Origin: a virus
Reading direction: 5' to 3' (one strand)
DNA length: 64,000 nucleotides
Virus record (IMG/VR): IMGVR_UViG_3300045988_087149
Span: 32,001-96,000 of that record
Every line of letters begins with the position of its first letter. Within the stretch, counting starts at the first letter, position 1. Shown here one piece after another: positions 1 through 64,000 of this stretch. Both the position numbers and the translations under genes were made by a program. The notes under the pieces were generated by a model, which did no database searches, was not told where the DNA came from, and saw nothing but the letters and a program-made list of their open reading frames with translations.

Positions 1-50
1 TCCTCATTGCCTAGTCTGCCTAGATAGAAATTGATACGATTTTCTGTCAT
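1..50 (-). CDS. N-terminal fragment of a leftward ORF that leaves the window
   Basis: ATG at 50-48 (MTENRINFYLGRLGNE...). GGAG lies about 10 nt upstream and the frame is open to nt 1. Confidence 0.3.
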   Translation of the reverse strand, partial: MTENRINFYLGRLGNE

Positions 51-51
51 T

Positions 52-477
52 TTAGTTTACTCCTTCTCTAGTTTGTTCTACTTCATTCATTAACTGTTTA
101 ATCATATCATCGAGATCGGACTTATTTGCACCTAGCTCAAGAGATAGCAAGATTTCATCTTTTTTCTGTTGCTTTAATTTATTTCTTTCTCGTATGTCTG
201 CATCAGCTTGACGATATAACGCCGTATCGTAACTTGAAAATTCTGCATGGTGAATACCGTGCTTTGTATGAAAATTAAAATCATCTGGAATATTATATTT
301 AGTTTTGATTTCTGATAGAATAGAATCTGCATATTCCTCAACCATCTTATTAAATTCTGTCAAGGCATCATTCGCTTTGCTACGTTGTTCGTTTAGTAAT
401 TTTTCGCTTTCTGGCTTAGGATAACAAGCGTCAACTGTTTTTTCTACGTATTCACAAATTAGCTTAGTTACTTTCAT
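52..477 (-). CDS. hypothetical phage protein (141 aa)
   Basis: Track ORF packed between the nrdD stop and the next ATG, co-directional. No motif recognised. Confidence 0.6.
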   Translation of the reverse strand: MKVTKLICEYVEKTVDACYPKPESEKLLNEQRSKANDALTEFNKMVEEYADSILSEIKTKYNIPDDFNFHTKHGIHHAEFSSYDTALYRQADADIRERNKLKQQKKDEILLSLELGANKSDLDDMIKQLMNEVEQTREGVN

Positions 478-2703
478 TTAGTCCTCCTTGTTAAATCTTT
501 CATGCTTTACACGCATTTCGACTTCTTGCTGTTTGCCCTTATTAAATGCTGTCTTATAGTCATTAGTAAGATATCCAGTGACACGACGCAGACGCTTAAT
601 ATCCCTACTGTTGCACATTGGGCAAACGTCACCCATCTGGTCACAATAGCCGCAATTCATGCACTGGTCATTTGGCACATTGATAGCAAAGTAAGGAATA
701 TCCTTATCCATGGCATAATTGACAATGCCCTCTAGTGCATCAATGTTATATTTTGCCGCAGCATCTAGCTCAACATATGTGATACAACCGGCGTTGCTAT
801 ATCCTGTCAGTTGAGATTCAATATCAATCTTCTCAAATGGATTAACATTAATCCAAACAGGAACGTGCATCGAATTGGTAAAAAACTCCTTGTCAGAGAC
901 ATTAGGAATCACGCCATACTTTGCCTTAAATTTCTGCATTGATGTATAGCATAGATTCTCAGCAGGAGTCATATATACACCAAAATTGAGGTGGTACTGC
1001 TCCTTGAACTCGGCACATCTTGCCTTGAATAGTTGCTCAATGCGCTTGGCTAATTCCATGCCCTCTGGTTTAGTATGGTCACAACCAATTAGAATCTGTA
1101 GCGTCTCAGCAAGTCCAATCTGTCCAATAACAATCGTACCATGCTTTAGAGCCGAACGGATGCCTTCTTCTGGTACATATCCATACATGACATTATTCTC
1201 ATACATGAATTTAGCCGCTTCTGGGGATTGACTACAAATCCATTCAAATCGCTCTAGTAGCATATCCTTGGCTTCATGGATTTTCTGGTCAAGTAGCTTC
1301 ATGAAATGATTGATAAATTCTTCTTTGGAGTGGTACTCGCCATCGCACAAATCTTCTTGTGCTTCCATAGCCAAAGTGGGCATAATGATAGTTACAGGAC
1401 AAATATTGCCACGACCGTCTTTCATCTGTCCAAATCCGTTAATATCCATACCATTAGCAGTGCGACAACCCATTGTGCTAAAATATGTGCGCGGGTCATT
1501 GACATCATATCCTGCATTATTTGACCAGTCTACGTTGGCATAATTAGGATATAGACGTAGAGACGTGGATTTAAGAGCAAGTCTGAATAGGTCATAGTTT
1601 GGTTCGCCCGGATGACGATTTACGCCATTCATACACTGGAAGATGCCACACGGGAAGATACTGGTACGATGTAGCTTTCCAATACCATTGATTGATACGT
1701 CAAGCAGTGCCTTGGTAACAAGCCGTCCTTCAGGCAATGTGCAAGTACCGTAGTTGATACTAGTGAAAGGTAGTTGATTCCCTGACCGAGATTGTAGCGT
1801 ATTTAGGTTATGATACATGCCTTCAACAGCTTGATAGCATTCCTTAGTAGTCATATCCATCGCATACTGATATGCTCTTGAATCTCTTGACTTATAAAAT
1901 TCAGACTCGATTGGCTCTTCATTTCCTAATGGAGCATGATAGGTAATTTCTTCACCAACACAATATTTCATGCCATCATACCAGTGTTTAGAAAAGCTCT
2001 TTCTCACATAAGGAACCATTGTCCAATCAAGATGTGTAGCGCTTACCCCACCAAACTGCTGTAGGGACTGAAGCTGAAAAATAACTGCTACAAGCTGGAA
2101 TGCAGTGTTAATGCTCTGAGCAGGACGCACATCTGTCTGGCGTGTATTAAACCCATTTGCAAGCAAATCATCAAATGGAATAGACAGACAGTTGTGATTG
2201 CCTACAGCATAGTTGTCTAGGTCATGAATATAGATTTCATTATTTTCATGGTTTGCTCGTGCCATTGGTGAGATAAGATATTCAAGAGCAAACTGCTTCG
2301 TGACAATTCTAGTGGCTTCACCAATGCGCCCACCAAAGCTATGTTCATCTACATTGGCGTTCTGATTCTCAATGTTTTTACCAGACAGCTTTTCGCCAAC
2401 AGCATCCATAAGAGCGGCATACTGACTTCGAGCCATTTCATGTAGATGCTTATATTCTACATAAGCTGTAGCCACCTCTTTATACTTGCTTGCCATGAGC
2501 TTTTTAATAACAATATTCTGAATATCCTCAACAGACATATCGCTATTCTTTTCAGCAACATCATCTGCAATACGCTGTGCAAATGAGGTCATTTCGTCTG
2601 TTAAATTATTAGAATATACGCTATTAAATGCTCGGATAACAGCATTTGCGATTTTACTGCTATCAAATTCTACCTTTCTACCATCACGCTTAATTACAAA
2701 CAA
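478..2703 (-). CDS. nrdD: anaerobic (class III) ribonucleoside-triphosphate reductase
   Basis: 741 aa. N-terminal ATP-cone (MFVIKRDGRKVEFDSSKI), C-terminal Cys cluster CMNCGYC...CPMC, and glycyl-radical motif RRVTGYL. Confidence 0.95.
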   Translation of the reverse strand: MFVIKRDGRKVEFDSSKIANAVIRAFNSVYSNNLTDEMTSFAQRIADDVAEKNSDMSVEDIQNIVIKKLMASKYKEVATAYVEYKHLHEMARSQYAALMDAVGEKLSGKNIENQNANVDEHSFGGRIGEATRIVTKQFALEYLISPMARANHENNEIYIHDLDNYAVGNHNCLSIPFDDLLANGFNTRQTDVRPAQSINTAFQLVAVIFQLQSLQQFGGVSATHLDWTMVPYVRKSFSKHWYDGMKYCVGEEITYHAPLGNEEPIESEFYKSRDSRAYQYAMDMTTKECYQAVEGMYHNLNTLQSRSGNQLPFTSINYGTCTLPEGRLVTKALLDVSINGIGKLHRTSIFPCGIFQCMNGVNRHPGEPNYDLFRLALKSTSLRLYPNYANVDWSNNAGYDVNDPRTYFSTMGCRTANGMDINGFGQMKDGRGNICPVTIIMPTLAMEAQEDLCDGEYHSKEEFINHFMKLLDQKIHEAKDMLLERFEWICSQSPEAAKFMYENNVMYGYVPEEGIRSALKHGTIVIGQIGLAETLQILIGCDHTKPEGMELAKRIEQLFKARCAEFKEQYHLNFGVYMTPAENLCYTSMQKFKAKYGVIPNVSDKEFFTNSMHVPVWINVNPFEKIDIESQLTGYSNAGCITYVELDAAAKYNIDALEGIVNYAMDKDIPYFAINVPNDQCMNCGYCDQMGDVCPMCNSRDIKRLRRVTGYLTNDYKTAFNKGKQQEVEMRVKHERFNKED

Positions 2704-2718
2704 TAAATCGTCCTCCTT

Positions 2719-2898
2719 TTAATTCTCCTTAACATGGATAACAATATTTGGCTTATTGGTATCCATATCAATTACTGTGCCAATGTGGTCAACATCATAT
2801 AGCTGGTTTCCAATGTGGATGCGCACTCTACTTTCAATGTTACAATGATTCATAAGTGACAGTTCAACCATCGAATCAATAGCATCCATTACAAACAT
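2719..2898 (-). CDS. small hypothetical protein (59 aa, below ORF-track cutoff)
   Basis: ATG at 2898 with GGAGG 8 nt upstream. TAA at 2721-2719. Lies between promoter 2920-2948 and nrdD. Confidence 0.4.
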   Translation of the reverse strand: MFVMDAIDSMVELSLMNHCNIESRVRIHIGNQLYDVDHIGTVIDMDTNKPNIVIHVKEN

Positions 2899-2919
2899 TA
2901 CATTACCTCCTTGTCATAT

Positions 2920-2948
2920 ATATTATCACGATTCTGTTGATTTGTCAA
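2920..2948 (-). promoter_or_regulatory. sigma-A/sigma-70-type promoter (leftward)
   Basis: Minus strand cTTGACAAAT (2948-2943), 17 bp, TAATAT (2925-2920). Same extended -35 context as the other early promoters. Confidence 0.55.
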
Positions 2949-3132
2949 GCAATTTCTTTAATCTCTTTAAACATTCTGGACAAAGCCAAAATTTAGCTTT
3001 ACTATCATACGCGATTGCAGAGTTAAACTCATATGCACCGCATACTGAGCATATTCTTGCTGGCGCACCACAAATCTCGCTTACTGGAACAGACGATTTG
3101 AAAGTACATTCTTTTAGTTCATGGTGGTTCAT
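2926..3132 (-). CDS. small zinc-ribbon protein (68 aa)
   Basis: Two CxxC pairs (CSVCG ... CPEC). Overlaps its neighbour by 4 nt. Confidence 0.55.
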   Translation of the reverse strand: MNHHELKECTFKSSVPVSEICGAPARICSVCGAYEFNSAIAYDSKAKFWLCPECLKRLKKLLDKSTES

Positions 3133-3482
3133 TTTTCATCCTCCTTCTCCATCAATTTATTCACAGCATCAACAAGTTCGTTGATTTTATTCAAAATATC
3201 GTCGCTTACTGTTCGCACAAGATGATTGTCCGATTTGATTGCATTGGCAAAAATATGCCTGTTGCAATCACTGATTGGCTCAATCTTCTTCTTTTCTTTC
3301 TTAGTGAAATCATATGCACCAATACGAACAAAATATCTATCTTCTTGTGGCAAATAATAGCCACAGCTATTATTGTTCTTATCGACAATTACAATATAGT
3401 TATTATCTTTAATGTCAGAAATCCAACCAACAAAGCCACCTACTGTCTCAACATAATCTCCTACATGAAATTCATAATTCAT
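3129..3482 (-). CDS. hypothetical phage protein (117 aa)
   Basis: Track ORF; abuts the upstream gene and overlaps the downstream gene by 4 nt. Confidence 0.6.
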   Translation of the reverse strand: MNYEFHVGDYVETVGGFVGWISDIKDNNYIVIVDKNNNSCGYYLPQEDRYFVRIGAYDFTKKEKKKIEPISDCNRHIFANAIKSDNHLVRTVSDDILNKINELVDAVNKLMEKEDEK

Positions 3483-3803
3483 TTAGTCATCGTCCTCCTT
3501 TTCACATCTTTCACCAAGACCACCTAAAATCATAGCATAAATTTCTAAGAATTTATTGGTAATACCAGTGGTAATATTAGCCATATTAGCCATTGTTCCA
3601 TCATCTTTTGACCAATCCCAACCATGCCATGCACATTCACTCTGCCAGTAATCAAGATAGAAAATCTTGTCATCATATAGCTTTTCGATGATTGGCTTTA
3701 GATCAAGTAGATTATCTCGCACACCTGTCATAGTAACAGGCTTATAACCATTATCGTCAATCAGCTTGTTAATTTTGTCAGCAGAATAAGCAAATGGGTT
3801 CAT
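3483..3803 (-). CDS. hypothetical phage protein (106 aa)
   Basis: Track ORF; 4-nt overlap with the helicase gene stop. Confidence 0.6.
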   Translation of the reverse strand: MNPFAYSADKINKLIDDNGYKPVTMTGVRDNLLDLKPIIEKLYDDKIFYLDYWQSECAWHGWDWSKDDGTMANMANITTGITNKFLEIYAMILGGLGERCEKEDDD

Positions 3804-5953
3804 TTAATTAACATCTCCTTTAATTCAGTTAATCTATTTTTCTCCTCTTGCACCTTTAATCCCTCTTGAATAGCCGCCTCATCTCCAATCAATATTAGTC
3901 GCTCTTGTGCGCGTGATACCGCTGTATAGCACAAATTACGGCTTAGCATCTTCACATGGCTTCTATCAATCACCACAATTACAGCCTTTGCTTGGCTACC
4001 TTGGCAGCTATGAATAGAAATTGCATATGCCAGCAACGTGTTTTTGATATGCGCCTTGTCAACGATGCAATCGCCGCAATCATATCGCACAATCATATAT
4101 GGCTCTTTTTCATCAGGCACAATTTCCATCACTGTGCCAATATCACCATTTGCTACAAAAGCCGTATTATCATCAACAAGCGGCATAGCATAGTCATTCT
4201 TTTTATTGATTACCTTATCGCCCACCTTGAAATAGATAGGCGTATCATTGACAGTATGCCCAACCTTGCTTAATTCATTTGAATTGAATTTGGCTTGAAT
4301 CGCCGCATTGATAGCCAATGAGCCAACATCGCCCTTATTGAATGGTGATAGAATCAGCACATTATCCTTACTATATCCATCTGCTAATAGCCGCGCATAC
4401 TCTTGTTCAATTTGCTTGATTACTAATGTATCAGTTTCAACGAACTTATAATCTGTGAAAGTATCTGTAAGATGGTCATTTACTCCATTTCGTACATCAG
4501 TAGCTATGGTAATAATGCCAGATGTGTTATATCTGAACACCTTAGTCAAGTTACATACAGGAACGATGCCGCTATCAAGCATATCTTCAACAATGTTGCC
4601 ACAAGCAATAGATGCAAGCTGAGATGGGTCGGCTATGAAGATAATCTTTGTGCGATCAGTTACTTGGTCAAATAACATTGATAGCAAATGGACGCTAACC
4701 ATGCCCATCTCATCAATTAGCACATAATCGCCTAGATTATCGCCACAAGTCAAGAACATATGAATCGTGCTTGCTTCACGACCCGTTGCTTCTCTTAGTC
4801 TCTTTGCCGCAATTCCAGTTGGGGATAAGAGGGTATAAGTATAATTATTGGCTTCTAGCATCTCAATGATTGCCTTGGTTGTAGCCGATTTGCCCGACCC
4901 GGCGCTCCCCGTTAACATCATTACATCCTGCTTACAAGCCATCTCAAGAATCTGCGCTTGTTCATCAGTCAGCTCTAAGCCGTCTACATTTGTAAACTTC
5001 TGCCAATCCATAGGATAATAATGTGGATTGGCTATTTTTTTCTTGATAACATCAGCAATATGCTGTTCAGCACTATATGTGGCTTGTAGAGACGTATTTT
5101 GGCTAGACGCGTCATAGTGTACTTGTGCCGCTTTCGTCACAACATCGAGGAGATGATGGACGCATTGAGGGGCTTTGCGCTTGACCATATCAAACAGCAT
5201 TTTGGCTTGCATCCTTGTATTGCCGTCTAGCTCATTATGCTTTAGGGCAGATATAGTAGCCGCCTCACATCGTTCATAGCTATCTAGCCATTGACACGTC
5301 TTTTTGGTTATGGCTCTATCAGCCCTATCAAATGACCACTCAAGCAAGTTAATCATAACAGCATATGGATTGGCGTTTATATCCTTGCTAAACCCATATA
5401 CATTTTTATATGTCGCGGCGATTTTGTTTATGTCCTCATCATGCTCAATGCCCCAAGCATATGTTTCGCCCATAAATTCAACACGCTTATTGATTGTCTT
5501 GATTTTATCAATATATCGGGGCAATAGCACTTTGCCTACGCCACGAATTTTTTTATAGTCCAGCTTGTCGGCTTCACCATTTAGCACCATACTGACAAAA
5601 TGAGAATATGCGGCATGACATGATTCAGCTTGCCCATTGGTCATTAAGCTGCGTAATGTCTGCAATTCTGCTTTTTCTGTCAGGTTGAATTTTCCATCTT
5701 TAGCTACAAATCCAGCAAAGCCAATGAATTTATAGCTATATTTGTATTTATCATCCACACATGGCTCTATGATACAATCAATAGATTGCCCCATTTTCAG
5801 ATCGGCAATACCAGTTCCTTTTAGGCTGATTGTACCATATTTAGGATGGGTTTCTATTGTTTCGTCCTTAGTGCTGCATGATATAATCGAGAAATTGGAT
5901 TCAGGATTATTGAATATCATGCGCATTGGGGTTAATTTTACTGTTTGCATCAA
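3800..5953 (-). CDS. RecD-like SF1 DNA helicase / exonuclease V alpha-type ATPase
   Basis: 717 aa. Walker A LTGSAGSGKSATTK, Walker B VLIDEMGMV, and C-terminal SIHSCQGSQAKAVIVVI helicase motif. Confidence 0.85.
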   Translation of the reverse strand: MMQTVKLTPMRMIFNNPESNFSIISCSTKDETIETHPKYGTISLKGTGIADLKMGQSIDCIIEPCVDDKYKYSYKFIGFAGFVAKDGKFNLTEKAELQTLRSLMTNGQAESCHAAYSHFVSMVLNGEADKLDYKKIRGVGKVLLPRYIDKIKTINKRVEFMGETYAWGIEHDEDINKIAATYKNVYGFSKDINANPYAVMINLLEWSFDRADRAITKKTCQWLDSYERCEAATISALKHNELDGNTRMQAKMLFDMVKRKAPQCVHHLLDVVTKAAQVHYDASSQNTSLQATYSAEQHIADVIKKKIANPHYYPMDWQKFTNVDGLELTDEQAQILEMACKQDVMMLTGSAGSGKSATTKAIIEMLEANNYTYTLLSPTGIAAKRLREATGREASTIHMFLTCGDNLGDYVLIDEMGMVSVHLLSMLFDQVTDRTKIIFIADPSQLASIACGNIVEDMLDSGIVPVCNLTKVFRYNTSGIITIATDVRNGVNDHLTDTFTDYKFVETDTLVIKQIEQEYARLLADGYSKDNVLILSPFNKGDVGSLAINAAIQAKFNSNELSKVGHTVNDTPIYFKVGDKVINKKNDYAMPLVDDNTAFVANGDIGTVMEIVPDEKEPYMIVRYDCGDCIVDKAHIKNTLLAYAISIHSCQGSQAKAVIVVIDRSHVKMLSRNLCYTAVSRAQERLILIGDEAAIQEGLKVQEEKNRLTELKEMLIK

Positions 5954-6210
5954 TCCTGTTCCTCAACGAGCAGTTGTTCCCATCTATCAATAATAATCTC
6001 TATCAGCTTAGTTGCACCAAATGCTGGTTCCCAGCCCTCATTATACATTGCTTCAAACCCAGTGCAATCGACAAATGTAATCCAACGATATTTGCTTGTT
6101 GCCACCTTAAATTCACTACTACCTGTTACGCTTACATTTGCTTTTAGCAAGCTATTACAGATATAACATACAGCATCAAGCCATGCCTCATAGGTCAATA
6201 CGTCTTGCAT
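5950..6210 (-). CDS. hypothetical phage protein (86 aa)
   Basis: Track ORF. Start abuts the stop of the upstream ORF, and the stop overlaps the helicase start. Confidence 0.55.
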   Translation of the reverse strand: MQDVLTYEAWLDAVCYICNSLLKANVSVTGSSEFKVATSKYRWITFVDCTGFEAMYNEGWEPAFGATKLIEIIIDRWEQLLVEEQD

Positions 6211-6459
6211 TTATGATTCCCTCCAAGCGTCATAGATTTCAATGGCCGGTTCATAGCCTTCAGTGCTGATAATAAGCTCCTGATGAAGGTCGAGACTCAA
6301 ATTGACAAGTTGCTTCAAAGAATTGATATGAATATACGTTCTGATATTTCTGCACTTATCTTGCTTTTCATCCAATTCATATTCATTGAGCACGGGATAA
6401 TTCTTTCTAAGATCATTAAGCGTGGGATAAGATTCAGTTTGATGAATCCAGATTTTCAT
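6211..6459 (-). CDS. hypothetical phage protein (82 aa)
   Basis: First ORF after promoter 6493-6521, with AGGAGG upstream. Confidence 0.55.
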   Translation of the reverse strand: MKIWIHQTESYPTLNDLRKNYPVLNEYELDEKQDKCRNIRTYIHINSLKQLVNLSLDLHQELIISTEGYEPAIEIYDAWRES

Positions 6460-6492
6460 AATTAAAACAACCTCCTGTTCTTTGATAAATCA

Positions 6493-6521
6493 AGTATATC
6501 ATAGAATTAGGAGGTTGTCAA
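6493..6521 (-). promoter_or_regulatory. sigma-A-type promoter (leftward)
   Basis: TTGACA (6521-6516), 17 bp, TATACT (6498-6493). Intergenic, with an A-rich upstream tract. Confidence 0.65.
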
Positions 6522-6541
6522 TACCCTATTTTAATTATTTT

Positions 6542-7360
6542 TTATTTCCAATTCGTGCCAATTTTCCCGTCTGGATGAATGATAATATTTGAATATCCGT
6601 CTCCATATTCGTTGTGTCGTTGTTGCCACATATCACCTAATGTAACCCTTGCGTGTTTTCCATTATAGTCAAATGTTGCATATACAAAGAAATCACCAAT
6701 GCGGAACGTATGTATGTCAATATCGTCATCGTTTTGTAAGTCGTTCCAAATCTCTATTGGATAATCTTTCTTTTCCAAGCCACTTAGGAAACGGAATGAG
6801 AAATTATTTGCATCCATTTTCATATATTCTTTGATACTTGTAATTGTTGGGTTGTCCATTATAGTCTGCACTGTGCATCCGGGGAATTTTGATGGGTTGC
6901 TTGACACATAATCATTTCGAGATAGGTTGATATGCGCCAGTCCGTTCAAATCAGCATTAAATCCAGCGGTGTTAATCGAACAAAATGTATTATTGCTATT
7001 TTCGGCATATATTTTTACTACATTTTCAATGTGTTCTGGGTAAAGACCGGGTTCGCCACCAGTTATTGTCAATCTTGCATTGGGATGTTCTGCTAATACT
7101 TGTTTTAGCGCTTCGATTTGCGCATTAAAATCATTGTTCCCAGACATTGGATTTTGTCGCTCTAAACAAAACGGGCAATGGAACGGACATTCTTGCGTTA
7201 CAATCATTTGGACGTTGATTCGATAATATAGCGGGATTCCCAGTAATGTACGCGCAGTTCTAGTTGCAATCCGATATTGTAAATCATCGTTCATTTCAGT
7301 TCTGATGTCATCATAAGAAAATATGCGCGGAATATAGCTTAATTTTCTACTCATATACAA
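6542..7360 (-). CDS. radical SAM enzyme (activase-like; NrdG-type or other)
   Basis: 272 aa. CPFHCPFC = CxxxCxxC cluster followed by ITGGEPGLY. No other NrdG candidate is in the window. Confidence 0.75.
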   Translation of the reverse strand: MYMSRKLSYIPRIFSYDDIRTEMNDDLQYRIATRTARTLLGIPLYYRINVQMIVTQECPFHCPFCLERQNPMSGNNDFNAQIEALKQVLAEHPNARLTITGGEPGLYPEHIENVVKIYAENSNNTFCSINTAGFNADLNGLAHINLSRNDYVSSNPSKFPGCTVQTIMDNPTITSIKEYMKMDANNFSFRFLSGLEKKDYPIEIWNDLQNDDDIDIHTFRIGDFFVYATFDYNGKHARVTLGDMWQQRHNEYGDGYSNIIIHPDGKIGTNWK

Positions 7361-7398
7361 TCACCACTTTCATAATTTAGTATTTTCCTCTTGATTGT

Positions 7399-7427
7399 AT
7401 TATATCACATATTGTTCTGTCTGTCAA
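7399..7427 (-). promoter_or_regulatory. sigma-A-type promoter (leftward)
   Basis: TTGACA (7427-7422), 17 bp, TATAAT (7404-7399). Overlaps the 3' end of the 63-aa ORF and precedes the radical SAM gene. Confidence 0.6.
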
Positions 7428-7596
7428 TCATTTTCTTTAATTCTGCAAACAGCTCTTTACCACAAATAGGGCAAGTAGAATTTATGTCAACTATATATTT
7501 TTCATCTACCATTAAGCCGCAATTTGGGCATTTGACAGGAGCATATTTTAGGGGATGCTCAGTCCGTTTGCGACGATTTCTTTCTGCTCTGCTCAA
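7405..7596 (-). CDS. small zinc-ribbon protein (63 aa), UUG start
   Basis: CPNCG ... CPICG. The start codon is TTG, with AAGGAG/AAGGAAG upstream. Overlaps the end of the upstream gene by 38 nt. Confidence 0.4.
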   Translation of the reverse strand: MSRAERNRRKRTEHPLKYAPVKCPNCGLMVDEKYIVDINSTCPICGKELFAELKKMIDRQNNM

Positions 7597-8656
7597 TTTC
7601 TTCCTTCTCCTTATATTTTACTCTATATTCATCTCGTTTGGCTTCATCGCCATCATTCCACCATTTGACATTAATATAGTCTAACACTTTAGCCATGCCA
7701 AGTCCTTTATCAGGAATCCACATACCAGAATCATCATATTTGCCACCACGCATACAGTAGTCGTAGAGTTGAGGGTGGGTATGAGCTAATGTTTGAAATT
7801 TGTTAGGCTCTTTTTCAAGGTGACAACCGAACCCACAAAAGATACAACCTGTACGCTTTTGTTTGGTTGTAGTATATACACCATCCTTTTCTACAATATC
7901 ACCATAGATTTCTTTGACATAGGGGATATTATATTTGACGATATAATGTAATATATCTGATTTAGTCCAAAACGATAATGGATTGCTGGTTGGTCTATCC
8001 TTGTCAAATGCGTTACAACCAAACTTGAGCCAATTCGATTCACGTTGAGCGCTCTCGTCTGTCATAGTGCCGATAAATGGATGTAAACCAGTTTCATGCT
8101 CAAATCGTTTTGATGGATTTTTCTTCATTATATCGCAACATTTATCACTTACTGGAATATAACAAGATGGCTCGATAAACTTGAGCCATTTTTTAGAGAT
8201 TTTCCCACGGTTATATTTGTTCCCATTAAGCCGAATTTGCTTTAACCGTTCGCTTTTAGCTGTTCTATATTCTTGAATAAATGCAGCTTGCTCTTTACTG
8301 ATAATGGGATAACCATATTTTTCAATGACCTTAGCAAATGATACATGATGCCATATCTTCATTTTTCTATCGTAGAGCGCTGGCTTTAATACAATAACAT
8401 TTGGCTTATCCATGATGAAATCGCGTAATTCAGGATATTCAAGCCCTGTATCGCAATAGACATCTGGAACATCTGGATATAATGAATGAACAAGATGACT
8501 AAGGACGGTAGAATCAACACCACCTGAGTTTGAAATATATACATCTCCGTTCCAATGCTCATACCATTCTTTGATTCGTTGTTTAGACGCAATAATCTTT
8601 GCCTCTAGCGGCAATGCTTGCTTTTGTCGCAAATCGCCAATGGTCATTTTACTCAT
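7559..8656 (-). CDS. PAPS-reductase-like PP-loop ATPase with C-terminal Cys cluster (DUF3440-type)
   Basis: 365 aa. PP-loop SNSGGVDSTV and C-terminal CIFCGFGCH. Family assignment is from memory of phage PAPS-reductase homologues. Confidence 0.75.
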   Translation of the reverse strand: MSKMTIGDLRQKQALPLEAKIIASKQRIKEWYEHWNGDVYISNSGGVDSTVLSHLVHSLYPDVPDVYCDTGLEYPELRDFIMDKPNVIVLKPALYDRKMKIWHHVSFAKVIEKYGYPIISKEQAAFIQEYRTAKSERLKQIRLNGNKYNRGKISKKWLKFIEPSCYIPVSDKCCDIMKKNPSKRFEHETGLHPFIGTMTDESAQRESNWLKFGCNAFDKDRPTSNPLSFWTKSDILHYIVKYNIPYVKEIYGDIVEKDGVYTTTKQKRTGCIFCGFGCHLEKEPNKFQTLAHTHPQLYDYCMRGGKYDDSGMWIPDKGLGMAKVLDYINVKWWNDGDEAKRDEYRVKYKEKEEIEQSRKKSSQTD

Positions 8657-8662
8657 TTAGAC

Positions 8663-8788
8663 TCATCCCCTCCAACCCCAGCCATCCAAACTATTTGCCA
8701 TACAAGCAATAGCAGCTACTACGAATAGCGCCCATCTGTTGCTATAACCACGCAGAATCAGTGTGTATAGCACAACAGATGTAACCAT
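8663..8788 (-). CDS. possible 41-aa membrane peptide
   Basis: ATG at 8788. Hydrophobic MVTSVVLYTLIL...FVVAAIACM. Weak SD, and below the track cutoff. Confidence 0.25.
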   Translation of the reverse strand: MVTSVVLYTLILRGYSNRWALFVVAAIACMANSLDGWGWRG

Positions 8789-8820
8789 ACTAATCGCTTT
8801 AGTCCATTTTCTCAGATTAC

Positions 8821-10443
8821 TCAATTAAAATATTCGCTCCAATCAATTTCATTTTCTTTCTTATCAATAATCTCATATCGCTCAATAATAGCTTGAGGTT
8901 TAATCTGTCCATTATATTCATTTAATCCAAGTGATACTACCACCTCTATGGATTTACCTTGAGATGATTCAAATTGGCTTGCTTCTTCATTACTAACAAA
9001 GAATTTGATGAACTCAATGCCGTCCTGAATCAGTTTAACAGTAGTTGAGCGATTACGATAAATATAGATTTGAGGGGATGACAGGACTAGATGGAATAAC
9101 GGCTTGTTTACATCCTTGCCCCATAGAATATTATTTTCCACACACACATTTGCAAGATTGTGTGTGATATTATTAGGCTCGATTTGAGCCGCTACCTCAA
9201 TATCTGGCTCTACATCCAAATCAAGCCCATCTAAAAATCGTGCAAATCGCTTGAGGTTTGATTTCTTGACGGTGATACCGGCTGCGGCATCATGCCCTTG
9301 GCATTTAGCCAATCCTGATTCATTGATAATCTCAAGCAAATCAATAGGACTACGCATCGAGCCAGACCATGTTGTGCTGTTTAGCTCTCTCAGCAGGAAT
9401 GTGGGCTTATTATATTTACCACAGAATTTATTGGCTACAAGCCCTAAATAGGATTTATTCTCAGGTTCACCAAAACCGATAATGACCTTATGAGACGTGT
9501 CAAGCCCATCTGACAACTTATCTACGACCTTCTTGACCTGATAATCCTGCTTGGACTTTACAGCTTTCATAGCCTTCACAGCGGCTTCTGGCTCAATCTT
9601 GCCAATTAGAGCATCAAAGAATAAGCGCTTAGTGGACTGGTCATCACTACGAGCCAGCGCATTAGCAAGTGGTGCAATGCCAAATGCTACACCTTCTGGA
9701 TTAACGCCGCGATTGCAACAATGCTCTAAGCAGTATTTGATAAATGGATTAGTTGGATTGGTCAAGCCATCATATACATATTTACGATTCTCAGGTGAAT
9801 GTAAGCTGCAAATATCAGATATCAAGCTAACAGCTACTAGGTCTTTGAAGGATTGATTTGAGCCAAGCGCACAAGCAAATTTTTCTACAACGCCTGTGCC
9901 GCTAATGTCTGTATTGATATTTGGCGCATTATCAGCTCGATATGGATTGATTACAACAGCGTGTTTATTCTCTTGTTCGATGATGTGATGGTCAAGAACT
10001 AAACAGGTGCATTTATACTGTTCAAGCTCTAAACAAGCGTCGTTCTCGTTAGAGCTTGAATCGGGCAAGATGAGAAAATCAATGTGAGCATCAATAATAT
10101 CTTGCATTAAGTCCTGAATCCCGTGTTGTTTTCCAGAATGGAATAGTACAATCGGCTCTTTCTTTTCAAATTCCTTACATAGCAAATATGCGATTGCCGC
10201 TGATAAGTTGCCATCCCCATCAGAATCGGTAACAATACCAATCTGAATATTATCATTAGCATACTTGAACATATCAACAGCTACATCCATATTCTTATAC
10301 ATCTCAGGCGATTGATATTCAATACTCTCAGGATTTAGATATGCGTCAACATCGGCTATGCTACAAGCAGATAAATATTCCCTTAAAAATGTGGCTTCAT
10401 TAATGGAGCCAAGTAGTGAATGAATCTTAATCTAAATCACCAT
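8821..10443 (-). CDS. RecJ-like DHH-family single-strand exonuclease (start unresolved)
   Basis: DHH motifs VTDSDGDG, LVLDHH and GHDAAAG. The frame stays open and RecJ-like (YLNPESIEYQSPEMYKNMDVAV) for 43 codons upstream of track ATG 10302, with no ATG/GTG/TTG. The upstream limit is TAG 10434-10432, preceded by ATG-GTG-ATT. Confidence 0.8.
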
Positions 10444-10699
10444 CCTTTTCTGGCAGATTAAAATAAGCCCACCAATCGTTAGAAAAATATATTGGCCCAA
10501 TGCCGCCATATTTGCTTTGCCAAGATAGTCTTTCTTCTATTTCATCCGTACCTGTACGCGAATCATGAACCGTGACATCAACCTTTACATATCTGCTTTG
10601 CGCAATATAATCTTGCCCACTGCGCGGTTTATATGTAAGTACCCATTCACCTATTGGAGGTAAATCAGATTCATTTACGACTCTATGCCATTCAATCAT
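10427..10699 (-). CDS. hypothetical protein, DUF551-like N-terminus (90 aa)
   Basis: MIEWHRV...LPPIGEWVL pattern. 4-nt overlap with the upstream gene. Confidence 0.55.
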   Translation of the reverse strand: MIEWHRVVNESDLPPIGEWVLTYKPRSGQDYIAQSRYVKVDVTVHDSRTGTDEIEERLSWQSKYGGIGPIYFSNDWWAYFNLPEKDGDLD

Positions 10700-11097
10700 T
10701 CTTTCTCTCCTCCAATCTTAAATGGCCTGCCTTTCTTAGCTCTAAGATAACCAGAGCGATATGCTAGAGCAATGGCTTTAATTACCTCGTTCTCTCGATA
10801 ACATCTTACTTTCTCCATACCATCAAATCCCATAATAACGGGCAAATTGAATTTGATACAACCATTAAATACAGAATTATCCAGTTTTGGTTTGAGCATG
10901 GTATAGATTTCATCATCTGAAACATCTGGAAGTTCTTGATATAACGCCAAGCTAACAAGACTAACGACAAAACCACTATCATAATTTGGTGGAATTTTAA
11001 CAAAAGCGCTATTATGTCCGATTGATGCAATACACCCAAAATATACATTTGGCGTATCAACAGGTGCTACTTTATCTCCTACTTTGAATTTACTCAT
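10696..11097 (-). CDS. hypothetical phage protein (133 aa)
   Basis: First ORF after promoter 11131-11159; GGAGG 8 nt upstream of the ATG. Confidence 0.6.
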   Translation of the reverse strand: MSKFKVGDKVAPVDTPNVYFGCIASIGHNSAFVKIPPNYDSGFVVSLVSLALYQELPDVSDDEIYTMLKPKLDNSVFNGCIKFNLPVIMGFDGMEKVRCYRENEVIKAIALAYRSGYLRAKKGRPFKIGGEKE

Positions 11098-11130
11098 AAT
11101 AAAATCAACCTCCTTATTGTTGATATAGCA

Positions 11131-11159
11131 ATTATATCATAAAGAGGTTGATTTGTCAA
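11131..11159 (-). promoter_or_regulatory. sigma-A-type promoter (leftward)
   Basis: cTTGACAAAT (11159-11154), 17 bp, TATAAT (11136-11131). Intergenic. Confidence 0.7.
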
Positions 11160-11168
11160 GTATTAAAT

Positions 11169-11483
11169 TTATCTGAATGTCGTGCCATCCCAAGGATTAT
11201 ATTCATAACCGCAATGAGGGCAATAATTAGCTTCAACTAATTCATAATGCCAACCACATCTAGCACATGCCCCATACCATGAACCATCTGTATTGCGTTG
11301 GTGCTTCCATTTTAGCTTTGACTCATATAACGGCTTATATGCACTGCATAATTCTCTTCCTTTATCACTACATGCGAATGGTTCTTTTACAGCCCAACAT
11401 TCATTGACTGTTATATCTCGCATTTCACCACTTGCCCATCGTCTATATATAACCTCATGTGCATACTTACATGGTGTTCTCAT
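11169..11483 (-). CDS. Cys-rich small protein (104 aa)
   Basis: C-terminal CARCGWHYE...CPHCGY zinc ribbon. 4-nt overlap with the primase stop. Confidence 0.55.
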   Translation of the reverse strand: MRTPCKYAHEVIYRRWASGEMRDITVNECWAVKEPFACSDKGRELCSAYKPLYESKLKWKHQRNTDGSWYGACARCGWHYELVEANYCPHCGYEYNPWDGTTFR

Positions 11484-12532
11484 ACTCTCACCCTACTTTC
11501 CCACAATTTCATTGCTTGTTCATATGGTATATCCATCATATTGAATTTATACATATCATAGCCTTGATTGTTATATACTATAGAATAGTTGAAAAAGGGC
11601 TTTAATTTAGCTGCCAACTTCTTCATCTTGACAACAAAGAACTTAAATTCATCATCACCGACTTGCTTATAATCGTTATCCATACACAATACGACATCAT
11701 TCACGCCTAACTCTAATAATAGCTGTATATGCTGTCTACTGATGTTAGAGCCAAAGACGGCTAGAGCATTATCTATACCATATTGGGGTGACTTGAGTAC
11801 GCTTTTTTCTGATTCAAATAGCACTACTTGACGCGACTTTTCAATAGCGGCTTTATTTTGGTCATAGCCATACATGACTTGTGATGTTGCCAGCTTTAGC
11901 ACTGTCCCATCTAGCGTACATATTGGTCTATACTTGCCCTTGGCCACATCCTGTTCTCTTGTATATCGCCCCCTTACGCCTACTAGCTGTCCATTAAATA
12001 GGACAGGTATGGAAATACACGCTTGCCGTGCATACCAACCTATACCAAATTCATCAAGTATATCCGCTGAAATACCATAATCCAGCCATTCTTGCGGATA
12101 TAAATGGTCAAATAGGGATAATATGGACTTATCATATGTCAAGAGCTTATCTGGCTCTGGCTCGGCATTAGGTAGAAATCGGCGCAATTCAGCCCAATTA
12201 TCAAGTTGCTCATTCTGCTCTATTTGTCCTACTTGTAGATGCAGGACTGAGCAGATATATGACACAGCTTGATTGAAGTCAAGATGCTTGACGTGCTGAA
12301 CTAGAGATATGGCATCGCCTGAAAAGCTGCAACTCCAACAATGGAATGAACCAGATTCTATATAATACCACAATTTGGGCTTATGTTTATCCCAATCAGC
12401 ACCCCAATGACAAATTGAGCCAAATATCAAATTGTTGCTATCAGCCTTCATCAATGGCGCACCTAGAGCATTCATTAACTCTATAATGCGGTCATCGGTT
12501 AGCTGAGATTTGAGAGATGTGATGTCAATCAT
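11480..12532 (-). CDS. dnaG: DnaG-type DNA primase
   Basis: Zinc finger FHCWSCSFSGD and TOPRIM residues VVLFESEKS / CMDNDY. Start moved to ATG 12532 (MIDITSL) because a coupled 57-aa ORF occupies 12529-12702. Confidence 0.85.
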   Translation of the reverse strand: MIDITSLKSQLTDDRIIELMNALGAPLMKADSNNLIFGSICHWGADWDKHKPKLWYYIESGSFHCWSCSFSGDAISLVQHVKHLDFNQAVSYICSVLHLQVGQIEQNEQLDNWAELRRFLPNAEPEPDKLLTYDKSILSLFDHLYPQEWLDYGISADILDEFGIGWYARQACISIPVLFNGQLVGVRGRYTREQDVAKGKYRPICTLDGTVLKLATSQVMYGYDQNKAAIEKSRQVVLFESEKSVLKSPQYGIDNALAVFGSNISRQHIQLLLELGVNDVVLCMDNDYKQVGDDEFKFFVVKMKKLAAKLKPFFNYSIVYNNQGYDMYKFNMMDIPYEQAMKLWESRVRV

Positions 12533-12702
12533 AAGACAAAAATCAATATCGCGCCGGACATCAAAGTAAACGCCAATAAGCCACAACCAATGCCACATAT
12601 GAGCAAATCGCTATATTTGTGAGTTCGCTTATATTCATTTCCTCCAAAAAGAATAGCTAAAAACGATACGCATAACGCCATTCCATAAATCACCCATGTC
12701 AT
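12529..12702 (-). CDS. 57-aa two-TM membrane protein
   Basis: ATGA overlaps at both ends (dnaB stop and dnaG start). Two hydrophobic helices (WVIYGMALCVSFLAILF, ICGIGCGLLAFTLMSGAILIFVL). Confidence 0.5.
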   Translation of the reverse strand: MTWVIYGMALCVSFLAILFGGNEYKRTHKYSDLLICGIGCGLLAFTLMSGAILIFVL

Positions 12703-14171
12703 TTAGCATACACCAACCTTGTCTTAGTTAATTGATAGGGGTTATCAAATTTTGTGGTTACAAAACAATCCTTTGTTCGACCTGTATTTAAATCAAGATT
12801 AAAATAAACCTTAATACCTTGCTCAACCTGCGAAAAGCGCATTTTATAGAGGTGTAGCACGCGATTTGGCTTTACCTTATCAGGATATTTTTCCATCATC
12901 ATATCAGCTATTTCTTGCTCTTTACGGCGCAACGGCATAATTACGCCAGCTACATCGGCCTTGTTCTGAATCGCTCTTGAGCCAGCTGCAACGCCGCTAT
13001 CCATAATTTCCTGTGTCGTAGCATTAGCATTGACCTGAGTAAATGTCAAGACGGCTATATTATATTCAACAGCTAAATCCTTGAGCTTACTTGCTATACC
13101 AGATAGCACCTGATCTGAGCGAGTAGATACGCCATTCTTTTTAGCTAAATCGCTTGATACAGATGAGGATTCAACGATATAATCATAACAGAGATAGCCT
13201 ACTTGCTTATTGACCACATAATCTTTTACATATGATTCAATTAAATCAACAGTATAATTAGGCATAGTGACGATATATAGTTTGGATTCATGCAGGATTT
13301 TAATAGCCTCATCTACACGTTCTTCTTCGCCTTCTTCATACCGCCCATTCAAGATACTAAAGCATGGTACGCCGCTAATTGTAGCCACAATCTTAGGCGT
13401 GATTTCAGTATCACCAGCCATCTCAAATTGGAGATATAAGCCAGCCTTATGCTGATAACATGGATTATCTATATATTGCTCCTTATCTACATCATAGATT
13501 CTAGGACAACATACTTGCACAAGATTAGCCAAGCCAATAGTTGATTTGCCTACACCCGAACCAACTGAATAGATGGATAGTTGCCCCGGAATCCAGCCTC
13601 TAGCCGCTGTGTTTAGATATTCACTAAAGGTCGTTGCGCCAAATAGCGGCTCTGCCTTGAAGCCCTCCTTAACTGCCTCAAATCCATCACCAGCTTTTAG
13701 CTCATCTATATCCTTGTCTTTATAGAATTGCTTCTTTATAGCTATCTGCTGTGCGTCAAAATATTGTACTATATCCTCTATAGTTGCTTTATCATCTTGC
13801 TCAAATTTGTCTACATTGTAGCCAGCATTTTTATATGAACGGAGTAAGGTGGCGCGGCGCGTGTTGTTGTAATAGACCTCAAAATTTCCTACAGTAGCAA
13901 GCTGCTTGACTGTATCAATAAAATCGTCTAGCTGATTTAGCTTGAATATATCCTCTACTTGCTTATTGTTCTTACATAGCATATATAGGTCTAGCGCCGA
14001 TATGGATTCAGCTCCACGTTTAGCCAGAGCAACACAGCCCTGCCACAATCTGAGGTGAAAATCAACCGTGAAATCGTCACGGCTTAGAGGGTACTTGTCA
14101 GAAATAGCAAGAGAGGGTTTGATTAGCAAACAGCCTAATAGCAACCTAACAGAATTTTGGTCATAGAGCAA
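12699..14171 (-). CDS. dnaB: DnaB-type replicative helicase
   Basis: 490 aa. Walker A SVGSGVGKST in a RecA-like C-terminal domain, with a DnaB-like N-terminal domain. Confidence 0.9.
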   Translation of the reverse strand: MLYDQNSVRLLLGCLLIKPSLAISDKYPLSRDDFTVDFHLRLWQGCVALAKRGAESISALDLYMLCKNNKQVEDIFKLNQLDDFIDTVKQLATVGNFEVYYNNTRRATLLRSYKNAGYNVDKFEQDDKATIEDIVQYFDAQQIAIKKQFYKDKDIDELKAGDGFEAVKEGFKAEPLFGATTFSEYLNTAARGWIPGQLSIYSVGSGVGKSTIGLANLVQVCCPRIYDVDKEQYIDNPCYQHKAGLYLQFEMAGDTEITPKIVATISGVPCFSILNGRYEEGEEERVDEAIKILHESKLYIVTMPNYTVDLIESYVKDYVVNKQVGYLCYDYIVESSSVSSDLAKKNGVSTRSDQVLSGIASKLKDLAVEYNIAVLTFTQVNANATTQEIMDSGVAAGSRAIQNKADVAGVIMPLRRKEQEIADMMMEKYPDKVKPNRVLHLYKMRFSQVEQGIKVYFNLDLNTGRTKDCFVTTKFDNPYQLTKTRLVYAK

Positions 14172-14174
14172 TGG

Positions 14175-14540
14175 TTATTCCTCCGCTATACCCTTAATTT
14201 CTTTTACCTTTTCAATATATTCTTTGAAGCTAAACCATTTGTCTTTTATTAGATGACCAATTTTATCAATCGTGTTATGCTCATCTACATGAACTCGCAC
14301 ATATTTATCCTTTAGGGCTTCCCATTTATCAACCTCAAGCGTTTTCATCAGCTCAATGATAGCACCATATCCATCGGATGAGCCATAATGTCCAGCTTCA
14401 TTACACCAATGGTCGAGACAATAGCCACCAATACCACCACCCCAACCAGCACCTTCAACATAGACATAAGCCGTTAGACAACCATGATCTTCGCCCAGCT
14501 TAGTTTCTGTAATTTTAGCGTTCAGTGTTTCATTTCGCAT
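14175..14540 (-). CDS. hypothetical phage protein (121 aa)
   Basis: Track ORF; GGAGGAATAA upstream; tightly packed. Confidence 0.6.
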   Translation of the reverse strand: MRNETLNAKITETKLGEDHGCLTAYVYVEGAGWGGGIGGYCLDHWCNEAGHYGSSDGYGAIIELMKTLEVDKWEALKDKYVRVHVDEHNTIDKIGHLIKDKWFSFKEYIEKVKEIKGIAEE

Positions 14541-14546
14541 ACTACA

Positions 14547-14651
14547 TTATTCCTCCTTGCTCGATTCATCTAATTCACAAAATGTACCTTGCCAATGCGG
14601 ACAGTCTGTATCGGGAGCGGTGCATTTAGCGCCATCTTTATATGGGTACAT
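14547..14651 (-). CDS. possible 34-aa Cys-containing peptide
   Basis: ATG at 14651 overlaps the upstream TAA (TAATG). GGAGG lies 7 nt upstream. Fills an otherwise empty 110-nt gap. Confidence 0.35.
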   Translation of the reverse strand: MYPYKDGAKCTAPDTDCPHWQGTFCELDESSKEE

Positions 14652-14914
14652 TACGCATCCTCCCAATCTAACAATTGTCCACAACTTCCGCAATGCGGAT
14701 AATATTTAGTAATTCCATGATGACAAATTGGACAACGATGCCAATATAACATTTTATTACTAATAAGTGTTGGTTCTGGATTCATTGGAATCTGCTTCTC
14801 TAGTGCTCTAACAATAGTGCCCATATATGGCTCAATGTCGCTCGTATCAAGCATACCACTAGTTAGAGCATCAAAAGCCTCGTCGTATTCATTGACATAT
14901 TGTTTCATCATCAA
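14651..14914 (-). CDS. small zinc-ribbon protein (87 aa)
   Basis: CPICHH...CGSCG. 4-nt overlap upstream. Confidence 0.55.
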   Translation of the reverse strand: MMMKQYVNEYDEAFDALTSGMLDTSDIEPYMGTIVRALEKQIPMNPEPTLISNKMLYWHRCPICHHGITKYYPHCGSCGQLLDWEDA

Positions 14915-15132
14915 TCCTCCGGCAATTCAATATATGTCCAACGGTCAGCCACATCAATAAAGCAACAATCATAATCATTTGCTCCATAAATCCATTTATC
15001 ACCACGTTTATAGCACAGCATTGTTGCTTCTTCATTGTATTGACATTCCATATTCCAATACGCTACAAGTACACGCTTAAATTCTTGTGGAAAATCGTCA
15101 TCAAATATTTTATGCCATTGTATCATCATCAA
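14911..15132 (-). CDS. hypothetical protein, DUF551-like (73 aa)
   Basis: MIQWHKI...FPQEFKRVLV pattern; overlapping neighbours. Confidence 0.5.
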   Translation of the reverse strand: MMMIQWHKIFDDDFPQEFKRVLVAYWNMECQYNEEATMLCYKRGDKWIYGANDYDCCFIDVADRWTYIELPED

Positions 15133-15370
15133 TTACCTTTACAACCATATTATCTTCATGTGCTCTAAAACAATGGAAATCAGGGCAACGACCACAGCTT
15201 TCAGCAATATCTTGATGCCGTTCATCCTTATGTAATCCACACCCAACTGGGCCGCCACCAACAATATCTCCTTCTTTATCAAAGAAAAAATCATGGTGAA
15301 CATAGATGCAGAAATCACAGCAAGCCAATCTCAAACATTCTTCAGAACATCCAATCATTTTATGTTTCAT
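15110..15370 (-). CDS. Cys-rich hypothetical protein (86 aa)
   Basis: Track ORF with many Cys/His residues; 4-nt overlap with the methyltransferase stop. Confidence 0.5.
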   Translation of the reverse strand: MKHKMIGCSEECLRLACCDFCIYVHHDFFFDKEGDIVGGGPVGCGLHKDERHQDIAESCGRCPDFHCFRAHEDNMVVKVIDDDTMA

Positions 15371-15897
15371 CCAATCAAATCCTCCTTCTTGTTAATCCTC
15401 TCAAATACTAACTGAGATGGCAACATTTTGTGGCAGAGATAGCCACTTTGGAATGGTACTGAACTGCTTGAACAATCCGGTCTAATGTAAGATACTCTAG
15501 GACTTAACCACATCATTTCACAACCATATTTCTCAAACATATCAAATCGTGCCTTATTATCAAAAATACCCTGAAAATTTATAAGCATAGCAAATGATTT
15601 TCCAAGCTCATACAGTCTTTGAAATACCTCTGTTTTTAGAGAATATGGAGGATTAGAGATGATATACTCTGTACCAAATGGTGGTTCGCTCTCAAAGAAA
15701 TCTAACCCCATTGAAATGTGGGAATGTACAACATTGTGTCCAGCTTTATTTAGCACCTGAACGAACTGGCTCTCAGCCGTATCAAATGGACACCAGATAT
15801 TGCTATGTGGAGGCAGATATTTAAGAAGTGGTTTAACCGCATATGCCGGTGTGTAATATTCATCATTTTTATTAAATTTATATTGAATCTGTGACAT
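15367..15897 (-). CDS. N6-adenine DNA methyltransferase (small phage type)
   Basis: 176 aa, with DEYYTP near the N-terminus and the catalytic NPPY motif (IISNPPYSLK). Confidence 0.75.
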   Translation of the reverse strand: MSQIQYKFNKNDEYYTPAYAVKPLLKYLPPHSNIWCPFDTAESQFVQVLNKAGHNVVHSHISMGLDFFESEPPFGTEYIISNPPYSLKTEVFQRLYELGKSFAMLINFQGIFDNKARFDMFEKYGCEMMWLSPRVSYIRPDCSSSSVPFQSGYLCHKMLPSQLVFERINKKEDLIG

Positions 15898-16379
15898 TAC
15901 CTAAACACATCCTCCTCATCATTCTTTTTAACAATCGTCTCAACCCCATCTTCAGCTTGCCATTGCTGTATATTCTGTTTTACCTGATTTAGCCAAGTAT
16001 AATATTTTTTACATTCATCATATTTATACTTGATCAGTCCAAGTGGCGATTGAGACACATCCTTTCCAAGCTCTTTATAGATATATCTGATAGTATAAGC
16101 AATACCACCATATGTCATATCAGGATTATCTTTCATCAACTGAGAAAGCTGGATGCCTACAAGCCGCATATTAGCATCAGGCGCAATTTGGCGTATATAA
16201 TCCAGCAATTTGCGCCTATCATCTTTTAATTCTGCTTTGGGCTTGACAGTGTGAGCATTGATATAATCCTGTTTGCATTGCTCACAACAGAAATAGAATT
16301 TAGGCTTATATTCGATTGCATCTTGCTTTGGCGTTGATTTGCCGCATTGGCGACATTTAATTGTTTTTTCTTTCGTCAT
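15897..16379 (-). CDS. hypothetical protein with N-terminal zinc ribbon (160 aa)
   Basis: CRQCGK...CCEQC; 1-nt overlap downstream and 4-nt overlap upstream. Confidence 0.6.
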   Translation of the reverse strand: MTKEKTIKCRQCGKSTPKQDAIEYKPKFYFCCEQCKQDYINAHTVKPKAELKDDRRKLLDYIRQIAPDANMRLVGIQLSQLMKDNPDMTYGGIAYTIRYIYKELGKDVSQSPLGLIKYKYDECKKYYTWLNQVKQNIQQWQAEDGVETIVKKNDEEDVFR

Positions 16380-16705
16380 CTAGAAAATGCCATCTGACGC
16401 ATATAGCTATAAGGCAACATATATTCACCATGAGTAGGTATCCAATTAAGCCACGCTTCAATATCATCGCCCTTAACATTATAGTAGCCATCATCAAACA
16501 GCATACATCGAGTGCAGCTTGCGTCAAACATAATACTGGTATCATCTGTAAAATTGATATAGCCAGTTTCATCACCAGAGCAAATCCTTACATCAATAGA
16601 TTCAATTTGTTTATCATCTGGAATCTTGATTTCTTTGACTTTATCGTCATAGTCATAGATTTTTACTTTCACTGTGCTCCTCCTGTTCATGATATTTAAT
16701 TGCAT
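16376..16705 (-). CDS. hypothetical phage protein (109 aa)
   Basis: Track ORF with AGGAGG upstream. Confidence 0.55.
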   Translation of the reverse strand: MQLNIMNRRSTVKVKIYDYDDKVKEIKIPDDKQIESIDVRICSGDETGYINFTDDTSIMFDASCTRCMLFDDGYYNVKGDDIEAWLNWIPTHGEYMLPYSYMRQMAFSR

Positions 16706-16710
16706 GTGAC

Positions 16711-17136
16711 TTAGGCATTAGCTTTACCTACAGCCTTAAAATCAACGACTTCACCATCAATCATCTTGTGATAGTATAGCTTATCGCAATAAGAGATGAG
16801 CCGAATACGGATTGCGTTGCGCTGACCAAATTCAGTAGCAGTCTTGCCAAATGCATCGTCTGTAATTACCCAACCATATCTCAGAACATTTCCAGAATTT
16901 GCTTCAGGCATAAGTTCCACATCTGTCTTAAAGCACCACCACATATCATCGCTGGACGTTGTACCGTGCGGCCACTGTACACAGATTTCGCCACCTTCGA
17001 CTTCAAGTACAATACCAAACGTGCCAACAACAGGGTAATAGTAGGGTGCCATTTTATGCGATACATCGCTAGTAAATTTTACATATCTATTAGTCCACAC
17101 TTCATTGTTCAACATTGTTTTATTCTCCTTGCTCAC
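16711..17136 (-). CDS. hypothetical phage protein (141 aa)
   Basis: Track ORF with AAGGAG upstream. Confidence 0.6.
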   Translation of the reverse strand: MSKENKTMLNNEVWTNRYVKFTSDVSHKMAPYYYPVVGTFGIVLEVEGGEICVQWPHGTTSSDDMWWCFKTDVELMPEANSGNVLRYGWVITDDAFGKTATEFGQRNAIRIRLISYCDKLYYHKMIDGEVVDFKAVGKANA

Positions 17137-17163
17137 AGCAGAAATAGAATTTAGACTTATGTT

Positions 17164-17370
17164 TTACCAAATATAGTCACAAAGAATCTTAACACCAGTT
17201 TCGTAGTCAGACTTGCTCATTGGCATCCAAGCAACATACCATTTTCCATCATTAAAGAATAAGTCCGTCTTAAGTCTAGCTTCAATCATTTCCTTGCGAC
17301 ACAACTCAGCAATATCCTTGAATTGAAAAGCAGTATTGATCCATTTCATTTTATTGTCCTCCTGTTTCAT
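17164..17370 (-). CDS. hypothetical phage protein (68 aa)
   Basis: First ORF after promoter 17382-17410, with AGGAGG upstream. Confidence 0.5.
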   Translation of the reverse strand: MKQEDNKMKWINTAFQFKDIAELCRKEMIEARLKTDLFFNDGKWYVAWMPMSKSDYETGVKILCDYIW

Positions 17371-17381
17371 TTGTTGGCTTA

Positions 17382-17410
17382 ATTATAGCATATAAATAGG
17401 AGGTTGTCAA
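17382..17410 (-). promoter_or_regulatory. sigma-A-type promoter (leftward)
   Basis: cTTGACA (17410-17405), 17 bp, TATAAT (17387-17382). Confidence 0.7.
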
Positions 17411-17418
17411 GAGGAAAT

Positions 17419-18111
17419 TTACAGGTTTTCAATATAACTGCCCCATTGATCTGCCATAGCTTGTGCGATGCCCTCAAATGTCTTGCTTCGATTCTTTGCT
17501 CTATTTGTAGTAAACATACCTCTATGCTTTTCATTATGCTTATGACTATAGCTACCAGATGGACACCAAGTGGCGATTGGGCTTACAGGGTTTACAGGTT
17601 GCAACATCGGGACATTCTTTTCCCATAAACAAGTTCTTTTACTGTATGGATGCCACTCTCCATAATATTCATATGGTTGAATGGTTTGAGTATAGGATGG
17701 CAATTCATATACCTTAGATGGAATTGGGTTTTCAACAACAATATGTTCACACTTGGCATTGATAAACTGCATAAAGAACTCCTTTGCCTCAAGTCCTTTG
17801 CTATATCGCTCTTGATTTAGCACATGATTTTTCCATAGATGACGAGCACCAGCATTACTTAGATAAGTGCAAGGCGGATGACAAATCAGTAAATCCCATT
17901 CTCCCTTAATAATATGATGTTCACCATCAACTGTATCAAATTCACAGTCGCCATTGATTAAAGGTAGCACATCTTATTGAATATGCCACTCAGGATGACC
18001 ACCAGAGCAAGGCTCAATATCACAACTATATGCCTCCCAGCCACGCTCACGAAAAGCAGTACAAACACGCTGAGATTCTTCACAACAAATAAGTAACTTA
18101 AATTTCTTCAT
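17419..18111 (-). pseudogene. C5-cytosine DNA methyltransferase-like gene interrupted by one in-frame TAA
   Basis: ATG 18111 opens MKKFKLLICCEESQRVCTAFRERGWEAYSCDIEPCSGGHPEWHIQ. TAA follows at 17976-17974. The same frame then continues DVLPLING...LLICHPPCTYLSNAG (PPC catalytic motif). Confidence 0.6.
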
Positions 18112-18733
18112 TCACTATACTCCATTCTAACACCCACTTATCAATTTCTTCTTGGCTCATAGCCACATCTGTTCTCTTGCAATCAACCACCCTAAGACCG
18201 CTAGGATGCGTTATGACCCGATTTTGCTCTATGCTATATCCTGCATCATATTCAAGCCGCAATCGGCATATACAGCCATCACAGCCGTCAGAACGCTTGA
18301 TATTAAATACTCTAGGCGAATCGCCGCATATATTCAAGAATTGGCTCGAATCCAGCCATTGCCCATCCATTTCTATATTCATGCTATCAGCCGCATTATC
18401 TTCAACTATGCGGCAATATTGTACGTTATAATACAATGATTTTTTCCATTCGTTGATATTGCCTGATACCAATAACATAGTAGGCGTATCAGATTTTTTC
18501 ATTGTATAATAATGTTTGTTTTTGACATATATATAGCTATCTATTCGTGGATGGATATATTGCGCCATATTGAGCCATGATTTGATTTGCTCCTCATTCC
18601 ATTTGCGGCTTAATGTTTGGCTCATGGTGAGGCATTGATTATTGGCGATGACACTGAATCTGGCTTTCATATGGGTCTGATATAAGTCAATTCGCAGCTC
18701 TTGTAGTTGAGCTACACATAGAAATCTATTCAA
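18098..18733 (-). CDS. hypothetical phage protein (211 aa)
   Basis: First ORF after promoter 18753-18781. Confidence 0.6.
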   Translation of the reverse strand: MNRFLCVAQLQELRIDLYQTHMKARFSVIANNQCLTMSQTLSRKWNEEQIKSWLNMAQYIHPRIDSYIYVKNKHYYTMKKSDTPTMLLVSGNINEWKKSLYYNVQYCRIVEDNAADSMNIEMDGQWLDSSQFLNICGDSPRVFNIKRSDGCDGCICRLRLEYDAGYSIEQNRVITHPSGLRVVDCKRTDVAMSQEEIDKWVLEWSIVNEEI

Positions 18734-18752
18734 GCATCATCACCTCACATCT

Positions 18753-18781
18753 ATTATATAATAAAAAGGCGGGATTGTCAA
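18753..18781 (-). promoter_or_regulatory. sigma-A-type promoter (leftward)
   Basis: cTTGACA (18781-18776), 17 bp, TATAAT (18758-18753). The -35 lies in the loop of hairpin 18765-18792. Confidence 0.65.
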
Positions 18782-18792
18782 GCCCCGCCTTT
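18765..18792 (-). terminator. intrinsic-terminator-like hairpin
   Basis: Perfect 9-bp stem AAAGGCGGG/CCCGCCTTT with a 10-nt loop. On the minus strand a U-rich tail follows the 51-aa ORF. Confidence 0.5.
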
Positions 18793-18799
18793 AATATTT

Positions 18800-18955
18800 T
18801 TAAGTCTCTTCGCCATCGCTTACTTCAATAGAAGTATAGCCTTCTCTGGCTAATTCCATGCCAAGCCGAATTGCGTCTAAATAATCATCGACATTAAACA
18901 AGTCACGATCAATCGTTGCATCCTCAATAAGATTGACGTGTAGAATTTTATCCAT
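18800..18955 (-). CDS. acidic 51-aa protein (below track cutoff)
   Basis: ATG at 18955 with GAGG 7 nt upstream (MDKILHVNLIEDATIDRD...). Ends just before the hairpin. Confidence 0.4.
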   Translation of the reverse strand: MDKILHVNLIEDATIDRDLFNVDDYLDAIRLGMELAREGYTSIEVSDGEET

Positions 18956-18963
18956 AATTAACC

Positions 18964-19584
18964 TCAACCAAATGGATTCTCGTCAGAATCATCCCAAGGA
19001 TTTTCTGATTCAGCAGGAGTCGATGTATCAGTAGGAGTAGTATTGAACACATCGCCAAAATCAGGAATTGGGTCATTAGCAGGAGCAGTTGTAGTCTTGG
19101 TGGTGGTTAGCTCCTTGAGCGCGGGAATTTCATATTCGCCCTTTTCAATAGTTTCAACAGAGCGAACAGCCGCGACATAGTTACGGACACGAACCTGACC
19201 CTTCTGATTCTGATACTGCTCATCTGCAATGATTAGACCAACGACCTTATTAACAAGCGTCTTTTCGTCAAAATCCCACTTATAGCCCTTATTGGACTTC
19301 TCAACTGCGTTTGTAAAGCCCTTGAACATAGATGCTGCAGAATCCTTATAAGAACGGATGAATGTACCAGCATTGGGCCACTTGCGTTCCTTACGTGTAT
19401 CACCGTCATACTGCTTCTTGAAATAGCCCTTATCGTCGCCCTTTACGATGTCAAAATAAATCTTTAGATATTCTTTCTCAGGATGATCTTCTACCTTGAG
19501 AATCTTAGCAATATAGCCATTTGGCGTTAGACGCTTAAAAGATGTGCTTTCAACGATAGAGTCCCAATTTTCAATTCTTTTCAA
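18964..19584 (-). CDS. DUF669-like phage protein, probable ssDNA-binding partner of the Sak4-like ATPase
   Basis: 206 aa. The acidic C-terminal tip ...WDDSDENPFG resembles SSB tails. Family call is from memory and from synteny with the ATPase gene. Confidence 0.55.
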   Translation of the reverse strand: MKRIENWDSIVESTSFKRLTPNGYIAKILKVEDHPEKEYLKIYFDIVKGDDKGYFKKQYDGDTRKERKWPNAGTFIRSYKDSAASMFKGFTNAVEKSNKGYKWDFDEKTLVNKVVGLIIADEQYQNQKGQVRVRNYVAAVRSVETIEKGEYEIPALKELTTTKTTTAPANDPIPDFGDVFNTTPTDTSTPAESENPWDDSDENPFG

Positions 19585-19594
19585 TTTGATTACC

Positions 19595-20164
19595 TCACTT
19601 TAATGTTTTTGTGTTAAATGCTTTTTCTATAGGCCATTTATATGCCTTTATTCTAGCTCTTAAAGTTGTATATTTTATACCTAATTCAGTTGCCCAATCA
19701 GATAATATTTGAGATTTCCCATTGTATTCATATAATTCTTCTTCATTATATGTGATAGCTTTTGCAACATCCCAACCATATTTATTTATACGTGCCCAAG
19801 ATGTTGCTGAAGGAACTCCATAAATTTCTTCCCACTCTTTTAATGTTTTTTCTTCGCCATTATATTTATATCTTACGTTATTTCGTCTATTTCTACATTG
19901 TTCAGTCAATGTTATCCACCTACAATTAGCTGGGCAATATCCTCCATTCGTATCAATTCTATCTAATGTCAAATCATCATTATATCCAGCACTGATTGCC
20001 CAATTATAGAAATTTTCGAATGAATCCTTCCATTCCTCACACATTGTTATACCACGTTTGCCATAATATTTATAATTATCATTGCCAACGTAATAACATC
20101 TTGTCTTAACATCACTCCAAATTCGATATATTCTCGTATTTGACATATTATGAGTTTTGTGCAT
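19595..20164 (-). CDS. free-standing HNH-family homing-endonuclease-like protein
   Basis: IYRIWSDVKTRCYY...YYGKRGITMCEEW...LTLDRIDTNGGYCPANCRWIT..EQ is the pattern typical of phage HNH endonucleases. Start set to ATG 20164 (GGGAG upstream) rather than the track TTG at 20173. Confidence 0.7.
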   Translation of the reverse strand: MHKTHNMSNTRIYRIWSDVKTRCYYVGNDNYKYYGKRGITMCEEWKDSFENFYNWAISAGYNDDLTLDRIDTNGGYCPANCRWITLTEQCRNRRNNVRYKYNGEEKTLKEWEEIYGVPSATSWARINKYGWDVAKAITYNEEELYEYNGKSQILSDWATELGIKYTTLRARIKAYKWPIEKAFNTKTLK

Positions 20165-20266
20165 CTTTATCAATCTCCCTATATAAGATTTATTTAGAGT
20201 AGAGGGTTGATATAGGCAACCCCCTCAAACTAAGCCAGTTTGCAACCCAGCTTTGACCTCTATTAT

Positions 20267-20295
20267 ATTATATCACATTACCATATATTTGTCAA
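20267..20295 (-). promoter_or_regulatory. sigma-A-type promoter (leftward)
   Basis: cTTGACAAAT (20295-20290), 17 bp, TATAAT (20272-20267), with an AAAAATAAT upstream tract. Confidence 0.7.
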
Positions 20296-20304
20296 GTATT
20301 ATTT

Positions 20305-20934
20305 TTAATAATCCTTCAATGCGTCAATTACCAACATCACATCGTTTGGAATTTCGTCTGTATCAAACGCACCCTTTGGTGTTTTTGCAGTAGAATTTTT
20401 TGCACGTGTTTCAAACACATATTTACCATCTTCAGCCTTTGCAAGTAGTACAGTAGTCATCTTGCTTTCAAGACAAATCTTATTGAGCTTGCGCCCATTG
20501 GTGAGCATACAAGTAAAGCCATCATCACTGGTCTGAGTATGACCAATAAGAATCACAGTCAAATCATCTCGCATCTTATTCGCATAATCCACAATATTAT
20601 AGACACTTGTTGCAAGATCAAGCCACTTGTCATAACCCTTATCCTTACTACGTCTAAACTCATCTGCTACCATGCAGCCATTTAGCGTGTCAATTACAAG
20701 ATACTTAATCTGCTTCTGCTTATCATTGATTTGCTGCATCAGACTATAAATGGAATTAGGGTCATCACAGACAAAATAATTCTTATTTGCTTTATTGTAC
20801 TGATTTCGCCATCCCTTCCAGCTTAGTCCCTTACCATCTGCATCAATGTAGAATGTCAACTTTGGGTCAAGATGCTCTAAGCTAGTTGTCTTACCAGAAC
20901 CGCTTGGCCCAATAATCATAATTGCTTTACTCAT
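20305..20934 (-). CDS. Sak4-like / RecA-fold AAA ATPase
   Basis: 209 aa, with Walker A IIGPSGSGKTT at the N-terminus. A single-domain ATPase upstream of a DUF669-type gene. Confidence 0.7.
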   Translation of the reverse strand: MSKAIMIIGPSGSGKTTSLEHLDPKLTFYIDADGKGLSWKGWRNQYNKANKNYFVCDDPNSIYSLMQQINDKQKQIKYLVIDTLNGCMVADEFRRSKDKGYDKWLDLATSVYNIVDYANKMRDDLTVILIGHTQTSDDGFTCMLTNGRKLNKICLESKMTTVLLAKAEDGKYVFETRAKNSTAKTPKGAFDTDEIPNDVMLVIDALKDY

Positions 20935-20958
20935 TTACTTACTTAATCCTCCTTAATC

Positions 20959-21291
20959 TCATTCAATTTCTTTCAGCCAAAAATCACGCTTACATTTATC
21001 ACAATTTCTTTCGCTTCTGACACACTCTGCAACAGCCTTTGTGTCTGCTTGAGATGGGCAGATGACAAGAGTACCATTATACCCAACAGACGCATTAGGA
21101 AACATCTTCAAAAATTCACTCTGTCTTGTTTTGACAGGATGTTCTTTTGCCCATTGCTCTACAATGGGAACCATCTGTGATATTTTTATAAGAGATGCAC
21201 ACCCCATAACTTTATTTGCGAGACATTTATCACAGCTGCCATAATAACTACACATTCTTTCACGTTGCTTTACATATTCAACAGCATCCAT
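20959..21291 (-). CDS. Cys-rich hypothetical protein (110 aa)
   Basis: Track ORF with AAGGAGG upstream. Confidence 0.55.
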   Translation of the reverse strand: MDAVEYVKQRERMCSYYGSCDKCLANKVMGCASLIKISQMVPIVEQWAKEHPVKTRQSEFLKMFPNASVGYNGTLVICPSQADTKAVAECVRSERNCDKCKRDFWLKEIE

Positions 21292-21294
21292 TAT

Positions 21295-21507
21295 TTACAC
21301 CTCCTTGGGATTACCAAATATTCCACAACAAAAATCTTCATAATCTTTTACAACAGCATCCGCCACATCATTCCAAAATTTGATAAGATATTCAGATGAT
21401 TCATTTGGGAAATACAATAGCAGCGTATTTACAACATTATTCCCAGCTGTGAGCCTACCTTGAATCCCATCGAGCAATTTTTCTCGTTTTACTCCAACTT
21501 CTTCCAT
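21295..21507 (-). CDS. hypothetical phage protein (about 70 aa)
   Basis: Start moved to ATG 21507 (MEEVGVK), which has GGAG 8 nt upstream. The track start at 21546 would overlap dnaE by 58 nt. Confidence 0.45.
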   Translation of the reverse strand: MEEVGVKREKLLDGIQGRLTAGNNVVNTLLLYFPNESSEYLIKFWNDVADAVVKDYEDFCCGIFGNPKEV

Positions 21508-24500
21508 ACTTTCATCTCCTGATACGTTTCTGATAATGTTACCCATTCACCATTTTCATCCTTCTTCATTTTATTTTTTTCTTGCAATACCACCCTTGCT
21601 ACATCACCTTTTGATAATTGATGATTCGTCCAGAATTTCTTATTGACTCTATATGTGCGTTCTGCGCCATAACATAGGTTATATAGTGTACAATAAACCG
21701 TACCATATCCTGTTGTCTTTACATCTAGCACTAGCCAATCATTAGGGTCTGAATTTGGGTCATTTACCGTACAATATCCTAGATACTCAAGCTGCCATTT
21801 AATGCGATCAACAATAGTAGCTGGCTTAATATTAGCTTGCTTAATTAAAGCCGTTATCAATGCTTTATTGTCAATCTCTCTAAATTGCTTCTCGGTTTCT
21901 TTACCACAACACGGCCTAATTGCATCTATCATTATATCATCAAATGATGATTTTGTCAATACCTTTGCTGAAATATATTTTTGATAAATCTCATATTCAG
22001 TAATGAGCCGATTTGGTTGAGCAAATTTATCAAAATATCCAAGGCAAAATAGGATTTCAATGGCTTTCTTGTTGATTCTAGGGTCGTCCATAAGTGCTTG
22101 GTATAGAGCAGCGCGATTCTTTATATCAGACTTTCCAAGCTCATATAGTGCCTCTGGTGCGCTCTTAGGCATATCCTTGATAGATGCCATAGTCTGTACA
22201 ATACAGTTGTTAGCACGGTCTATATTGAACGCTCTGTTGTCATCTCCAAATTGAATATCCTTGAGCTTATAGCCGCGCTTTAACATTTCCTGCTTAATGA
22301 GCGCAACCTTATCTTTTTCGCCCTTATCGGTAAATCGCTGGAGTACGCACTTATAAAATTCAAGTGGATAATGCGCCTTGAGATAAGCAATCGTTACACT
22401 ATCAATAGCCATACAATAAGCATGGGCTGAATTGAAGCCATATGCGGCGCTATTCTCAATGATTGTCCATACCTTATCAGCAAGCTCATGTGCCTTGTTA
22501 TCATCATCCGTCTCGCCCGTATCAAGAATAGCTTGAGCAAAATTCTTGATAAATTTAGGCTTTGCGTCTTTGATGATATAATCCTTTTTCTTGCTGATTG
22601 CCTTGATAATAGTATATGTTTCAGACATAGGGAAGCCAGCAAAGCCAAGGACTTTCATTAGAGATTCCTGATATAGAATGAATGACGATGAACAGTATTC
22701 GTCTTGAAGCAAGTCATCAAGCGCCTTGATGCCATAATCAAAATGCTGCCGTTGCTCAAATGTCTGATACATAGATTGGAAAGACGGCCTGATTGCAGCT
22801 ATGAACTGGGTCAACTCAGCAATATTCTTTGGCTTATATCGCATTACTTTTTGAGTTGACTTTGGCTGTTCACACTGATTGACGCATTGTGTATAACCAT
22901 CGGCGTAAATCTGCCATGTTGCATCATCATGTGCAATTTTTTCAAGAAGCTGGTTGACAGTGAACGGCTCGATTCCAGCCTCTTTATAAATATCATATGT
23001 CAAGCCGATTGAATCAACAATAAGATAATCTTGCTTGAGATAGCCAAAAGCATCAATCGTGCCTGATTCGATATTAGCTACAAGCACCTCTTTACCGGTT
23101 GCTTCGGATTTGCACAGGCTGATGCCAATATCAGATTCAATGTCTCCCTCATAGCATAAGCATCCACAGGGATGACCCTTTGCAGTATCATAAATGCCTA
23201 GATATTTCTTACATCCATCTACAAGCTCTTGATATTTCGGCTCGATATATTTATGAATATCAACCGTTTCACCATCTTCAGCGTGTTTCTTGGCTGTTTC
23301 ATAGCGGTCAATCTGCTTACTTACTTCATTGGCTGTATCAGGCTTGACATTATATGCTCTTGCATACATCTTCCATGCGGCCTTGAATTTAAGTGTACCA
23401 AGAGCCAATAGGTCATATGTACCAAGTTCGCCTACTAGGTCGCGCTGTGCTTGAATGAATGGCTGACGGTCACTGACGTTGTTATCAATATCAGGCGGCG
23501 TATGGCTATCTAAGACGCGCTCTTTAGTCAAAAATCGTTCTGAATACATAAGGACGGTGCTATTGACCTTATCAACCTTAGTAAGCCTCAAGAGCTTATT
23601 GAGATACATAGAGACAGCAGAGCCACGCCCTGATGGGGTCAAGATACCGCCATATTTCTCTTGTCCGCGCTTCATTACCATATATGACAAGATGAAATAA
23701 TCCGCCATATTACAAGCCTCTATCTCACCTATATCATGCTTGATCTCTTGATAATACTGTTGCAGTTTATCCTTGTTAATATCGGCTTTTTGCAAGAACC
23801 ATTCATCTTTAAGAATCTGCTCAAAGATATGATTACGTTCTTCTTGTGTCTTATTACGCAGCTCTTTTATAACAGGCACTTTCAATGAGCGGTCGAGCTT
23901 TATGTCCTCAAATTCAAACAGCACATTGGTATTATTGATAGCGGCTTTAATCTGACTGTCTGTCAATACGCCTTGTTGCTTAAATCGCTCAAATAGCACA
24001 TCATATGTTGGATAGTCCATATACCATCCATCTTCATCTTCATAATGGATATTACCTGATTTGAGCAATTCATCTCTATCAAGCATTTGTGATTCAGTGA
24101 TAACATGACTATCACAACCGGCAATGATCGGTATGCCATAAAATTTAGGTAATAGCAAATGCTCATTTAATTGTTTCTGCGCTAATGTATCATGAGCTTG
24201 CACTTCAAGATAGAAGTGCGGGAACTTATGTGCCAACTGAATAACAATATCGTCTATGTCATCGTATTTATTCCAGAAGGCGATGCAAGCCGTTGTAATC
24301 ATCACATCATCTATTGGCAACTGGTCAATCAATTCAAGGTCGATACGAGGACGCGCATAATATCCATCCTTGTTTGCAATAGATAGAATTTTATTGATTG
24401 CTTTACGTCCTTTATCAGTTCGCGCTAATAACACAATATGACAGTTGCTTCTATCAGATTCATGTCGGTCTTTTACCCAGTATGCTTCAGCGCCATATAT

Positions 24501-24731
24501 CCATCTAATATTTGTGCCGTTCTTCTTATTAAATTTTTCTAGGTCATCATATTGTTTGAAATAATTACCAGCCCATCCATGCTCTACTGTAGTATAGATA
24601 CACGGTTTATCACCATATCGTGCTTTTAGCTCATTCCAATAATCTATTGGCAAAAGCGGGCTGTCTTTTAACCATTTATTACTTAGAGATGTATGCTTAT
24701 GGTAATTTACCCAAATTGGTTCATTCATCAC
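21489..24731 (-). CDS. dnaE: DNA polymerase III alpha subunit (DnaE-type, PHP domain)
   Basis: 1080 aa. N-terminal PHP motif WVNYHKHTSLS. Overall size and layout match the Pol IIIA family. Confidence 0.9.
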   Translation of the reverse strand: MMNEPIWVNYHKHTSLSNKWLKDSPLLPIDYWNELKARYGDKPCIYTTVEHGWAGNYFKQYDDLEKFNKKNGTNIRWIYGAEAYWVKDRHESDRSNCHIVLLARTDKGRKAINKILSIANKDGYYARPRIDLELIDQLPIDDVMITTACIAFWNKYDDIDDIVIQLAHKFPHFYLEVQAHDTLAQKQLNEHLLLPKFYGIPIIAGCDSHVITESQMLDRDELLKSGNIHYEDEDGWYMDYPTYDVLFERFKQQGVLTDSQIKAAINNTNVLFEFEDIKLDRSLKVPVIKELRNKTQEERNHIFEQILKDEWFLQKADINKDKLQQYYQEIKHDIGEIEACNMADYFILSYMVMKRGQEKYGGILTPSGRGSAVSMYLNKLLRLTKVDKVNSTVLMYSERFLTKERVLDSHTPPDIDNNVSDRQPFIQAQRDLVGELGTYDLLALGTLKFKAAWKMYARAYNVKPDTANEVSKQIDRYETAKKHAEDGETVDIHKYIEPKYQELVDGCKKYLGIYDTAKGHPCGCLCYEGDIESDIGISLCKSEATGKEVLVANIESGTIDAFGYLKQDYLIVDSIGLTYDIYKEAGIEPFTVNQLLEKIAHDDATWQIYADGYTQCVNQCEQPKSTQKVMRYKPKNIAELTQFIAAIRPSFQSMYQTFEQRQHFDYGIKALDDLLQDEYCSSSFILYQESLMKVLGFAGFPMSETYTIIKAISKKKDYIIKDAKPKFIKNFAQAILDTGETDDDNKAHELADKVWTIIENSAAYGFNSAHAYCMAIDSVTIAYLKAHYPLEFYKCVLQRFTDKGEKDKVALIKQEMLKRGYKLKDIQFGDDNRAFNIDRANNCIVQTMASIKDMPKSAPEALYELGKSDIKNRAALYQALMDDPRINKKAIEILFCLGYFDKFAQPNRLITEYEIYQKYISAKVLTKSSFDDIMIDAIRPCCGKETEKQFREIDNKALITALIKQANIKPATIVDRIKWQLEYLGYCTVNDPNSDPNDWLVLDVKTTGYGTVYCTLYNLCYGAERTYRVNKKFWTNHQLSKGDVARVVLQEKNKMKKDENGEWVTLSETYQEMKVWKKLE

Positions 24732-25066
24732 TTCATCAACTCAAATACATCTTCTTTTTCTTCATACTGAACAATCTGTCCAAGATAATATTCAACCTCA
24801 TCATTACAAGTATCAAGCCAGCATACAATGATTTTACCTGTATCATTGGATTCTTCGCGGCTTGTCATGGTAATAATATATTCTCCATAATCTCTGTGGT
24901 GTACTTCAAGCCGCATTTTTCCTCCAAATAGCATATCATCAGCAGAGCCTCTAATAGCATCCATTGTTGGAATCTTACTCTTAATCTCAACCTGAAATAC
25001 ACCGGCTTCATTCTTGAACTTGATGATGTCTCTAATTTTGTATTCCATCTTTTTATTACTCCTCAT
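24728..25066 (-). CDS. hypothetical phage protein (112 aa)
   Basis: Track ORF with overlapping stop/start junctions at both ends. Confidence 0.55.
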   Translation of the reverse strand: MRSNKKMEYKIRDIIKFKNEAGVFQVEIKSKIPTMDAIRGSADDMLFGGKMRLEVHHRDYGEYIITMTSREESNDTGKIIVCWLDTCNDEVEYYLGQIVQYEEKEDVFELMK

Positions 25067-25601
25067 ATTTCTTTTTTAATCTATCAAGTTCCGCTAATTC
25101 CTTCTGTTTTAACGTTTCTGCTTTTCTCGCAGCTTCTCTTGCTCTTTGTGGCGCAGCAAGCATCCAATTAAATTCTTTCTGTGCGTTTTTGGCTGTTTCG
25201 CGCATCTCAAGGTACTGATATAACAAATCTTGGGCAATTTTTTCTGCCTTCTTACGATCAAATCTGTCCTGATTTACCGTTACTTTAATCCATTGCCACC
25301 AACCACCACAATCAATGTAGTTTGACTGGACATCTCCAGAATATACAGAATATCTATCAGGCTCATTCATCATGTCCCACGAGCCATTGTTATACCTGAA
25401 CATGACTTCATGGCTGTATAGAGGATGAACATCCGAGACGTCATCTTTTCCGTCAAAACAATTTACAGGTAAAACATATGGTTCATAGTGTTTATCTTTT
25501 TTTAAGATGCACCATTTTTCTGCCTCGTCCTTATTCGTGAAATAACCTAAAATATCCCAATCACTATAATATCCTTGAACTACCAAATAAATTTCGGGCA
25601 T
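25056..25601 (-). CDS. hypothetical phage protein (181 aa)
   Basis: Track ORF with AGGAGG upstream. Confidence 0.6.
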   Translation of the reverse strand: MPEIYLVVQGYYSDWDILGYFTNKDEAEKWCILKKDKHYEPYVLPVNCFDGKDDVSDVHPLYSHEVMFRYNNGSWDMMNEPDRYSVYSGDVQSNYIDCGGWWQWIKVTVNQDRFDRKKAEKIAQDLLYQYLEMRETAKNAQKEFNWMLAAPQRAREAARKAETLKQKELAELDRLKKKYEE

Positions 25602-25616
25602 ATTTTTTATTCCTCC

Positions 25617-25877
25617 TTATTCTACTTCCGTACACATCCCAATACATTGTGGTGTTTCATTATATGTTTTGCCATCAAATGTATCGGTGCAAATATAATA
25701 CGTCGGACACCATCCAATACGATTATCATCACATAGATATTTGATACTTAAATCGAATTTATGAATACCCCATTCTCTTGCGACATACTCAAACACGTCT
25801 GTCAATGAATCAAATTCGCGACATTCTTTCATTGATTCTTTAAGTGTGCCTCTATGTGGTCGATATTTCCAAGGCAT
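25617..25877 (-). CDS. hypothetical phage protein (86 aa)
   Basis: Track ORF with AGGAGG upstream. Confidence 0.55.
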   Translation of the reverse strand: MPWKYRPHRGTLKESMKECREFDSLTDVFEYVAREWGIHKFDLSIKYLCDDNRIGWCPTYYICTDTFDGKTYNETPQCIGMCTEVE

Positions 25878-25892
25878 CTTTTTTATTCCTCC

Positions 25893-26534
25893 TTATTTAT
25901 GATACACCGGACATACACACCCATCACCATTTTCAGCCTTCAAATAAATGGGGCTGATTCTATTTGCTGCATACGCCTTACAATCAGGCAGACATTCCAT
26001 AGCATTAAGTAGATACTGCGGATTGACCCAAAAATCCAATTCATCATCAAGCAGGTAATCTTCTACTTTCTTAGGATTATTCTTTTCCTTGATTTTATGC
26101 GTCTTGATATAGACCTTTAATTTGTCAATATCAGGCAGGGTAATTTCCTTAGAGTCGTATATTGGTCTAACAATCTGCTCGAGCTGCATTTCCTGTCCAT
26201 GCCATTTTTCATCAATCTCAGGCAGAAGCAACTTTTTATTGAATCTAATAGCTACAAAGCCATCACATACACAATACAGCGTTGAGCCATCTTTTGTCTG
26301 ATTGGTAAACATGCCAATCAACACCTCTTTACCAGTGGATTCAGCGTTCTTGATAATGCGATTCGCCGCAGTCATAATCGACTTAGTACCGGATTTCTTT
26401 GACTGCTCAACAAGCATATCGGCTTCAAGTTGCTTCAGTGTGGTATCCATATCCTTAGCAACTAAATACAGTCCGGCAGTATCGCATGAATCGCGCCATC
26501 CTTTGATAATATCGTACAGTTTTTCAGTAGTCAT
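25893..26534 (-). CDS. hypothetical phage protein (213 aa)
   Basis: Track ORF; tightly packed. Confidence 0.6.
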   Translation of the reverse strand: MTTEKLYDIIKGWRDSCDTAGLYLVAKDMDTTLKQLEADMLVEQSKKSGTKSIMTAANRIIKNAESTGKEVLIGMFTNQTKDGSTLYCVCDGFVAIRFNKKLLLPEIDEKWHGQEMQLEQIVRPIYDSKEITLPDIDKLKVYIKTHKIKEKNNPKKVEDYLLDDELDFWVNPQYLLNAMECLPDCKAYAANRISPIYLKAENGDGCVCPVYHK

Positions 26535-26536
26535 AA

Positions 26537-26722
26537 TTACTTGCCTTTCACCTTTTTGTCAGTTCTAAAATCTACTGCTCTATTATTAGGGTCAAAATCC
26601 TGTGATGGTTTAGGCATGATTTCATCTATTATATCATTAAACCATTTATAGCTATGCAATCTGTTCCATAAATCTTCAAATTGTTCTTCTGTAAGAATTG
26701 GTAGTTTGAATTTTTCATCCAT
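26537..26722 (-). CDS. hypothetical phage protein (61 aa)
   Basis: Track ORF; tightly packed. Confidence 0.5.
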   Translation of the reverse strand: MDEKFKLPILTEEQFEDLWNRLHSYKWFNDIIDEIMPKPSQDFDPNNRAVDFRTDKKVKGK

Positions 26723-26728
26723 AATTAT

Positions 26729-27034
26729 TTACTCTCTATAATCATCATAAATTTCAAGCACACAATGCTTCTCGTCTCTCCACTTTCTTGGTGGAGCAAT
26801 TATAACTTCATGTCCAGTTTCATCAATCAATTCTTTTAGTTTAGCCATAGATGAAATATCAATATATGTAATATCCCATTCGCTATTATTGATCTTATTC
26901 CGTACTCGGGTCATATACATCTTATACTTTTCATCCCCAAGACAAGGATACTTTGTAATTGCCCCAGCATAAGATGGATAACCAATCGATGTGATGTTTA
27001 AACAAAATTTCATAACAACAACCGCCCCTTTCAT
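26729..27034 (-). CDS. hypothetical phage protein (101 aa; start 27034 or 27013)
   Basis: First ORF after promoter 27046-27074. The first ATG lies almost at the predicted transcription start site. Confidence 0.55.
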   Translation of the reverse strand: MKGAVVVMKFCLNITSIGYPSYAGAITKYPCLGDEKYKMYMTRVRNKINNSEWDITYIDISSMAKLKELIDETGHEVIIAPPRKWRDEKHCVLEIYDDYRE

Positions 27035-27045
27035 TTGATACTTGG

Positions 27046-27074
27046 ATTATATCATAGATTGGAGCGGTTGTCAA
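27046..27074 (-). promoter_or_regulatory. sigma-A-type promoter (leftward)
   Basis: cTTGACA (27074-27069), 17 bp, TATAAT (27051-27046). Confidence 0.7.
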
Positions 27075-27084
27075 GATGGTTTAT

Positions 27085-27243
27085 TTAATTTTTCTTTTTT
27101 TCTGGTTCTGTTTTATTGATAGTCCAATATCGTTGGTTTAATATCGGTTCTGTAGTTGTTGTTCCTCTTAAAGAATAGCAATGATAACAATCGCCATCAC
27201 AATAAGCCCATCCTTCTCCGCATTTTCTCATCTGTATATCCAT
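27085..27243 (-). CDS. Cys-rich small protein (about 52 aa)
   Basis: CGEGWAYCDGDCYHC. Start set at ATG 27243, which overlaps the upstream TGA (TGATG). Confidence 0.4.
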   Translation of the reverse strand: MDIQMRKCGEGWAYCDGDCYHCYSLRGTTTTEPILNQRYWTINKTEPEKKKN

Positions 27244-28643
27244 CAGAACCATACCTTCTGATCTTGCTGAGTACATATAACCCTGCTTGATTTACCTTTT
27301 TTGATTAGATCGTCTTGTAGGGTATTGACAAATTCTACTTTGCTTGAAAATTCACTATGTACTAAGCACAATTTATCATAATTTATATTCTGATAATATT
27401 TCATTAGTTGGTTATAATTAGCATGAGATGAAAATGTATTTAAGCAATATATCTGAGCATTGTTCTGAATCAGCTCACCATCCAGCATGATTTCTTTTGC
27501 GCCATGCTTAATTTCATATGCAAGCGTATTAGGGCTAGCATATCCAGAGAATAGCACAGCATTGCGGCTATTAGGCAGGATGTATTTGAGATGCGCTAAA
27601 GCCCGTCCGGCATTAAGCATACCGCTACTAGCCACTATGATGGCTTGTTCATTTGATTGCTGAATAGCTTGGCTTTCTTCCCATGATTCAATTAGCCGCA
27701 AGTTGAGCTTATCTTCATAATCTAACTGATCTGACCATGCTCTATATATGCGGCAAGCAAGTGGCGAATCAAGATAAACAGGAATCATCTGCCCGTCAAT
27801 CTTGTGCTCTGTGGCTCGTGTACGCCATAGAACATCAAGAATATCCTCTACACGCTGTAAGCTAAAAGTTGGCATCAATATGCGATTATATTGGAATATA
27901 GCCGCATTGATAATCTGCTCATCATACCAGCGGTCTTTCTTCATGCTATAACATCTAGTCGGGTCACTATATGTACATTCACCAACCACCACGTTACATC
28001 TTGGCAATGGCTCGATTGGTGGTACAGATACGCTCTTAGCCTCTGTATTGAAATCACCTGTAAAGCCAATTCGCTTGATACTATAACCCTGTTTGATTTC
28101 CAACACAGCTTGAGCTGAATGGATGATATGACCGGCATGATAATATGTCAACTTTGCACCGCCTACAATGGTCGTAGGAACGCCAAACGGCACTTCAACA
28201 AGCCATTGCATTACCTTATCAATATCGGCCTCAGTAGCCAATGGCGGCGCTTTGATACCATGCTTATTCTGCATCTTTAGGCTATCCTGCGCCATAATTT
28301 TAATGCAATCATCCATCATTATCTTGAAGATAGGGATTGAGCCTTGAGGGATATAGATATAGGCTTGCATACCCATAGCAACAGCAGCAAGTAACCCAAG
28401 ACAATGATCGGTGTGTAGGTGGGTAATGACAACACCATGTACCGTCTTTGGCTTGATTTTCTTCATCTGGTCACGATTGGCGCGATAATCAGCCACTAGA
28501 TTATTAGTCTGAATTAGACCCATATCAACCGCTAATTTGATATTGTCGAATCGAACAATCGTACATGAACCAGTTACAGATGCGGCATTACCACCAATAA
28601 AATGCAAATATGGCTTGGATGTACCAGATGATTTAGCTGGCAT
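27243..28643 (-). CDS. metallo-beta-lactamase-fold nuclease (beta-CASP / RNase J-like)
   Basis: HxHxDH motif VITHLHTDHCLG and a long beta-CASP-sized C-terminal region. Start set to ATG 28643, because the track ATG is part of the SD (ATGAGGAGG). Confidence 0.75.
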   Translation of the reverse strand: MPAKSSGTSKPYLHFIGGNAASVTGSCTIVRFDNIKLAVDMGLIQTNNLVADYRANRDQMKKIKPKTVHGVVITHLHTDHCLGLLAAVAMGMQAYIYIPQGSIPIFKIMMDDCIKIMAQDSLKMQNKHGIKAPPLATEADIDKVMQWLVEVPFGVPTTIVGGAKLTYYHAGHIIHSAQAVLEIKQGYSIKRIGFTGDFNTEAKSVSVPPIEPLPRCNVVVGECTYSDPTRCYSMKKDRWYDEQIINAAIFQYNRILMPTFSLQRVEDILDVLWRTRATEHKIDGQMIPVYLDSPLACRIYRAWSDQLDYEDKLNLRLIESWEESQAIQQSNEQAIIVASSGMLNAGRALAHLKYILPNSRNAVLFSGYASPNTLAYEIKHGAKEIMLDGELIQNNAQIYCLNTFSSHANYNQLMKYYQNINYDKLCLVHSEFSSKVEFVNTLQDDLIKKGKSSRVICTQQDQKVWF

Positions 28644-28956
28644 TAGTAGCCTCCTCATCCTTTTTACCAGTTTGCATATACGCCCATGCTACTACATCAT
28701 CCCAATCACCCAGATTATCGAGATAATATGAGCTATATCCATCATATCCATCATCTAGCATACAAGTATCTTGCGATACATCACCACTTTTACCCAATAC
28801 TAGAATCTCTCTATTCTCATCTGGCAATTCACAGCTAAACATATAAAGAGGATATTCATATTCGGCCAAACCATCTTCAGCAAATCCTTCAATTTCTTCC
28901 TCAGTAGGTGGTCTAATCACAACCTTATGCCATACAATTTTTTCAATCCATTCCAT
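28633..28956 (-). CDS. hypothetical protein, DUF551-like (107 aa)
   Basis: MEWIEKIVWHKV... pattern; track ORF. Confidence 0.55.
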   Translation of the reverse strand: MEWIEKIVWHKVVIRPPTEEEIEGFAEDGLAEYEYPLYMFSCELPDENREILVLGKSGDVSQDTCMLDDGYDGYSSYYLDNLGDWDDVVAWAYMQTGKKDEEATNAS

Positions 28957-29159
28957 TAAGCCGACTCATCATCCTTCCTCATCTTTAGTACATTTCTCAG
29001 CACACAATCCATACAATTCAAATCTGCACCATTCCACATTTTATCTCTCTGTGCTGTCATGCGGGGGTCAATTTTTACATATTTATCACAATCAGATTGA
29101 TAATCACAGCGATTACAAGGAATTTCCCAGACATGGGATGGGCGTTTACTCATAATCAT
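28956..29159 (-). CDS. Cys-rich small protein (67 aa)
   Basis: Start moved to ATG 29159 (MIMSKRPSHVWEIPCNRCDY...). The longer track ORF would overlap the neighbour by about 120 nt. Confidence 0.5.
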   Translation of the reverse strand: MIMSKRPSHVWEIPCNRCDYQSDCDKYVKIDPRMTAQRDKMWNGADLNCMDCVLRNVLKMRKDDESA

Positions 29160-29412
29160 CCTCCTCATATTCAGGCTCAGACGGTAAGCTAAACACAATA
29201 GCTTGAGTAATAGCAGGGCTAGGTGCAATCTTTTCAGCGGCGGCTTCATGCTCTGCTTTGTCAAGCTCTAGCTCCATCGATATCCGATTAATTTTGACGT
29301 TGATAACTGACTGTACTAAATCCACAATCGAGCCGCACAGAGGCAACAGTGAGCTTACAAACAGGACTGCGCCTCCTGCAATCCATAGCGGTGTTAGACG
29401 GTCTTTATTCAT
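29146..29412 (-). CDS. membrane-anchored hypothetical protein (88 aa)
   Basis: N-terminal TM helix LWIAGGAVLFVSSLLPLCG and an acidic C-terminus. Confidence 0.55.
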   Translation of the reverse strand: MNKDRLTPLWIAGGAVLFVSSLLPLCGSIVDLVQSVINVKINRISMELELDKAEHEAAAEKIAPSPAITQAIVFSLPSEPEYEEDDYE

Positions 29413-29492
29413 AGGCGATTATCCTTTACTTCATAAAATAATACAAGAATCCATAGAATGAGAAAGATGAATAGAATCAAACCATCATCCAT
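29409..29492 (-). CDS. possible 27-aa membrane peptide
   Basis: MDDGLILFIFLILWILVLFYEVKDNRL. Its stop forms an ATGA overlap with the next gene. Confidence 0.3.
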   Translation of the reverse strand: MDDGLILFIFLILWILVLFYEVKDNRL

Positions 29493-29739
29493 TATCAGCC
29501 TCATTCTCATTGTCTACTGGTGTAGACAATGCTTTCATTCTGTCCATTCTATTATCAGCCTCGCCAACCTTGGCTTTGATTAGGTCTTTAATCGCCTTAG
29601 CCGAGGTTAGAGGTGCAATCTGCTTACTAATTTCATAAATGCAAGCATCCCATCCTGTCATTAGGCCGCGATTGAAATGCTCTTTCAACTTTCCTTCAAT
29701 ACTCTCAGCGATAATTTCTTTCAGCTTATCGTCAGACAT
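29485..29739 (-). CDS. hypothetical phage protein (84 aa)
   Basis: Track ORF with GGAGGGAAT upstream. Confidence 0.55.
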   Translation of the reverse strand: MSDDKLKEIIAESIEGKLKEHFNRGLMTGWDACIYEISKQIAPLTSAKAIKDLIKAKVGEADNRMDRMKALSTPVDNENEADNG

Positions 29740-30025
29740 AATTCCCTCCTACTCTAATGTCGCATTTTGGGCAATACACTTCTGTAACTGGTTCATAACA
29801 TGGCGGATCATCTACTTCACTATGATAAACCAGATGTGTGTATAATTCTAGCTTAGAGCCACATTCAGGGCATCTATTCATTGCTTCTAGCTCTCTAGTT
29901 GCTGCATATGCTAGGCGCATATCCTTGAGTGATGCTAGATATAATAGGCAATCCACGGCAATATCTTGGTTGCTATCATAATAACCTAGAACAGCCTCTA
30001 CAACCTCATCGTGCATATCAGTCAT
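29732..30025 (-). CDS. zinc-ribbon protein (97 aa)
   Basis: CPECGSK...CPKCD. Confidence 0.55.
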   Translation of the reverse strand: MTDMHDEVVEAVLGYYDSNQDIAVDCLLYLASLKDMRLAYAATRELEAMNRCPECGSKLELYTHLVYHSEVDDPPCYEPVTEVYCPKCDIRVGGNYV

Positions 30026-30579
30026 TCTACTAGCTCCAGATTATCGTAGTCAACAACATACGCACATAATGTGATGTTGCTCTTAATCAAAGTACACTTC
30101 TTACTACTATTAGCGGATAAATTCCCAACATACAAAACTTGATATTTATTATAGATAGACGGACGCCCCATGCCAGAACTGGACTGAACAGCACAAACAA
30201 TATGCTCTACAGGGATATTGTTTTCTTTAAAAAAGCTCGTTGCCTCCATACTATTGCATTGCTGGCTCGTCTTTACCTTAACAATGTCTCCAACCTTAAT
30301 TTCTCTTGGCTTCTTTGCTTCAGACATTCTTTCCTTCAGCTCATCAATGCCAACCTGTAGCCGCCAATCATCGTCAGGATGGCATCGAGCCTCAACCTTC
30401 TTGCCGTCCTTGCTTGTCATCACTATGCGATTACCCTCAATATGCAGGTCATAATCGCCCTCTAGCCACTTAGGTGCTACATTCTTTTCGTAGAATTTGT
30501 ATTCTAGCTTCATGTCTTTCTTTTCCCTTTCTTTCATAATTTCATCATATAGACTATTAAATACATCGTCCCACATCAT
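30022..30579 (-). CDS. hypothetical phage protein (185 aa)
   Basis: Track ORF with GAGGAGG upstream. Confidence 0.6.
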   Translation of the reverse strand: MMWDDVFNSLYDEIMKEREKKDMKLEYKFYEKNVAPKWLEGDYDLHIEGNRIVMTSKDGKKVEARCHPDDDWRLQVGIDELKERMSEAKKPREIKVGDIVKVKTSQQCNSMEATSFFKENNIPVEHIVCAVQSSSGMGRPSIYNKYQVLYVGNLSANSSKKCTLIKSNITLCAYVVDYDNLELVE

Positions 30580-30596
30580 TATTTTGTCCTCCTCAA

Positions 30597-31436
30597 TTAA
30601 AAATTAACAACGCTCATTGCATTTACTGCACGCTGCTCAGTGCGCTTGATATATCTATTTGCTGTGATAGCAACTGAGCTATGCCCCATTGCCTTACTAA
30701 TGACCTCAATAGGCACATCGGCTTCAGACATCATAGTAGCAAATGTACGGCGCATGGTATGATTACTGATATGCAATTCCTCCCAATTCTCAATACCGGC
30801 TTTTCTCGCACATACTTTGAGCATTGCACTGGTATTCTTGCCATCCATTTTATTGCCACGATTGCCAACAAACAGATATTCACAGCCATCTTTGCGCTCA
30901 TTGGCAATATAGCTATCAATCAGCTTAATTGTCTCATCAGCCAAACCAACCAATCTATCCTTATCGCCCTTACCGCGAATGACCAGAACATTATTGCTAC
31001 GAGATTCGTACTGTTCAAGCGTAATATTGGCAAGCTCATGGATACGCAAGCCAGTCTGAGCAAGCATCATAATGATCGCCTTATTACGCTTATTAGTAGC
31101 CGCATTGACCATTGCCCTGACCTGTTCGCCATTAAGAGCCGATTGCTCACGATTCTTAATCTGTGGCGCTTCAAGCATCTCAGCCGGATTGCGGCTAATG
31201 AACTCGTTCCTATAAAGGAATTTGAAATATTCACGAACCGCAGACGTTCTCTGAGCAACAGATGCAGAGCTAAGATTACTCATGCTGGACTGCCACAGCT
31301 CAAGGTCAATCGGCTTGATTTCGATTTCAGGTTTATTGACATATGTCATGCAATTCTCAATCGCCTTAGTGTATTCTCTAATCGTTCCCTCACTACGGTG
31401 CTTTGCCTTGAGGCTCATAACAAACAGTTCATTCAT
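30597..31436 (-). CDS. tyrosine site-specific recombinase (XerC/D-like, short form)
   Basis: 279 aa. Catalytic signature LAQTGLRIHEL, HTMRRTFAT, GHSSVAITANRYI (R..HxxR..H..Y). Confidence 0.9.
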   Translation of the reverse strand: MNELFVMSLKAKHRSEGTIREYTKAIENCMTYVNKPEIEIKPIDLELWQSSMSNLSSASVAQRTSAVREYFKFLYRNEFISRNPAEMLEAPQIKNREQSALNGEQVRAMVNAATNKRNKAIIMMLAQTGLRIHELANITLEQYESRSNNVLVIRGKGDKDRLVGLADETIKLIDSYIANERKDGCEYLFVGNRGNKMDGKNTSAMLKVCARKAGIENWEELHISNHTMRRTFATMMSEADVPIEVISKAMGHSSVAITANRYIKRTEQRAVNAMSVVNF

Positions 31437-31438
31437 GT

Positions 31439-31630
31439 TTACACCTCCTCAACAACGCCCTTGTAACCATAACTGGTTTCAAATGAAGCCCAAGACTTGC
31501 AATTGCTTCTCGTGTACCAATGCGGCGTATAAACAAAATCTTCATCAGCATCAACGAGCTTACGAAGTGCGTCTCTGAGACAAGTCGCCTTAACAGTGTA
31601 CCACAAACCACGAATTTTGAAGTTTCTCAT
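31439..31630 (-). CDS. hypothetical phage protein (63 aa)
   Basis: Start moved to ATG 31630 (MRNFKIRG), which has AAGGAG 10 nt upstream. The track start lies upstream of the predicted transcription start site of promoter 31660-31688. Confidence 0.5.
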   Translation of the reverse strand: MRNFKIRGLWYTVKATCLRDALRKLVDADEDFVYTPHWYTRSNCKSWASFETSYGYKGVVEEV

Positions 31631-31659
31631 AATATTCAGCTCCTTCATTTGATGATTTA

Positions 31660-31688
31660 AGTATAGCACCATAGCGGCGATTTGTCAA
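31660..31688 (-). promoter_or_regulatory. sigma-A-type promoter (leftward)
   Basis: cTTGACAAAT (31688-31683), 17 bp, TATACT (31665-31660). Confidence 0.65.
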
Positions 31689-31702
31689 GAGTTATTTTTA
31701 GA

Positions 31703-31736
31703 AAAATCCCTATAATCTTTCGACCATAGGGATTTT
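31703..31736 (-). terminator. intrinsic terminator after the HU gene
   Basis: 11-bp perfect stem AAAATCCCTAT/ATAGGGATTTT with a 12-nt loop. On the minus strand it ends in UUUU. Confidence 0.65.
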
Positions 31737-31750
31737 AACAGGAGGATTAT

Positions 31751-32026
31751 TTACTCATTGATTTCTGCCTTTAGTGTGCTTGTCGGCTTAAACGTCAGAG
31801 CATACTTAGCAGGAACTTCAATGGTTTCACCGGTCTGTGGATTACGAGCCGTTCTTGCATCACGCATCTTGGTTGTGAACTTGCCAAAGCCATGAATCAC
31901 CACATCTTCATGCTGAACTAGGCTATGTCTGATATAGTCAATGAACGTATCTACGATCTCAGTTGTATCCTTGACCGTATTTTCTGTGCTGTCTGCAACA
32001 AACTTGACGATTTCTTTCTTGGTCAT
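31751..32026 (-). CDS. hup: HU-type DNA-binding protein (DNABII)
   Basis: 91 aa. MTKKEIV...GFGKFTT..RDARTARNPQTGETIEVPA...FKP is the canonical HU pattern. Confidence 0.9.
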   Translation of the reverse strand: MTKKEIVKFVADSTENTVKDTTEIVDTFIDYIRHSLVQHEDVVIHGFGKFTTKMRDARTARNPQTGETIEVPAKYALTFKPTSTLKAEINE

Positions 32027-32639
32027 AAATTCCTTTTAGTTTCCTTTCAATTTCTAATAAAATTTTATTAAAACAAGTCGCAATGTTCATGCGCATATTG
32101 ACTTGATATATAGGGTTATTGTTCCACTATCAACTACTTACAGGGTCCTCTTACCCAAGCCTTATATTGTTTAGTGGGTTTACAGCCGCTACATCACTAA
32201 ACTAATTTTTTTTGCGTCGAACTCGACACGTCATTTATCCTTGGACTTAATGACGATTTCAGTAATGCGCGGAATAGGCAATCACCGCGCTATGAGTCTG
32301 TAGCCGACTACTCTTTGTGCTTTCTACTTTGAAGCCCGTCAACCTTGAACATTCCGGACTATTCAAGGATTTTTAGAATTTCTACACTCCCTACAAATTC
32401 ATGTTAAATTGAATTTACAGTTGCGCAACCATCTTAAAATCAAGAGTGTGGCGGCGTTGCCTTATAGTATCAGGTGGTCAACCGTCAGCTATTCAGCAAC
32501 TAGCATTACAACCCATAAACTAGACCATTTGCAAGCGACCAACTCTTGGCCTTGGCCTTACAAAGCTAGGATTTTCAGCTTTTCCTCCAGACGTCTATCA
32601 AGTGTGCTTACAATGCTAGTAGAGGCATGATAGACGTTT

Positions 32640-32710
32640 TGACCGAGGCGGGACTTGAACCTGCATTCATCTGCTATGAACAGCTCGCTTACCAGTTAGC
32701 TGACTCAGTC
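32640..32710 (-). tRNA. tRNA-like gene, anticodon CAU (Met/Ile2-type), imperfect cloverleaf, no encoded CCA
   Basis: Acceptor GACTGAG/CTCGGTC, anticodon loop UUCAUAG, T-loop TTCAAGT. It has an extra nt before the D stem and mismatches in the anticodon and T stems. Confidence 0.5.
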
Positions 32711-32804
32711 ATATGGAAATGGGCTTTAAGCATCAACCCATTAGAAGCGTTGGATTCCTATTCAGTTTATTAAGTCGTATGTATCCAACAACCAGTGGAC
32801 TTAA

Positions 32805-32881
32805 TGGTAGCTCAGGTGGAATTCGAATCCACACTTTACGGATTTTGAATCCGCTCCCTCTGCCGATTGGGGTACTGAGCC
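32805..32881 (-). tRNA. tRNA, anticodon CAA (Leu codon UUG) on a short-variable-arm (class I) body, CCA encoded
   Basis: Acceptor GGCTCAG/CTGAGCT (G1-U72), anticodon arm GCGGA-UUCAAAA-UCCGU, 5-nt variable loop, T arm GTGGA-TTCGAAT-TCCAC, then A73-CCA. Confidence 0.65.
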
Positions 32882-33357
32882 ATATTATCTCAAGCCGACT
32901 TCCTACCTCATAGCTATTTCTAGCATCGACTCGTGAATGATGTTTACATAATATCCTTATATCACCTTTGCCGTTATGTTTTTGCCCTCATGCTAACGGA
33001 ACACGCTCAGGCGCGACCCCAATTCTCTAGTCTGTATCTGCCGCTTCTCAAACTCTGCGCAGACCCGCTTCACAGGCGTGATATAGATTTGACGGTTATC
33101 TTCAAATCCGGTCGGATATTATATTATTTGTCAATCTCAATCCCTTTCATTATGCCGAACAGATTGGCCGGTGCGCCCTACTTGGCATCACGGTCTTTCG
33201 CACGACTGCGACCCGCTTTCATGCTTATCTCATTTGTCTTACGCACGTTCCCTATATAATGATGGCTGTTCCTCAAACTCCACTTAGCTGTTTCGTAACG
33301 CCCATCTGAACCATGTCAGGACTCAGCGATTTCAGCACCATCATCTTTACCTTCTCA

Positions 33358-33386
33358 ATTATACCATATTTGATTTTATTTGTCAA
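33358..33386 (-). promoter_or_regulatory. sigma-A-type promoter (leftward) driving the non-coding/tRNA unit
   Basis: AAAAATAATGcTTGACAAAT (33386-33381), 17 bp, TATAAT (33363-33358). Confidence 0.7.
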
Positions 33387-33523
33387 GCATTATTTTTGCA
33401 ATCAACATCCCAACTGCAATACCAGCCGCAAATGAACCTAGACAAGATAGTATAATAATCATACACTAATAATCAATAAATTCTCCTAAACTCTTTACCC
33501 TACAACTTACCCTACTTAATCAA

Positions 33524-33763
33524 CTAATCTGAATTTTCTTCATTATTAATCAATGATTTTTTTGCCATACGAGCTGATTTGAGCCGTTCTGCCGCAGCTT
33601 GTTTCTGTTCATCGGTCATTGAGCGGGTACGGAATGGATTGTTGCCTAGGCGAAATGGGTACAGATTGCAATCATGGATAACACAATTCTTTACTTCATA
33701 AGCTGAGCCACAACTACATTCCAAACAATGCTGGCGAATGGCTTTTAATGGAGATTTTTCCAT
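33524..33763 (-). CDS. zinc-ribbon protein (79 aa)
   Basis: CLECSC...C..HDC, with GAGGTGA upstream. It is one of only four ORFs I saw that end in TAG. Confidence 0.55.
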   Translation of the reverse strand: MEKSPLKAIRQHCLECSCGSAYEVKNCVIHDCNLYPFRLGNNPFRTRSMTDEQKQAAAERLKSARMAKKSLINNEENSD

Positions 33764-33781
33764 ATTATCACCTCATTCTCA

Positions 33782-34039
33782 TCAAGCATTATAGCTTGAA
33801 CATACGATGTATGGCTTATCTACGTTAAGATTTACTTCTTCAATATGAATTTCACCTTGAAAATCCTCAAAATCAATACGATCTTCATAATTATTATTTC
33901 CACCCACATCAACGACACGACAGTTATACTCATCGATGCTAATACGATTTCTGATTTCATCTTCGCTGTTTGCTACACACACAAATGAATCATAAGTGCC
34001 ATAATCACATTTGTCTACCCATACTTTGAATACTTTCAT
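33782..34039 (-). CDS. hypothetical phage protein (85 aa)
   Basis: GAGGTGATAAT upstream of the ATG; follows the tRNA. Confidence 0.55.
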   Translation of the reverse strand: MKVFKVWVDKCDYGTYDSFVCVANSEDEIRNRISIDEYNCRVVDVGGNNNYEDRIDFEDFQGEIHIEEVNLNVDKPYIVCSSYNA

Positions 34040-34070
34040 ATTATCACCTCGTTATATTTAGATTTTATCA

Positions 34071-34163
34071 TGGTAGCGGCGCAGAGGGTCGAACTCTGAT
34101 TTTGCCCCAATCTAGAGCTAAACTGGGTATAGGCCAGCTGGCTTACCATTAACCGACACCGCC
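34071..34163 (-). tRNA. tRNA-like gene with long variable arm (class II body), anticodon loop CCUAUAC (UAU by standard numbering, C33), CCA encoded
   Basis: Acceptor GGCGGTG/CGCCGCT (G1-U72), D arm GGTT-AATGGTA-AGCC, anticodon stem GCTGG/CCAGT, 23-nt variable region with a GCTC/GGGC stem, T arm CAGAG-TTCGACC-CTCTG, then A73-CCA. Confidence 0.6.
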
Positions 34164-34265
34164 ATTTTCGTTTGAGCCTTTTATCGTCATGCTCAGGACT
34201 ATATTCTAGGAGGTTCACAATGAAGAACTGTAATTGAGATTACCCAATCTCTCAACCACATCTGT

Positions 34266-34294
34266 ATTATACCATAAGATTTGCTGTTTGTCAA
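34266..34294 (-). promoter_or_regulatory. sigma-A-type promoter (leftward) in front of the tRNA
   Basis: GAAAAATAATTcTTGACAAAC (34294-34289), 17 bp, TATAAT (34271-34266). Confidence 0.7.
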
Positions 34295-34731
34295 GAATTA
34301 TTTTTCAACTTTTTTAATGCTTCATCAAGCACGGCATTTTCATATCCATAACCAACCATCTCTGGTTTAATTTTAGTAATGGAATTTACACTCATTAAGT
34401 ATGATAAAATTTCAGCGTCTTTTTGTTTTTTATCATCTAGTTCTTTACATTTTTTCAAATATTCTTGATAATATTGCTCTTTTACTTCATTTGAAGCATC
34501 AATTCTCTTTTTGACTCTTGCTTTAAGATAGCTTAATACAGACCTATCTAGATGACTGTAGCATTCGGCGCAAACCCAATCATACACAAGTCCAGCCGGT
34601 TCATCTGGTTCCCATTCAATTTCGTCATATACTTCCATATATCCATGATGCCGTTCAACAGTCTTTCTTTTCATTTTAATCGGCTTACCACATAACGCAC
34701 AATCGCAATACCCCTTATATACAAAGCTCAT
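34291..34731 (-). CDS. hypothetical protein with zinc-ribbon-like Cys pairs (146 aa)
   Basis: CDCALCGK ... CAECY, with GGAGGTG upstream. Confidence 0.6.
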   Translation of the reverse strand: MSFVYKGYCDCALCGKPIKMKRKTVERHHGYMEVYDEIEWEPDEPAGLVYDWVCAECYSHLDRSVLSYLKARVKKRIDASNEVKEQYYQEYLKKCKELDDKKQKDAEILSYLMSVNSITKIKPEMVGYGYENAVLDEALKKLKNNS

Positions 34732-34743
34732 ATTGCACCTCCA

Positions 34744-34772
34744 ATTATATAATAATTTATTTGATTTGTCAA
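34744..34772 (-). promoter_or_regulatory. sigma-A-type promoter (leftward)
   Basis: GAAAAATAATTcTTGACAAAT (34772-34767), 17 bp, TATAAT (34749-34744). Confidence 0.7.
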
Positions 34773-34775
34773 GAA

Positions 34776-34976
34776 TTATTTTTCAAGCAATTGATAAAAT
34801 TTTTCTTTCCATTCACTATTCCATAAATCAATTGCATCTCGCTCTTCTGTTTGCATATAGTCATATATACAAGCCCCAACGCAATTTGCAATATACAAAT
34901 AGATATCAAACGAATCTTTTGACAGTTCAGCTTGTTCGTACATTATTTTTATAAAGTAGATTAACGCATTGTTCAT
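34776..34976 (-). CDS. hypothetical phage protein (66 aa)
   Basis: ATG at 34976 with GAGG 6 nt upstream. The SD overlaps the -10 box of promoter 34977-35005. Confidence 0.45.
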   Translation of the reverse strand: MNNALIYFIKIMYEQAELSKDSFDIYLYIANCVGACIYDYMQTEERDAIDLWNSEWKEKFYQLLEK

Positions 34977-35005
34977 ATTATACCTCAAAAATCGTTATTT
35001 GTCAA
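34977..35005 (-). promoter_or_regulatory. sigma-A-type promoter (leftward)
   Basis: cTTGACAAAT (35005-35000), 17 bp, TATAAT (34982-34977). Confidence 0.55.
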
Positions 35006-35157
35006 GAACAAATTTTATTCATTTCAATAAATTTTTCACAAGTCCAGCCATTGAGAACTGGGATTTCATCACAGCTATAGCCCCATAGTCCAGTTTCTCG
35101 GTCATAGCGGTCAACGTGACAAATGAAATCCCCAATTTTGAAATAAGTATTTAGCAT
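35002..35157 (-). CDS. 51-aa hypothetical protein (below track cutoff)
   Basis: ATG at 35157 with GAGGA 7 nt upstream (MLNTYFKIGDFICHVDRYDRETGLWGYSCDE...). Confidence 0.4.
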   Translation of the reverse strand: MLNTYFKIGDFICHVDRYDRETGLWGYSCDEIPVLNGWTCEKFIEMNKICS

Positions 35158-35167
35158 ATCTCTATCC

Positions 35168-35509
35168 TCACCAATCTGCATTGATTACAATTTTATCTCC
35201 ATCAATACGAGCCGATTGTATCAGCCATGAGACTTGATCCATTTGCCATAAACCCTCAAAATCAGGACGATTTACAAATTTGAACAACTCATCGACCTGG
35301 TCATCACTCAGCCATAAATCCTTACCATACATAGGCTGTGAATACGGCTGTCCTTCTACGTATGGCTTATAGTAATCAATAGATTCGAGAAATTCATACC
35401 AACTTGAGCCGTCACCATCGACTGTATCAACAGCTCGATATGTAACCAATTCACCGTAATGTGGGCAATAGATTGGCTTGGCACGACTAATTCTAATATC
35501 TAATCCCAT
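35168..35509 (-). CDS. hypothetical phage protein (113 aa)
   Basis: First ORF after promoter 35541-35569. Confidence 0.6.
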   Translation of the reverse strand: MGLDIRISRAKPIYCPHYGELVTYRAVDTVDGDGSSWYEFLESIDYYKPYVEGQPYSQPMYGKDLWLSDDQVDELFKFVNRPDFEGLWQMDQVSWLIQSARIDGDKIVINADW

Positions 35510-35540
35510 ATATTATCATCCCCATTCATTTGATAATTGG

Positions 35541-35569
35541 ATTATACTATATAAAATTGGATTTGTCAA
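35541..35569 (-). promoter_or_regulatory. sigma-A-type promoter (leftward)
   Basis: cTTGACAAAT (35569-35564), 17 bp, TATAAT (35546-35541). Confidence 0.7.
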
Positions 35570-35991
35570 GCACCTTTTTCAAATTTATTTTTAATATCTA
35601 TCCATTTTTTAATCTGGTCATCTACACGCACCCATTCGCCATAATGCAGGTCTGGGTCAAACCACCAAAGCCCATAATAGTTTGGATTCTCCTTGTCTTC
35701 AATAGAGCGAAATGGATTTCCATAGCCATGCCATTCAAAGAAATCAATGACAAATTTGACATCACTATCATTGCCAACAATAAATGCTGTGTTATTATCA
35801 AAATCAGCCCATACAAATGCGGCATCGTCGAACTTGATTTCTGTACCATCATCTTTATAGAATCTTAGACTACTGCCATCTCGCTTTCTAGTATCATTAT
35901 ATCTACATATCCATTCATGGCAATTTGCCTCATACTCATCATCAAATTCTGCACCGCAATATTCACATTTATAAATTCTTGTTTCAATCAT
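35566..35991 (-). CDS. hypothetical phage protein (141 aa)
   Basis: GGAGGAAT upstream; N-terminal CEYCG...C zinc knuckle. Confidence 0.6.
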   Translation of the reverse strand: MIETRIYKCEYCGAEFDDEYEANCHEWICRYNDTRKRDGSSLRFYKDDGTEIKFDDAAFVWADFDNNTAFIVGNDSDVKFVIDFFEWHGYGNPFRSIEDKENPNYYGLWWFDPDLHYGEWVRVDDQIKKWIDIKNKFEKGA

Positions 35992-36009
35992 TTGAACAAT
36001 TCCTCCATA

Positions 36010-36093
36010 TTATTTCAAAGGTAAAAATGGTAATAGACAAAGCAATGCCCCTCCAATGATTAGAATTGCACCTAGAATATCTGCAATATTCAT
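36010..36093 (-). CDS. possible 27-aa membrane peptide
   Basis: MNIADILGAILIIGGALLCLLPFLPLK. ATGA overlap with the upstream stop. Confidence 0.3.
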   Translation of the reverse strand: MNIADILGAILIIGGALLCLLPFLPLK

Positions 36094-36668
36094 TCAAACA
36101 GCTCCTCCATTTCTCTAACATGATATTGTCTATCTTTCAGATCGTCTACTCTAGTTCTAACCAATTCCCAATTCGAACCAGCAAAGCCGCTTTTCATCAC
36201 ATCAGCTATAATTTGTTCATCTTTATATTTGCGCCGTTCGAGCCGTAAATCATGTAGCAGTTTATACATCTTATATCCATCTCTAGCATTGTATGAATTG
36301 AACTCAATAGCATGAAGCACGTCTTGAATTTTATTCTCTACCTCTTGCAGTTTGTATTCAACCCATGTTGCCCTTGCTACAAGCTGGTCATGCAGGTCAC
36401 AGAATGAGCCAATTTGCGCCAATGCTGAATCATAATCGACAAATTCTAATTCTGAATTAAACTGGTCGAAATCGACGGGTTTAGATGGTGCATCAACCTG
36501 TTGCACAAAATAGCCCAGATTGCGCATTTGCTTTGGCAGATTAGAAAGCGCATTTTCAGCTTTGGTTTTATCAGTGAATTGAAATGACTCGTTCAATTCT
36601 GGTGTTGGTGTCCATTGCCCTATAGCATTGTGCATAAGATAGTATTTTTGATTATATAGTACATACAT
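36090..36668 (-). CDS. hypothetical phage protein (192 aa)
   Basis: First ORF after promoter 36689-36717. Confidence 0.6.
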   Translation of the reverse strand: MYVLYNQKYYLMHNAIGQWTPTPELNESFQFTDKTKAENALSNLPKQMRNLGYFVQQVDAPSKPVDFDQFNSELEFVDYDSALAQIGSFCDLHDQLVARATWVEYKLQEVENKIQDVLHAIEFNSYNARDGYKMYKLLHDLRLERRKYKDEQIIADVMKSGFAGSNWELVRTRVDDLKDRQYHVREMEELFE

Positions 36669-36678
36669 ACATCATCAC

Positions 36679-37359
36679 CTACGGTTCAATTATACCATAT
36701 TCATTTACATTTGTCAACAGAATCTTTGTCCATTCTGCATTTTCATCTTCAGTCAAATAGAAAAATTTATGGCCACCAATCGTCATCGCATAATTCTGCG
36801 ATTCATGCCATGGACTATCGCACCATCTTGGTGCATAGAAAAACAGAATCGGCTTTTCGGTCACAAATTGCCCCATATCAAAAATATCATGCACAGCGTC
36901 CATGACTTCAATATACATTTTTCTATCCTGCTTGTCCAAATCTGGATTCCAACCAGCGTACTGGTAGACCTCTTTGACTTCACGAGCCGTCAAGCCGCCT
37001 TTAATCATTGCATCAAAATAGCACTGAGCAACAGCCAGCTTGCCTTTATACGGCTCGTAAGCACATTCACCAGCCATTACAGATTCAATAAACCAACGAT
37101 CATCCTCTGTCAGATTGATGGGCGATTTATAACGTTCAATTTTAGATTCCTGTTCTACAATCTGTGGCTCGACATAGACATACTGCGGCTCAACAGATTC
37201 AAATTTTGATTCCTCAATCGGTTTGGTCTTAACGGTATATTGTACAGATTGCACGTTATGACTCGATTCGAATGGACTCAGGATAATTCCCATACATCCA
37301 GCCAATCCAAATAATGAAAGTCCAATTCCTGCAATAGCATATCTAGTTGTACGCTTCAT
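36679..37359 (-). CDS. membrane-anchored cell-wall hydrolase-like protein (SleB/Hydrolase_2-like)
   Basis: 226 aa. N-terminal TM/signal segment AIAGIGLSLFGLAGC. The GECAYEPYKGKLAVAQC pattern resembles SleB-family hydrolases (from memory). Ends in TAG. Confidence 0.5.
   Translation of the reverse strand: MKRTTRYAIAGIGLSLFGLAGCMGIILSPFESSHNVQSVQYTVKTKPIEESKFESVEPQYVYVEPQIVEQESKIERYKSPINLTEDDRWFIESVMAGECAYEPYKGKLAVAQCYFDAMIKGGLTAREVKEVYQYAGWNPDLDKQDRKMYIEVMDAVHDIFDMGQFVTEKPILFFYAPRWCDSPWHESQNYAMTIGGHKFFYLTEDENAEWTKILLTNVNEYGIIEP
36689..36717 (-). promoter_or_regulatory. sigma-A-type promoter (leftward)
   Basis: TTGACAAAT (36717-36712), 17 bp, TATAAT (36694-36689). Lies inside the 3' end of the upstream gene. 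Confidence 0.6.
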
Positions 37360-37408
37360 TTTAATTTACCTCCTTGATATTCATTCTTCATTTTGTGGCT
37401 CGTATATA

Positions 37409-37437
37409 TGTATATCACATTTGATTCTATTTGTCAA
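37409..37437 (-). promoter_or_regulatory. sigma-A-type promoter, outermost of the leftward early series
   Basis: cTTGACAAAT (37437-37432), 17 bp, TATACA (37414-37409). Confidence 0.6.
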
Positions 37438-37439
37438 GT

Positions 37440-37930
37440 ACAATTTTCAATTTTCATTTTGGAATTGTAAATATAAATTCTGATTTTAGAATTTCGATTT
37501 CCACATATATTTACAATCTCGAAAGTCATTTTTCATTTTCCAACTCGTGCATATATAGATATCTATATACATGCACATATACAATAACAATAATCATTAT
37601 CATTTTTCATATCCATCTGCACATACATATATCGGCCAACCAATACATTAGCATATTCATCTACATATACATTTACATATTTATATGCAGATACATCTAC
37701 ATCATCATTCATATAAATGATGCAGATAGCAATACGCATGATATAGATAGATGTATTTATAGACAATACGCAGCTTTGTATCTATACATAGAAACATTAC
37801 TTTCATGCACATATCACGATTTATATTAGCATCAAAGTCAACATCATTCACATTTTTCATATGAATATTCGCTCACCCATCACATTTTTCGTAGGAGATT
37901 TGTGTACATTCACACATTTTTCCATCGTAA
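37440..37930. repeat. AT-rich low-complexity/iteron region
   Basis: Runs of ATACAT/ATATAC-type words. CATTTTTCAT occurs at about 37527, 37597 and 37850. Three copies of CACATTTTTC sit at 37849, 37881 and 37913, spaced exactly 32 bp apart. Confidence 0.6.
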
Positions 37931-37945
37931 AATAATGTGCGATTG

Positions 37946-37975
37946 TTGGTTAGCAATTTTTCTATATGATATAAT
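37946..37975 (+). promoter_or_regulatory. candidate rightward promoter with extended -10
   Basis: TTGGTT, 18 bp, TGaTATAAT (37970-37975 is the -10 box). It would transcribe the repeat region toward promoter 38486-38514. Confidence 0.4.
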
Positions 37976-38026
37976 ATACGCAAGCTGTGAGCGCAAATTT
38001 CACCATAGCCATGTCGTGCCAACTGT

Positions 38027-38340
38027 GCCGATTTGAGCCGAGTTTGCGCTTATCCTAAGCAAGATATGCCTACAGCCGATTTGAGCCATCACACCCGTCC
38101 TGAGCCGCAACGCACCACCAAGATTATATATAGGCACATATTACTGGGGAAAATTCGCTTGACCTAATCCGTACACGCACACATAAGAAAATCCGGCTCG
38201 ATTTTTTTGCGCTGAGCCATTATATGTACTGTATATTGCTGGGAAAAATGTAAAAAATTGTAAGGTGCGATCATGCTCATGCCCGCTCGACCCCTCGATT
38301 TTTTACTTCATTTGAGTAAAGCATGATGGGAAAATATGAT
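38027..38340. repeat. degenerate direct repeats in non-coding DNA
   Basis: GCCGATTTGAGCC occurs twice (38027, 38075). TGAGCC occurs 4 times. ATT(A/G)CTGGG(G)AAAAT occurs at about 38140 and 38235. CTCGATTTTTT occurs at 38197 and 38294. Confidence 0.55.
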
Positions 38341-38398
38341 AATTAAAGCCGTCTAACCAGATTTGTAAAAAAATGGAAATGGCCTGAAAAGTTGAAAT

Positions 38399-38415
38399 TT
38401 GTGCAGATTGCACAA
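38399..38415. promoter_or_regulatory. operator-like palindrome TTGTGCA-GAT-TGCACAA
   Basis: Perfect 7-bp inverted arms. The half-site TTGTGCAA recurs just upstream of the -35 boxes at about 41085, 41307 and 41790. Confidence 0.45.
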
Positions 38416-38485
38416 ACATGAGTTAAATGCATTTAACCGATGGTCGACCTTCCCCTCCTCATAGGTGCTTCCCTAGGTCATTTTG

Positions 38486-38514
38486 ATTATAGCAGATCGT
38501 GCGCCATATGTCAA
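38486..38514 (-). promoter_or_regulatory. sigma-A-type promoter (leftward) with no ORF downstream
   Basis: TTGACA (38514-38509), 17 bp, TATAAT (38491-38486). Its transcript would run through about 1 kb of repeats. Confidence 0.6.
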
Positions 38515-38631
38515 CGAAAAAATTGCATAAAAATAAGCCGTCCATTTTGGGCATATTGTACAATACCATTTTGGCGGCTTTGACGGCTTTACACGGCGCG
38601 AACTATGCTAGAGCTATAGAAACATAGGGAA

Positions 38632-38666
38632 GCAAAGAAAAGCCCGTAGCATTCAAGCTACAGGCT
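38632..38666 (-). terminator. intrinsic terminator of the small-ORF islet
   Basis: Minus strand AGCCTGTAGC-TTGAAT-GCTACGGGCT (one mismatch) followed by TTTTCTTT, 19 nt after the stop at 38685. Confidence 0.6.
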
Positions 38667-38684
38667 TTAGGGCTGTTATTCAGT

Positions 38685-38993
38685 TCACGGCAGTAAATCA
38701 TATCTATCATATCGGGCCGATACAATCATGTCATCGTGTACGTCTTGCGTTCCCATATCGCAGAAGATACAAGTGATATCGTCTCCCACTTCATAGTCTC
38801 CCGCGTCCGTATCGAATGCATAGACCATGCCACCCGAATTTTGAACGGAAACGCGCTCCGTGTCCTTGTCTACGGTCTCAACTGCAATACAGCGGCTTGC
38901 ATCGGCATAGATTCCATATTTTAGGATATTCTTTTCCTTCGTAGCGGAAAACAGCGAAGAAATCAGCATTGCAATAGTAATAATGGCCTTCAT
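38685..38993 (-). CDS. small secreted/membrane-anchored protein (102 aa)
   Basis: Signal-like N-terminus MKAIITIAMLISSLFSA, with AAGGAATGAAT upstream. Confidence 0.55.
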   Translation of the reverse strand: MKAIITIAMLISSLFSATKEKNILKYGIYADASRCIAVETVDKDTERVSVQNSGGMVYAFDTDAGDYEVGDDITCIFCDMGTQDVHDDMIVSARYDRYDLLP

Positions 38994-39272
38994 TTTATAT
39001 TCATTCCTTTCTTATCGATATATTTTTATCGTTTTACAATTACAAGCGGTACAACATCCGGCGAAAAAGTAATTTCATACCATCCGGAAATATCGCCGTT
39101 GTATTGCATAAATTGACTGTTTTTCAAATACTCGATATAGTACACTTGTTTTACCTCTTTTCTCACGCCTTCAGCGCCTTGCTACAGGCTTTTTAGCGCG
39201 TCGGCATATAGTTTTATATTTTTTCTGTTTGCGGCGTGTCGGGCTTGCTAGGCCGTCTCACCAAGCAATCAC

Positions 39273-39479
39273 TTACAATTTTTTTACACTTTGTACCCGC
39301 TCGACCACCTTGTAAAAAAGTGGCAGAATCTCGACGGGTGCGGGCTTGCTTCTTGACGCTGGCAACAATTTACAAATTTGTAAATAGTCTTCGTCACTGT
39401 CAATGTGATAACTGATAGAATCTGCCAGTTTCTGAAGCTGGTATAATTTTGAATCCCAGTATTTTACAGTATGTTTCAC
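39273..39479 (-). CDS. hypothetical protein (68 aa)
   Basis: Track ORF; 4-nt overlap with the upstream ORF. Confidence 0.45.
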   Translation of the reverse strand: MKHTVKYWDSKLYQLQKLADSISYHIDSDEDYLQICKLLPASRSKPAPVEILPLFYKVVERVQSVKKL

Positions 39480-39658
39480 ATTATGCCTTCTTTCTGCATG
39501 ATTCTATAAATATTTTCCGCGCTTTCTATAGTTTCGATAACGATATTTCCTTCTTTATCCTTCCACCATATCAATTTGTTATTATTTATCAAATGCGGGA
39601 AATCGTCAGGAAATACCGCTGATTTTTTGTTTTTAAGTTGCGGATTTATAATAAACAT
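39476..39658 (-). CDS. hypothetical protein (60 aa)
   Basis: Track ORF with GGGGG upstream. Confidence 0.45.
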   Translation of the reverse strand: MFIINPQLKNKKSAVFPDDFPHLINNNKLIWWKDKEGNIVIETIESAENIYRIMQKEGIM

Positions 39659-39661
39659 ATT

Positions 39662-39784
39662 TTAACCCCCTAAAATTTTCTCGATTAAATACGGAATGAA
39701 AAACAGACTTCCAATAGCTACTAGACCGCCCAGAAAGTGGAAAATCCAGTAAATGGGATTCAAGCGACGCTTACGTCTTTTCAT
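39662..39784 (-). CDS. possible 40-aa membrane peptide
   Basis: MKRRKRRLNPIYWIFHFLGGLVAIGSLFFIPYLI... ATGA overlap with the upstream stop. Confidence 0.35.
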   Translation of the reverse strand: MKRRKRRLNPIYWIFHFLGGLVAIGSLFFIPYLIEKILGG

Positions 39785-39984
39785 ATAGAATAAACTCCAT
39801 TCTTATTTTCTGATTTTAATTTACAGATTGTGACAAAAGTAGTATCAAAATATTTGATAGCTTTTTCTTTTGCTTCATCTTCGTTATCTGCTAAAATAAT
39901 CAATGGATCAAAATTTTCTGTATATATTTTATATGCGACAAAAATATGTTTTGCAATGGTGCAATATGCATCTTCTTTAGTCAT
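39781..39984 (-). CDS. hypothetical protein (67 aa)
   Basis: Track ORF; 3 nt downstream of the previous stop, with GGAGGC upstream. Confidence 0.5.
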   Translation of the reverse strand: MTKEDAYCTIAKHIFVAYKIYTENFDPLIILADNEDEAKEKAIKYFDTTFVTICKLKSENKNGVYSI

Positions 39985-39987
39985 ATT

Positions 39988-40200
39988 TTAAGCCTCCTTC
40001 ATCATTGGCGTGATTTCGTAGACATTTAACCACAAACCGCCGATAACATAACCAGTGTGATACACTTTTCCGTCTTCTCCGTCAACGTACATCTTTTCGG
40101 CGTGACTGCATCCGATTTTTTCCATCAAATCTTTGCGCGGGTGCTCCAAGTTTTGCCAAATCTGCCCATATTGATCGATTGCAATATACTGTTTTTTCAT
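39988..40200 (-). CDS. hypothetical protein (70 aa)
   Basis: Track ORF with GGAGGAAATTTACA upstream. Confidence 0.55.
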   Translation of the reverse strand: MKKQYIAIDQYGQIWQNLEHPRKDLMEKIGCSHAEKMYVDGEDGKVYHTGYVIGGLWLNVYEITPMMKEA

Positions 40201-40282
40201 TGTAAATTTCCTCCAAATTCTAAAAAATGTTCATGGAATAGGGCTTTTTGAGCGGAAACCCTTTAGAAACCGCGTGAAAATG

Positions 40283-40531
40283 TTATTCTTCTTCTCCGTC
40301 CTGTTCTTTAATAATATCCTCGAAAGAATCATATCCAAGCCACTCCGCAATCGTGTCTTCTTCAAACCAGAACAAATCATTAATTGCGGTTTCATCCATG
40401 CCTTCCGGGTTGCATTCTTCAAGAATGGATTCAATCTGATCAAGTTCACACGGAGTTAGATACTTAACGGTGTCTTTGGCTCCGCTCCAAAATTCAAAAT
40501 CGCGCAAGCTTTTTTCAGTGTAAATCTTCAT
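40283..40531 (-). CDS. acidic hypothetical protein (82 aa)
   Basis: Track ORF with AGGAGGAAC upstream. The sequence is strongly acidic. Confidence 0.55.
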   Translation of the reverse strand: MKIYTEKSLRDFEFWSGAKDTVKYLTPCELDQIESILEECNPEGMDETAINDLFWFEEDTIAEWLGYDSFEDIIKEQDGEEE

Positions 40532-40554
40532 TTTTTTGTTCCTCCTAAAATATA

Positions 40555-40767
40555 TTATTTTTCAAACTGTTTACGGAATTCTTTCTGATGGCGCGTTGTG
40601 GTATTGCTCCATTTTCCGAGCTCTTCTACTTTGCCGTTAACACAACGAGAAACAATTGTATTGTAACTCTGGAGTTCAAGCGTTCCGTTTTCGTAGTCGA
40701 TAACGTGTGCTTTGCCGTAAAAGCTCTTGCGTGCGTCGAATTGGGCCTCAAGTTCATAAATTCTCAT
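40555..40767 (-). CDS. hypothetical protein (70 aa)
   Basis: Track ORF with AGGAGGAAAC upstream. Confidence 0.55.
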   Translation of the reverse strand: MRIYELEAQFDARKSFYGKAHVIDYENGTLELQSYNTIVSRCVNGKVEELGKWSNTTTRHQKEFRKQFEK

Positions 40768-40853
40768 TGTTTTTGTTTCCTCCTGTTTTGTTTAGATTTT
40801 ATCCCGACGCCCGGAGGCGTTTCGTCTTACTCTGCCAAGACTCATCAGGGGAT

Positions 40854-41012
40854 TTACAATTTAATTCCATGTGAACAAATTTTTTCAAGTTCATCTTTAC
40901 TTAGAGTATTATAAACGCCGTCGTAAAGATTCCCATTTTTCAAATATCTATCCGGAAGCCGCTTGATAAGTGTTACTACGGTATAAAGATCTTTTGCGGA
41001 AATAAGGTACAT
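40854..41012 (-). CDS. hypothetical protein (52 aa)
   Basis: Start moved to ATG 41012 (MYLISAKDLY), which has GGAGGAA 7 nt upstream. The track start overlaps promoter 41047-41075. Confidence 0.5.
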   Translation of the reverse strand: MYLISAKDLYTVVTLIKRLPDRYLKNGNLYDGVYNTLSKDELEKICSHGIKL

Positions 41013-41046
41013 TTTTTTGTTCCTCCATGTTTGATTTTGTGTCTTT

Positions 41047-41075
41047 ATTATAGCGTTGATTTTTCTTTTTGTCAA
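41047..41075 (-). promoter_or_regulatory. sigma-A-type promoter (leftward)
   Basis: TTGACA (41075-41070), 17 bp, TATAAT (41052-41047). TTGTGCAA motif lies 9 nt upstream of the -35. Confidence 0.65.
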
Positions 41076-41153
41076 TCGGCAGATTGCACAAAATTTATGA
41101 AATGTTTTTGTTTATTTTAGCGGTCAGCCGGATATTTCACCGGCTTTCCCGCG

Positions 41154-41231
41154 TCACTGCTTAGATATAATTTCTAGCAGCTCCGCGATTCTTTCAAGCG
41201 CGTTTGCTATGCGCTCCAGAATCGCTTTCAT
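41154..41231 (-). CDS. possible 25-aa helical peptide
   Basis: MKAILERIANALERIAELLEIISKQ, with GGGAGGTG 5 nt upstream. Sits directly after promoter 41257-41285. Confidence 0.3.
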   Translation of the reverse strand: MKAILERIANALERIAELLEIISKQ

Positions 41232-41256
41232 GTTTTCACCTCCCTTGCATGGTTAT

Positions 41257-41285
41257 ATGATATCGCAGAATGCCGGAAAAGTCAA
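41257..41285 (-). promoter_or_regulatory. sigma-A-type promoter (leftward)
   Basis: TTGACT (41285-41280), 17 bp, TATCAT (41262-41257). TTGTGCAA motif upstream. Confidence 0.5.
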
Positions 41286-41360
41286 TAGCTCTGTTATAAA
41301 AATATTGCACAAAAAAGAGCGGCTGATTTTATACAAATTGACGAAACGGATATAGGTATA

Positions 41361-41392
41361 AAAATCCCGGCCAGCTATGACAGCCAGCCGGG
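41361..41392 (-). terminator. intrinsic terminator
   Basis: Minus strand CCCGGCTGGCTGTCATAGCTGGCCGGG followed by ATTTTT, just after the stop at 41399. Confidence 0.6.
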
Positions 41393-41398
41393 AAAATA

Positions 41399-41704
41399 TC
41401 ACATAATTTTAAACCATTCAGCAAATGGCGCTTTATAATATCCGACAACGTGTTTGACGTCTGTTTTTGTCCAATGCGTTCTACGCTCAAGTTTTGCGCG
41501 GTATGCAGTGCGTTTAATATCGGACTCCACTTTTTCGGCCTTGCCGTCCTTTACCATGATGCGCATAAGATATATTGTATCTGGGTTATACTGTTTATCA
41601 GCTTCGAGCATTGCGTCACTAAGCGTCTTTGCCTCAAGTTTGCGATACTCACTTGCAAGTGGTTTGTAGTTCGCGCGATAATCAATATAAAGTACGTATT
41701 TCAT
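41399..41704 (-). CDS. hypothetical protein (101 aa), monocistronic unit
   Basis: Track ORF with AAAGGAAGC upstream. Has its own promoter and terminator. Confidence 0.55.
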   Translation of the reverse strand: MKYVLYIDYRANYKPLASEYRKLEAKTLSDAMLEADKQYNPDTIYLMRIMVKDGKAEKVESDIKRTAYRAKLERRTHWTKTDVKHVVGYYKAPFAEWFKIM

Positions 41705-41751
41705 TGTAATAGCTTCCTTTCAAAATGTTTTTTATTTCATTTGATGCCAAG

Positions 41752-41780
41752 ATAATATCATATCGAACCGTCTTTGTCTA
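41752..41780 (-). promoter_or_regulatory. sigma-A-type promoter (leftward)
   Basis: TAGACA (41780-41775), 17 bp, TATTAT (41757-41752). TTGTGCAA motif 8 nt upstream of the -35. Confidence 0.5.
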
Positions 41781-41964
41781 TTGACATTTTGCACAAAAGT
41801 TATATTCTTGAATTGTATAAAATGACAATAGGTTATTTTGTCCAGATACCGAAAAAGCTATGAAGCCGCTCAGAGGCTCTAGAAGCCCCGTAGCGCCGTT
41901 TTTAGGCCAAGACGTGAAATCATACGGCAAAGAAAAGTATTCCGTTATACGCTTTTCATGCAAT

Positions 41965-42640
41965 TTTATTATTCACTGTTTTGATAGTAAATAACTATAA
42001 TATACAAGTAAAAAGTTAGAATATACTAGAATTGATTGAATTATTGTATATATATGATATGAATATACTGCATGATTATTCATTCATTGCTTATTAGTAC
42101 AATATCTTAATAGTTATATAAATATAATTATATCGATATTGATTATTGTATGTTTTTATCGATAGATTATATTGGTATAAGTAGCTATATATTGTACTGA
42201 TTATAATAGTTACAATATGTTGCATAGTGGTAACAGTATTTGAATATCGATATAATAGTATTTAATATGATATCTTGTGTAGTGTATTAGATGGTATAGT
42301 ATGGTATAGTAGTTTGTATAATATAGATAGTTGAGTAAATGGGGTTTACTGGTAAGTGTAAATATGGTTTACCAAAAAGCGCATAATGTGTAATGTGTAT
42401 GCGCGTATGAACTGTATTAGTTCGATTGATACAGTTGGAAAAATTTTACTCTACAATTGTAGAATAAGATTGACTCGCATAATCATGCGATAAATATCGC
42501 ATTTTCATATGAAACAGTGGGAAAGTGCTATTTTCAGGCGTTTTTACTACTGGCAGTATTTTACAGTACCGGGGCATGGTTATGGATGAGAATGGTAGAA
42601 ATGGGAGAAAATGGCACTTAGCACAACAAATCACATAACA
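41965..42640. repeat. AT-rich repeat/palindrome region followed by a hairpin cluster
   Basis: ATATCGATAT at 42130 and 42244; TTATCGATAG at 42157; tandem ATGGTATAGT x2 at 42291-42310. Perfect hairpins GCGCATA/TATGCGC, AACTGTAT/ATACAGTT, CTACAATTGTAG and TCGCAT/ATGCGA lie in 42380-42500. Confidence 0.55.
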
Positions 42641-42918
42641 TGTAATACATCATCTATTTTAACAAACTATATACTACGCAATTCGCAATCCAAACTATGC
42701 ACCTTATAAATATTTAAGAACAGCACAATTAAAAAAATCAATCCAATAATTTTAATTAAACTTAATGATCTAACATATAATTAAACCAAGTTTTAATTAT
42801 TCATAATTTACAATTTGTTAACAAATAACAAATAAAAATATGGTATAATTAGATAATGATAAAAAGTTGTACAATCGATGATACTAATATAATACGCTAG
42901 TATTATTATAGTGTCACG

Positions 42919-42952
42919 CAATGTACAAAAATTTTACATCAATGTACAAAAA
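42919..42952 (+). promoter_or_regulatory. two 13-nt direct repeats (CAATGTACAAAAA) in the 5' leader of the HTH gene
   Basis: Copies at 42919-42931 and 42940-42952, 21 bp apart. An extended -10 TGGTATAAT sits at 42841-42849 upstream. Confidence 0.45.
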
Positions 42953-42970
42953 AATAGAAAGGAAGAAAAT

Positions 42971-44011
42971 ATGACAAGTAAACCAAAATATCTGCCATCC
43001 AATGAAGACAATAAGCTAATTGACGCTCTTATTAAAATAGAAGGGCGCGAATTGAAATATCCAGAATTATGCCGCGCATTAGACATCCCAACCAAATCTG
43101 GAAACACTAAGATTTCCCAACTAGATAAAGTTCGAAATTATTGTCAACTAGATACTCTAGAACATCCAACCCGTTATATTGTCCAAGAGGTCTATCCTGA
43201 AGCAGATGCCCTTATCAATGAGCTAGATAAAGACTCATACCAAGCCGCATTTGAAGCTGCTCTTTATCAAATATTTCTAAAGACAAACTGCGCTACCATA
43301 TATGCGTCAACCAGCAATCTGTTGAGAATGTTCCAAGAGGTCAATGATAATTTCAGCTATACATATAGCCAAGCCGTAGAAAATTCAGAGCATTATGGCT
43401 ATATGAGTTTGGTCAATGGTGTTGTGTATAATATTCTTGCTCAATGGACTAGGCGCAAATTACTAACCATGAAGAACCGTTATGTTATTGATCTGAATAG
43501 AGGCTATAGACTCTATAAGCAACGATACAACCCAGAGGGAAAAGAAACATGGCTCGAAACATATGATGTACCAGAAGATAGCGCAGATCATCAAACCTGC
43601 CTGTCCATCTATTCTAAAGCCGTCAATGAGATAATGCCGCCAAATTGGGGCAAAGTCATAGACAATAGGGTCTACAAGCCATATGTGTCCATAGAGCAAT
43701 ATAAGGCGTTTGAGGCGCGGCTTACTCAATTAACCCAAGAGGCATTTGGCGGCGAATATGTTAAAGTTAAAGAGGTTTATATCATCAAGCCAGCCACAAA
43801 GGAATGGATAGCTAACCGGCTATTAGATGTATATGAGCATTATCCCAGTTTTGAGAAAATCAATAAAGAGGCATGTACTAAGATTATTCAGACCAGCCAG
43901 CTTAGTTGTATTACTGGCAAACAGCGGCGCGAATTTATTGACATCAATATGAACAATAAGCAGAGTGACAAGCTCAAGGATTTAGTCGCTAGTGAAAAGT
44001 GTAATCAATAA
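42971..44011 (+). CDS. HTH-containing protein of unknown role (regulator or origin-binding candidate), 346 aa
   Basis: ATG at 42971 with AAAGGAAG upstream (the track GTG at 42911 has none). N-terminal HTH-like YPELCRALDIPTKSGNTKISQL. It is the only rightward gene between two leftward blocks. Confidence 0.6.
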   Translation: MTSKPKYLPSNEDNKLIDALIKIEGRELKYPELCRALDIPTKSGNTKISQLDKVRNYCQLDTLEHPTRYIVQEVYPEADALINELDKDSYQAAFEAALYQIFLKTNCATIYASTSNLLRMFQEVNDNFSYTYSQAVENSEHYGYMSLVNGVVYNILAQWTRRKLLTMKNRYVIDLNRGYRLYKQRYNPEGKETWLETYDVPEDSADHQTCLSIYSKAVNEIMPPNWGKVIDNRVYKPYVSIEQYKAFEARLTQLTQEAFGGEYVKVKEVYIIKPATKEWIANRLLDVYEHYPSFEKINKEACTKIIQTSQLSCITGKQRREFIDINMNNKQSDKLKDLVASEKCNQ

Positions 44012-44012
44012 A

Positions 44013-44063
44013 AAATCTGCCCCAATTTATTCCCTACATATATAGGGTCTTTGGGCAGATTTC
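44013..44063. terminator. bidirectional terminator between convergent genes
   Basis: 10-bp stem AAATCTGCCC/GGGCAGATTT enclosing an inner hairpin CCCTA-CATATA-TAGGG. A/T runs lie on both sides. Confidence 0.6.
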
Positions 44064-44066
44064 ATT

Positions 44067-44372
44067 TTATTCAGTTGTATTACAAGTTGAGCCTTCATTA
44101 TAAATAAATGGCGGATCACCTGTATTCACATACGTTTCTCCATTCCACACGTATTTTTGACCAGTGGAAATTTCGGCGCTTCTCCAATTTGTCACAAATT
44201 GCTTATATTTGCATCCTAGCGTCGCTTCTACACATTCGGGCCAATTCGAATTTTCTCTCAGTTGTTTATATTCTGCTTCAGCTCGTTTCACATCTTCACT
44301 AAATTTGCAGATACGCCAATTCGAGCATCCATCGCATACCGATACCTCATTTGTGTTCATTGTAATTTTCAT
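44067..44372 (-). CDS. Cys-rich hypothetical protein (101 aa)
   Basis: Track ORF; last gene of the leftward accessory operon. Confidence 0.55.
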   Translation of the reverse strand: MKITMNTNEVSVCDGCSNWRICKFSEDVKRAEAEYKQLRENSNWPECVEATLGCKYKQFVTNWRSAEISTGQKYVWNGETYVNTGDPPFIYNEGSTCNTTE

Positions 44373-44680
44373 CCTTGTCTCACCACCATCAATGTTCCGC
44401 GCAAAATTCCATCATCTCCATATTCATATTTTATATAATCACCCATTGCAAGATGTCTAAATATTTGTTGTTCTACATCTGTTTTAGCCATTGGTTGACT
44501 ATTTGTATAATCATAAGCTATATATTTGTATCGATTCATGTCAACACATTCTTCGATTTTTTCAATAGGTTTTTGTGTCTGAATGATAGTTTGAGTATAT
44601 TTAGCACAATTACTACATGGCGCAACATAACCGCCCAATTTTCTAATCAACCAATGTTTGAATTTAGTCCACATTATCAT
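44369..44680 (-). CDS. hypothetical protein (103 aa)
   Basis: Track ORF with 4-nt overlaps at both ends. Confidence 0.55.
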   Translation of the reverse strand: MIMWTKFKHWLIRKLGGYVAPCSNCAKYTQTIIQTQKPIEKIEECVDMNRYKYIAYDYTNSQPMAKTDVEQQIFRHLAMGDYIKYEYGDDGILRGTLMVVRQG

Positions 44681-44880
44681 TTATCAACACCCCTGTTCCA
44701 TGCCTCGACCGCTTCAAGGTATGCGTTCATATTCCATGCCGTTTTCAGTGCAACGGATGTCCCGCATTTCCTACACTTTACTTTAAGAACCATAATATTC
44801 TTCCCGAAATTACACGATCCGCCTGTTTCTTCGACTTCTCCTCCGCAGAATGGGTACGGTTTTAATTCAACCATTGCCAT
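44677..44880 (-). CDS. lar: Lar-family restriction-alleviation protein
   Basis: 67 aa. KPYPFCGG...CRKCG...EAVEAWNR is the Lar-family pattern. Confidence 0.7.
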   Translation of the reverse strand: MAMVELKPYPFCGGEVEETGGSCNFGKNIMVLKVKCRKCGTSVALKTAWNMNAYLEAVEAWNRGVDK

Positions 44881-45160
44881 CCCTCCTATTCCATGCCTCT
44901 ATTACATCGATTTTTCTAAAATAGAACTGTGTCTCTACGTTACAATTTGAGCATTTAGCATGATACGTTTCGCCACTATCCCAAAATGAATCTTTTATTC
45001 TAATAATGTCAATCGATTTACAGCCGCAGAATGGACATGACTTCAGCTTAGTTATTCTTCTTGTCCTCCTTGGTCGGCTTAAGCCATTCTTTGATTTGCA
45101 TCGCGCAGGAGCAGCAAAGCTCAATATCAGGGGATTCCTCATGGAACGCGCTTCGTACAT
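44867..45160 (-). CDS. lar: second Lar-family paralog (start uncertain)
   Basis: LKSCPFCG...CSNCN...VIEAWNRR. The track N-terminus overlaps ORF 45048-45263 by 113 nt. The only SD (AAGGAGG) sits 9 nt before an ATA codon at 45055. Confidence 0.6.
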   Translation of the reverse strand: MYEARSMRNPLILSFAAPARCKSKNGLSRPRRTRRITKLKSCPFCGCKSIDIIRIKDSFWDSGETYHAKCSNCNVETQFYFRKIDVIEAWNRRDGNG

Positions 45161-45263
45161 TTACATACGTCGCAGAACTTGTGGGGTTTATCTCCGCCCC
45201 GCAGCGATCACATACTCGTTTTGTTGCCATCCTACTTTCCTCCATTTCAATCTTCTTTTTCAA
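45048..45263 (-). CDS. zinc-ribbon protein (71 aa)
   Basis: CDRCGAE...CCSCAMQ. Confidence 0.55.
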   Translation of the reverse strand: MKKKIEMEESRMATKRVCDRCGAEINPTSSATYVNVRSAFHEESPDIELCCSCAMQIKEWLKPTKEDKKNN

Positions 45264-45429
45264 GTTTGTTTATGTAATTTTCAATAATTTTATTAGATTG
45301 ATTTATCATATTAACTAATCCACCAAGCCCAACAACGATGTTCCATTCGTCTGTACCAATTTGGTAATAGTCACATCCAGCACATTCGATTGGCTTGATT
45401 TCTATATAATCTTGAGTGATATATCTCAT
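45247..45429 (-). CDS. hypothetical protein (60 aa)
   Basis: Track ORF; its start abuts the deaminase stop. Confidence 0.45.
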   Translation of the reverse strand: MRYITQDYIEIKPIECAGCDYYQIGTDEWNIVVGLGGLVNMINQSNKIIENYINKLEKED

Positions 45430-45879
45430 TTAATCAATCCTTTCTTCAGCAATTCCATCAGCCGTACTATAGCAGATATGCTTAATTCCCAATTCTTTTA
45501 TATATTTCATACAAGCAGGACATGGGCGCGCCATTGCTTTGTTCCCATTTGCATATTCACGATATACATATAGTGTCGATTTGCTAAAATCAATGTCCAG
45601 ATATTTTACTTTGTTCAATGCCCTGATTTCAGCATGAAGCGAATTTACCACGCCACTCTGATTGGGGTCAAATTCACGCTCTGCATTAAGCCGCTTCTGC
45701 AACGGGCTTGTTTTAGTGCTATTGCATCCTGTAGCAAGTAATACACCCTTATAATACAGAGCTGCGCCAAGATGGTATCTGGGAAATTCAGATTCTTTGC
45801 TTGCTCTACAAGCTGATTCAATGCCGCGCTTAGTTCTCTGATTCATTTGATTCTTTATGTTCTTCATCAAGCCAATCAA
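45430..45879 (-). CDS. dCMP/cytidine deaminase-family zinc enzyme
   Basis: HAEIRAL plus PCPACMKYI, the CDA-fold zinc ligands. Confidence 0.85.
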   Translation of the reverse strand: MIGLMKNIKNQMNQRTKRGIESACRASKESEFPRYHLGAALYYKGVLLATGCNSTKTSPLQKRLNAEREFDPNQSGVVNSLHAEIRALNKVKYLDIDFSKSTLYVYREYANGNKAMARPCPACMKYIKELGIKHICYSTADGIAEERID

Positions 45880-45997
45880 TCCAGCATTCCGTACATGATT
45901 TGAGAATGTTGGGGCAATGATGATGAGGACATGGCTTTGACATATTTGTAATAATTTGTTCTCTAGGCTGGTTCATCAACCATTCACGATTAGTCAT
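45830..45997 (-). CDS. 55-aa Cys/His-rich protein (below track cutoff)
   Basis: ATG at 45997 (MTNREWLMNQPREQ...CPHHHCP...CTECWIDWL). Overlaps the annotated deaminase N-terminus. Confidence 0.4.
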   Translation of the reverse strand: MTNREWLMNQPREQIITNMSKPCPHHHCPNILKSCTECWIDWLDEEHKESNESEN

Positions 45998-45998
45998 T

Positions 45999-46181
45999 CT
46001 ACACCTCGCCTTTAATTAAGTATTTGTGACATTTACAGATAATATCAATAGCTCTTTCGGCTGGAAAGAAATTAGCAAATCTCTCGTCAAAAATACCGTA
46101 TTTCACAAAATCTGCTTTATCATCTACTTCAGCTTGCTTAAACATCTCTACCGCATCATTAAGTCTGATATAAACAGCCAT
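45999..46181 (-). CDS. hypothetical protein (60 aa)
   Basis: Track ORF. Ends in TAG, followed two codons later by TAA. Confidence 0.45.
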   Translation of the reverse strand: MAVYIRLNDAVEMFKQAEVDDKADFVKYGIFDERFANFFPAERAIDIICKCHKYLIKGEV

Positions 46182-46723
46182 TATTCATCCACCTCATATC
46201 CCAATTCAATCAACGTCATAATAGCATAATTAGCCATATCAAGCAACGTGTCCTCAATCTTTTCGTCTTTGACTTGAGCATCATATGATACAGCAAGTGA
46301 CATGAGCCGATTCATCTTATCACTAAGACGGGTCACAGCGCTGATAATGCCGAGCTTTTTGTATGTATCGCCAAACGAATCACCATAATCATGATTCTTT
46401 GCTTTATACACCTGATTGAGCTTCTGACAGATTGCGTAATGCTGCGCTACCTTGGGTTCGATATTCGACTTGAAATCATCGGGTTCTTTGTTGCAACATT
46501 CAGCTTCAGCATTTTCACAAGCTGCTGAGTCTAGTTCTTTATACCAGTTATAACACTTATTGAGCATATCATCGCTCATTCCATCAAATGCGCATCCACG
46601 CTCATTTGTAAAAAGATTTACTTCTTCGTCGTACAAATTTTTTAATTCACAATTATCACATTTTTCATATATGCCACAATACCATTCAAGTGTATTAACT
46701 TTTTCTGCTCTTGTCATACTCAT
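46181..46723 (-). CDS. DUF1599-type protein with Cys-rich N-terminal extension
   Basis: The KNHDYGDSFGDTYKKLGI...RLSDKMNRL pattern resembles DUF1599 (from memory). Confidence 0.55.
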   Translation of the reverse strand: MSMTRAEKVNTLEWYCGIYEKCDNCELKNLYDEEVNLFTNERGCAFDGMSDDMLNKCYNWYKELDSAACENAEAECCNKEPDDFKSNIEPKVAQHYAICQKLNQVYKAKNHDYGDSFGDTYKKLGIISAVTRLSDKMNRLMSLAVSYDAQVKDEKIEDTLLDMANYAIMTLIELGYEVDE

Positions 46724-46741
46724 TTATCCTCCGTAAATTAT

Positions 46742-46957
46742 TCAGTCATTCAACATGACATTTTCAATATTTTCATACATTGTCCAATCTTCATCGAGTT
46801 TGGCTTTAACTGACTCAAATGGGCGATATTCAATGCCGTCTTTTTCTTCATACCGCCAGTCACAATCTAGGCAAGCCCATACATCAATAGGCGGCAATGT
46901 GCAAATACAAGTATGGTAAATATCGCCACCACATTTAGGACAAGTATAGATAATCAT
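46742..46957 (-). CDS. zinc-ribbon protein (71 aa)
   Basis: CPKCGG...CLDCD. Confidence 0.5.
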   Translation of the reverse strand: MIIYTCPKCGGDIYHTCICTLPPIDVWACLDCDWRYEEKDGIEYRPFESVKAKLDEDWTMYENIENVMLND

Positions 46958-46961
46958 TTAT

Positions 46962-47258
46962 TCATCCTCCATTTCTTTTTTTTGTCATTCTGACAATATT
47001 TGCGGCTTCTTCTTTTGTCAGGTTATCGTCAAAAGCACAACCCACATTTGAGATAACTAAATCGATGCCATATCCTCCATCCAACGGGTCGACATAAATA
47101 TTATCCGCATAATACCTTAGAAATTCTTCAAATGTATCAAATGAACCAATTTCATAATCACTATCGCCACATTGCTCACAATATAATTCATCAAATGGAA
47201 TATAATCATCTGATGTATAAAGCCCTCCAAGATGATTTTCATACACATACACACTCAT
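46962..47258 (-). CDS. hypothetical protein (98 aa)
   Basis: Track ORF; its start abuts the upstream stop. Confidence 0.55.
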   Translation of the reverse strand: MSVYVYENHLGGLYTSDDYIPFDELYCEQCGDSDYEIGSFDTFEEFLRYYADNIYVDPLDGGYGIDLVISNVGCAFDDNLTKEEAANIVRMTKKRNGG

Positions 47259-48419
47259 TTATTCATTCTCCTCATTTTCATCACAATCTTCATCTACAAA
47301 ATGGACATCTACGTTAAAAAATTCTTTTAGTACATCAATAGCCTCTTTTGGCTCGATGCGGAAAAATTCTCTATCAGGGTTGACCCGCTCTTTGTCAAAA
47401 TATTTATGGATATTATTTTCTAGCTCAAAACAGTCATCGCTAAATACGAAGCAATGAGCGTGGTACGGTTCTGGCAAGCTGCTTGAGCTAAGTTCGCGCA
47501 CTCTCAATGCAGGATTCAATCTTCTAGTACAACCGAGCTTCACCAATCCGGGTAGACTAGGTGAACTAATGACATATAGCCAACCAGCCTTACTATGCGA
47601 CTCACGATAAGCAATAGAATCAAGCCGCTTATCAATACTAGCTAATTGAGATTTAATCCTATTGCGCTCATCATCTGTTAACGCCTTATCAAACGCAATA
47701 TTCATTGCTTTCTTTTCTTCTAGCAACTTGGCGCGTTCTCTAGCAATATCAGCAAGCAACTGTTCTTGCTCTCTCAATCTGCGCTTTTCTTCACGGATTC
47801 GCGCTTTTTCTTCTTTCTGCTTGACTTTGATAGCCAAGTTAATATCGAGCATATCAAGCCGCGCCTTTACATATTCAGCATTAAGCGCCAATCCGACCTT
47901 ATTTGCTTTAGACTGATAAGAATTAAATTTATTCTTAATCAATTCTTTGCTCTTAGCAATATTGCCTGTTGTTACAGATTTTTCTTTGCTGTCAATATAT
48001 CCTGACATAGCATAGCACAATCCGCGCCCATATACATCCTGCATTTCTTTTCCACGTCTGTCTGAGCCGTTTAGCGTATATCCTTGCTCAATGCGATACA
48101 AGCCAGTGTTCGCAGCAGATTCAATTTTGCTTTGCAGCTCATAACGCTTATGCTCAAGTTCATCTAGCGAATCCTGATAATATGGAATATTATAATCCTG
48201 CATTTCTTCAATGGCATGGATTTTACCATTTAGAGCATCAAGAACGGATTGAGCCGTTTTTGCAGATCGCATGGTGTTTTCATATTGATGCGCAGCAATT
48301 TGACGATGTTCATCATAGTTATCAATTTCTGCTTGCATACTAGAAATATCTGCTTTGAGTTGAGCAATCTGCTCTTCAAGCTCTTTCTTCTTCTTGTTCA
48401 GCTTGAAAGTCTCGAACAT
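47259..48419 (-). CDS. DUF4041 coiled-coil + T5orf172 (GIY-YIG-like) domain protein
   Basis: C-terminal GWLYVISSPSLPGLVKLGCTRR...RVRELS...FRIEPKEAI resembles T5orf172. Start moved to ATG 48419, with AAGGAGG 9 nt upstream. Confidence 0.65.
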   Translation of the reverse strand: MFETFKLNKKKKELEEQIAQLKADISSMQAEIDNYDEHRQIAAHQYENTMRSAKTAQSVLDALNGKIHAIEEMQDYNIPYYQDSLDELEHKRYELQSKIESAANTGLYRIEQGYTLNGSDRRGKEMQDVYGRGLCYAMSGYIDSKEKSVTTGNIAKSKELIKNKFNSYQSKANKVGLALNAEYVKARLDMLDINLAIKVKQKEEKARIREEKRRLREQEQLLADIARERAKLLEEKKAMNIAFDKALTDDERNRIKSQLASIDKRLDSIAYRESHSKAGWLYVISSPSLPGLVKLGCTRRLNPALRVRELSSSSLPEPYHAHCFVFSDDCFELENNIHKYFDKERVNPDREFFRIEPKEAIDVLKEFFNVDVHFVDEDCDENEENE

Positions 48420-48606
48420 GCTTAGCCGCCTCCTTGCCAAAAATCTTGTCTATATGCTTATCAAAATCCAACGGATTATTGCTTTTTGCTAAAATCTGCT
48501 TAGTGCTGGTATTATATAGCTCGAATTGACCATTGCCGCAATTATTGATAATCCAGCCAGTATCGCCATATTGGACTATGGCGTTAATTTTCTTTGTTCT
48601 TGGCAT
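48376..48606 (-). CDS. hypothetical protein (76 aa), first gene of the accessory operon
   Basis: AAGGTGA upstream; short leader from promoter 48627-48655. Confidence 0.5.
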   Translation of the reverse strand: MPRTKKINAIVQYGDTGWIINNCGNGQFELYNTSTKQILAKSNNPLDFDKHIDKIFGKEAAKHVRDFQAEQEEERA

Positions 48607-48626
48607 TTATTTCACCTTATACTATG

Positions 48627-48655
48627 ATTATATCACATCAATTTGCACTTGTCAA
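48627..48655 (-). promoter_or_regulatory. sigma-A-type promoter (leftward)
   Basis: cTTGACAAG (48655-48650), 17 bp, TATAAT (48632-48627). Confidence 0.7.
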
Positions 48656-48686
48656 GTATAATTTTTGACAAATTGATTTTTCACAT

Positions 48687-48734
48687 CAATTTAACTATTA
48701 TCTACGAATTTATGAGTAGATAATAGTTAAATTG
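48687..48734. repeat. perfect 19-bp inverted repeat (operator or bidirectional hairpin)
   Basis: CAATTTAACTATTATCTAC (48687-48705) and its exact reverse complement (48716-48734), with a 10-nt spacer. Confidence 0.7.
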
Positions 48735-48830
48735 TAATTATATATTATTATATATACTAATAGATATTATAGCATATAGATATTACAGTATTATGAACTA
48801 TATGTTAATAAATTATGAATAAATTAGCTA

Positions 48831-48859
48831 TTGACAAATACTGTAATATATGGTATAAT
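48831..48859 (+). promoter_or_regulatory. sigma-A-type promoter (rightward)
   Basis: TTGACA (48831-48836), 17 bp, TATAAT (48854-48859). Confidence 0.65.
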
Positions 48860-48879
48860 ATATTTATAATATATAAGAA

Positions 48880-48908
48880 ATTATACCATATCAATCAATT
48901 TTTGTCAA
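48880..48908 (-). promoter_or_regulatory. sigma-A-type promoter (leftward), face-to-face with 48831-48859
   Basis: cTTGACAAAA (48908-48903), 17 bp, TATAAT (48885-48880). Confidence 0.65.
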
Positions 48909-48923
48909 GTAGAAATTTTAGCA

Positions 48924-48952
48924 TTGACAAATAATCAATTATATGATATAAT
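48924..48952 (+). promoter_or_regulatory. sigma-A-type promoter (rightward) for the phage RNAP operon
   Basis: TTGACAAAT (48924-48929), 17 bp, TATAAT (48947-48952). Confidence 0.7.
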
Positions 48953-48981
48953 AGCATTAAGCTCAAGGAGGTGGTAAGAAA

Positions 48982-49125
48982 TTGTGGAGCGAAATGAGCT
49001 ATAACTGGTATGTATCGAAAGATACGGAGCCAGAAGTATGGGATGATGAATATGAGCCAACTGAGCGTGATTGGGCGCTTTGGATATATGGTAGTTCAGA
49101 GAATGAATTAGAGGTGATTTTTTGA
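48982..49125 (+). CDS. small acidic protein (43-47 aa), coupled to the RNAP gene
   Basis: GGAGGTG upstream of TTG 48982 and ATG 48994. The stop TGA overlaps the TTG start at 49122 (TTGA). Confidence 0.4.
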   Translation: MWSEMSYNWYVSKDTEPEVWDDEYEPTERDWALWIYGSSENELEVIF

Positions 49126-50723
49126 GCCTACAGACGCAAATTTATTTGCATTCAGTGGACACGTCATGTTTTTATGACGACAACGAAATGGCACTACATA
49201 GACGGCTTGTTCGGTTATATTCGTTGCGCAAGCGATGGAAGGATGATGGTAAACCAGATTGGCACATCAAGTCTGTAAATCGTTTGCTTAAAAAAGAAAA
49301 GGCGCGACTATCTGAATTGCTTGATAATGCTGTGAGTCGAAATGTAACTAGAGAATTGCGTCAAGATGCTGTGACCGATAAGACGGTTGTTAATTTATTT
49401 GAATCTGATCTAACGCGAAGCTTAGGGCTTGAGCCATTCAAGTTGACCGATGAACTATTCATCATTAACGTGTTTTTCTTTCAAGTATTTAACAATCTAG
49501 TTCATCAAGGATTTATCTACAATGGTGAAAAATATTTGTTCCTTACAGCATCAGCAGGACAGATAAGGACGAAACGAGCAGTATTCGTTAAAGAATCGTC
49601 GTTTAAGCGCATTGAGCAAAAATTGATGTGCGGCTTGACCATAGACGAAATCAATGAGCGGGGAGGCATGAATCAGAATAAATTCCTTGCTTATTTGGCG
49701 CTTATGAACTCTGCTACAGATGTTTGGCAAGATTTTGACATTGACAAATCAGTTGTAGTAGATGATTGGGAAACAGCTGTTCCGGGATTGGTTGACCACA
49801 TTGATGGCGTATCGTATGAGATTCGGCGCGAAATGACAGAGACAATGATTCCTCATATGGACGGATGCGGCATCATGCTTAATGAAACAACAAGAATGGT
49901 GCGTATGCCATGGGTAAAGGGATTACTTGTTACATTTCCATTTGACAAGTTTATCAAAGAGAAATGCGGAGGTGAAGCGACTGTAATAGATATTTATGGC
50001 TATGAGCATAAAATCATAGAGGAAGATATACGGTATATATTTACAAAGAGCCAATTCAAGCTATGGAAATTTTATGATTCGTGGGATTGCTATAAGGCGC
50101 GATTCAAAAATTTTGGATGTAATGCCTGTTATTGCAATATAGAAGAGCCTTATATTCCAAAGAGCCGCATCAACTATCAGATGCTTCAAACATTGAGCGA
50201 TATGACTGATAATGAGATCGACCGCATCGTTTCTAAGACTGCACAAGAGATTGATGATGTTGGCAAAGATTATCAAGTTACTATGCGGCTACTTGGCGCA
50301 ACAGAGAACAACCGTTATAAGTCGGCCATGCAAGAGGCGTTGTTGATATATCCTGAGTTGTTTAAGGATTCATATAATCGAGAAATTCTGAAGCAGACTA
50401 AAAAGAGTTTAGTAAAGCAAGCTAAGGGCGGGCGGCTTAGAGTAAATGGTAAATACCTTTTTTTAGCGCCTGACCTATATGCGTTTTGTGAATGGTTGTT
50501 CCTAGGCGAACAAAACCCGCAAGGATTGCTTGCAGATGGTGATGTATATACAAACCAATATCGAGATGAAGAAACGTTGGCTTGTTTGCGTTCGCCGCAT
50601 CTATATCGAGAATGGGCAATCAGGACAAATCGACGCAGCTTAGAGCTTGATTATTGGTTTGGTGGAACTAAGTGTATATATACTAGCTGTCATGATTTAA
50701 TCAGTAGATACTTAATGTTCGAT
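49122..50723 (+). CDS. YonO-like single-subunit (two-barrel) RNA polymerase, exon 1
   Basis: 534 codons from a TTG start (GAGGTGA upstream), ending ...SRYLMFD. Joins exon 2 to give MFD-CDGDKALVV, a beta-prime-like DxDGD motif. Total length is about 857 aa. Confidence 0.6.
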
Positions 50724-51690
50724 TAGTTAGTCGCAGTCGAACCCTATGGAAACATAGGGATATAAAACGGTGTGAAGGCGTAAATGCGCCATGTCAGAAA
50801 TGGCAACGGGGAAAGTGAGTGCAACCCCGTAGGAAATAGAATGAATGAATTATTAAACTATAAGGAGGTGGAAAAATGTATAAAGAAGGAATTTATTGCC
50901 GTTGTGCATATCGAGTAAATGAAAATGGAGATTGTTATACACAAAATGGCAAATTTGAGTGGGTACATAGAGAGTGGCGATATAACAGTGATGGGTATGC
51001 TGTTGTATCAGCTTGTGGTCTAAAGCCAGACGGTACTAAGACATTCCGCTCACTTCATGTTCATGTATTAGTTGCGAGAGAATTTGTTGATGGATGGTTT
51101 GAAGGCGCAGAAGTAAATCATAAAGATTTTAACCGTGCTAATCCTGCTTGGTGGAATCTTGAGTGGTTAAGTCATAAAGATAATATTGCTTATTCGCATA
51201 ACGCTGGTAATTATAAAGGGCGGTTTGGTGAGGACAATCCAAACTATGGTAATGACACGCTACACAAGAGATACGTCGCCGAGCCTGAATTTGCCAAAGA
51301 AAAGCAGTCTCGGCCAAGAGGACAAAATGGACGTTCTGTGAAATGCTTATTATATTGTCATCAAAATATGTGTTTTGAGCATTGGTTTGATTGCCAGCGC
51401 GACGCAGTTGATTTTCTTATTGACTATAATGTCGTAAAATCAACTTGTAATAAAGAGAGTATAATTAGCAAGCTGAAACAAGAAGATGGATATAAGGGCT
51501 GGCATCTTATTCAAGATAAATAATTCATTCATTTAAAACCTCTATCGACTATCGAAAGGATATAAATCAACCGTGTGGGTTGATTTAGAATAACTGAGTA
51601 GAGTAGGAAATGGGTGAAATTCCCATCTCCGAAGCGCACCGAGCCTAAACGGGAAACCGCATGGTTATGATATAGTCAGTAACTCCTACG
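50724..51690 (+). mobile_element. group I intron with internal HNH endonuclease ORF
   Basis: P1 forms between exon GTTCGAT (50717-50723) and intron GTCGAAC (50736-50742), with a U-G pair at the splice site. A GAAA-capped hairpin lies at 50743-50758. The last intron nt is G (51690). Further perfect stems occur at 51570-51590 and 51610-51635. Confidence 0.7.
50876..51523 (+). CDS. HNH homing endonuclease (intron-encoded)
   Basis: 215 aa with AAGGAGGTG upstream. HNH core VHVLVAREF...EVNHKDFNRANPAWWNLEWLSHKDNI. Confidence 0.8.
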   Translation: MYKEGIYCRCAYRVNENGDCYTQNGKFEWVHREWRYNSDGYAVVSACGLKPDGTKTFRSLHVHVLVAREFVDGWFEGAEVNHKDFNRANPAWWNLEWLSHKDNIAYSHNAGNYKGRFGEDNPNYGNDTLHKRYVAEPEFAKEKQSRPRGQNGRSVKCLLYCHQNMCFEHWFDCQRDAVDFLIDYNVVKSTCNKESIISKLKQEDGYKGWHLIQDK

Positions 51691-52662
51691 TGCGACGGAG
51701 ATAAGGCGCTTGTAGTCAAAGACCGTACTTTGTCTACAGTTGCCAAACGCAATATGCAAGATATAGTTCCTTTAGCATACGATCTCAAAAAAGCTAAGGG
51801 CGGCTTGTTAAATCCAGACAGTATGTATAATGGAATGGTAAATGCTTATACTAAGGGAAATATCGGGCCGGTTAGTAATAATATTACAAAAATATGGAAT
51901 AGTGGTGAAATTACACAAGAAGAACTAGATGTAGTAAAATGGCTTTGTTTTGAGAATAACGCTGTTATAGATTGCGCTAAAACGCAATGGCTACCAGAAC
52001 GACCGAAACAAATTAATAACACAATCAAGAAATATACAAAAGCTCGTGTTCCCAATTTCTTTCAATATGCCAAAGACAAAGACCCAGATACCCAAGTAGA
52101 ACCGTCCAACAATTCCACGATGAATCGTATATCAGCCAAAATTCCTGCTTCCAGAATCCGCTATAATAGCAAGATTGGGAAATTCGACTGGACGATGCTG
52201 ATAAATAAATCAGTTGATTATACCACTAGAGAAAATTCACCAATCGTCGAACGGTATAATTGGTGGATGTGGAATCAGCGCCGATTTGATTATGGCGATG
52301 ACCCGCATATCAATGAGGACGATTTATATAAATATCGCTGCATTGCACAAGATATAGTGGAATATAGCAATAAGCCGCTAGATGTTGTTGTTAATAGCTT
52401 AGTTGCTTATTTATATACGGTCAAAAAATCAAGCAATAAGAAAATGCTGTGGGCTTGTTTTGGTTGGACGATTGTAGAGAATTTGAGAATCAATACGGCG
52501 CAACTTAATCCAATCTGCCTCATTTGCGGTAAGCGGTTTAAGCCGCGTGATGTATGCCAACATTATTGCTCTGAGGAATGCTACAAGAAAGCAGATAATC
52601 AGCGGCGCACTGAATCGCGCGAAGCTTCACCTGTCCGCACGGGGGATATGTTAAAACAGTAG
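51691..52662 (+). CDS. YonO-like RNA polymerase, exon 2
   Basis: The frame is open from 51676. CDGDKALVVKDRTLSTVAKRNMQDIV... The track TTG at 51730 has no SD. Ends in TAG 52660-52662. Confidence 0.6.
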   Translation, partial: CDGDKALVVKDRTLSTVAKRNMQDIVPLAYDLKKAKGGLLNPDSMYNGMVNAYTKGNIGPVSNNITKIWNSGEITQEELDVVKWLCFENNAVIDCAKTQWLPERPKQINNTIKKYTKARVPNFFQYAKDKDPDTQVEPSNNSTMNRISAKIPASRIRYNSKIGKFDWTMLINKSVDYTTRENSPIVERYNWWMWNQRRFDYGDDPHINEDDLYKYRCIAQDIVEYSNKPLDVVVNSLVAYLYTVKKSSNKKMLWACFGWTIVENLRINTAQLNPICLICGKRFKPRDVCQHYCSEECYKKADNQRRTESREASPVRTGDMLKQ

Positions 52663-52731
52663 GAAATATATGGACAAAATGAACCCACCACAATATATTG
52701 TGGTAGACTAATAGGGAAAGGAACGATATAA

Positions 52732-53151
52732 TTGCATAAAAATAAATATCCTCGGCTAGGCAAAGCCGACATGAGTAAAGAGTTGCGGCGGCGCACAGGT
52801 GTTGATTCTAAAATCATTGAACTAGTATTAAGAAATTATCATGATATCATCCGCGAGACACTACAGCATGGTGTAGAATATTCTTTGCCAGATATTGGTG
52901 TTATTACATTTCGTGACCATCCACCAAAGCCAGCTGGTGAATATTGGAACGGATTCCAAAAGCGGCGTATGTATTACCCTGACAGACAAGGATATTATCG
53001 GCTAGAATTTAAGGCTGAGAAACATATGGCTAGTGCTGTTAAAGGTGGTACATTGTATGGGAAAGGCGCAACTAAAGAGGAATATGATGCTTGGGTATTA
53101 GAGAATTATCCAGATAACCCCAAGTTTATGAAGGAAGAAGAAGATGGCTGA
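52732..53151 (+). CDS. HU/IHF-like (DNABII-fold) DNA-binding protein, long form
   Basis: LPDIGVITFRDHPPKPAGEYWN...YYRLEFKA resembles the HU arm region. TTG start with AAAGGAA 8 nt upstream (alternative ATG at 52774). Confidence 0.5.
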   Translation: MHKNKYPRLGKADMSKELRRRTGVDSKIIELVLRNYHDIIRETLQHGVEYSLPDIGVITFRDHPPKPAGEYWNGFQKRRMYYPDRQGYYRLEFKAEKHMASAVKGGTLYGKGATKEEYDAWVLENYPDNPKFMKEEEDG

Positions 53152-53707
53152 ACATAATAAGCTGAATCAAGAATTTTATGCTTATGCTGGTGGATTGCTC
53201 AATGTATCGCCCCAGACTGCCAAGAAATACTGGATGGGGTTTGTTGATACTATTATTCATATTCTTCATTTTGATGGTAAATGCCAAATGCCAAGCATAG
53301 GCACATTTACACTGGAAGAATTGCCTGAGCGCAAAGTAATGGCTAAGAACGAGCAGGGTGAACTTGTTGAACAAATTAACCCAGCTTGGTTTAAGATATT
53401 ATATAAGTACAACGAGGATTTTCTTAATAATGTTAATGGGCGCGGCGTTACAAAGAAATATCGTAGGCGCGTCCGCGAACGTAAGTTGACACCAAATGAT
53501 CTCAAGCTGATAACTCAAGCTGAAATGGAACGAACGGCAAAGCGAACATTGAAGCAGATGCAAGATGACCGTATTGAGCAAGCAAAGCAACAGAGTTATG
53601 ATGATTTTATCAATGTAATCAACAAGAAAAAAGAAGATTATGAACGGAAAAAGAAGGAAAAGGAACAGAAATTGAATGAATCTACAGAAGATACGACAAG
53701 CGACTGA
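53144..53707 (+). CDS. HU/IHF-like DNA-binding protein with basic/acidic C-terminal tail
   Basis: MPSIGTFTLEELPERKVMAKNEQGELVEQINPAWFKILYK matches the IHF/HU beta-arm pattern. Confidence 0.55.
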   Translation: MAEHNKLNQEFYAYAGGLLNVSPQTAKKYWMGFVDTIIHILHFDGKCQMPSIGTFTLEELPERKVMAKNEQGELVEQINPAWFKILYKYNEDFLNNVNGRGVTKKYRRRVRERKLTPNDLKLITQAEMERTAKRTLKQMQDDRIEQAKQQSYDDFINVINKKKEDYERKKKEKEQKLNESTEDTTSD

Positions 53708-54860
53708 GCTGCTAGATAGCAAGTTGATTGACTTACAGGAATGGACGGCTCGTTGTCTTGGTGAAGATTATAGGGGCGTTTGGAGCGAGGAGTATTTGCG
53801 GCGTTGTGCCGTATTTGTTCGCAATATGCTAAATGGTGCAGACGATTATGAATCAGATGAAAAGGACACTAATATTCTATCACAGCTTAGAGAGGCTAAG
53901 CAGGAACTAGAGAAAGAACGTAAGAAATTACAGAGTGAGAATATTCAATATGTTCAGAATAAGAGATTTGACGCAAGAGCAGAATTGATTCAAGAAAAGA
54001 TTGCTGAGTCAATTAAGAACCTTGAGCCGTTTACTATCCGCGAGTTCAACAAGTTACCACAAACGAATGTAAGTGGGCTTCTTTGTATTTCTGACCTTCA
54101 TGCTGGTTCAACGTATGAAATCAAGGGTGCATATAATGAAATTGTAAATAAGTACGATTTTGGCATTATGAGGGCGCGGCTTGATGGGTTGCTTAACAAG
54201 ATGTGCAATGATGATAACTGCATTTGGCTAGATGACATTACGGTTGCTGTGCTTGGTGATTGCGTAGAGAATATTCTACGCACATCTAGTCTAGCTAAGC
54301 TGAGAGAACCGGTTATTGATACAGTTATCAAGTTGTCTGAATATCTAGCTGATTGGTTTGTTGAATTGCACGACCGACTTGAAATTCCTGTTAATGTGGT
54401 GATGGTTGGTGGTAATCATGATGTGTGCCGCCCATTGACCTCTAAGCCACAGTTTGAGGAGGAAAATCTAGGTAAAATCATTGTATGGTATCTACAAGAG
54501 CGGCTAAAATCAGCAGATGGAATTACTGTAGACGATTACACAGATTGCGCTATTAAATACATTAAGAACAATGCAATCATGCTTCATCATGGAGATGGCG
54601 GTGATGTAGCTGAAACAATGCGATATTTTGAAAATTTATATAATATTGACATTGACGAGTGCTATGTTGGACATCTACACCGACAAGAAATGAAGAACGC
54701 TGGTATTACTGAGTTAGGTGATAAACTGTGTTGGCGCGTTGGCTCGGTATGTGGTGTTGATGGATTTGCAAAGTCTATTCGTAAAGCATCAAGACCGTCT
54801 TGTATGTTTACTACATATTCAGAAGATGGTGCAGAGTGGCGTAAAACATTTTATCTTTAA
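53676..54860 (+). CDS. calcineurin-like metallophosphoesterase (Mre11/SbcD-type fold)
   Basis: ISDLHAG, LGDCVEN, GGNHD, HHGDGG and GHLH motifs in the canonical order. Confidence 0.75.
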   Translation: MNLQKIRQATELLDSKLIDLQEWTARCLGEDYRGVWSEEYLRRCAVFVRNMLNGADDYESDEKDTNILSQLREAKQELEKERKKLQSENIQYVQNKRFDARAELIQEKIAESIKNLEPFTIREFNKLPQTNVSGLLCISDLHAGSTYEIKGAYNEIVNKYDFGIMRARLDGLLNKMCNDDNCIWLDDITVAVLGDCVENILRTSSLAKLREPVIDTVIKLSEYLADWFVELHDRLEIPVNVVMVGGNHDVCRPLTSKPQFEEENLGKIIVWYLQERLKSADGITVDDYTDCAIKYIKNNAIMLHHGDGGDVAETMRYFENLYNIDIDECYVGHLHRQEMKNAGITELGDKLCWRVGSVCGVDGFAKSIRKASRPSCMFTTYSEDGAEWRKTFYL

Positions 54861-54862
54861 TA

Positions 54863-54891
54863 TTGACAATCAATAGATTGTGTGATATAAT
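54863..54891 (+). promoter_or_regulatory. consensus sigma-A-type promoter driving a non-coding RNA
   Basis: TTGACA (54863-54868), 17 bp, TGaTATAAT (54886-54891 is the -10 box). It starts 3 nt after the upstream stop codon. Confidence 0.7.
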
Positions 54892-54897
54892 ACAACC

Positions 54898-55968
54898 ATG
54901 GAATTGCGGCTAATATCTGCGGATTTAGTCTTGGCTTGGGGATGTGTTCTACAAGTTCCATAATAGAGGAAAAGCCTGAACGCTTTTCGCTGTCATATGA
55001 CAGAATTTATCTTATCGGTAGCGTCAGTTGCAAATGGCGCTACCACCCTTAAATTGATTCATTCTCTACTAGGTGATAGCTACGGCTGTGTTGATCATGC
55101 TTGTGGGGCGATTGACCCACCTAGCAGAGTTGAATATAATCGAGCCGTAATCTGCAATTCAGCAGAGCCTAATACGAGCATGACATTGGTTGTGGCGGGC
55201 TATGTCAATATAGTATCGTAAACTGTATCGGCTCAGTTTTCATCTCGACCACGCAATCTCTAAAGTATCCCGTTTAAGTGAGCAACGGCGAATCTGTAAA
55301 TGGGCGTGTTGGAGATTTATAACCGACAAAATCTTATTCATCCTGCCTTTCTCGAATCCTTGCGTTTATACGTGGGGTATTGATGTAGAGAGGGTGGGTA
55401 TTCATCTCATGTACCATGCGTACAAGGAGTTCTTGAAGTCGTTAATAGCGGCTTTTGCAAAATCCTATCCTAGACGATAGGCGTATAGCAACATGTGTGT
55501 TATATGAGCGTATGAAGCATAGAACCGGGTTGTCTTTCGGCAATATGTGGACGTTTACATTGGGTTTTCAGCATACCGCAAGGCAACAAGAAAATGCTGA
55601 CCGACTATGCGGTAAAGATGGGACAACAGGTATCATAGGAGCCAATGACGAACCATATAAAACATAACAGGGAGTGGCGCTCGATACCGGCATGCGCTTG
55701 ATAAATACCGGACATTAATGAGTCCATAGGTAAGGACGTTAAAACTGCCTGTCGCTACTACTCATTGGCGGCTATGAATATCCGAAAGGAGGTCACTATT
55801 CTCTTGAATTATCCACTGGTTTATCCGAAGCATAATTAAAGAAAGGATGGTGGTCAGAGCCCATTGGCTCATATCTACAATAAGCCCAACTCAATGGGAA
55901 CTGTTGTTTAACTGAATATTGTACATTGACAAATACGAAGCAGCTGAGAGCAATCTTGGCTGCTTCGT
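54898..55968 (+). ncRNA. about 1.07-kb structured non-coding RNA candidate
   Basis: All three frames are saturated with TAA, TAG and TGA, and there is no SD-preceded ORF. Visibly GC-richer than the flanks. Perfect helices at 54990-55003, 55017-55044, 55464-55481 and 55860-55898. Bounded by a promoter and a hairpin. Confidence 0.55.
55935..55968 (+). terminator. terminator-like hairpin closing the non-coding RNA locus
   Basis: Perfect 10-bp stem ACGAAGCAGC/GCTGCTTCGT with a 14-nt loop. The following U-tract is weak (CATATTTAT). Confidence 0.45.
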
Positions 55969-56010
55969 CATATTTATAGGAAAATAAACGGAACGGAAAG
56001 GAATGAGAAT

Positions 56011-56838
56011 ATGTTTTGCCCATATTGTGGCAAAGAAAAGCAAGATAGCCAATTCTATAAAAGCCCAATCAAAACGGGCGAATATATTAATCCATGCAAA
56101 TCATGTGTGACTGAGCTATATAAACAAGCTCTTGAATCTACTAAAGACCAAGGCGCGGCATTATGGTCAACTTGTATGCAGACTGGCATTCCTATGAGAC
56201 GGGCTGAATATACTGCTTGTCTTGACACCCTAGAAAAGGCAGCTAAAGGTAAAAAGCCTAGTTTATTTATGTTGTATCATACATATTTGTCTACATCGCC
56301 AGATAAACTAACAGGTGTGTGGGATAGTGATATGGAGTTGTCTAATTTCAAGGATTTGGGCGATGTTGCTAAAGGCGAAACTGATGAGGTGGCGCTAAAA
56401 GCAAGGTGGAATCGTCAGTGGGGCACTGATTATGAAGAATGGGAATATCAGTGGCTCGATGATATTTTTGAACGATATACAGAAGAAATTCTTGATATGG
56501 ACACAGCTAAAGAGATGACATATAGAAATCTATGCCAAGCCAATCTACGCAAATTCAAAGACCCTACAGATAAAGATGCTGGCGATGAAATTCTTAAATT
56601 GATGAAGGTGCTAAAACTAGACCAATTTAAGGAAAATAAGCAGAGCGATACTGAAAAATTTATAGAGCGCATGGCATGGAATATTGAAAATACAAAACCA
56701 TGCGAATGTGAGGATTTGAATAAGTATAAGGATTTTAGTGGATTTGAGCTGACATGGAAAGATATTTTAAGATGTTGTAAGAATTTGGTTGGGGGCGGGC
56801 GCGAATATCCAGATTTACCCTCAGATCAAAAGAGATGA
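56011..56838 (+). CDS. putative terminase small subunit (positional call)
   Basis: 275 aa with an N-terminal zinc ribbon CPYCG...CKSC. Lies immediately upstream of terL. No motif-level support. Confidence 0.4.
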   Translation: MFCPYCGKEKQDSQFYKSPIKTGEYINPCKSCVTELYKQALESTKDQGAALWSTCMQTGIPMRRAEYTACLDTLEKAAKGKKPSLFMLYHTYLSTSPDKLTGVWDSDMELSNFKDLGDVAKGETDEVALKARWNRQWGTDYEEWEYQWLDDIFERYTEEILDMDTAKEMTYRNLCQANLRKFKDPTDKDAGDEILKLMKVLKLDQFKENKQSDTEKFIERMAWNIENTKPCECEDLNKYKDFSGFELTWKDILRCCKNLVGGGREYPDLPSDQKR

Positions 56839-56854
56839 TGGGTGGTGATATAGA

Positions 56855-58699
56855 ATGAAAAGTCAGATGGGGGGCTTGAGACGCAAGTTCCTTGGAAACC
56901 ACCTAATTACGGCAAAAGCAAAAGAAAACGCAATGAAAGATGCGCAGAAAGAGGAAAATGCTATAGAGTGGCTGACTTTATTCTAGTTACGCCGAAATTG
57001 GCATATATATGTTGATTTAGTTCTTGGTATCAAGTTGCGCCCATTTCAGATGATAATGATATATCTGATGGGCATATCAGATGTATTTTTTGCAATATGT
57101 TCTCGTGGCTTATCCAAAACCTTTATTGTAGGTCTAGGTAATATTGTAAAGATGAATCTTTACCCTTACACAGAGGCTATCATTACATCATCAACTGTTG
57201 CACAGGCAAACAAGATGGTTGAAGATAAAATAAGAGACGAGTTGATTAAAAAATTATCTCCTTATCTCTTATATATGTATGAGCATGAATATTTGGTTAT
57301 TACTAAACCTGAAGATGGTTATAGAATAGAGAATAAACTTAATGGCTCGACTTTGCGTGTGTTACCATGTCAAGATAGCTCCCGTGGTCCAAAAGCAACA
57401 ATTCTTACATATGAAGAAGCCCGTTTGCTCAAAAAAGGTATGGTTGATTCCGTCTTTGAGAAGATGGCGCATCCAAGACAAGCCAAATATCTTAGCAACC
57501 CTGTATATGGCAATAATCCCCGTTGGAAAGAGGAATGTCAACATATCTATATCACATCTGCTAGATATAAGTTTGAGTGGTTTTGGTTATTATTCAAAAA
57601 GACATTTACTCGTATATTTACCGACACCAAAGTAAGATGCAATATTTTTGCCGGTGATATATTTATGGCTATTGATAATGGTTTTAAGACATGGGCTGAT
57701 TATTGGAATGGCAAGGCTGGCGGCGAAATGGACTTCAGAATGGAAGATTTGAACGAGATGATTTCAGAGGGCGATGATGCGTTCTTTAATCTAAAGTCAT
57801 TCAAAGAGAACCAAATTATTGAGCGTTGTTTCCGTCCATCTACTGCATTACAATTCTTTGCTGGAGAACAACCTAATTTCCCAGAAAAGAAAGAGGATGA
57901 AATACGTATCTTATCTATGGACTTGGCATTTGCAAATACCACAGGTTGTACAAAGAACGATAATACAATTATTGCTCTTATGTCGGCTCATTGGGATAGT
58001 AAAAAGAATAGATTCGAGCGGCACGTTGATTATATAGAGGGACATGATGCATCTGATACAATCGGTGCATCTGATAGATTTAGATATCTCAAATGGGTAT
58101 ATGATGCAGATTATTGTCTGTTTGACTCGCGTAGCGGCGGTGAGGTAATAGCAAATCACCTTACAGAACCACTACCAAGACCAGATTTGGGCGTAAGATG
58201 GGATTCGCGCGGCTTTGGATTGGCTGATAAATATCAGGTTGTATCTCAAGCCAAGATTGATGATTATCATAGCCGCACAGTTGATAAAAATGCTGTACCA
58301 TGCTTAATACCGATTATTGGTACTCCTGAATTGAACAGTAGCGGGTGGTTGTCACTACGTAAACAGCTTGAAACCAATAATATGAAATTCCTTATTTCTA
58401 TGCAAGATTATCAGAACGAGCTAACAGATAGCGGTGAATATTATCAATATACTGCTGAAGAATTAGCTAATCAGCTTGAGCCGTATGGTCAAACTGATAT
58501 GATGGTTATAGAGGCTGTTAATCTCAAGACAGTTATCAAGCAGGATAAAATCAAACTAGAAGAACCACGCACAGGAACTAAGGATAGAATTGTAACTATT
58601 ATGTATGGTAACTATATTATTGATTTAATTGAGAACGCATGGCAACAACAATTACAAGAAGATGAGTTTGATATAGACTCTATCCAGCTTGTTTGGTGA
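56855..58699 (+). CDS. terL: terminase large subunit, reading frame interrupted by one in-frame TAG (56984-56986)
   Basis: Walker A AICSRGLSKT, Walker B-like ILTYEEA, and a nuclease-domain-sized C-terminus. ATG 56855 (GGTGGTGA upstream) opens 43 codons in the same frame. The conserved-looking LGIKLRPFQ lies between the TAG and the first canonical start (TTG 57035, which has no SD). Confidence 0.7.
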
Positions 58700-58850
58700 C
58701 AATATCAAAATACAAAATAAAAACACTCAAAAATATAAAACGAGCGGATAGGGAGGACAAGTAGCTCAATGAACTTTGGCATACGTTAATGAAGTCCATA
58801 ATCTAACTGCTCTAATATATAAACAATAAAACAAAGAAAGGAGGTTGAAG

Positions 58851-60425
58851 ATGCCAAAAAATAATGAAGATGTAAAGCTATCTAAAAATGACCTTCAGGA
58901 TATTATTGATTTTAGTGCAGGTCTGATGGCGGTTGATAATTTCTACTCACCATTTCTGAGCAATCAGTTATTGACTAATCTAAACAATAATCCTCGCTTA
59001 CCTAATACAGAAGCGGTAAAAAGGGCGCTCAATGATTATAAGAATAGTGGCGCTGATTTACAGGGCTTTGTAGAATTTGCATCAGCGTTTGATATGATTT
59101 TCAAACGTACTTTATATTCTTATGCAAATGCGCTATCTTTCGACCTTCAGATAACGTGCAAAAACGCATATACAAAAGGCGACTATGAATCAGAGGAATA
59201 TAAGAAAGACCGGCAAACAGTAGATAATTTCTTAACTAACTTTGACTACAAGAAAGAATTTTATAATGTTCTGCTAAATGTCTTAAAGCGAGATTCATAT
59301 TTTACTTGGTTTAGAAAAACTAAGAGTGGCAATCGTGGTAAGATGAAGTATGCTCTACAAATCATGCCGCAGGATTATTGTATGCTCACCGGGTATTTTG
59401 AAAAAGGGTTGCTGTGGTCTTTTAATGTACTGTATTTTATGCAACCGGGCGTAGATATTGAGGGGTTTGATCCAAGTCTCAAAAAGACATATCTTGATGC
59501 TATTGAGAATGCAGAGCTAAATTATAGGCCGTCTGCGCCACTCGATAAACGTACTGGCAGTTATGCTCTATGGGCAGATGTATCACCACTCAATGGTGCT
59601 TATGCTTGGAAATTTTCTACAGATAACTTTGCTAATAACCCGTTTTTAGCACCGTATGTAGCAAATGTTCTACGCAGTGATGAGGTTGGCGAATTACAGT
59701 ATAATAAAGACCTTATCTCTGCGGCTGGCATTCTGGCTGGTGAGATTAGACTATTTGACTCGGCAAAGTCAGGTACGAAGGCAAATCAGTTCGCTATTGA
59801 CCCAAAAACGCTTGGAGCATTTATGCAAAAGGCGGCTAATGGTCTAAAGAATACTGTCAAATTGGCAGCTATGCCGCTTGAGAATATTAAGTTTTTCCAG
59901 TTTGAGGACAAGAATCCAAATAGCTACACAAATGAGCTAACTACAACAGCTGGTATTGGTACTGGCATTAGCCGTGTTATCTATTCATCTGATAAGATGA
60001 GCAATGCTGAACTAGAGGCGGCACTTAACGAGGTCTATCAGACTATGAAGCCAATGTATGCTCAGTTCAATAATTTCCTTGATTTCTACGTAAATCAAAT
60101 GACGAGTAAATATAAGTTTAAGTTTGAGTTCGTTGGTTCTAACTATCAATTTGAGCGAGATGCCAGATTTGATAAGATGATGAAGATGGCCGATAAGGGA
60201 CTTGTACTCAATTCGTCTGCATGGGCTAGTGCAATTGGTATGAATCCTGTTACATTTGATAGGATGCTTGCAGAGAGTAAATATACTGGATGGATTGATA
60301 AGTATTCGATGTTGATGTTAAATGCAAATACTACGGCGCAATCAAATGAAGGTGGCCGCCCCCGTCAGTCAGGAACATCACTTACTGAAAGCGGCGAAGC
60401 AAGCCGAGAAACATTAGAGGAATGA
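58851..60425 (+). CDS. portal protein (positional and size call)
   Basis: 524 aa directly after terL. AAAGGAGG lies 6 nt upstream of ATG 58851. Confidence 0.6.
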   Translation: MPKNNEDVKLSKNDLQDIIDFSAGLMAVDNFYSPFLSNQLLTNLNNNPRLPNTEAVKRALNDYKNSGADLQGFVEFASAFDMIFKRTLYSYANALSFDLQITCKNAYTKGDYESEEYKKDRQTVDNFLTNFDYKKEFYNVLLNVLKRDSYFTWFRKTKSGNRGKMKYALQIMPQDYCMLTGYFEKGLLWSFNVLYFMQPGVDIEGFDPSLKKTYLDAIENAELNYRPSAPLDKRTGSYALWADVSPLNGAYAWKFSTDNFANNPFLAPYVANVLRSDEVGELQYNKDLISAAGILAGEIRLFDSAKSGTKANQFAIDPKTLGAFMQKAANGLKNTVKLAAMPLENIKFFQFEDKNPNSYTNELTTTAGIGTGISRVIYSSDKMSNAELEAALNEVYQTMKPMYAQFNNFLDFYVNQMTSKYKFKFEFVGSNYQFERDARFDKMMKMADKGLVLNSSAWASAIGMNPVTFDRMLAESKYTGWIDKYSMLMLNANTTAQSNEGGRPRQSGTSLTESGEASRETLEE

Positions 60426-60429
60426 TATT

Positions 60430-60942
60430 ATGATGTTATCAGAAAGAACAAGTGAAGCCCTAGATATTCTAGTTGGGCAGTATTTTCAGTTGAACCGTAC
60501 ATTCGACCGTTGCGTGTCGTGGATGGAAGTAAAATTTGCTATGCCAAATGCGGCAGATATTATCCATCATAAGCTGGCGCATCTCTGGCCGCTTATGGCT
60601 GATGCTGTAAGCGATTTTAAGCATCAGTGGAATATTACCACATATTATCCTGAGACGCGCGGCGATAAGCGAACATATGATAATCTTGAGCAAATGATGG
60701 ATACTATGCTTAGAGAAACGCTTGACTTATATCAAGTTATTAAGCAGACGTATTATATTGCTAAAGAAGAAAAAGATTTTAATGCAAATGCTATGCTACA
60801 AGATTTGATGGAAGATATGAATAAAGTTGTAGCGCAGATTATTCTATTGGATGATAAAGCCAAACAAATGCCAACAGAATATGATGAATATGACCGTCAT
60901 ATTGACAGTTGGGGAATTATTGGGTTGGAGGATTATCAATGA
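60430..60942 (+). CDS. hypothetical head-module protein (170 aa)
   Basis: Track ORF 4 nt after the portal stop. Confidence 0.55.
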   Translation: MMLSERTSEALDILVGQYFQLNRTFDRCVSWMEVKFAMPNAADIIHHKLAHLWPLMADAVSDFKHQWNITTYYPETRGDKRTYDNLEQMMDTMLRETLDLYQVIKQTYYIAKEEKDFNANAMLQDLMEDMNKVVAQIILLDDKAKQMPTEYDEYDRHIDSWGIIGLEDYQ

Positions 60943-61115
60943 TTATCCTTGGAATCCCAAAGAATCCTGAAGATTATTTTATTGCAGATAGCGCCTTAGC
61001 ATGGGAACTTGATAAGGCTGGCTTTTCAGCTAAATATTTAGATGATGACGCGCATTATTATAAGCGCAACGCAAAATTACTAAAATGGCTTAAAAAGAAT
61101 GGAATAGAAGGATAA
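60939..61115 (+). CDS. hypothetical protein (58 aa)
   Basis: Start moved to ATG 60939 (GGAGG 7 nt upstream), which forms an ATGA overlap with the upstream stop. Confidence 0.45.
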   Translation: MIILGIPKNPEDYFIADSALAWELDKAGFSAKYLDDDAHYYKRNAKLLKWLKKNGIEG

Positions 61116-61140
61116 TACGCTAGAAAGGAGGAATCTATGA

Positions 61141-61560
61141 TTGGAAACAGTCAAGAATATTGCCGCAATTTTAGGAGCAATCCTTTCTTTAGCAGCGGTT
61201 ATTACCCTATGTTGCAAACCTATTAAACTATATATTGCAAGCTCTTTAAAAAAATATCAGAGTGAACAAGATGATAGGATAAAACAAAATACCCTCAAAG
61301 CGATGCTCAAGAGAATTGAGAGTAAGCTAGATGCGACTGTAGCATATACAACTGAGGCGTGTCGTGGTGAAATCAAAAATATGTTCTATAAATATATAGA
61401 AAATAAGACATTGCCATATTATGAAAAGATGCACATGTTGCAGATTGAGGATATTTATGTCAATAAGCTGCAAAAGAATCATTATACTAAGGGGCTTATT
61501 GAAGAAATGAAAACGTGGTCTGTTGACTATACTGGTGTTGATTCACAAGATGTCAATTAA
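61141..61560 (+). CDS. membrane-anchored protein (139 aa), UUG start
   Basis: TM helix IAAILGAILSLAAVITLCC. TGA lies immediately upstream in frame, and GGAGG lies 9 nt before the TTG. Confidence 0.55.
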   Translation: METVKNIAAILGAILSLAAVITLCCKPIKLYIASSLKKYQSEQDDRIKQNTLKAMLKRIESKLDATVAYTTEACRGEIKNMFYKYIENKTLPYYEKMHMLQIEDIYVNKLQKNHYTKGLIEEMKTWSVDYTGVDSQDVN

Positions 61561-61651
61561 CCATATATTGGCGGCTTGGGCATGGTGCTCTTTGGGTCAC
61601 CGTAGACGGGATGAATATCTCGTTATATCCTTGAAGAAAGGAGGAAGATGA

Positions 61652-63358
61652 TTGGAAAAAACAATTAAATTTGAAGCATCAAGTATCAAACATATTGATA
61701 TGAGCGAATATGATAATGATGATTATATGGTAGGTCGGACGGCATTTTTATCAACACGTCCAAACTCGCATGACATTATCATTCCAGAAAATGTACTCAG
61801 AGAATATGCGCCGTCCGTGCTTGGTAAATGGGTCACTGCTGAGGTTAAATTTAACGATTGCACTACTCATACCAATGGTCAGTCAATCGTAGGGATTGTG
61901 CCGAAAGAGCAGGACGTTGAGTTTGTCGAAGCTGATGACGGCTATCTTGATGCTTATGTTGATTGTATTATTAGTAAACGATATGCTAAAGAATATTGTA
62001 ATGTTTTCTCAGAAGATGATGCACAACGCTCTGTAAGCATTGAGGCTACCTTCTCAATGGTTGACGAGCATGAATGTGATGGGTTCAGCATTAAAACAAT
62101 CACAACTCTTGGACGAACTGTGCGCCCATCTGTGCCTGATGCAAATATTACAATCGTTAGATTCTCAGAGGAAGATGCGGAGAGCTATTATAGCAATCTA
62201 CATAAATCTGATTCTCTATCTAATCTAAAGCAATTTGTCGAAGAAAGGAAACAATCAATGGCTGAAAAGAAAACGTATAAGATTGACAAGTCCAAAGAAG
62301 CCATGTCTACGGCTGATTGGGGTAATTACGACAAAATTTCCATGAGAGATAAAATCATGGAGGCTAAGAATCGTGATACACTTGTTAAATCTGTATATCT
62401 ACTTGTAGAAGATGGTTGGAAAGATGCACCATCTGAACACCTCAAGTACCCAGTTATGATGCTTGATGGTGACAAATTCATCTATAACCGAAACGCTCTA
62501 TCATCTGCACTAGCATATGCAAAGCAGAATGATGAGACTGAGGTTATAAATAAAATTGAGGCTATCTATAAGAAGTTAGACCTTGATGACGATTCTGAAA
62601 GAAAGGAGGACAAGAAAATGGCTGAAATTGAATTTAGCGCGGTTAATATTGGCGATCTTTGGGGCATGCTTTGGGCCGCTATTGAAGAGCGCCAGAATTG
62701 GGAATATGGTATTCAGGGTATCTATGAAGAAGATAACCAGAAGTTTGCCATTGTTACTGATCGTGCAAAGACCATGTATCGGCTCGATTTTAGTCTGACT
62801 GAGGACGGTCTTACTCTTGCAGATGAGGTTGTTGAGGTCAAGCAGGAATTTACTGAGACTGATAACATCAAGAGATTTGCTGAACCTGAGAATGTTTCTG
62901 AATATCGTCTAGCTGATTGTGACGAGCATGACGATGATGACCACGATGATGATGAGCATGAGGAAGAGGAAGAAATGTCCGCAGACGAAATGAAGGCAAA
63001 GATGGCTGAACTCGAAAAGGATATTGAATCCCGCGATAATATCATCATGGAGAAGGACGCAGAACTAGAAGAACTGCGCAAATTTAAGGCAGAAGTTGAG
63101 GAACAGCGCAAAGCAGCAACCGTTGAATCTATTATGGCTGAATGCAAGGAATATATGTCTGATGAGCAGTATAAGGAAATGCGTGAAGAAGGCATGGCTT
63201 GTAAGATGTCTGAGATTGATGGTTGGACAAATAAGGTCAAGGCTGTATCTTTCTCTGCTGTGAAGAAGAATGTAAAGAAAACAAATGATGGGCTGTTCCG
63301 CTTTGCGGCTCCTATCGACAACAACAAGAAATCCAACTCTGTTTGGGATAGAATTTAA
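61652..63358 (+). CDS. prohead protease / scaffold-like fusion protein (568 aa), UUG start
   Basis: Positioned between portal and capsid genes. The C-terminal half is a coiled coil with an acidic run (CDEHDDDDHDDDEHEEEEE). GGAGG lies 7 nt before the TTG. Confidence 0.5.
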   Translation: MEKTIKFEASSIKHIDMSEYDNDDYMVGRTAFLSTRPNSHDIIIPENVLREYAPSVLGKWVTAEVKFNDCTTHTNGQSIVGIVPKEQDVEFVEADDGYLDAYVDCIISKRYAKEYCNVFSEDDAQRSVSIEATFSMVDEHECDGFSIKTITTLGRTVRPSVPDANITIVRFSEEDAESYYSNLHKSDSLSNLKQFVEERKQSMAEKKTYKIDKSKEAMSTADWGNYDKISMRDKIMEAKNRDTLVKSVYLLVEDGWKDAPSEHLKYPVMMLDGDKFIYNRNALSSALAYAKQNDETEVINKIEAIYKKLDLDDDSERKEDKKMAEIEFSAVNIGDLWGMLWAAIEERQNWEYGIQGIYEEDNQKFAIVTDRAKTMYRLDFSLTEDGLTLADEVVEVKQEFTETDNIKRFAEPENVSEYRLADCDEHDDDDHDDDEHEEEEEMSADEMKAKMAELEKDIESRDNIIMEKDAELEELRKFKAEVEEQRKAATVESIMAECKEYMSDEQYKEMREEGMACKMSEIDGWTNKVKAVSFSAVKKNVKKTNDGLFRFAAPIDNNKKSNSVWDRI

Positions 63359-63366
63359 CTAAATTT

Positions 63367-63392
63367 ATAATTAAAGGAGACTATTTAATTAT
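63367..63392 (+). promoter_or_regulatory. SD-presenting hairpin (translation initiation element), copy 1
   Basis: ATAATTAAA-GGAGACTA-TTTAATTAT: a perfect 9-bp A/U stem with GGAG in the loop and the ATG starting inside the 3' arm. Confidence 0.5.
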
Positions 63393-63879
63393 GGCAAAGA
63401 ATCATGCTATTTTCAATGGCACCCACTGCGCTTTCTGGGATGTGGATGCTTACAATCTAGTTGGTATCGCTGCTACTGATATCGACAACGCTACTTTCCT
63501 AACCCTAGGCGACATCAAGCTCAAGGATTCTACTGGCGGCTATGAATTTACTGTAACTGCTGACGCTACTGATGCAGAGTATATTGCTGGTACTCCTGCT
63601 GTGGGTTATGGTGTTGAAGCTCAGATTTTTGATGACCCCCGTTATTTCACTAACGAAGCTGGTAAGCCCATCTCTGTCAAGCACCTAGTCAAGGGCGATT
63701 GCATTGAGGTTGACCTTGCCGCATTTACTGCTGACCCAACTACTTCTACTTATGCCAAGGTTGCCGCTGGCAAGCTGACTGGCTCTACTACTGCTTCTGA
63801 CCCATTCAAGATTCTTGGCACTCACACTATTGATATTGGTGGCGAACTTGTCAAGACTTGGATTCTCATGAAGCAGTAA
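63391..63879 (+). CDS. head protein (decoration or capsid-associated; 162 aa)
   Basis: Ala/Thr/Gly-rich, with a strong initiation element. Lies between the scaffold-like gene and the next capsid-module gene. Confidence 0.5.
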   Translation: MAKNHAIFNGTHCAFWDVDAYNLVGIAATDIDNATFLTLGDIKLKDSTGGYEFTVTADATDAEYIAGTPAVGYGVEAQIFDDPRYFTNEAGKPISVKHLVKGDCIEVDLAAFTADPTTSTYAKVAAGKLTGSTTASDPFKILGTHTIDIGGELVKTWILMKQ

Positions 63880-63908
63880 TATTCAAACAATTACTATATA
63901 AATAAAAT

Positions 63909-63934
63909 ATAATTAAAGGAGACTATTTAATTAT
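63909..63934 (+). promoter_or_regulatory. SD-presenting hairpin, copy 2 (identical 32-nt element)
   Basis: ATAATTAAAGGAGACTATTTAATTATGGCAAA is repeated exactly from 63367. Confidence 0.5.
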
Positions 63935-64000
63935 GGCAAATATTATCACCCCAGAACTAGTTCAGTTTGCCAAGGGCAATGCTGATTTCTATACCGCTTT
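63933..64000 (+). CDS. 5' end of next head gene (possibly major capsid protein), runs off window
   Basis: ATG 63933 (MANIITPELVQFAKGNADFYTA...) behind the same initiation element. Confidence 0.4.
   Translation, partial: MANIITPELVQFAKGNADFYTA

Follow-up and report, generated by a model that had tools for sequence, protein, structure and literature searches.

A protein-free early stretch of a human-gut phage genome that combines two tRNA genes with mosaic, covarying RNA modules

The closest described counterparts of the locus reported here are found among large structured RNAs and tRNA clusters of phages. GOLLD RNA, which assembles into a homo-oligomeric nanocage, consists of a less conserved 5′ region and a conserved 3′ region, and the linker sometimes carries tRNAs (PMC12286853). 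ROOL RNA is highly structured, has no associated protein and occurs in phages and prophages near tRNA islands (PMC5737381, PMC12286853). The tRNA cluster of phage T4 carries the homing endonuclease segB and varies among T4 relatives (PMC2330249). In Staphylococcus phage K, abundant long non-coding RNAs lie beside tRNA genes, and the authors likened them to GOLLD and ROOL (PMC9241854).

We analyzed a window of 64,000 nucleotides (positions 32,001 to 96,000 of IMG/VR record IMGVR_UViG_3300045988_087149) from an uncultured human-gut phage with a genome of about 90 kb, the host of which is probably a Firmicute. The window contained a protein-free stretch of 1.3 kb behind a strong early promoter, with the following features.

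33358..33386, minus strand: early promoter, TTGACA-17-TATAAT with an extended -10 TG (12/12 consensus match; 90-96% conserved in relatives)
33254..33351, minus strand: 5′-terminal stem domain (16 pairs, 99% canonical, 12 sequences)
33128..33253, minus strand: module M4, a GCAU/AUGC helix with a capping hairpin, then a GUCAAUC/GAUUGAC stem
32949..33125, minus strand: module M5, a 177-nt seven-helix domain (covariation; score of covariance model R1, 209.5 bits)
32882..32948, minus strand: module M6, a leader element (15 pairs; double changes in 4 of them and numerous wobble changes from C to U)
32805..32881, minus strand: tRNA-Leu (CAA), CCA encoded (ARAGORN; Rfam tRNA model, 56.6 bits)
32712..32804, minus strand: inter-tRNA spacer with a leader hairpin, S2 (15 pairs, 100% canonical, 14 sequences)
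32639..32711, minus strand: tRNA-Met (CAU), marginal because it scores 33.5 bits with the Rfam tRNA model against a gathering score of 29 (also called by ARAGORN)
32585..32638, minus strand: module M8, a long hairpin right after the second tRNA (15 pairs, 2 with double changes)
32365..32584, minus strand: modules M9 and M10, a 3′ structured domain with covarying helices
32173..32364, minus strand: modules M11 and M12, hairpins with shallow alignments (7 and 2 sequences)
32027..32172, minus strand: module M13, a constant region upstream of HU (covarying hairpin and HU ribosome-binding site)
31751..32026, minus strand: gene for an HU-family DNA-binding protein (PF00216, E = 1.6e-30; phrog_379)
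31703..31736, minus strand: intrinsic terminator after HU (-19.3 kcal/mol, z = -5.3, then UUUUU)

We consider it reasonably probable that this stretch is an accessory early tRNA/ncRNA operon that resembles the T4 cluster and is made of new, clade-restricted RNA domains. The likeness to the T4 cluster, which includes the species I and II RNAs, lies in a single promoter and a precursor of about 1.3-1.75 kb that holds several tRNAs and structured RNAs (PMC2330249); no terminator-like site was found inside our unit by a promoter/terminator scan, and its sequence points to a continuous precursor. Additionally, tRNA content varies between close relatives, and a homing endonuclease gene lies inside the cluster in some genomes; HNH_3 endonuclease genes were present inside the arrays of relatives L004 and L007/L008, and none was present in the window. 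The two systems also differ. T4 is a Gram-negative myovirus, whereas the unit belongs to a gut phage with Firmicute-type promoters, and no sequence relationship is expected; T4 has two small non-tRNA RNAs, whereas here the non-tRNA part dominates and probably reads into the HU gene. With the phage K RNAs, which come from a lytic phage of Firmicutes, the unit shares the setting of a long non-coding RNA beside tRNA genes. However, no homologue of the stretch was found in any GenBank phage: in a blastn search of 50,697 phage records with the 1,360 nt, tRNA-Leu gave the only match.

An earlier sequence-only reading had proposed a leftward consensus early promoter at 33358-33386, and our scan bore this out, with a 12/12 match and the extended -10 TG; the conservation of 90-96% in relatives covers the first 53 nt of the promoter region. 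Transcription would start near 33351. The segment lengths given in that reading held as well (about 470 nt for the 5′ block, 93 nt for the inter-tRNA spacer and 612 nt for the 3′ block), and the non-tRNA share of the unit came to about 1,080 of 1,325 nt in at least eight modules. The search for hidden genes covered every open reading frame (ORF) of 25 aa or more on either strand. No ORF on the transcribed strand of the unit exceeded 37 aa and the opposite-strand ORFs had no Pfam or PHROGs match, in agreement with the claim that the ORFs here are short or on the wrong strand. The further claim that no ORF is preceded by a Shine-Dalgarno sequence needed correction, as a 23-codon ORF (33344-33273) starts 6 nt after GAAGG. 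This candidate was rejected as a real gene because it is not conserved: in relatives, GAAGG is replaced by GAATG and the frame diverges past about 7 codons. No ORF in the unit was conserved, and the indels between relatives have lengths that are not multiples of three. The 9-nt repeat AAGCGGGUC noted earlier is real as a sequence; however, chance alone would yield about three pairs of this kind in 1.36 kb, each copy sits in a hairpin which other relatives replace and the repeat is not conserved in relatives, and it was therefore rejected as meaningful.

Two tRNA-like cloverleaves had been proposed at 32805-32881 and 32640-32710. Both were called by ARAGORN and exceeded the gathering score of the Rfam tRNA model (RF00005), the second marginally; this tRNA-Met has one anticodon-stem mismatch and does not encode CCA. 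Across relatives, the first tRNA slot was occupied by Leu-CAA, Leu-TAA, Ile, Val, Phe, Gly or Met, or was empty.

The comparison set comprised about 70 related human-gut phage loci with about 60 distinct arrays, in which the module order was common to all while the content differed in almost all. Modules and tRNAs were gained, lost or swapped between near-identical phages. In particular, M8, M9, M10, M11 and M12 were each missing from many arrays, and the universal part consisted of the last ~80 nt before HU. Three relatives (L007, L008 and L019) kept HU and lacked the whole unit, and another (L026) kept M4, M9 and M11b with no tRNA detected. In L022, L023 and L100, an insert of about 376 nt that includes a RAGATH-33 RNA follows directly after the 5′-terminal stem domain (RAGATH-33 at L022:4123-4235, scoring 139.9 bits where the gathering score is 120.4, with identical copies in the other two). 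RAGATH motifs were discovered close to genes that accompany twister and hammerhead ribozymes, in many cases on phage-derived DNA. RAGATH-33 (RF03102) is, like the modules, a small structured RNA, and its copy fills an array slot in these three relatives; in contrast, it is absent from the window, and no window module matches a RAGATH or self-cleaving ribozyme model.

Beyond these loci, motif scans of IMG/VR, both exact and degenerate, led back to the same clade only, and a relaxed M6 motif added 18 loci, none with the hairpin and all explained by coding sequence or chance. No match came from two scans of 185,579 representative genomes, and the M5 model R1 matched none of 27 unrelated HU-bearing phage loci. 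The modules appear from these searches to be new RNA families restricted to the clade, and a catalogue of 10,006 viral RNA candidates may already list individual ones (PMC10690425). The ncRNA arrays of UG27 reverse transcriptases in gut viruses (bioRxiv 10.64898/2026.09.22.753630) were considered and set aside, as the window modules are unlike one another and are not repeated units; no reverse transcriptase was found among the approximately 20 of the 86 window ORFs (those of at least 90 aa) scanned against Pfam.

At the 5′ end of the unit, AUGAUGG(U)GCUG pairs with CAGCCAUCAU about 60 nt downstream, and the interior enclosed by this stem is replaced in relatives. In M4, the capping hairpin is swapped among relatives in five versions, one of which is no hairpin at all; one GAAU/AUUC compensation was observed, and RNAalifold support was weak because most pairs are invariant. 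M5 is the module best supported by covariation among several. Its helices include P1 (AUAUCC/GGAUAU), P2 (GAUUUGA/UCAAAUC) and P3 (AUAUCAC/GUGAUAU); the P2 loop, AGAUAACCG, is invariant, as is a further loop, AGAGUUUGAGA. The M5 alignment contained 37 pairs that were 99-99.5% paired, 12 of them with compensatory changes. None of 500 shuffles was as good, in a type of test that overstates significance among related sequences, and pairing fell to 32-46% when the partners were slid. A divergent M5 paralogue of 132 nt was found in L004 and L013, and covariation extended to 17 of the 37 pairs when paralogues were included. M6 ends within a few nucleotides of the first tRNA slot and is flush with it in the window. 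Within its 9-bp stem lie a GCUA-GAAA-UAGC hairpin and a purine strand of 14 nt, UAUGAGGUAGGAAG, that hardly varies; in relatives, M6 lies 5′ of a Leu, Ile, Val, Phe, Gly or Met tRNA, or stands without a tRNA.

The S2 leader hairpin, AUGGG(N)CCCAU at 32712-32746, lies immediately before the second tRNA slot and precedes the slot-2 tRNAs in relatives. M8 contains 10 perfect bp, with 13 of 15 overall. The M9/M10 domain begins with a hairpin, AAAGCU/AGCUUU, with the loop GAAAAUCCU, followed by a variable hairpin, the helices GUUGCU/GGCAAC and AUAGC/GCUAU with a tandem GA between them, and a GCCACACUC/GAGUGUGGC stem. Helices 1 and 2 showed 3 and 5 pairs with compensatory changes, respectively, helices 4 and 5 were 98-99% paired, and M9 had 8 pairs with double changes. 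A loop-loop pseudoknot of UGGUCA with UGACCA in M9 was considered and dropped, as its columns are invariant or nearly so. The M11/M12 hairpins (CCUUGAA/UUCAAGG, GCGCGG/CCGCGC and CGUCAUU/AAUGACG) are carried by only some relatives, and only one other distinct sequence was found for M12. The M13 hairpin covaries, with GGGU/ACCC changing to GGC/GCC or GGU/ACC in relatives, and bases 32073-32108 persist even where the array is missing.

Every helix listed in the sequence-only reading was present. The 10-bp helix at 32591-32600/32628-32637 belongs to an inverted repeat of 15 nt, and the 7-bp helix at 33086/33102 corresponds to P2 of M5. The evidence for structure is comparative and does not lie in the number of helices. 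The folding energy of the 5′ block as a single sequence was no better than that of shuffled sequences (z = +0.25), and that of the 3′ block was moderately beyond chance (z = -2.58). Comparative covariation, which had been named as a check, was found in M5, M9/M10 and M6 among related phage loci that all come from one narrow clade (70-99% identity), with many pairs invariant and the covarying cells stemming from a few lineages. In the predicted pairs, G-U far exceeded A-C (122:5, 179:12 for M9, and 109:3), which indicates that the structure belongs to the minus-strand RNA. The most distant relatives were 89% identical in M5, 93-95% in M6 and 90-91% in M10, compared with 53-58% at HU third codon positions; recent recombination, and not selection, may account for part of this high identity. 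In L002, M5 was 71% identical although HU was 97% identical at the amino-acid level. With its non-tRNA parts conserved and its structure backed by covariation, the earlier picture of a transcribed, structured, protein-free RNA unit with embedded tRNAs was strengthened.

The HU gene lies downstream of the unit and is probably co-transcribed with it. Co-transcription is plausible because a strong terminator and a good sigma-70-type HU promoter are both absent, the latter as judged from a promoter scan and sequence inspection. The claim that no terminator precedes HU held for strong terminators, the first of which is at 31703-31736, but a weak hairpin followed by UUUU was found at 32073-32105, about 50 nt before the HU start (part of a fold of only -10.6 kcal/mol, z = -1.7). 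Because of this hairpin, read-through from the unit into HU is likely but not certain; it is plausible, yet not required for HU. Of the proposal that the unit is a leader that couples tRNA production to HU, co-transcription remained plausible and the coupling was weakened, since L007, L008 and L019 keep HU and the 36 nt directly upstream of it without the unit, L026 keeps several modules without a detected tRNA and the constant part is limited to the last ~80-150 nt before HU.

These observations can be combined into a tentative scheme for the T4-like operon. The host sigma-A-type consensus promoter at 33386 would drive a single long precursor containing, in order, the 5′ protective stem, M4, M5, M6, tRNA-Leu, the spacer with its leader hairpin, tRNA-Met and M8 to M13, and transcription would run on into the HU gene, as a strong terminator is absent. 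Host RNase P and RNase Z would then excise the tRNAs and thereby cut the precursor into three pieces: a 5′ RNA of about 470 nt, the spacer and a 3′ RNA with M8-M13 that would form the 5′ part of the HU mRNA. The domains fold as independent units, each can be dispensed with, and they are reshuffled among near-identical phages by insertion, deletion and allele replacement; recombination driven by homing endonucleases probably has a share in this, as it does in the T4 tRNA cluster. The modules may act as separate, stable, trans-acting accessory RNAs at the very start of infection, serving counter-defence or the take-over of the host; one possibility is that, beside the phage tRNAs, they work as decoys or sponges of RNA-binding proteins or nucleases made by the host. 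A bolder version, which we put forward only tentatively, is an RNA-only accessory island with an immediate-early promoter, hypervariable slots, tRNAs, anticodon-mutated tRNA-like RNAs and trans-acting effectors. Such an island could hold at least eight kinds of autonomous structured RNA, including M5 and, in relatives, RAGATH-33, and each would be, for example, a decoy or inhibitor of a host RNase or defence protein, or a small ribozyme.

The non-tRNA parts could instead be cis-acting spacers that direct the maturation of the tRNAs by RNase P, Z, III or Y and have a stabilising or tuning effect on the HU mRNA, without a function once released. We regard this as doubtful, although it has the best standing among the alternatives. 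M6 and the S2 hairpin always lie directly 5′ of a tRNA slot and M8 directly 3′ of one, the 5′-terminal stem is typical of transcript stabilisers in Firmicutes, and M13 is constant upstream of HU, all of which would suit such spacers. However, about 1,080 nt of multi-helix conserved domains far exceeds the needs of known processing signals, and M5, with seven helices, invariant loops and a retained paralogue, appears too elaborate for this task. Modules also persist in L026 with no tRNA detected, and they are dispensable for HU in L007, L008 and L019. We think that trans-acting accessory RNAs are more likely than mere spacers.

It is improbable that the whole unit is a regulatory 5′ untranslated region of HU that works by attenuation, HU-RNA autoregulation or coupling to tRNA processing. 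When present, the unit is always immediately upstream of HU, and the lack of a good HU promoter and the weak hairpin with its U-run before the ribosome-binding site would fit such a role. HU-family proteins bind structured RNAs, for example HBsu with the Alu domain of the scRNA, which also speaks for it. Nevertheless, constancy is limited to M13; the remainder is variable or missing, against 77-99% conservation of HU. Rfam models of riboswitches, T-boxes, other leader families and ribozymes (hammerhead, twister, pistol, hatchet and HDV) had no match at E<=10.

The sequence-only reading had named a GOLLD/ROOL-type ornate RNA as one of two options. On this view the unit would be one large molecule that acts, and perhaps oligomerises, as a single whole. 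We find this slightly less credible still. The arrangement of a 5′ block, tRNAs and a 3′ block in a phage does resemble GOLLD (PMC12286853), as do the total of ~1.3 kb with many helices, the tRNAs adjoining or inside the RNA and the variable 5′ region; the phage or prophage setting near tRNA islands and the highly structured, protein-free sequence recall ROOL. Rfam was scanned with the whole window at gathering score, with 31400-34600 (3.2 kb) at E<=10 and with 17 relatives (5 at E<=1, 12 at gathering score). Neither GOLLD nor ROOL matched the window or any of these relatives. No non-tRNA family matched 31400-34600 beyond noise even at E<=10, and the relatives gave tRNAs only, apart from RAGATH-33 in L022. 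In contrast to GOLLD, the unit has no universally conserved 3′ domain, its 3′ block being non-universal except for the last ~80 nt, and whereas ROOL is a single conserved multi-pseudoknot fold of ~580 nt, the unit consists of separable domains of 55-180 nt. Long-range pairing between the blocks was unsupported. As each part can be present or missing in relatives regardless of the others, the unit does not behave as one obligate large RNA.

A function at the DNA level, as an origin of replication, a hot spot of recombination or a cassette array of the integron type served by the tyrosine recombinase encoded at 30597-31436, is very improbable, for although a Phage_integrase-family gene lies ~600 nt downstream of HU and the module boundaries are sharp and cassette-like in an array that follows a strong promoter, the module order is strictly collinear and unshuffled, no recurrent attC-like repeat occurs at the module borders, the recombinase is co-oriented with the array and separated from it by two genes, whereas an adjacent, divergent IntI would be expected, the many G-U pairs in covarying helices would be A-C mismatches on the other strand, and bona fide tRNA genes lie behind a consensus promoter.

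Phage tRNA islands harbor enigmatic RNAs, such as GOLLD, ROOL and the T4 species I and II RNAs, whose functions are unsolved. The locus described here offers a natural dissection experiment, in which about 60 near-isogenic genomes carry differing subsets of domains and tRNAs in fixed slots behind one promoter. In addition, several new RNA folds from the locus are backed by covariation and, at 55-180 nt, compact enough for synthesis and testing. If the domains serve only as processing scaffolds, the locus would be an ordinary, though elaborate, tRNA operon. If they act in trans, RNA-based accessory islands of phages would be a class worth a systematic search, and an RNA-only island, if true, would parallel at the RNA level the anti-defence islands of protein genes in phage early regions.

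The minus-strand unit upstream of the HU gene (32027-33386) was found to open with a sigma-70-type promoter, and the consensus early promoter proposed in the sequence-only reading was borne out by the promoter scan, which returned 12/12 positions (TTGACA-17-TATAAT) and an extended -10 TG. Three more 12/12 promoters were present slightly upstream of the unit (34294, 34772 and 35005); to judge from sequence, the region around the unit promoter is the early, host-RNA-polymerase-dependent region of the phage. The terminator scan was empty inside the unit, in agreement with the earlier statement that none precedes HU; the sole such feature, seen by eye and folding, was a weak hairpin with UUUU at 32073-32105. 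We also observed a 534-aa protein (49122-50726, plus strand) matching Pfam RdRP (PF05183; 30.4 bits, cut-off 23.8), a family whose phage members we take to be YonO-like single-subunit RNA polymerases. A phage polymerase for the non-early genes would fit the consensus host-type promoters around the array, at 33-35 kb.

Alignment of the unit to its relatives revealed sharp, recurrent breakpoints that divided it into discrete modules. The relatives were 26 close IMG/VR loci retrieved with the HU protein (contigs of about 50-100 kb, HU identity 77-99%) and 44 additional human-gut metagenome loci retrieved with a conserved 23-nt motif.

Features of the unit and its downstream end (all on the minus strand; modules, including M4-M13, and slot order from alignment breakpoints)
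33254-33351, minus: 5' stem domain
33128-33253, minus: M4
32949-33125, minus: M5
32882-32948, minus: M6
Between M6 and M8, minus, in order: tRNA slot 1, spacer with leader hairpin, tRNA slot 2
32805-32881, minus: tRNA-Leu(CAA), ARAGORN and Rfam, 56.6 bits
32639-32711, minus: tRNA-Met(CAU), ARAGORN and Rfam, 33.5 bits (gathering score 29)
32585-32638, minus: M8
32453-32584, minus: M9
32365-32452, minus: M10
32266-32364, minus: M11
32173-32265, minus: M12
32027-32172, minus: M13
32026 (start), minus: HU (PF00216), Pfam
31703-31736, minus: strong intrinsic terminator after HU, -19.3 kcal/mol, z = -5.3

Both embedded tRNA-like genes noticed earlier were thus called by two programs, with a mismatch present in the anticodon stem of tRNA-Met(CAU). 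A third tRNA, Ile(UAU) (34071-34163, minus strand; 93 nt, 42.8 bits), has its own perfect consensus promoter (34266-34294, minus strand) and owes its length to a roughly 20-nt insertion in the variable region. Most relatives keep this tRNA at a length of about 90-95 nt, and it is either an unusual tRNA-Ile with a long arm or a tRNA into which an element has been inserted.

Among about 60 distinct arrays, the module order was constant and the subset of modules differed in almost every genome; some arrays also carried extra non-coding DNA, in inserts about 164, 290 or 315 nt long. Slot 1 invariably followed M6 and held Leu-CAA, Leu-TAA, Ile-TAT, Val-TAC, Phe-GAA, Gly-TCC, Met or none, and slot 2 held Met, Thr, Ile, Leu-TAG or none. 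In particular, one related locus (L026) had no detected tRNA and retained M4, M9 and M11b. In three others (L007, L008 and L019) the promoter and the entire array were missing, and HU was retained with 36 nt (32073-32108), which weakens the proposal of a long leader coupling tRNA production to HU. HNH_3 (NUMOD1/NUMOD4) homing-endonuclease genes lay beside the tRNA slots in the arrays of L004 (4660-5217) and L007/L008 (L007:4835-5383), and such enzymes are the probable cause of the array's mosaic recombination. Additionally, a RAGATH-33 RNA (RF03102, an Rfam candidate motif), absent from the window, followed the 5' stem domain and preceded M4 in L022 (4123-4235, 139.9 bits), L023 and L100. We also observed that one slot-2 tRNA-like body (L005:5384-5457, L010:5384-5457 and L009:5411-5484) carries anticodon TAT, TAC or TGT depending on the phage, and is named Ile, Val and Thr by ARAGORN; its anticodon stem pairs poorly, and the scanned copies (L005 and L006) fell below the Rfam tRNA gathering score. 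The anticodon may have switched from phage to phage, or the RNA may mimic a tRNA and be under pressure to diversify.

The strongest structural evidence came from M5. An alignment of 42 distinct sequences in three sequence lineages gave an RNAalifold structure of 7 helices and 37 pairs, with standard pairs in 99.5% of cells and compensatory double changes in 12 pairs; column shuffles matched the observed values in 0 of 500 trials, and sliding the partners by 1-3 columns reduced pairing to 32-46%. The M5 covariance model found exactly one copy in the window (209.5 bits), and 27 unrelated phage loci with HU gave no match. L004 and L013 did contain a divergent paralogue of 132 nt, which retains helices P1-P3, as well as the loop AGAUMACCG and the motif GAGUUKGAGAAG, by way of many compensatory changes. 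With the paralogues included, 17 of the 37 pairs covaried, through few independent events since all homologues belong to one narrow clade. As a separate observation, the first 9 nt of the invariant M5 loop AGAGUUUGAGA (33047-33057, minus strand) are shared with AGAGUUUGAUC, the 5' end common to all bacterial 16S rRNAs (primer 27F), and a similar GGAGUUUGAGGA lies in the 5' stem domain (33270-33278, minus strand); the likeness of the M5 loop may be coincidence.

Compared with M5, support in the other modules was weaker or mixed. M9/M10 contained two helices with 3 and 5 covarying pairs and two others that were 98-99% paired with wobble-compatible changes only, and M6 showed a 9-bp stem around a hairpin with a GAAA cap and a 14-nt purine strand that hardly varies, with double changes in 4 pairs. 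M4 had one compensated helix, a cap hairpin in five different versions and weak RNAalifold support; M8, the spacer hairpin and M13a had 1-2 compensations each, and homologues of M11 and M12 were too few for assessment. In all modules G-U vastly exceeded A-C in predicted pairs (e.g. 122:5, 179:12), which indicated that the structure is a property of the minus-strand RNA. M5, M6 and M10 were 89-95% identical to their counterparts in the most distant relatives and HU third codon positions 53-58%, a comparison complicated by mosaic recombination. The dense helices described earlier were correctly seen but are not exceptional in the single sequence (z = +0.25 for the 5' block, -2.58 for the 3' block), and the 9-nt internal repeat occurs at chance frequency. 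GAUUUKAAGAU has exactly two copies in the 64 kb (32431-32441 and 33098-33108, minus strand), both inside the unit and lying on the 5' side of a hairpin (M10 and M5 P2, respectively); the pair may stem from an ancient duplication within the unit or be a binding motif common to both sites.

ORFs on the transcribed strand do not exceed 37 aa, and a 23-codon ORF preceded by GAAGG (33344-33273) is not conserved; the longer opposite-strand ORFs had no family matches, and their frames are disrupted in relatives.

The layout of the unit recalls that of GOLLD (PMC12286853), yet GOLLD/ROOL identity was rejected, as neither model matched the unit or 17 relatives; Rfam 15 returned only tRNAs in the unit even at E<=10. 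GenBank phages shared no sequence with it except tRNA-Leu. Individual modules might already figure among the 10,006 candidate RNAs of viruses catalogued in PMC10690425. The phage is uncultured, and identity between its DnaE-type polymerase and the enzymes of Bacillus and Geobacillus siphophages does not exceed 39%. A search of 185,579 representative bacterial genomes found neither of two array motifs and hence no integrated copy; a 279-aa tyrosine recombinase (30597-31436, minus strand; Phage_integrase and N-terminal SAM-like domains) is perhaps not an integrase but a Xer-like resolvase.

Elsewhere in the window, a DUF3800-VIII candidate structured RNA (RF03075; 55337-55404, plus strand; 46.0 bits, gathering score 40.2) lies in the plus-strand part of the genome. 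Neighboring minus-strand genes at 45430-45879, 46181-46723 and 47259-48440 (dCMP-deaminase-like, DUF1599 or "nucleotide modification associated domain 1", and T5orf172) hint at modified DNA bases; these, if present, would be of interest alongside the phage HU gene, given that SPO1 TF1 is an HU-type protein binding hmU DNA. A 471-aa beta-CASP/RMMBL metallo-beta-lactamase-fold nuclease (27243-28658, minus strand) could be an RNase J-like enzyme processing phage RNA or a DNA repair nuclease.

These results fit an accessory early operon yielding tRNAs and a set of autonomous structured RNAs. The closest documented parallel is the T4 tRNA cluster, whose primary transcript of about 1.75 kb yields eight tRNAs and the species I and II RNAs, which contains the homing endonuclease segB and whose content varies among T4 relatives (PMC2330249). 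If RNase P and RNase Z cut out the tRNAs, the 5' block would be freed and M8-M13 would stay on the HU mRNA. We infer that the modules more probably have trans-acting accessory roles than serve purely in spacing or processing, because they persist without tRNAs, show invariant loops and elaborate folds, are singly dispensable and hypervariable among near-identical phages, and lie behind an immediate-early promoter. The mosaicism itself could arise from homing-endonuclease-driven recombination alone, with no arms race needed. The unit is real, conserved, structured and non-coding; it is a new version of the phage tRNA/ncRNA operon, clade-specific, modular and hypervariable, and is neither GOLLD nor ROOL.

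Follow-up and report, generated by a model that had tools for sequence, protein, structure and literature searches.

Introns with endonuclease genes have been described in several phage genes for enzymes of nucleic-acid metabolism. In the jumbo phage PhiPA3, the gp210 intron, a putative group I intron encoding an HNH endonuclease, interrupts the gene for the beta subunit of the virion RNA polymerase next to conserved aspartates, and both competition and nicking were shown experimentally (PMC11620839). Group I introns of Firmicute phages occur in the SPO1 DNA polymerase gene (with I-HmuI, 1U3E) and in bnrdE and bnrdF of SPbeta, which likewise encode essential nucleic-acid enzymes. In phage T4, the td intron (subgroup IA2) holds I-TevI within P6a. 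The yonO gene of SPbeta is uninterrupted, and the Asp triad of its product is catalytic and essential (PMC5467207).

We describe here an interrupted yonO-like gene. The window, a stretch of 64,000 nucleotides, encodes a polymerase of an uncultured human-gut phage, and we assign a probability of roughly 0.88 to the reading of positions 50724-51690 as a mobile group I intron in the YonO-like single-chain two-barrel RNA polymerase gene of a temperate gut phage (Table 1). The element resembles the PhiPA3 one in being a putative group I intron with an I-HmuI-like HNH nicking endonuclease, in lying in a phage two-barrel RNA polymerase gene beside catalytic-site aspartates, and in having intron-less relatives as would-be targets. 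However, the PhiPA3 host gene encodes a beta-like subunit of a multisubunit polymerase, whereas the gene in the window is of the single-chain YonO type, is interrupted at the beta-prime-type DxDGD triad, and is known from sequence alone. SPO1 and SPbeta bnrdE/bnrdF differ from it in their host genes. The type of selfish element is familiar, and no description of a group I intron in a YonO-type polymerase gene was found in the literature searched. The sequence-only reading had known of no intron at the active site of a YonO-type polymerase; the DxDGD site is indeed undescribed in that literature, but the novelty is narrowed by GenBank records in which yonO is split elsewhere and by the published PhiPA3 polymerase intron.

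Table 1. Features of the interrupted polymerase locus, in positions of the window; intron and helix assignments are predicted.
Feature	Positions	Strand	Details
Exon 1, YonO-like RNA polymerase gene	49122..50723	+	534 codons; last codon GAT = first Asp of the DxDGD triad
P1 and guide region	50717..50742	+	exon GUUCGAU 50717-23 pairs with guide GUCGAAC 50736-42; P10 guide GUCGCA 50730-35
Group I intron	50724..51690	+	967 nt; in-frame UAG first, omega-G (51690) last
P2 hairpin, GAAA loop	50743..50758	+	4/6 pairs changed on both sides
P3 5' strand, CGGUGUG	50768..50774	+	partner 51635-51641; 99.3% of cells paired, 4/7 pairs compensatory
Extra hairpins X and Y, between P3 and P4	50777..50804	+	X 50777-90, Y 50793-804; position atypical for group I
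P4 (CGGGG/CCCCG) around short P5	50807..50829	+	covariation; aligned with RF00028 P/Q elements in L054
P6 and P6a	50831..51541	+	P6 AGG 50831-33 / CCU 51539-41, 3/3 pairs compensatory; P6a 50839-54 / 51519-34
Intron ORF, I-HmuI-family HNH homing endonuclease	50876..51523	+	215 aa; Shine-Dalgarno AAGGAGGTG at 50862-70
3' catalytic domain	51547..51677	+	P7 5' strand GACUA 51547-51 (R); P7.1 51564-86; P7.2 51606-30
3' catalytic domain, continued	51635..51677	+	P3 3' strand 51635-41; P8 51643-65; P7 3' strand in GAUAUAGUC 51669-77 (S)
Short 3' tail	51678..51696	+	omega-G (51690); P10 exon bases UGCGAC
Exon 2, YonO-like RNA polymerase gene	51691..52662	+	323 codons plus stop; begins CDGDKALVV
HU-like DNA-binding gene	52732..53148	+	Pfam Bac_DNA_binding 25.8 bits vs cut-off 22.4

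Two exons of one polymerase gene

The joined exons read as one YonO homologue. As the sequence-only reading had stated, the open reading frame at 49122-50726 (534 aa) ends in ...SRYLMFD followed by TAG according to the ORF list, and the frame containing 51691 is open from 51676, after a TAG at 51673-75, with the translation CDGDKALVVKDRTL. At the junction, as was also noted, exon 2 offers neither a start codon nor a Shine-Dalgarno sequence; a TTG at 51730, 13 codons in, is its first start-type codon and likewise has no Shine-Dalgarno sequence. The proposed fusion of 50723 to 51691 is in frame and gives an 857-aa protein with MFD|CDGD inside the catalytic Asp triad. This triad (D534-C-D-G-D538) is complete only when the exons are joined, and the junction aligns with QFD-NDGDKALI of SPbeta YonO (DNDGD), the context FD-x-DGDKAL being common to both proteins.

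The identification of the spliced product as a YonO protein, and its expected similarity in size (857 vs 839 aa), both held up: a single tblastn alignment (E = 0) spans 96% of its length and shows 44% identity to SPbeta YonO. In the match to PHROG 8308, exon 1 covered profile positions 2-550 (1.8e-180) and exon 2 positions 551-845 (1.3e-56), with no profile position missing between the two halves. The Pfam RdRP profile PF05183 matched residues 116-476 of the spliced product (38 bits vs a cut-off of 23.8), stopping short of the exon junction, and the C-terminal tail encoded by exon 2 is Cys-rich. The nearest cellular-genome homologues (Paenibacillus, MAGs) were only 40-60% identical. A sequence search of the PDB yielded no YonO-like chain, and the exact spliced protein was absent from a collection of 15 billion proteins. 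The HU-like gene noticed downstream has its counterpart in yonN, the gene next after yonO in SPbeta, phi3T and Goe11.

An optional insert with varied passengers

The insert is an optional element at one exact codon boundary. Alleles L005-L009, L019 and L024, which are 93-96% identical, are uninterrupted, read MFD-VDGD and are without exactly 50724-51690. From 46 loci, 30 distinct inserts were obtained, and together with those of L075 and L091 there were 32 versions; every insert found follows the FD codon in a YonO homologue. Their lengths were 273-326 nt for those with no ORF and 900-1012 nt for those with one. On a shared backbone, other versions carried a LAGLIDADG_2 ORF (84.9 bits) in P7.1, a second HNH lineage, or frameshifted or truncated ORFs, a variety that is expected of a putative cycle of gain, decay and loss. 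The YonO homologues were either uninterrupted or bore the same ribozyme, and in none were the halves independent genes, each having a start of its own.

The ORF of the window intron, correctly recognised beforehand as an HNH ORF preceded by a Shine-Dalgarno sequence, encodes an I-HmuI-type HNH endonuclease. It matched I-HmuI itself (PDB 1U3E, E = 5.9e-7) with HKD-N...NL-W...N aligned, and PHROG 59 at E = 5e-18, while the score for Pfam HNH_3 (23.2 bits) was slightly below the cut-off of 24.8. Its 90% cluster holds 1083 members.

The exon sequence beside the insertion site carries what appears as a signature of homing with co-conversion. Divergence from the intron-less alleles jumps to 27-43% within -30 to +60 nt of the site vs a background of 7-10%, and the exon sequence behaves like a co-conversion tract. 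Another phage contig, L020, has an identical intron and shows no difference between -60 and +600, whereas its sequence further upstream diverges by 8-10%. A candidate empty site was noted in L108.

Splice-site pairings and RNA fold

The pairings at both ends of the insert agree with group I splicing. The predicted P1, in which a U·G wobble marks the 5' splice site, was recovered as U·G 50723/50736, and P1 comprised 6-7 bp with U·G in 32/32 distinct introns. The terminal G that had been remarked on in the window is likewise found in 32/32 variants. The sequence-only reading had missed a perfect 6-bp P10, formed by GTCGCA of the intron (50730-35) with TGCGAC of exon 2 (51691-96). This helix was fully paired (6/6 bp) in 32/32 inserts, with five covarying combinations including GUCGCA/UGCGAC, GUCCAU/GUGGAC and AUCGCG/UGCGAU. 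The 3' tail contains no P9 hairpin, and omega-G comes only 13 nt after P7.

The family fold has P3-P8 and P4-P6 domains with the topology of a P3/P7 pseudoknot. The hairpin capped by GAAA at 50743-58 proved to be P2. P7 pairs 51547-51 with 51673-77 and is invariant across the family; GACUA and GAUAUAGUC are the classic group I R and S consensus elements. The endonuclease gene sits in the loop of P6a, whose enclosing stem had also been overlooked, and all variants that carry an ORF have it flanked by P6a stems of 10-18 bp, which differ in sequence.

The predicted helices of the insert are kept by compensatory changes. In an alignment of 20 homologous inserts, there were 64 pairs in 13 helices, with 96.5% of cells paired and 31/64 pairs compensatory, where the fold was derived from the same sequences used for the pair counts and ORF-bearing loops were cut by hand before alignment. 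When the partners were slid as a control, 29-41% were paired and 6-11 pairs were compensatory, and none of 500 shuffles reached the observed values. Hairpin X was compensatory at 5/5 pairs and 100% paired; the base of hairpin Y covaries and its length is variable. P7.1 and P7.2 showed many compensatory changes (7/9 pairs in P7.2), and covariation was also recorded for P3 and P8, the DNA pattern used to gather relatives forcing invariance of P8 and the S element. Because P1 and P7 never vary, neither provides covariation evidence. In the window, P7.2 holds one A·C mismatch that is absent in most relatives, and the remaining core helices are fully paired. RNAalifold independently recovered P10, P2, P3, X, P4, P6, P6a, P7.1, P7.2 and P8.

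Comparison with known group I introns

The predicted layout is closest to the phage IA (td-like) type. The subgroup IA trait of P7.1 and P7.2 between P7 and the P3 3' strand is present, whereas the short J3/4 and the P9 extensions of the subgroup are absent from the window intron. The T4 td intron shares the order of elements, including the ORF in the P6a loop and the series P7, P7.1, GAGUAG, P7.2, P3', P8 and GAUAUAGUC (the td 3' half used for comparison is an exact match to the T4 record), and its P4 context (UAACGGGG...CCCGUG) resembles that of the window. However, td possesses P9, P9.1 and P9.2, lacks hairpins in J3/4 and carries a GIY-YIG ORF, in all of which the window intron differs. 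The joiner between P3 and P4 is 3-5 nt in td and bnrdE/bnrdF, compared with two hairpins in that place in the window intron.

An Rfam search, suggested as a check by the sequence-only reading, did not recognise the window intron: RF00028 gave no match there either at its gathering score or at E <= 10, and none in the ORF-less relative L040. The best-scoring family member, the ORF-less L054, was aligned over its full length with the P/Q/R/S elements in register, at 19.0 bits (gathering 50; E = 0.011). As positive controls, SPbeta bnrdE scored 92.4 bits and bnrdF 41.8 and 36.9 bits. These two introns are recognised by RF00028 and have P3 directly beside P4, with no X and Y, and neither holds for the window intron. 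The shortfall of RF00028 is likely due to the two P3-P4 hairpins and the large P7.1. Model R1, which includes the window among its own sequences, scored 179.8 bits on 51544-51696. Its top two matches were the 3' domains of the SPbeta bnrdF (E = 0.0044) and bnrdE (E = 0.039) introns, whose R and S elements align with those of the family, and the coordinates given by R1 agree with those that RF00028 assigns independently to the two introns. The score of R1 on T4 td was not significant (7.9 bits). A match of L040 to group II D1-D4 (14.5 bits, E = 0.48) was at chance level.

Proposed mechanism and alternative explanations

In the proposed mechanism, P1 would present the U·G pair for attack after U50723 by an exogenous guanosine that occupies P7. 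P10 (GUCGCA/UGCGAC) would then align exon 2, and the freed 3'-OH would attack after G51690. Ligation of the exons would bring ...MFD and CDGD... together and restore the DxDGD metal-binding triad. Unspliced RNA would yield only a 534-aa fragment that ends at the first codon of the intron (UAG) and has one of the three aspartates, so the active polymerase, and with it presumed late transcription, would depend on splicing. A separate Shine-Dalgarno sequence in the P6a loop would serve for translation of the HNH enzyme, which would nick the intron-less yonO of co-infecting relatives, and repair of the nicked allele would copy the intron together with flanking exon sequence.

A mobile and active intron has to be weighed against a dead one, in which decay of the ribozyme or of its context has left yonO a pseudogene or dependent on a helper. 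The A·C mismatch in P7.2 could speak for decay, folding could suffer from the J3/4 hairpins and the lack of P9, and splicing at this locus is a prediction made from the nucleotide sequence. We nevertheless consider decay improbable. Neither the exons, which are conserved, nor the intron ORF is damaged, and the core helices are fully paired save for the one mismatch; the identical intron recurs in L020, and the HNH cluster has 1083 members. In addition, hairpins X and Y are kept by covariation and are common to the introns at a second yonO site in culturable, plaque-forming Bacillus phages.

It is also conceivable, with a very low probability, that the gene is truly split by an endonuclease cassette and that two products assemble after translation with no RNA splicing. 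There are precedents for phage enzymes that reassemble from two peptides, among them a fragmented RNR (PMC3045599), annotators treat yonO_1 and yonO_2 as separate CDS, and the window received no Rfam intron call. Against such a split, exon 2 has neither start codon nor Shine-Dalgarno sequence at the junction, and the triad would be divided between the chains, with a single Asp on the first and the remaining two on the second. The pairing of the intron with exon 2 through P10 is present in all 32 variants, and inserts that lack an ORF (273-326 nt) persist at the site with compensatory pairs, which only selection on the RNA fold explains.

Least probable of all is a structured mobile RNA of another class (a group II fragment or an undescribed ribozyme) resembling group I only at the splice sites: the sub-threshold RF00028 score, the chance-level group II match in L040 and the atypical P3-P4 region could be read in that way, but the full group I set is present (P1 U·G, P10, P3/P7 pseudoknot, P4-P6, P8, R/S and terminal G), group II domain V/VI features and a reverse transcriptase ORF are absent, and the passengers, HNH and LAGLIDADG (with GIY-YIG at the second site), are classic group I ORFs.

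Related introns at a second yonO site

A second insertion site in yonO (site B) was found in the GenBank records of phi3T, SPR, Goe11, Goe14, BUCT083 and SPbetaL3-L7. It lies about 94 codons downstream of the window site (site A), after ...NNFTID, and the window has no insert there. R1 scored 35-36 bits on the site-B introns (E about 4e-7 to 7e-7), which points to a related ribozyme; they share with the window intron the gene family, the optional presence and the arrangement of hairpins X and Y.

Tentatively, and with more doubt than confidence, the introns at site A (DxDGD) and site B may together form a distinct, uncatalogued group IA lineage with two P3-P4 hairpins and no P9, undetected by Rfam and specialised on the YonO-type genes of Firmicute and gut phages. 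Under the same tentative proposal, the endonucleases may be weapons that disable the polymerase for late transcription in co-infecting relatives without the intron, a reading drawn by analogy with PhiPA3 gp210, and splicing may control when late transcription begins.

The site-B intron has no ORF in phi3T and carries a GIY-YIG/NUMOD3 ORF in Goe11 and BUCT083. Its P7 is GACCA/UGGUC, compared with the GACUA 5' strand of the window. In the records of phi3T, SPR, Goe11, Goe14 and BUCT083, the split of yonO at site B is unremarked; yonO_1 and yonO_2 are the names that GenBank annotators use for the halves.

Polymerase gene and the predicted exon join

The upstream part of the yonO-like gene is an ORF of 534 aa (49122-50726) that ends in ...SRYLMFD before a TAG, and the frame that runs through 51691 is open from 51676, reads CDGDKALVVKDRTL and has as its earliest start-type codon a TTG at 51730 lacking a ribosome-binding site; both observations of the sequence-only reading were confirmed. 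Joining 50723 to 51691 yielded a protein of 857 aa, the length foreseen for a YonO-like RNA polymerase, with predicted ligated exons ...AUGUUCGAU/UGCGACGGA... and a predicted spliced junction of TTAATGTTCGAT/TGCGACGGAGAT (slashes mark the exon boundary). In tblastn, the joined protein matched SPbeta YonO as a single piece at 44% identity over 96% of its length, and MFD/CDGDKALVV was aligned onto QFD-NDGDKALII of YonO. Exon 1 (49122-50723) covers positions 2-550 and exon 2 (51691-52662) positions 551-845 of the 847-position profile PHROG 8308, so the two are exactly contiguous in the family profile. Pfam RdRP (PF05183, QDE-1 family) was matched above its cut-off; no polymerase match was found for the spliced protein in PDB. 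The exact spliced protein, looked up as a proxy for transcript evidence, was absent from the protein collection. Mutation of the aspartate triad in YonO abolishes activity (PMC5467207). It was noted that an HU-like gene (52732-53148) lies 3' of the polymerase gene, as yonN follows yonO in SPbeta; HU-like genes in the plural had been proposed, but the next ORF (53144-53707, +) gave no Pfam match at E <= 0.01.

A site-specific and optional insert

We found that the 967-nt insert (50724-51690) occupies a fixed point within the DxDGD codons, here called site A, that is uninterrupted in close relatives. Intron-less alleles on IMG/VR contigs L005-L009, L019 and L024, which encode relatives at 93-96% protein identity, read ...ATGTTCGAC/GTAGACGGGGAT (MFD-VDGD), and the intron-less site of the L005 type is ATGTTCGAC/GTAGACGGGG. 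Inserts at the same codon boundary were present in the relatives L020, L021, L028, L030, L040, L042 and L045. A DNA pattern taken from the 3' core was used to search viral and metagenome contigs for further copies and returned 46 loci representing 30 distinct inserts; two more, from L075 and L091, brought the number to 32. In each of the 32 the insertion point comes after the ...FD codon of a YonO homologue, and most are from human-gut assemblies; ORF-less inserts are 273-326 nt long and ORF-bearing ones 900-1012 nt. The locus had no megablast match among phage records, and blastn with the intron matched just 69 nt, part of an endonuclease, in Enterocloster phages.

RNA fold and comparison with known group I introns

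An intein was rejected because of in-frame stops in the insert, and a group II intron because the insert contains neither a reverse transcriptase ORF nor a domain V. The helices of a group I fold were located by hand and are listed in the table below.

Helices and related elements of the site-A intron (window positions)
Element	Position	Remark
P1	50717-23 with 50736-42	U·G at splice site
P10	50730-35 with 51691-96	intron GUCGCA with exon-2 UGCGAC
P2	50743-58	
P3	50768-74 with 51635-41	
Hairpin X (extra)	50777-90	
Hairpin Y (extra)	50793-804	
P4/P5	50807-29	
P6	50831-33 with 51539-41	
P6a	50839-54 with 51519-34	encloses ORF
P7	51547-51 with 51673-77	GACUA with UAGUC
P7.1	51564-86	
P7.2	51606-30	
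P8	51643-65	
3' tail and omega-G		13-nt tail, final base G51690

To assess covariation, 20 diverse cores were aligned with MAFFT after excision of the ORF-bearing loops. Across 64 pairs derived from these same sequences, 96.5% were paired and both sides had changed in 31, a level reached in none of 500 shuffles, with the invariant P1 and P7 contributing no covariation evidence and parts of P8 and the S element being fixed by the search pattern. When the 3' partners were shifted by 1-3 columns, pairing fell to 29-41% and compensatory pairs to 6-11. RNAalifold, run without the hand structure as input, recovered P10, P2, P3, X, P4, P6, P6a, P7.1, P7.2 and P8. In each of the 32 inserts P10 pairs completely, using one of five sequence combinations, and a terminal G was present in 32 of 32 with the 3' boundary set from the reading frame alone. 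The P6a stems around ORFs span 10-18 bp and differ in sequence between lineages. Two further pairings were unsupported: the 3' tail loop ACUCC with the GAGUAG region, and CUAU (a P7 strand) with GUAG, which RNAalifold predicted yet is invariant.

The sequence-only reading had proposed a cmscan with the Rfam group I models; this gave no RF00028 call in the window, either at the gathering threshold or at E <= 10, and none in the ORF-less insert of L040. The ORF-less insert of L054 (277 nt) was aligned by RF00028 over its full length and on the correct strand at a sub-threshold 19 bits (E = 0.011), with P4 and the strand it pairs with, as well as the R and S elements, in register. A general insensitivity of RF00028 to phage IA introns was refuted by the SPbeta controls, as the model gave 92 bits for the experimentally established bnrdE intron and two matches of 42 and 37 bits for that of bnrdF; it is thus the site-A lineage in particular that RF00028 misses. 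R1, a covariance model built from the intron 3' domain with the window included, had as its two best matches over the SPbeta ribonucleotide reductase region the 3' domains of the bnrdF (E = 0.0044) and bnrdE (E = 0.039) introns, and was not significant against T4 td. By eye, td (the sequence compared is an exact match to the T4 record) shows R, P7.1, GAGUAG, P7.2, P3', P8 and S in the same order. In td and SPbeta bnrdE/F, P3 abuts P4 with only a few unpaired bases, whereas the window intron has the covarying hairpins X and Y there (50777-50804); it also lacks a P9 hairpin. The X and Y hairpins likely explain the RF00028 miss, with the large P7.1 and absent P9 probably contributing. There is a fair chance that the yonO introns form a structurally distinct group IA variant, and RF00028-based surveys would undercount the site-A lineage, since the standard model misses it.

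We infer that P1 and P10 would guide splicing of the standard group I type, which would restore the DxDGD triad. Unspliced RNA would meet a stop at the first codon of the intron, and the encoded fragment would contain a single aspartate of the three, so polymerase activity should depend on splicing.

Related introns at a second yonO site

The GenBank records of phi3T, SPR, Goe11, Goe14, BUCT083 and SPbetaL3-L7 carry yonO in two pieces, annotated as separate CDS, with the break after ...NNFTID. These inserts at site B lie approximately 94 codons downstream of site A, after ...NNFTID/AVID (3358-3757 of L002 in phi3T). Carriers include L002 (phi3T), L001/L003 (Goe11, BUCT083) and the gut phages L010, L011, L021, L027 and L042. 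R1 scored the site-B inserts at 22-39 bits, which identifies them as introns related to that at site A, and the X/Y arrangement is common to both. The site-B intron is ORF-less in phi3T and contains a GIY-YIG/NUMOD3 ORF in Goe11 and BUCT083. L021 and L042 possess both introns; the window has none at site B.

Intron ORFs and mobility

The intron ORF encodes 215 aa, is preceded by its own SD (AAGGAGGTG) and lies inside the P6a stem, bearing out the earlier description of an SD-preceded HNH ORF in a peripheral region. It matches PDB 1U3E (E = 5.9e-7), I-HmuI, the HNH nicking endonuclease of the SPO1 intron, as well as PHROG 59, and it falls in a 90%-identity cluster of 1083 members. A second HNH lineage was found in P6a of the same backbone in other phages. 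On metagenome contigs L079, L082, L083 and L089, a LAGLIDADG_2 ORF (84.9 bits) resides in P7.1 instead of P6a, which suggests that an endonuclease entered another loop independently. Decayed ORFs were also noted, frameshifted in L080 and truncated in L102; other introns are ORF-less.

Exon divergence from intron-less alleles was 7-10% overall and 27-43% within -30 to +60 nt of the site. L020 is identical to the window across the intron and from -60 to +600, with the upstream exon 8-10% divergent. Both patterns fit a transfer in which the intron took neighbouring exon sequence along with it. A more distantly related YonO homologue without an insert (L108, 667-686) has exactly the intron-bearing-type flanks TTCGAT/TGCGAC (TTCGAT/TGCGACGGAGATAA; the intron-less site of the L108 type reads TTCGAT/TGCGACGG), making it a candidate for a ready homing site or the product of precise intron loss. 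The HNH enzyme would be expected to nick intron-less alleles, leading to homing, and by analogy with PhiPA3 gp210 (PMC11620839) might also inactivate the polymerase gene in related phages that infect the same cell.

Novelty and implications

The sequence-only reading knew of no reported intron at the active site of a YonO-type RNA polymerase, and among the papers that could be searched for yonO with an intron or homing endonuclease, none described an intron in yonO; however, GenBank records already show yonO split at site B, and an HNH intron beside the conserved aspartates of a jumbo-phage RNA polymerase subunit is published (PhiPA3 gp210, PMC11620839). An intron in the 201phi2-1 RNA polymerase gp273/274 has also been mentioned (PMC2919709). 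The HNH intron element itself is of a classic kind, and it sits in the motif that is best conserved across the entire polymerase superfamily. This agrees with the rule that homing elements select catalytic sequence that does not vary. The single-chain two-barrel RNA polymerase thus joins a short list of phage enzymes hit by homing introns. YonO-like genes of many gut phages, and of model Bacillus phages such as phi3T and Goe11, now appear in annotations as pairs of ORFs that seem unrelated or truncated; with the intron recognised, they become one enzyme with an intact active site. Because SPbeta-like phages with related introns can be cultured, B. subtilis allows direct tests of splicing, of homing and of a role that the introns may play in phage competition.

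Other features of the window

The exon-1 protein was found on one ENA contig (97,101 bp). Just upstream of the polymerase gene, 47259-48440 (-) encodes a protein of 393 aa that has a coiled coil at its N-terminus and contains a GIY-YIG-related T5orf172/MUG113 domain; this may be a free-standing nuclease-like gene. A tyrosine-integrase-like ORF called by eye (30597-31436, -), a second HU gene (31751-32026, -) and two tRNA genes (32640-32710 and 32808-32881, -) suggest a temperate phage. R-like and S-like motifs at 31721 and 31931, considered as a possible second intron, were chance matches, the second lying inside the opposite-strand HU gene. An Rfam DUF3800-VIII RNA motif (55337-55404, +; 46 bits against a gathering score of 40.2) was located approximately 480 nt downstream of a metallophosphatase gene (53676-54860).

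Follow-up and report, generated by a model that had tools for sequence, protein, structure and literature searches.

In the window (the whole 64,000-nt stretch of phage DNA that was analysed), 1150 nt without a gene (54861-56010) separate the end of a metallophosphoesterase/exonuclease ORF at 54860 from the next long ORF, which begins at 56011. The size of this gap, as given in a preliminary description of this DNA, was confirmed by our ORF check. The three forward frames of the gap contain 26, 19, and 22 stop codons of all three kinds. Reassignment of any single stop leaves a longest open run of 107 codons, so that, as had been argued, no such reassignment can rescue a gene. ORFs of 74 aa (54997-55221, + strand) and 70 aa (55455-55667, + strand) are among the longest in the gap, and a 90-aa ORF is present on the − strand. 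Comparison with sister phages revealed no third-codon-position excess of variable sites (21/17/22 and 22/14/24), and most indels among relatives (52 of 56) had lengths not divisible by 3, in accord with the proposed non-coding nature of the gap. The G+C content (42.5%, compared to 38.3% for the window) places the gap in the top 2.2% of 1150-nt windows; the rise over the surroundings that had been pointed out is therefore real but modest. Local helices described at 54990-55003, 55017-55044, 55464-55481, and 55860-55898 were all recovered by folds or by a repeat scan. The 54861-56010 stretch is non-coding and rich in conserved RNA helices, and it is indeed headed by a consensus host-type promoter.

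This promoter, P1 (54863-54891, + strand), is a perfect sigma-A type TTGACA-17-TATAAT sequence with an extended TG and a predicted transcription start at ~54898. While the window contains 20 perfect TTGACA-17-TATAAT sites versus 0.13 expected, only three, at 48831, 48924, and 54863, are on the + strand. Since the first two precede the phage RNA polymerase gene, P1 is the sole perfect promoter inside the rightward cluster, as the preliminary description had it. P1 is an optional module. In 16 of 26 sister loci it follows the exonuclease stop at a distance of 2 nt; eight sister loci lack it yet still carry cassettes, as we call the exchangeable segments (M1a to M9) described below. A second promoter-like site (55112-55140, 11/12 match) was considered and rejected: its −10 box is present only at the junction of cassettes M2 and M3 and is not conserved where a cassette other than M3 adjoins M2, and its −35 box varies.

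The gap is closed by a terminator-like hairpin (55935-55968, + strand), which is located in a region constant among relatives. It comprises 15 pairs, including the 10 perfect basal pairs that had been noticed before, and is followed by CATATTTATA. Three compensatory pair changes were found in this hairpin among relatives, and in one sister phage (L017) it is exactly inverted. The hairpin probably ends transcripts made by host RNAP. It is also the sole strong terminator-like site found: none was detected directly 3' of the segments matching the Rfam families DUF3800-VIII (ending at 55404) and drum (ending at 55604), where drum and DUF3800-type RNAs are expected to have a Rho-independent terminator (Weinberg 2017, PMC5737381).

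Exchangeable segments of the gap

In 26 sister phages, whose flanking proteins are 67-100% identical, the gap is 258 to 1506 nt long. Even where the flanking genes are 93-100% identical, sister phages differ in which of about ten segments they hold. Segment 54861-55776 is wholly absent from two of them (L014 and L017), which hold the constant region plus 27 nt only, and nothing but the last 234 nt (55777-56010) is constant across relatives. In window coordinates, breakpoints recur at 54963/4, 55057/8, 55138/9, 55212-22, 55329-37, 55401-4, 55457-71, 55594, 55657/8, and 55776/7, and coincide with the edges of Rfam motifs. Direct repeats are present at some junctions, e.g., CAAAATCTTAT and CAAAATCCTAT at 55327 and 55458, and in two relatives (L009 and L025) the slot is occupied by HNH endonuclease genes. 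The mosaicism could reflect recombination by homing endonucleases visiting the slot, and not selection on cassette content.

The cassettes are all on the + strand and are described here in the 5' to 3' direction. The counts of compensatory changes given for them are small and non-independent, because the relatives are close and come mostly from one metagenome. M1a (54892-54963) is a leader that travels with P1; it contains a small hairpin (54904-54922), and its fold z-score is only −1.5. M1b (54964-55057) contains three hairpins (54969-54988; 54990-55003, followed by a T-rich run; and 55017-55044), has a fold z-score of −4.8, and shows compensatory changes in 2 of 22 pairs. It is a separate mosaic unit, with which two loci (L005 and L006) begin. 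The most widespread 5' module is M2 (55058-55138), a branched hairpin cassette with a fold z-score of −3.3, where changes in the 31 pairs are one-sided only. M3 (55139-55222), a two-hairpin cassette found in 10 loci, has compensatory changes in 4 of 20 pairs among seven sequences. M4 (55223-55336), present in only four loci, gave no structure signal (fold z-score −0.02).

M5 (55337-55404) was identified by a covariance-model match as DUF3800-VIII RNA (Rfam RF03075); its boundaries as a mosaic unit (55329-55401) agree with those of the motif, and the fold z-score is −3.5. Next to it, the two-hairpin cassette M6 (55404-55470) is conserved as far as Bacillus phage SPbeta, with compensatory changes in 4 of 17 pairs across 16 sequences; in the Bacillus copies, a T-run follows the second hairpin. 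M7 (55459-55604) is the drum RNA cassette, in which two small hairpins precede the match to Rfam RF02958 (55507-55604). M8 (55605-55657), a short linker segment found in six loci, gave no structure signal (fold z-score −0.5). M9 (55658-55776) has a variable 5' half and an invariant 3' half (55745-55776), with no compensatory changes in 24 pairs. IMG/VR pattern scans for M9 and M2 returned the same phage family alone, so there is no sign of these two cassettes elsewhere. The constant region, M10 (55777-56010), corresponds to the native intergenic region and is present in 25 of the 25 relatives that have the slot. Within it lie a GGAGG resembling an SD sequence (55788-55792), two hairpins, one long (55791-55855) and one small (55857-55870), and the ribosome binding site of the next gene; compensatory pair changes were also observed in the constant-region hairpin.

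As judged from these comparisons, at least M1b, M3, and M6 are conserved hairpin RNAs absent from Rfam, while other segments may be linkers or debris, given the lack of two-sided changes in M2 and M9 and of a structure signal in M4 and M8. Compensatory changes occur in several cassettes, but no one architecture is shared. Nothing was matched when the gap was compared by blastn (distant mode) with 50,697 cultured phage records, the cassettes being too short and diverged for such a search; the homology of M6 to SPbeta surfaced only in a small-database search. The closest cultured relatives by terS-like protein (35% identity), Enterocloster phages CB457P1 and PMBT24, were tried as comparators and rejected, as neither a similar gap nor any Rfam hit was found in them.

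Matches to Rfam families

The 54700-56100 interval was searched by cmscan on both strands with permissive filters (E<=10), and the whole window was scanned at gathering thresholds. In 54700-56100, only DUF3800-VIII, drum, and two chance hits were found, in agreement with the whole-window scan. ROOL (RF03087), GOLLD (RF01998), HEARO, OLE, raiA, and pRNA had no match at E<=10, and membership of the gap in the ROOL or GOLLD families, which had been considered on account of its size and phage context, was not borne out.

The DUF3800-VIII match covers model positions 1-64 of 64 and scores 46.0 bits, which exceeds the gathering score (40.2); copies from sister phages score 48-54 bits. It is found on the + strand only; on the opposite strand, three G-U pairs of the stem become A-C. 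The window copy carries the conserved CGAA / CGUU..ACG / UGUAG / GGG core of the published motif (PMC5737381). It differs from that motif in that no DUF3800 gene lies nearby, as one does for 21 of 37 bacterial copies, in that its outer stem is not followed by a U-run, and in being located inside a multi-cassette array.

The drum match at 55507-55604 aligns with the RF02958 model end to end but has a 16-nt model stretch deleted, is not followed by a terminator, and at 39.5 bits (E 1.4e-5) is 3.5 bits below the gathering score of 43. Orthologous copies score 37.6-44.9 bits, with 4 of 12 above 43. Sister phages have a second drum site, in the terL-portal interval, which is absent from the window phage; copies from this site score 40.1-57.6 bits. 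Because a joint MAFFT alignment of the two subfamilies was misaligned and yielded no consensus structure, covariation was taken from the orthologous set alone. In this set, two adjacent pairs switch UA<->CG and CG<->GC in 7 of 15 sequences, and the 3' helix, as judged by eye, switches from CAGC/GCUG to GCGG/CCGC, so the helices are backed by compensatory changes. We regard the window drum as a divergent phage subtype. Canonical drum copies in 34 viral contigs occupy accessory positions (recombinase/endolysin, portal, PBECR4 nuclease). A protein partner of drum has been reported (Weinberg et al. 2017, PMC5737381). An HMM search and a Pfam scan of ten representative neighbours revealed no DUF3800 gene beside canonical drum.

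Interpretation of the gap and the parallel with SPbeta

We consider it likely that the gap is a hypervariable, transcribed array of independent small structured RNAs in a phage accessory slot. Such a slot would lie at the boundary of polymerase/DNA-processing genes and packaging genes of an SPbeta-like phage, with the last 234 nt, including the conserved hairpins, representing the native intergenic region. Between the exonuclease stop and 55777, it would accommodate the optional P1 and a series of cassettes in the + orientation, about nine at most and 50-150 nt each; two of these cassettes would belong to the known orphan classes DUF3800-VIII and drum. The array would be transcribed rightwards, with host RNA polymerase starting at P1 where this promoter is present; in loci lacking P1, transcription would have to enter from upstream, as it does in SPbeta. 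Since the cassettes have no terminators of their own, they would be made as one precursor or leader. Promoter use, transcript ends, and processing are inferred here from sequence. Morons of temperate phages, known from the Hendrix/Juhala literature, are autonomous promoter-to-terminator units located between late genes. The extra DNA in the gap likewise has its own consensus promoter and separates genes that are direct neighbours in relatives, as expected of a moron-like accessory unit; in contrast to morons, its cargo is RNA and not protein, there are several tandem units, and the terminator is part of the constant flank.

The RNA polymerase of the window phage is 46% identical to YonO of SPbeta. 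In SPbeta, a long unannotated non-coding RNA heads the YonO-dependent late operon (Forrest et al. 2017, PMC5467207). The 1.68-kb yonN-yonK gap of SPbeta (NC_001884.1 59150-60830, minus strand) is gene-free and holds both an M6 homologue (L186 13262-13316, 84% identity) and DUF3800-VIII (59409-59474 of the same record). Both are located downstream of the YonO start site, whose published coordinate (2225998, strain 168) was placed only by bracketing with the published primers (PMC5467207). The two phages are thus alike in type and gene order and share M6 and DUF3800-VIII; however, the SPbeta gap lies upstream of the exonuclease gene, whereas the window gap lies downstream of it; the former is transcribed by YonO, while the latter is headed by a sigma-A promoter; and besides M6 there is no nucleotide similarity between the two gaps.

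The location of M6 and DUF3800-VIII within the late-operon leader of SPbeta (PMC5467207) also speaks for a different reading, in which the gap is a cis-acting leader or spacer made up of terminators or insulators that would halt host polymerase while letting a phage polymerase of the YonO type pass, of processing sites, or of 5' stabilisers for the packaging-gene mRNA. The hairpin plus T-run at the end of the Bacillus M6 copies, the orientation of all cassettes, which is that of the genes, and the constant region, with its conserved terminator-like hairpin and a GGAGG that precedes no convincing ORF, agree with this reading. On the other hand, dispensable cassettes that differ between near-identical phages would be odd for elements required by an operon, and the contexts of DUF3800-VIII and drum elsewhere are many and unrelated; in some bacterial loci, these RNAs lie antisense to the neighbouring gene. 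A cis-acting role, which suits M10 better than the variable part, is possible, though on balance we find it unlikely.

It is improbable that the variable part is non-functional debris of repeated invasion by homing endonucleases and subsequent repair, with the hairpins being decaying terminators. The HNH genes in the slot of two relatives, the short direct repeats at some junctions, and the lack of a structure signal in M4 and M8 would be explained in this way. The two Rfam family matches, the compensatory changes in several cassettes, the retention of M6 between a gut phage and SPbeta, and the invariance of parts of M9 and M10 would not.

According to the preliminary description, host polymerase makes one ornate RNA of ~1.07 kb from P1 to the closing hairpin, with a single fold, which either resembles ROOL/GOLLD or represents a new class. 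A perfect promoter and a terminal hairpin do bracket the stretch, helices are many, G+C is raised, and SPbeta also makes a long non-coding RNA at a nearby position (PMC5467207). The gap shares with ROOL and GOLLD the property of being non-coding structured RNA in a Bacillota phage, but it matches no large-RNA model and consists of exchangeable units with no single conserved architecture. Its segments are gained and lost independently among the 26 relatives, all of 54861-55776 is dispensable, and the promoter is absent from eight cassette-bearing loci. A new giant class is at odds with this lack of co-inheritance, and also with the identity of two of the segments, each of which belongs to a small, autonomous RNA family (of about 65 and 100 nt, respectively) that occurs on its own elsewhere. 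The giant-RNA model is therefore strongly disfavoured.

It is very improbable that the gap encodes one or more small proteins. Candidate ORFs do exist (those of 74 and 70 aa, a leaderless 21-codon ATG ORF at 54898 in M1a, and an 11-codon ORF with a strong GGAGG 11 nt ahead of its TTG at 55804), but, in addition to the absent third-position excess and the frame-breaking indels, ORFs cross cassette junctions that vary among relatives, and changes in the small ORFs, including the 21-codon one, which has lost its stop in one relative (L004), are mainly non-synonymous; the small ORFs were rejected as genes. A packaging RNA similar to phi29 pRNA, or a pac site, which the terS-like, terL, and portal genes directly following the gap had brought to mind, is scarcely credible, as there is no pRNA match, the region is dispensable and missing from L014 and L017, and the packaging start of SPbeta-like phages is located ahead of the polymerase gene, in the yonR-yonP interval (10.1101/2021.11.22.469490).

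DUF3800 proteins and possible functions of the proposed array

If the gap is an array of independent small RNAs, the gene neighbourhoods of DUF3800-VIII suggest what some of them may do. A DUF3800 gene is found near DUF3800-VIII in 21 of 37 bacterial loci, in 19 of these tail-to-tail within 5-33 nt, but in just 2 of 100 viral contigs, 89 of which extend for 900 nt or more on the relevant side. Modules of this RNA with a DUF3800 gene are found, for example, in Paenibacillus and Shouchella. Orphan copies of DUF3800-VIII RNA occur in phages of several kinds. No DUF3800 (PF12686) gene was found among the 74 window ORFs or in the 10 kb on either side, by which about 84 of the 97 kb of the window phage were covered. 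The window copy of DUF3800-VIII is 86-88% identical to DUF3800-partnered copies from Oscillospiraceae and about 71% identical to copies from SPbeta-like Bacillus prophages. DUF3800 proteins match the PADLOC candidate PDC-M04A; DUF3800 is a candidate defence gene only, and its tie to the RNA is one of gene neighbourhood.

Because bacterial DUF3800-VIII copies are arranged tail-to-tail with DUF3800 genes and phage copies lack these genes, we propose that the RNAs of the array may act in trans on host systems built on DUF3800 RNase H-like proteins. The phage RNAs would then imitate the RNA partner in such systems, as mimics or decoys; this last step is a speculative hypothesis with a modest chance of being correct. 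That the array as a whole, in which DUF3800-VIII, drum, and undescribed RNA classes would be combined with a content that turns over between strains, may be an RNA-based counter-defence locus, expressed from an early promoter and supplying mimics or antidotes for the RNA partner of DUF3800 systems (PDC-M04), we hold to be doubtful. The pseudo-ToxI of phage PhiTE is a similar case of a phage-borne orphan RNA component. There is also a conceptual likeness to RNA anti-CRISPRs (Racrs; Camara-Wilpert et al. 2023, PMC10651486), which are RNA components orphaned from their protein partners; in the case of DUF3800-VIII and drum, however, inhibition is a proposal, and the presumed target, DUF3800, is itself a candidate.

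The drum and DUF3800 motifs, which have been without a function since 2017, gain a context here, as they appear among the exchangeable units of an accessory slot in a phage, behind a consensus early promoter. The split in partnering of DUF3800-VIII between bacterial loci (21/37) and viral contigs (2/100) is the pattern expected of a mimic of a host-system RNA. The proposal is testable in a model organism, since in SPbeta of Bacillus subtilis the YonO late operon has a non-coding leader that contains both DUF3800-VIII and M6. More generally, a long, gene-free, helix-rich stretch of phage DNA need not encode a giant RNA.

Coding content, promoter, and closing hairpin of the gap

The stop codon of the exonuclease-type metallophosphoesterase ORF is at 54860, and no other long ORF begins before 56011. 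The three forward frames of the gap are interrupted by 26, 19, and 22 stops, with TAA, TAG, and TGA all represented, and the longest ORF obtained after reassigning any single stop codon has at most 107 codons, so that, as proposed in the preliminary description, no such reassignment rescues a gene. The largest forward-strand ORFs are 74 and 70 aa long. Among relatives, variable sites fall at the three codon positions as 21/17/22 and 22/14/24, respectively, with no excess at the third position, and 52 of 56 indels have lengths not divisible by three. Thus, the gap is non-coding, as had been claimed. Its G+C content, also described earlier as raised, is 42.5% vs. 38.3% for the window, in the top 2.2% of windows of the same size.

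The gap opens with P1, a TTGACA-17-TATAAT promoter with an extended TG (54863–54891). A scan of the window revealed 20 such perfect sites (0.13 expected). Leftward replication and early genes are preceded by 17 of them, all on the minus strand; two others, at 48831 and 48924, precede the phage RNA polymerase gene, and the remaining one is P1. Based on this distribution, P1 belongs with the promoters that this phage provides for host polymerase and is, in agreement with the preliminary description, the sole one inside the rightward cluster. Most perfect sites read TTGACAA...TG.TATAAT, an unusually uniform consensus.

At the other end, the hairpin at 55935–55968 proved to be real and conserved, with three compensatory pairs and a fold z-score (single-sequence folds vs. 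shuffles) of −4.2. In this phage, the array is headed by a promoter of consensus early type and closed by a conserved hairpin. In sister phage locus L017 (3925–3958) the same hairpin is exactly inverted, the stem being kept and the loop flipped.

Known small-RNA motifs in exchangeable cassettes

The gap had been likened to the ROOL and GOLLD RNAs or, failing that, regarded as a new giant RNA class. The first proposal did not survive a permissive Rfam scan of 54700–56100 (E ≤ 10), in which ROOL, GOLLD, HEARO, OLE, raiA, and pRNA gave no match. Instead, the scan returned DUF3800-VIII at 55337–55404 (46.0 bits; gathering score 40.2) and drum at 55507–55604 (39.5 bits, below the gathering score of 43), two small RNA motifs of unknown function reported with DUF3800 genes by Weinberg et al. 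2017 (PMC5737381).

The proposal of a new giant RNA is contradicted by the organization of the gap in relatives. In 26 IMG/VR loci encoding a downstream protein 67–99% identical to that of the window, the intergenic length varies from 258 to 1506 nt, and alignment to the window yields blocks with recurring breakpoints: M1a (54861–54963, P1 and leader), M1b (54964–55057), M2 (55058–55138), M3 (55139–55222), M4 (55223–55336), M5 (55329–55404, coinciding with the DUF3800-VIII match), M6 (55404–55470), M7 (55459–55604, containing the drum match), M8 (55605–55657), M9 (55658–55776), and M10 (55777–56010). M2 is joined directly to M6 in L002 and L003, is followed by the DUF3800-VIII cassette and then drum in L006 and L009, and by drum and then M10 in L010; L021 is without M5 and M6. 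Since L014 and L017 retain only M10 and 27 nt, all of 54861–55776 can be dispensed with, leaving M10 as the native intergenic sequence. Direct repeats CAAAATCTTAT and CAAAATCCTAT, at 55327–55337 and 55458–55468, flank the M5–M6 pair, and the L021 deletion is exactly as predicted for recombination between them. The slot harbors HNH homing-endonuclease genes in two relatives, L009 (2623–3123) and L025 (2872–3669); the L009 ORF has a P1 copy of its own.

P1 is likewise an optional element, present in 16 of the 26 loci, always 2 nt past the exonuclease stop, while eight cassette-bearing loci are without any sigma-A-like promoter. A second promoter-like site (55112–55140, 11/12) was rejected, as it is formed only where M2 meets M3 and lacks conservation. 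Cassettes occupy several intergenic sites, since sister phages carry a second drum copy of ~114 nt (40.1–57.6 bits; e.g., L013 6691–6804) between terL and portal, directly after the terL stop, and other SPbeta-like loci have DUF3800-VIII upstream of the exonuclease gene. At the corresponding point of the window, 58700, this second copy is missing cleanly and precisely.

Structure was supported for several cassettes. Fold z-scores were −4.8 for M1b, −3.3 for M2, −3.5 for DUF3800-VIII, and −2.5 for both M6 and the M10 hairpin; M4 and M8 gave no signal in this test. In drum, two adjacent pairs have both-sided changes in 7 of 15 sequences; compensatory pairs were found in M3 (4/20), M6 (4/17, Bacillus copies included), M1b (2/22), and the GAGCC/GGCUC hairpin of M10 (two pairs), counts that, coming from closely related sequences, support structure but are not statistical proof. 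M2 and M9 show one-sided or no changes among relatives. The gap, then, belongs to neither ROOL nor GOLLD and is not a new giant RNA either. What is new is the arrangement: exchangeable cassettes in a hypervariable phage slot, comprising two known small-RNA motifs and several other conserved hairpins, of which at least three (M1b, M3, and M6) are hairpin RNAs not described before.

Within M10, ~60 nt of 55777–55860 are nearly invariant in all relatives, even where flanking proteins fall to 67% identity. The stretch includes GGAGG (55788–55792) and an 11-codon TTG ORF (55804–55839) with only two variants, both non-synonymous. It may be a 5′ stabilizer or promoter element for the packaging operon. 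M10 as a whole, which has this SD-like GGAGG and a long hairpin, could stabilize or insulate that operon.

The phage and its SPbeta counterpart

ORFs 49122–50726 and 51730–52662 encode a split YonO-type single-chain RNA polymerase (Pfam RdRP, PHROG 8308), 46% identical to SPbeta YonO. The order polymerase, HU-like protein, exonuclease, terS-like protein, terL, and portal is shared with SPbeta, and Pfam families YonB, YomX, YomW, and YomU are found in the structural genes; window-encoded proteins are also present on a 97.1-kb metagenomic contig. By analogy with SPbeta (PMC5467207), the phage polymerase would transcribe the late genes, and the host enzyme the early ones.

The polymerase halves cover PHROG 8308 positions 2–550 and 567–845, with an HNH endonuclease ORF (50876–51523) between them. 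The split resembles that caused by an intron or by the insertion of a free-standing homing endonuclease gene; Rfam detected no group I intron at threshold there. The terL ORF has a TTG start at 57035, its PHROG match begins only at profile position 71, and a 43-aa ORF (56855–56986) lies just upstream; the N-terminal part of terL is possibly split or shifted in frame. Phage CB457P1 has an annotated intron-associated endonuclease gene ~2 kb downstream of its terS-like gene. On the minus strand, 32639–34163 holds three tRNA genes (Met-CAT, Leu-CAA, and Ile-TAT, the last predicted at an unusually long 93 nt).

In SPbeta, the unannotated 1681-nt yonN–yonK gap contains DUF3800-VIII (47.5 bits, above threshold; L186 13381–13446, corresponding to NC_001884.1 59409–59474, minus strand) and, 60 nt upstream, an M6 homologue 84% identical to window 55406–55457. 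The pair recurs in other Bacillus prophage loci. Published primer-extension primers (PMC5467207) map to L186 12282–12305 and 12498–12524, placing the start of the late transcript ~0.9–1.1 kb before DUF3800-VIII and implying that its non-coding leader spans 1.2 kb or more. Both elements therefore sit inside the YonO late-operon leader, and these phages have in common that a long cassette-bearing, non-coding region marks their early/late boundary. The SPbeta region is read by the phage polymerase, whereas the window array is headed by the host-type promoter P1.

DUF3800 loci and a possible role of the cassette RNAs

A search with the DUF3800-VIII core pattern yielded 100 viral contigs and 37 bacterial genome contigs from several phyla. 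DUF3800 was the top Pfam family among ORFs neighboring the bacterial copies (15 of the 80 nearest), and all ten nearest ORFs tested singly encode DUF3800 proteins of 268–297 aa. An HMM built from these ten detected a DUF3800 gene in 21 of the 37 bacterial loci, in 19 cases on the opposite strand, tail-to-tail, 5–33 nt from the RNA 3′ end. Given this geometry, the RNA is antisense to the mRNA end or shares a bidirectional terminator with it. DUF3800 proteins have an RNase H-like fold and are tied to mobile elements, defense, and CRISPR accessories, with no known function (PMC10910872, PMC13594972). The bacterial proteins match PADLOC candidate defense entry PDC-M04A, and restriction, AbiH, and HEPN genes are among the neighboring ORFs over all 37 loci.

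A DUF3800 gene accompanies 2 of the 100 viral DUF3800-VIII loci, 89 of which extend for 900 nt or more on the side concerned. None was found in the window, 10 kb to either side, the sister loci, 89% of the SPbeta genome, or phage PMBT24; nor, by our HMM (34 viral contigs) and a Pfam scan of ten representative neighbors, near canonical drum copies, which occupy accessory positions in those contigs. The window DUF3800-VIII is 86–88% identical over 66 nt to partnered Oscillospiraceae copies, including at freely varying stem positions, vs. ~71% to copies of SPbeta-like Bacillus prophages. This sequence comparison favors exchange with DUF3800 loci over vertical descent.

We suggest that host polymerase would start near 54898, run through the cassettes, which carry no terminators of their own, and stop at 55935–55968, a hairpin followed by CAUAUUUAUA; in relatives without P1, the cassettes would be transcribed from upstream. 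It is conceivable, though on the whole unlikely, that the cassette RNAs function in trans, imitating the RNA partner of host DUF3800 systems or standing in for it as decoys. Several features would fit such a role: the RNAs would be made early, the cassettes turn over from one strain to the next, phage copies are orphans, and the window copy closely resembles partnered bacterial ones. RNA anti-CRISPRs provide a conceptual precedent (PMC10651486). SPbeta offers a tractable counterpart of the gap, which is of moderate interest as found and would be of high interest if the mimicry of DUF3800 partners is true.
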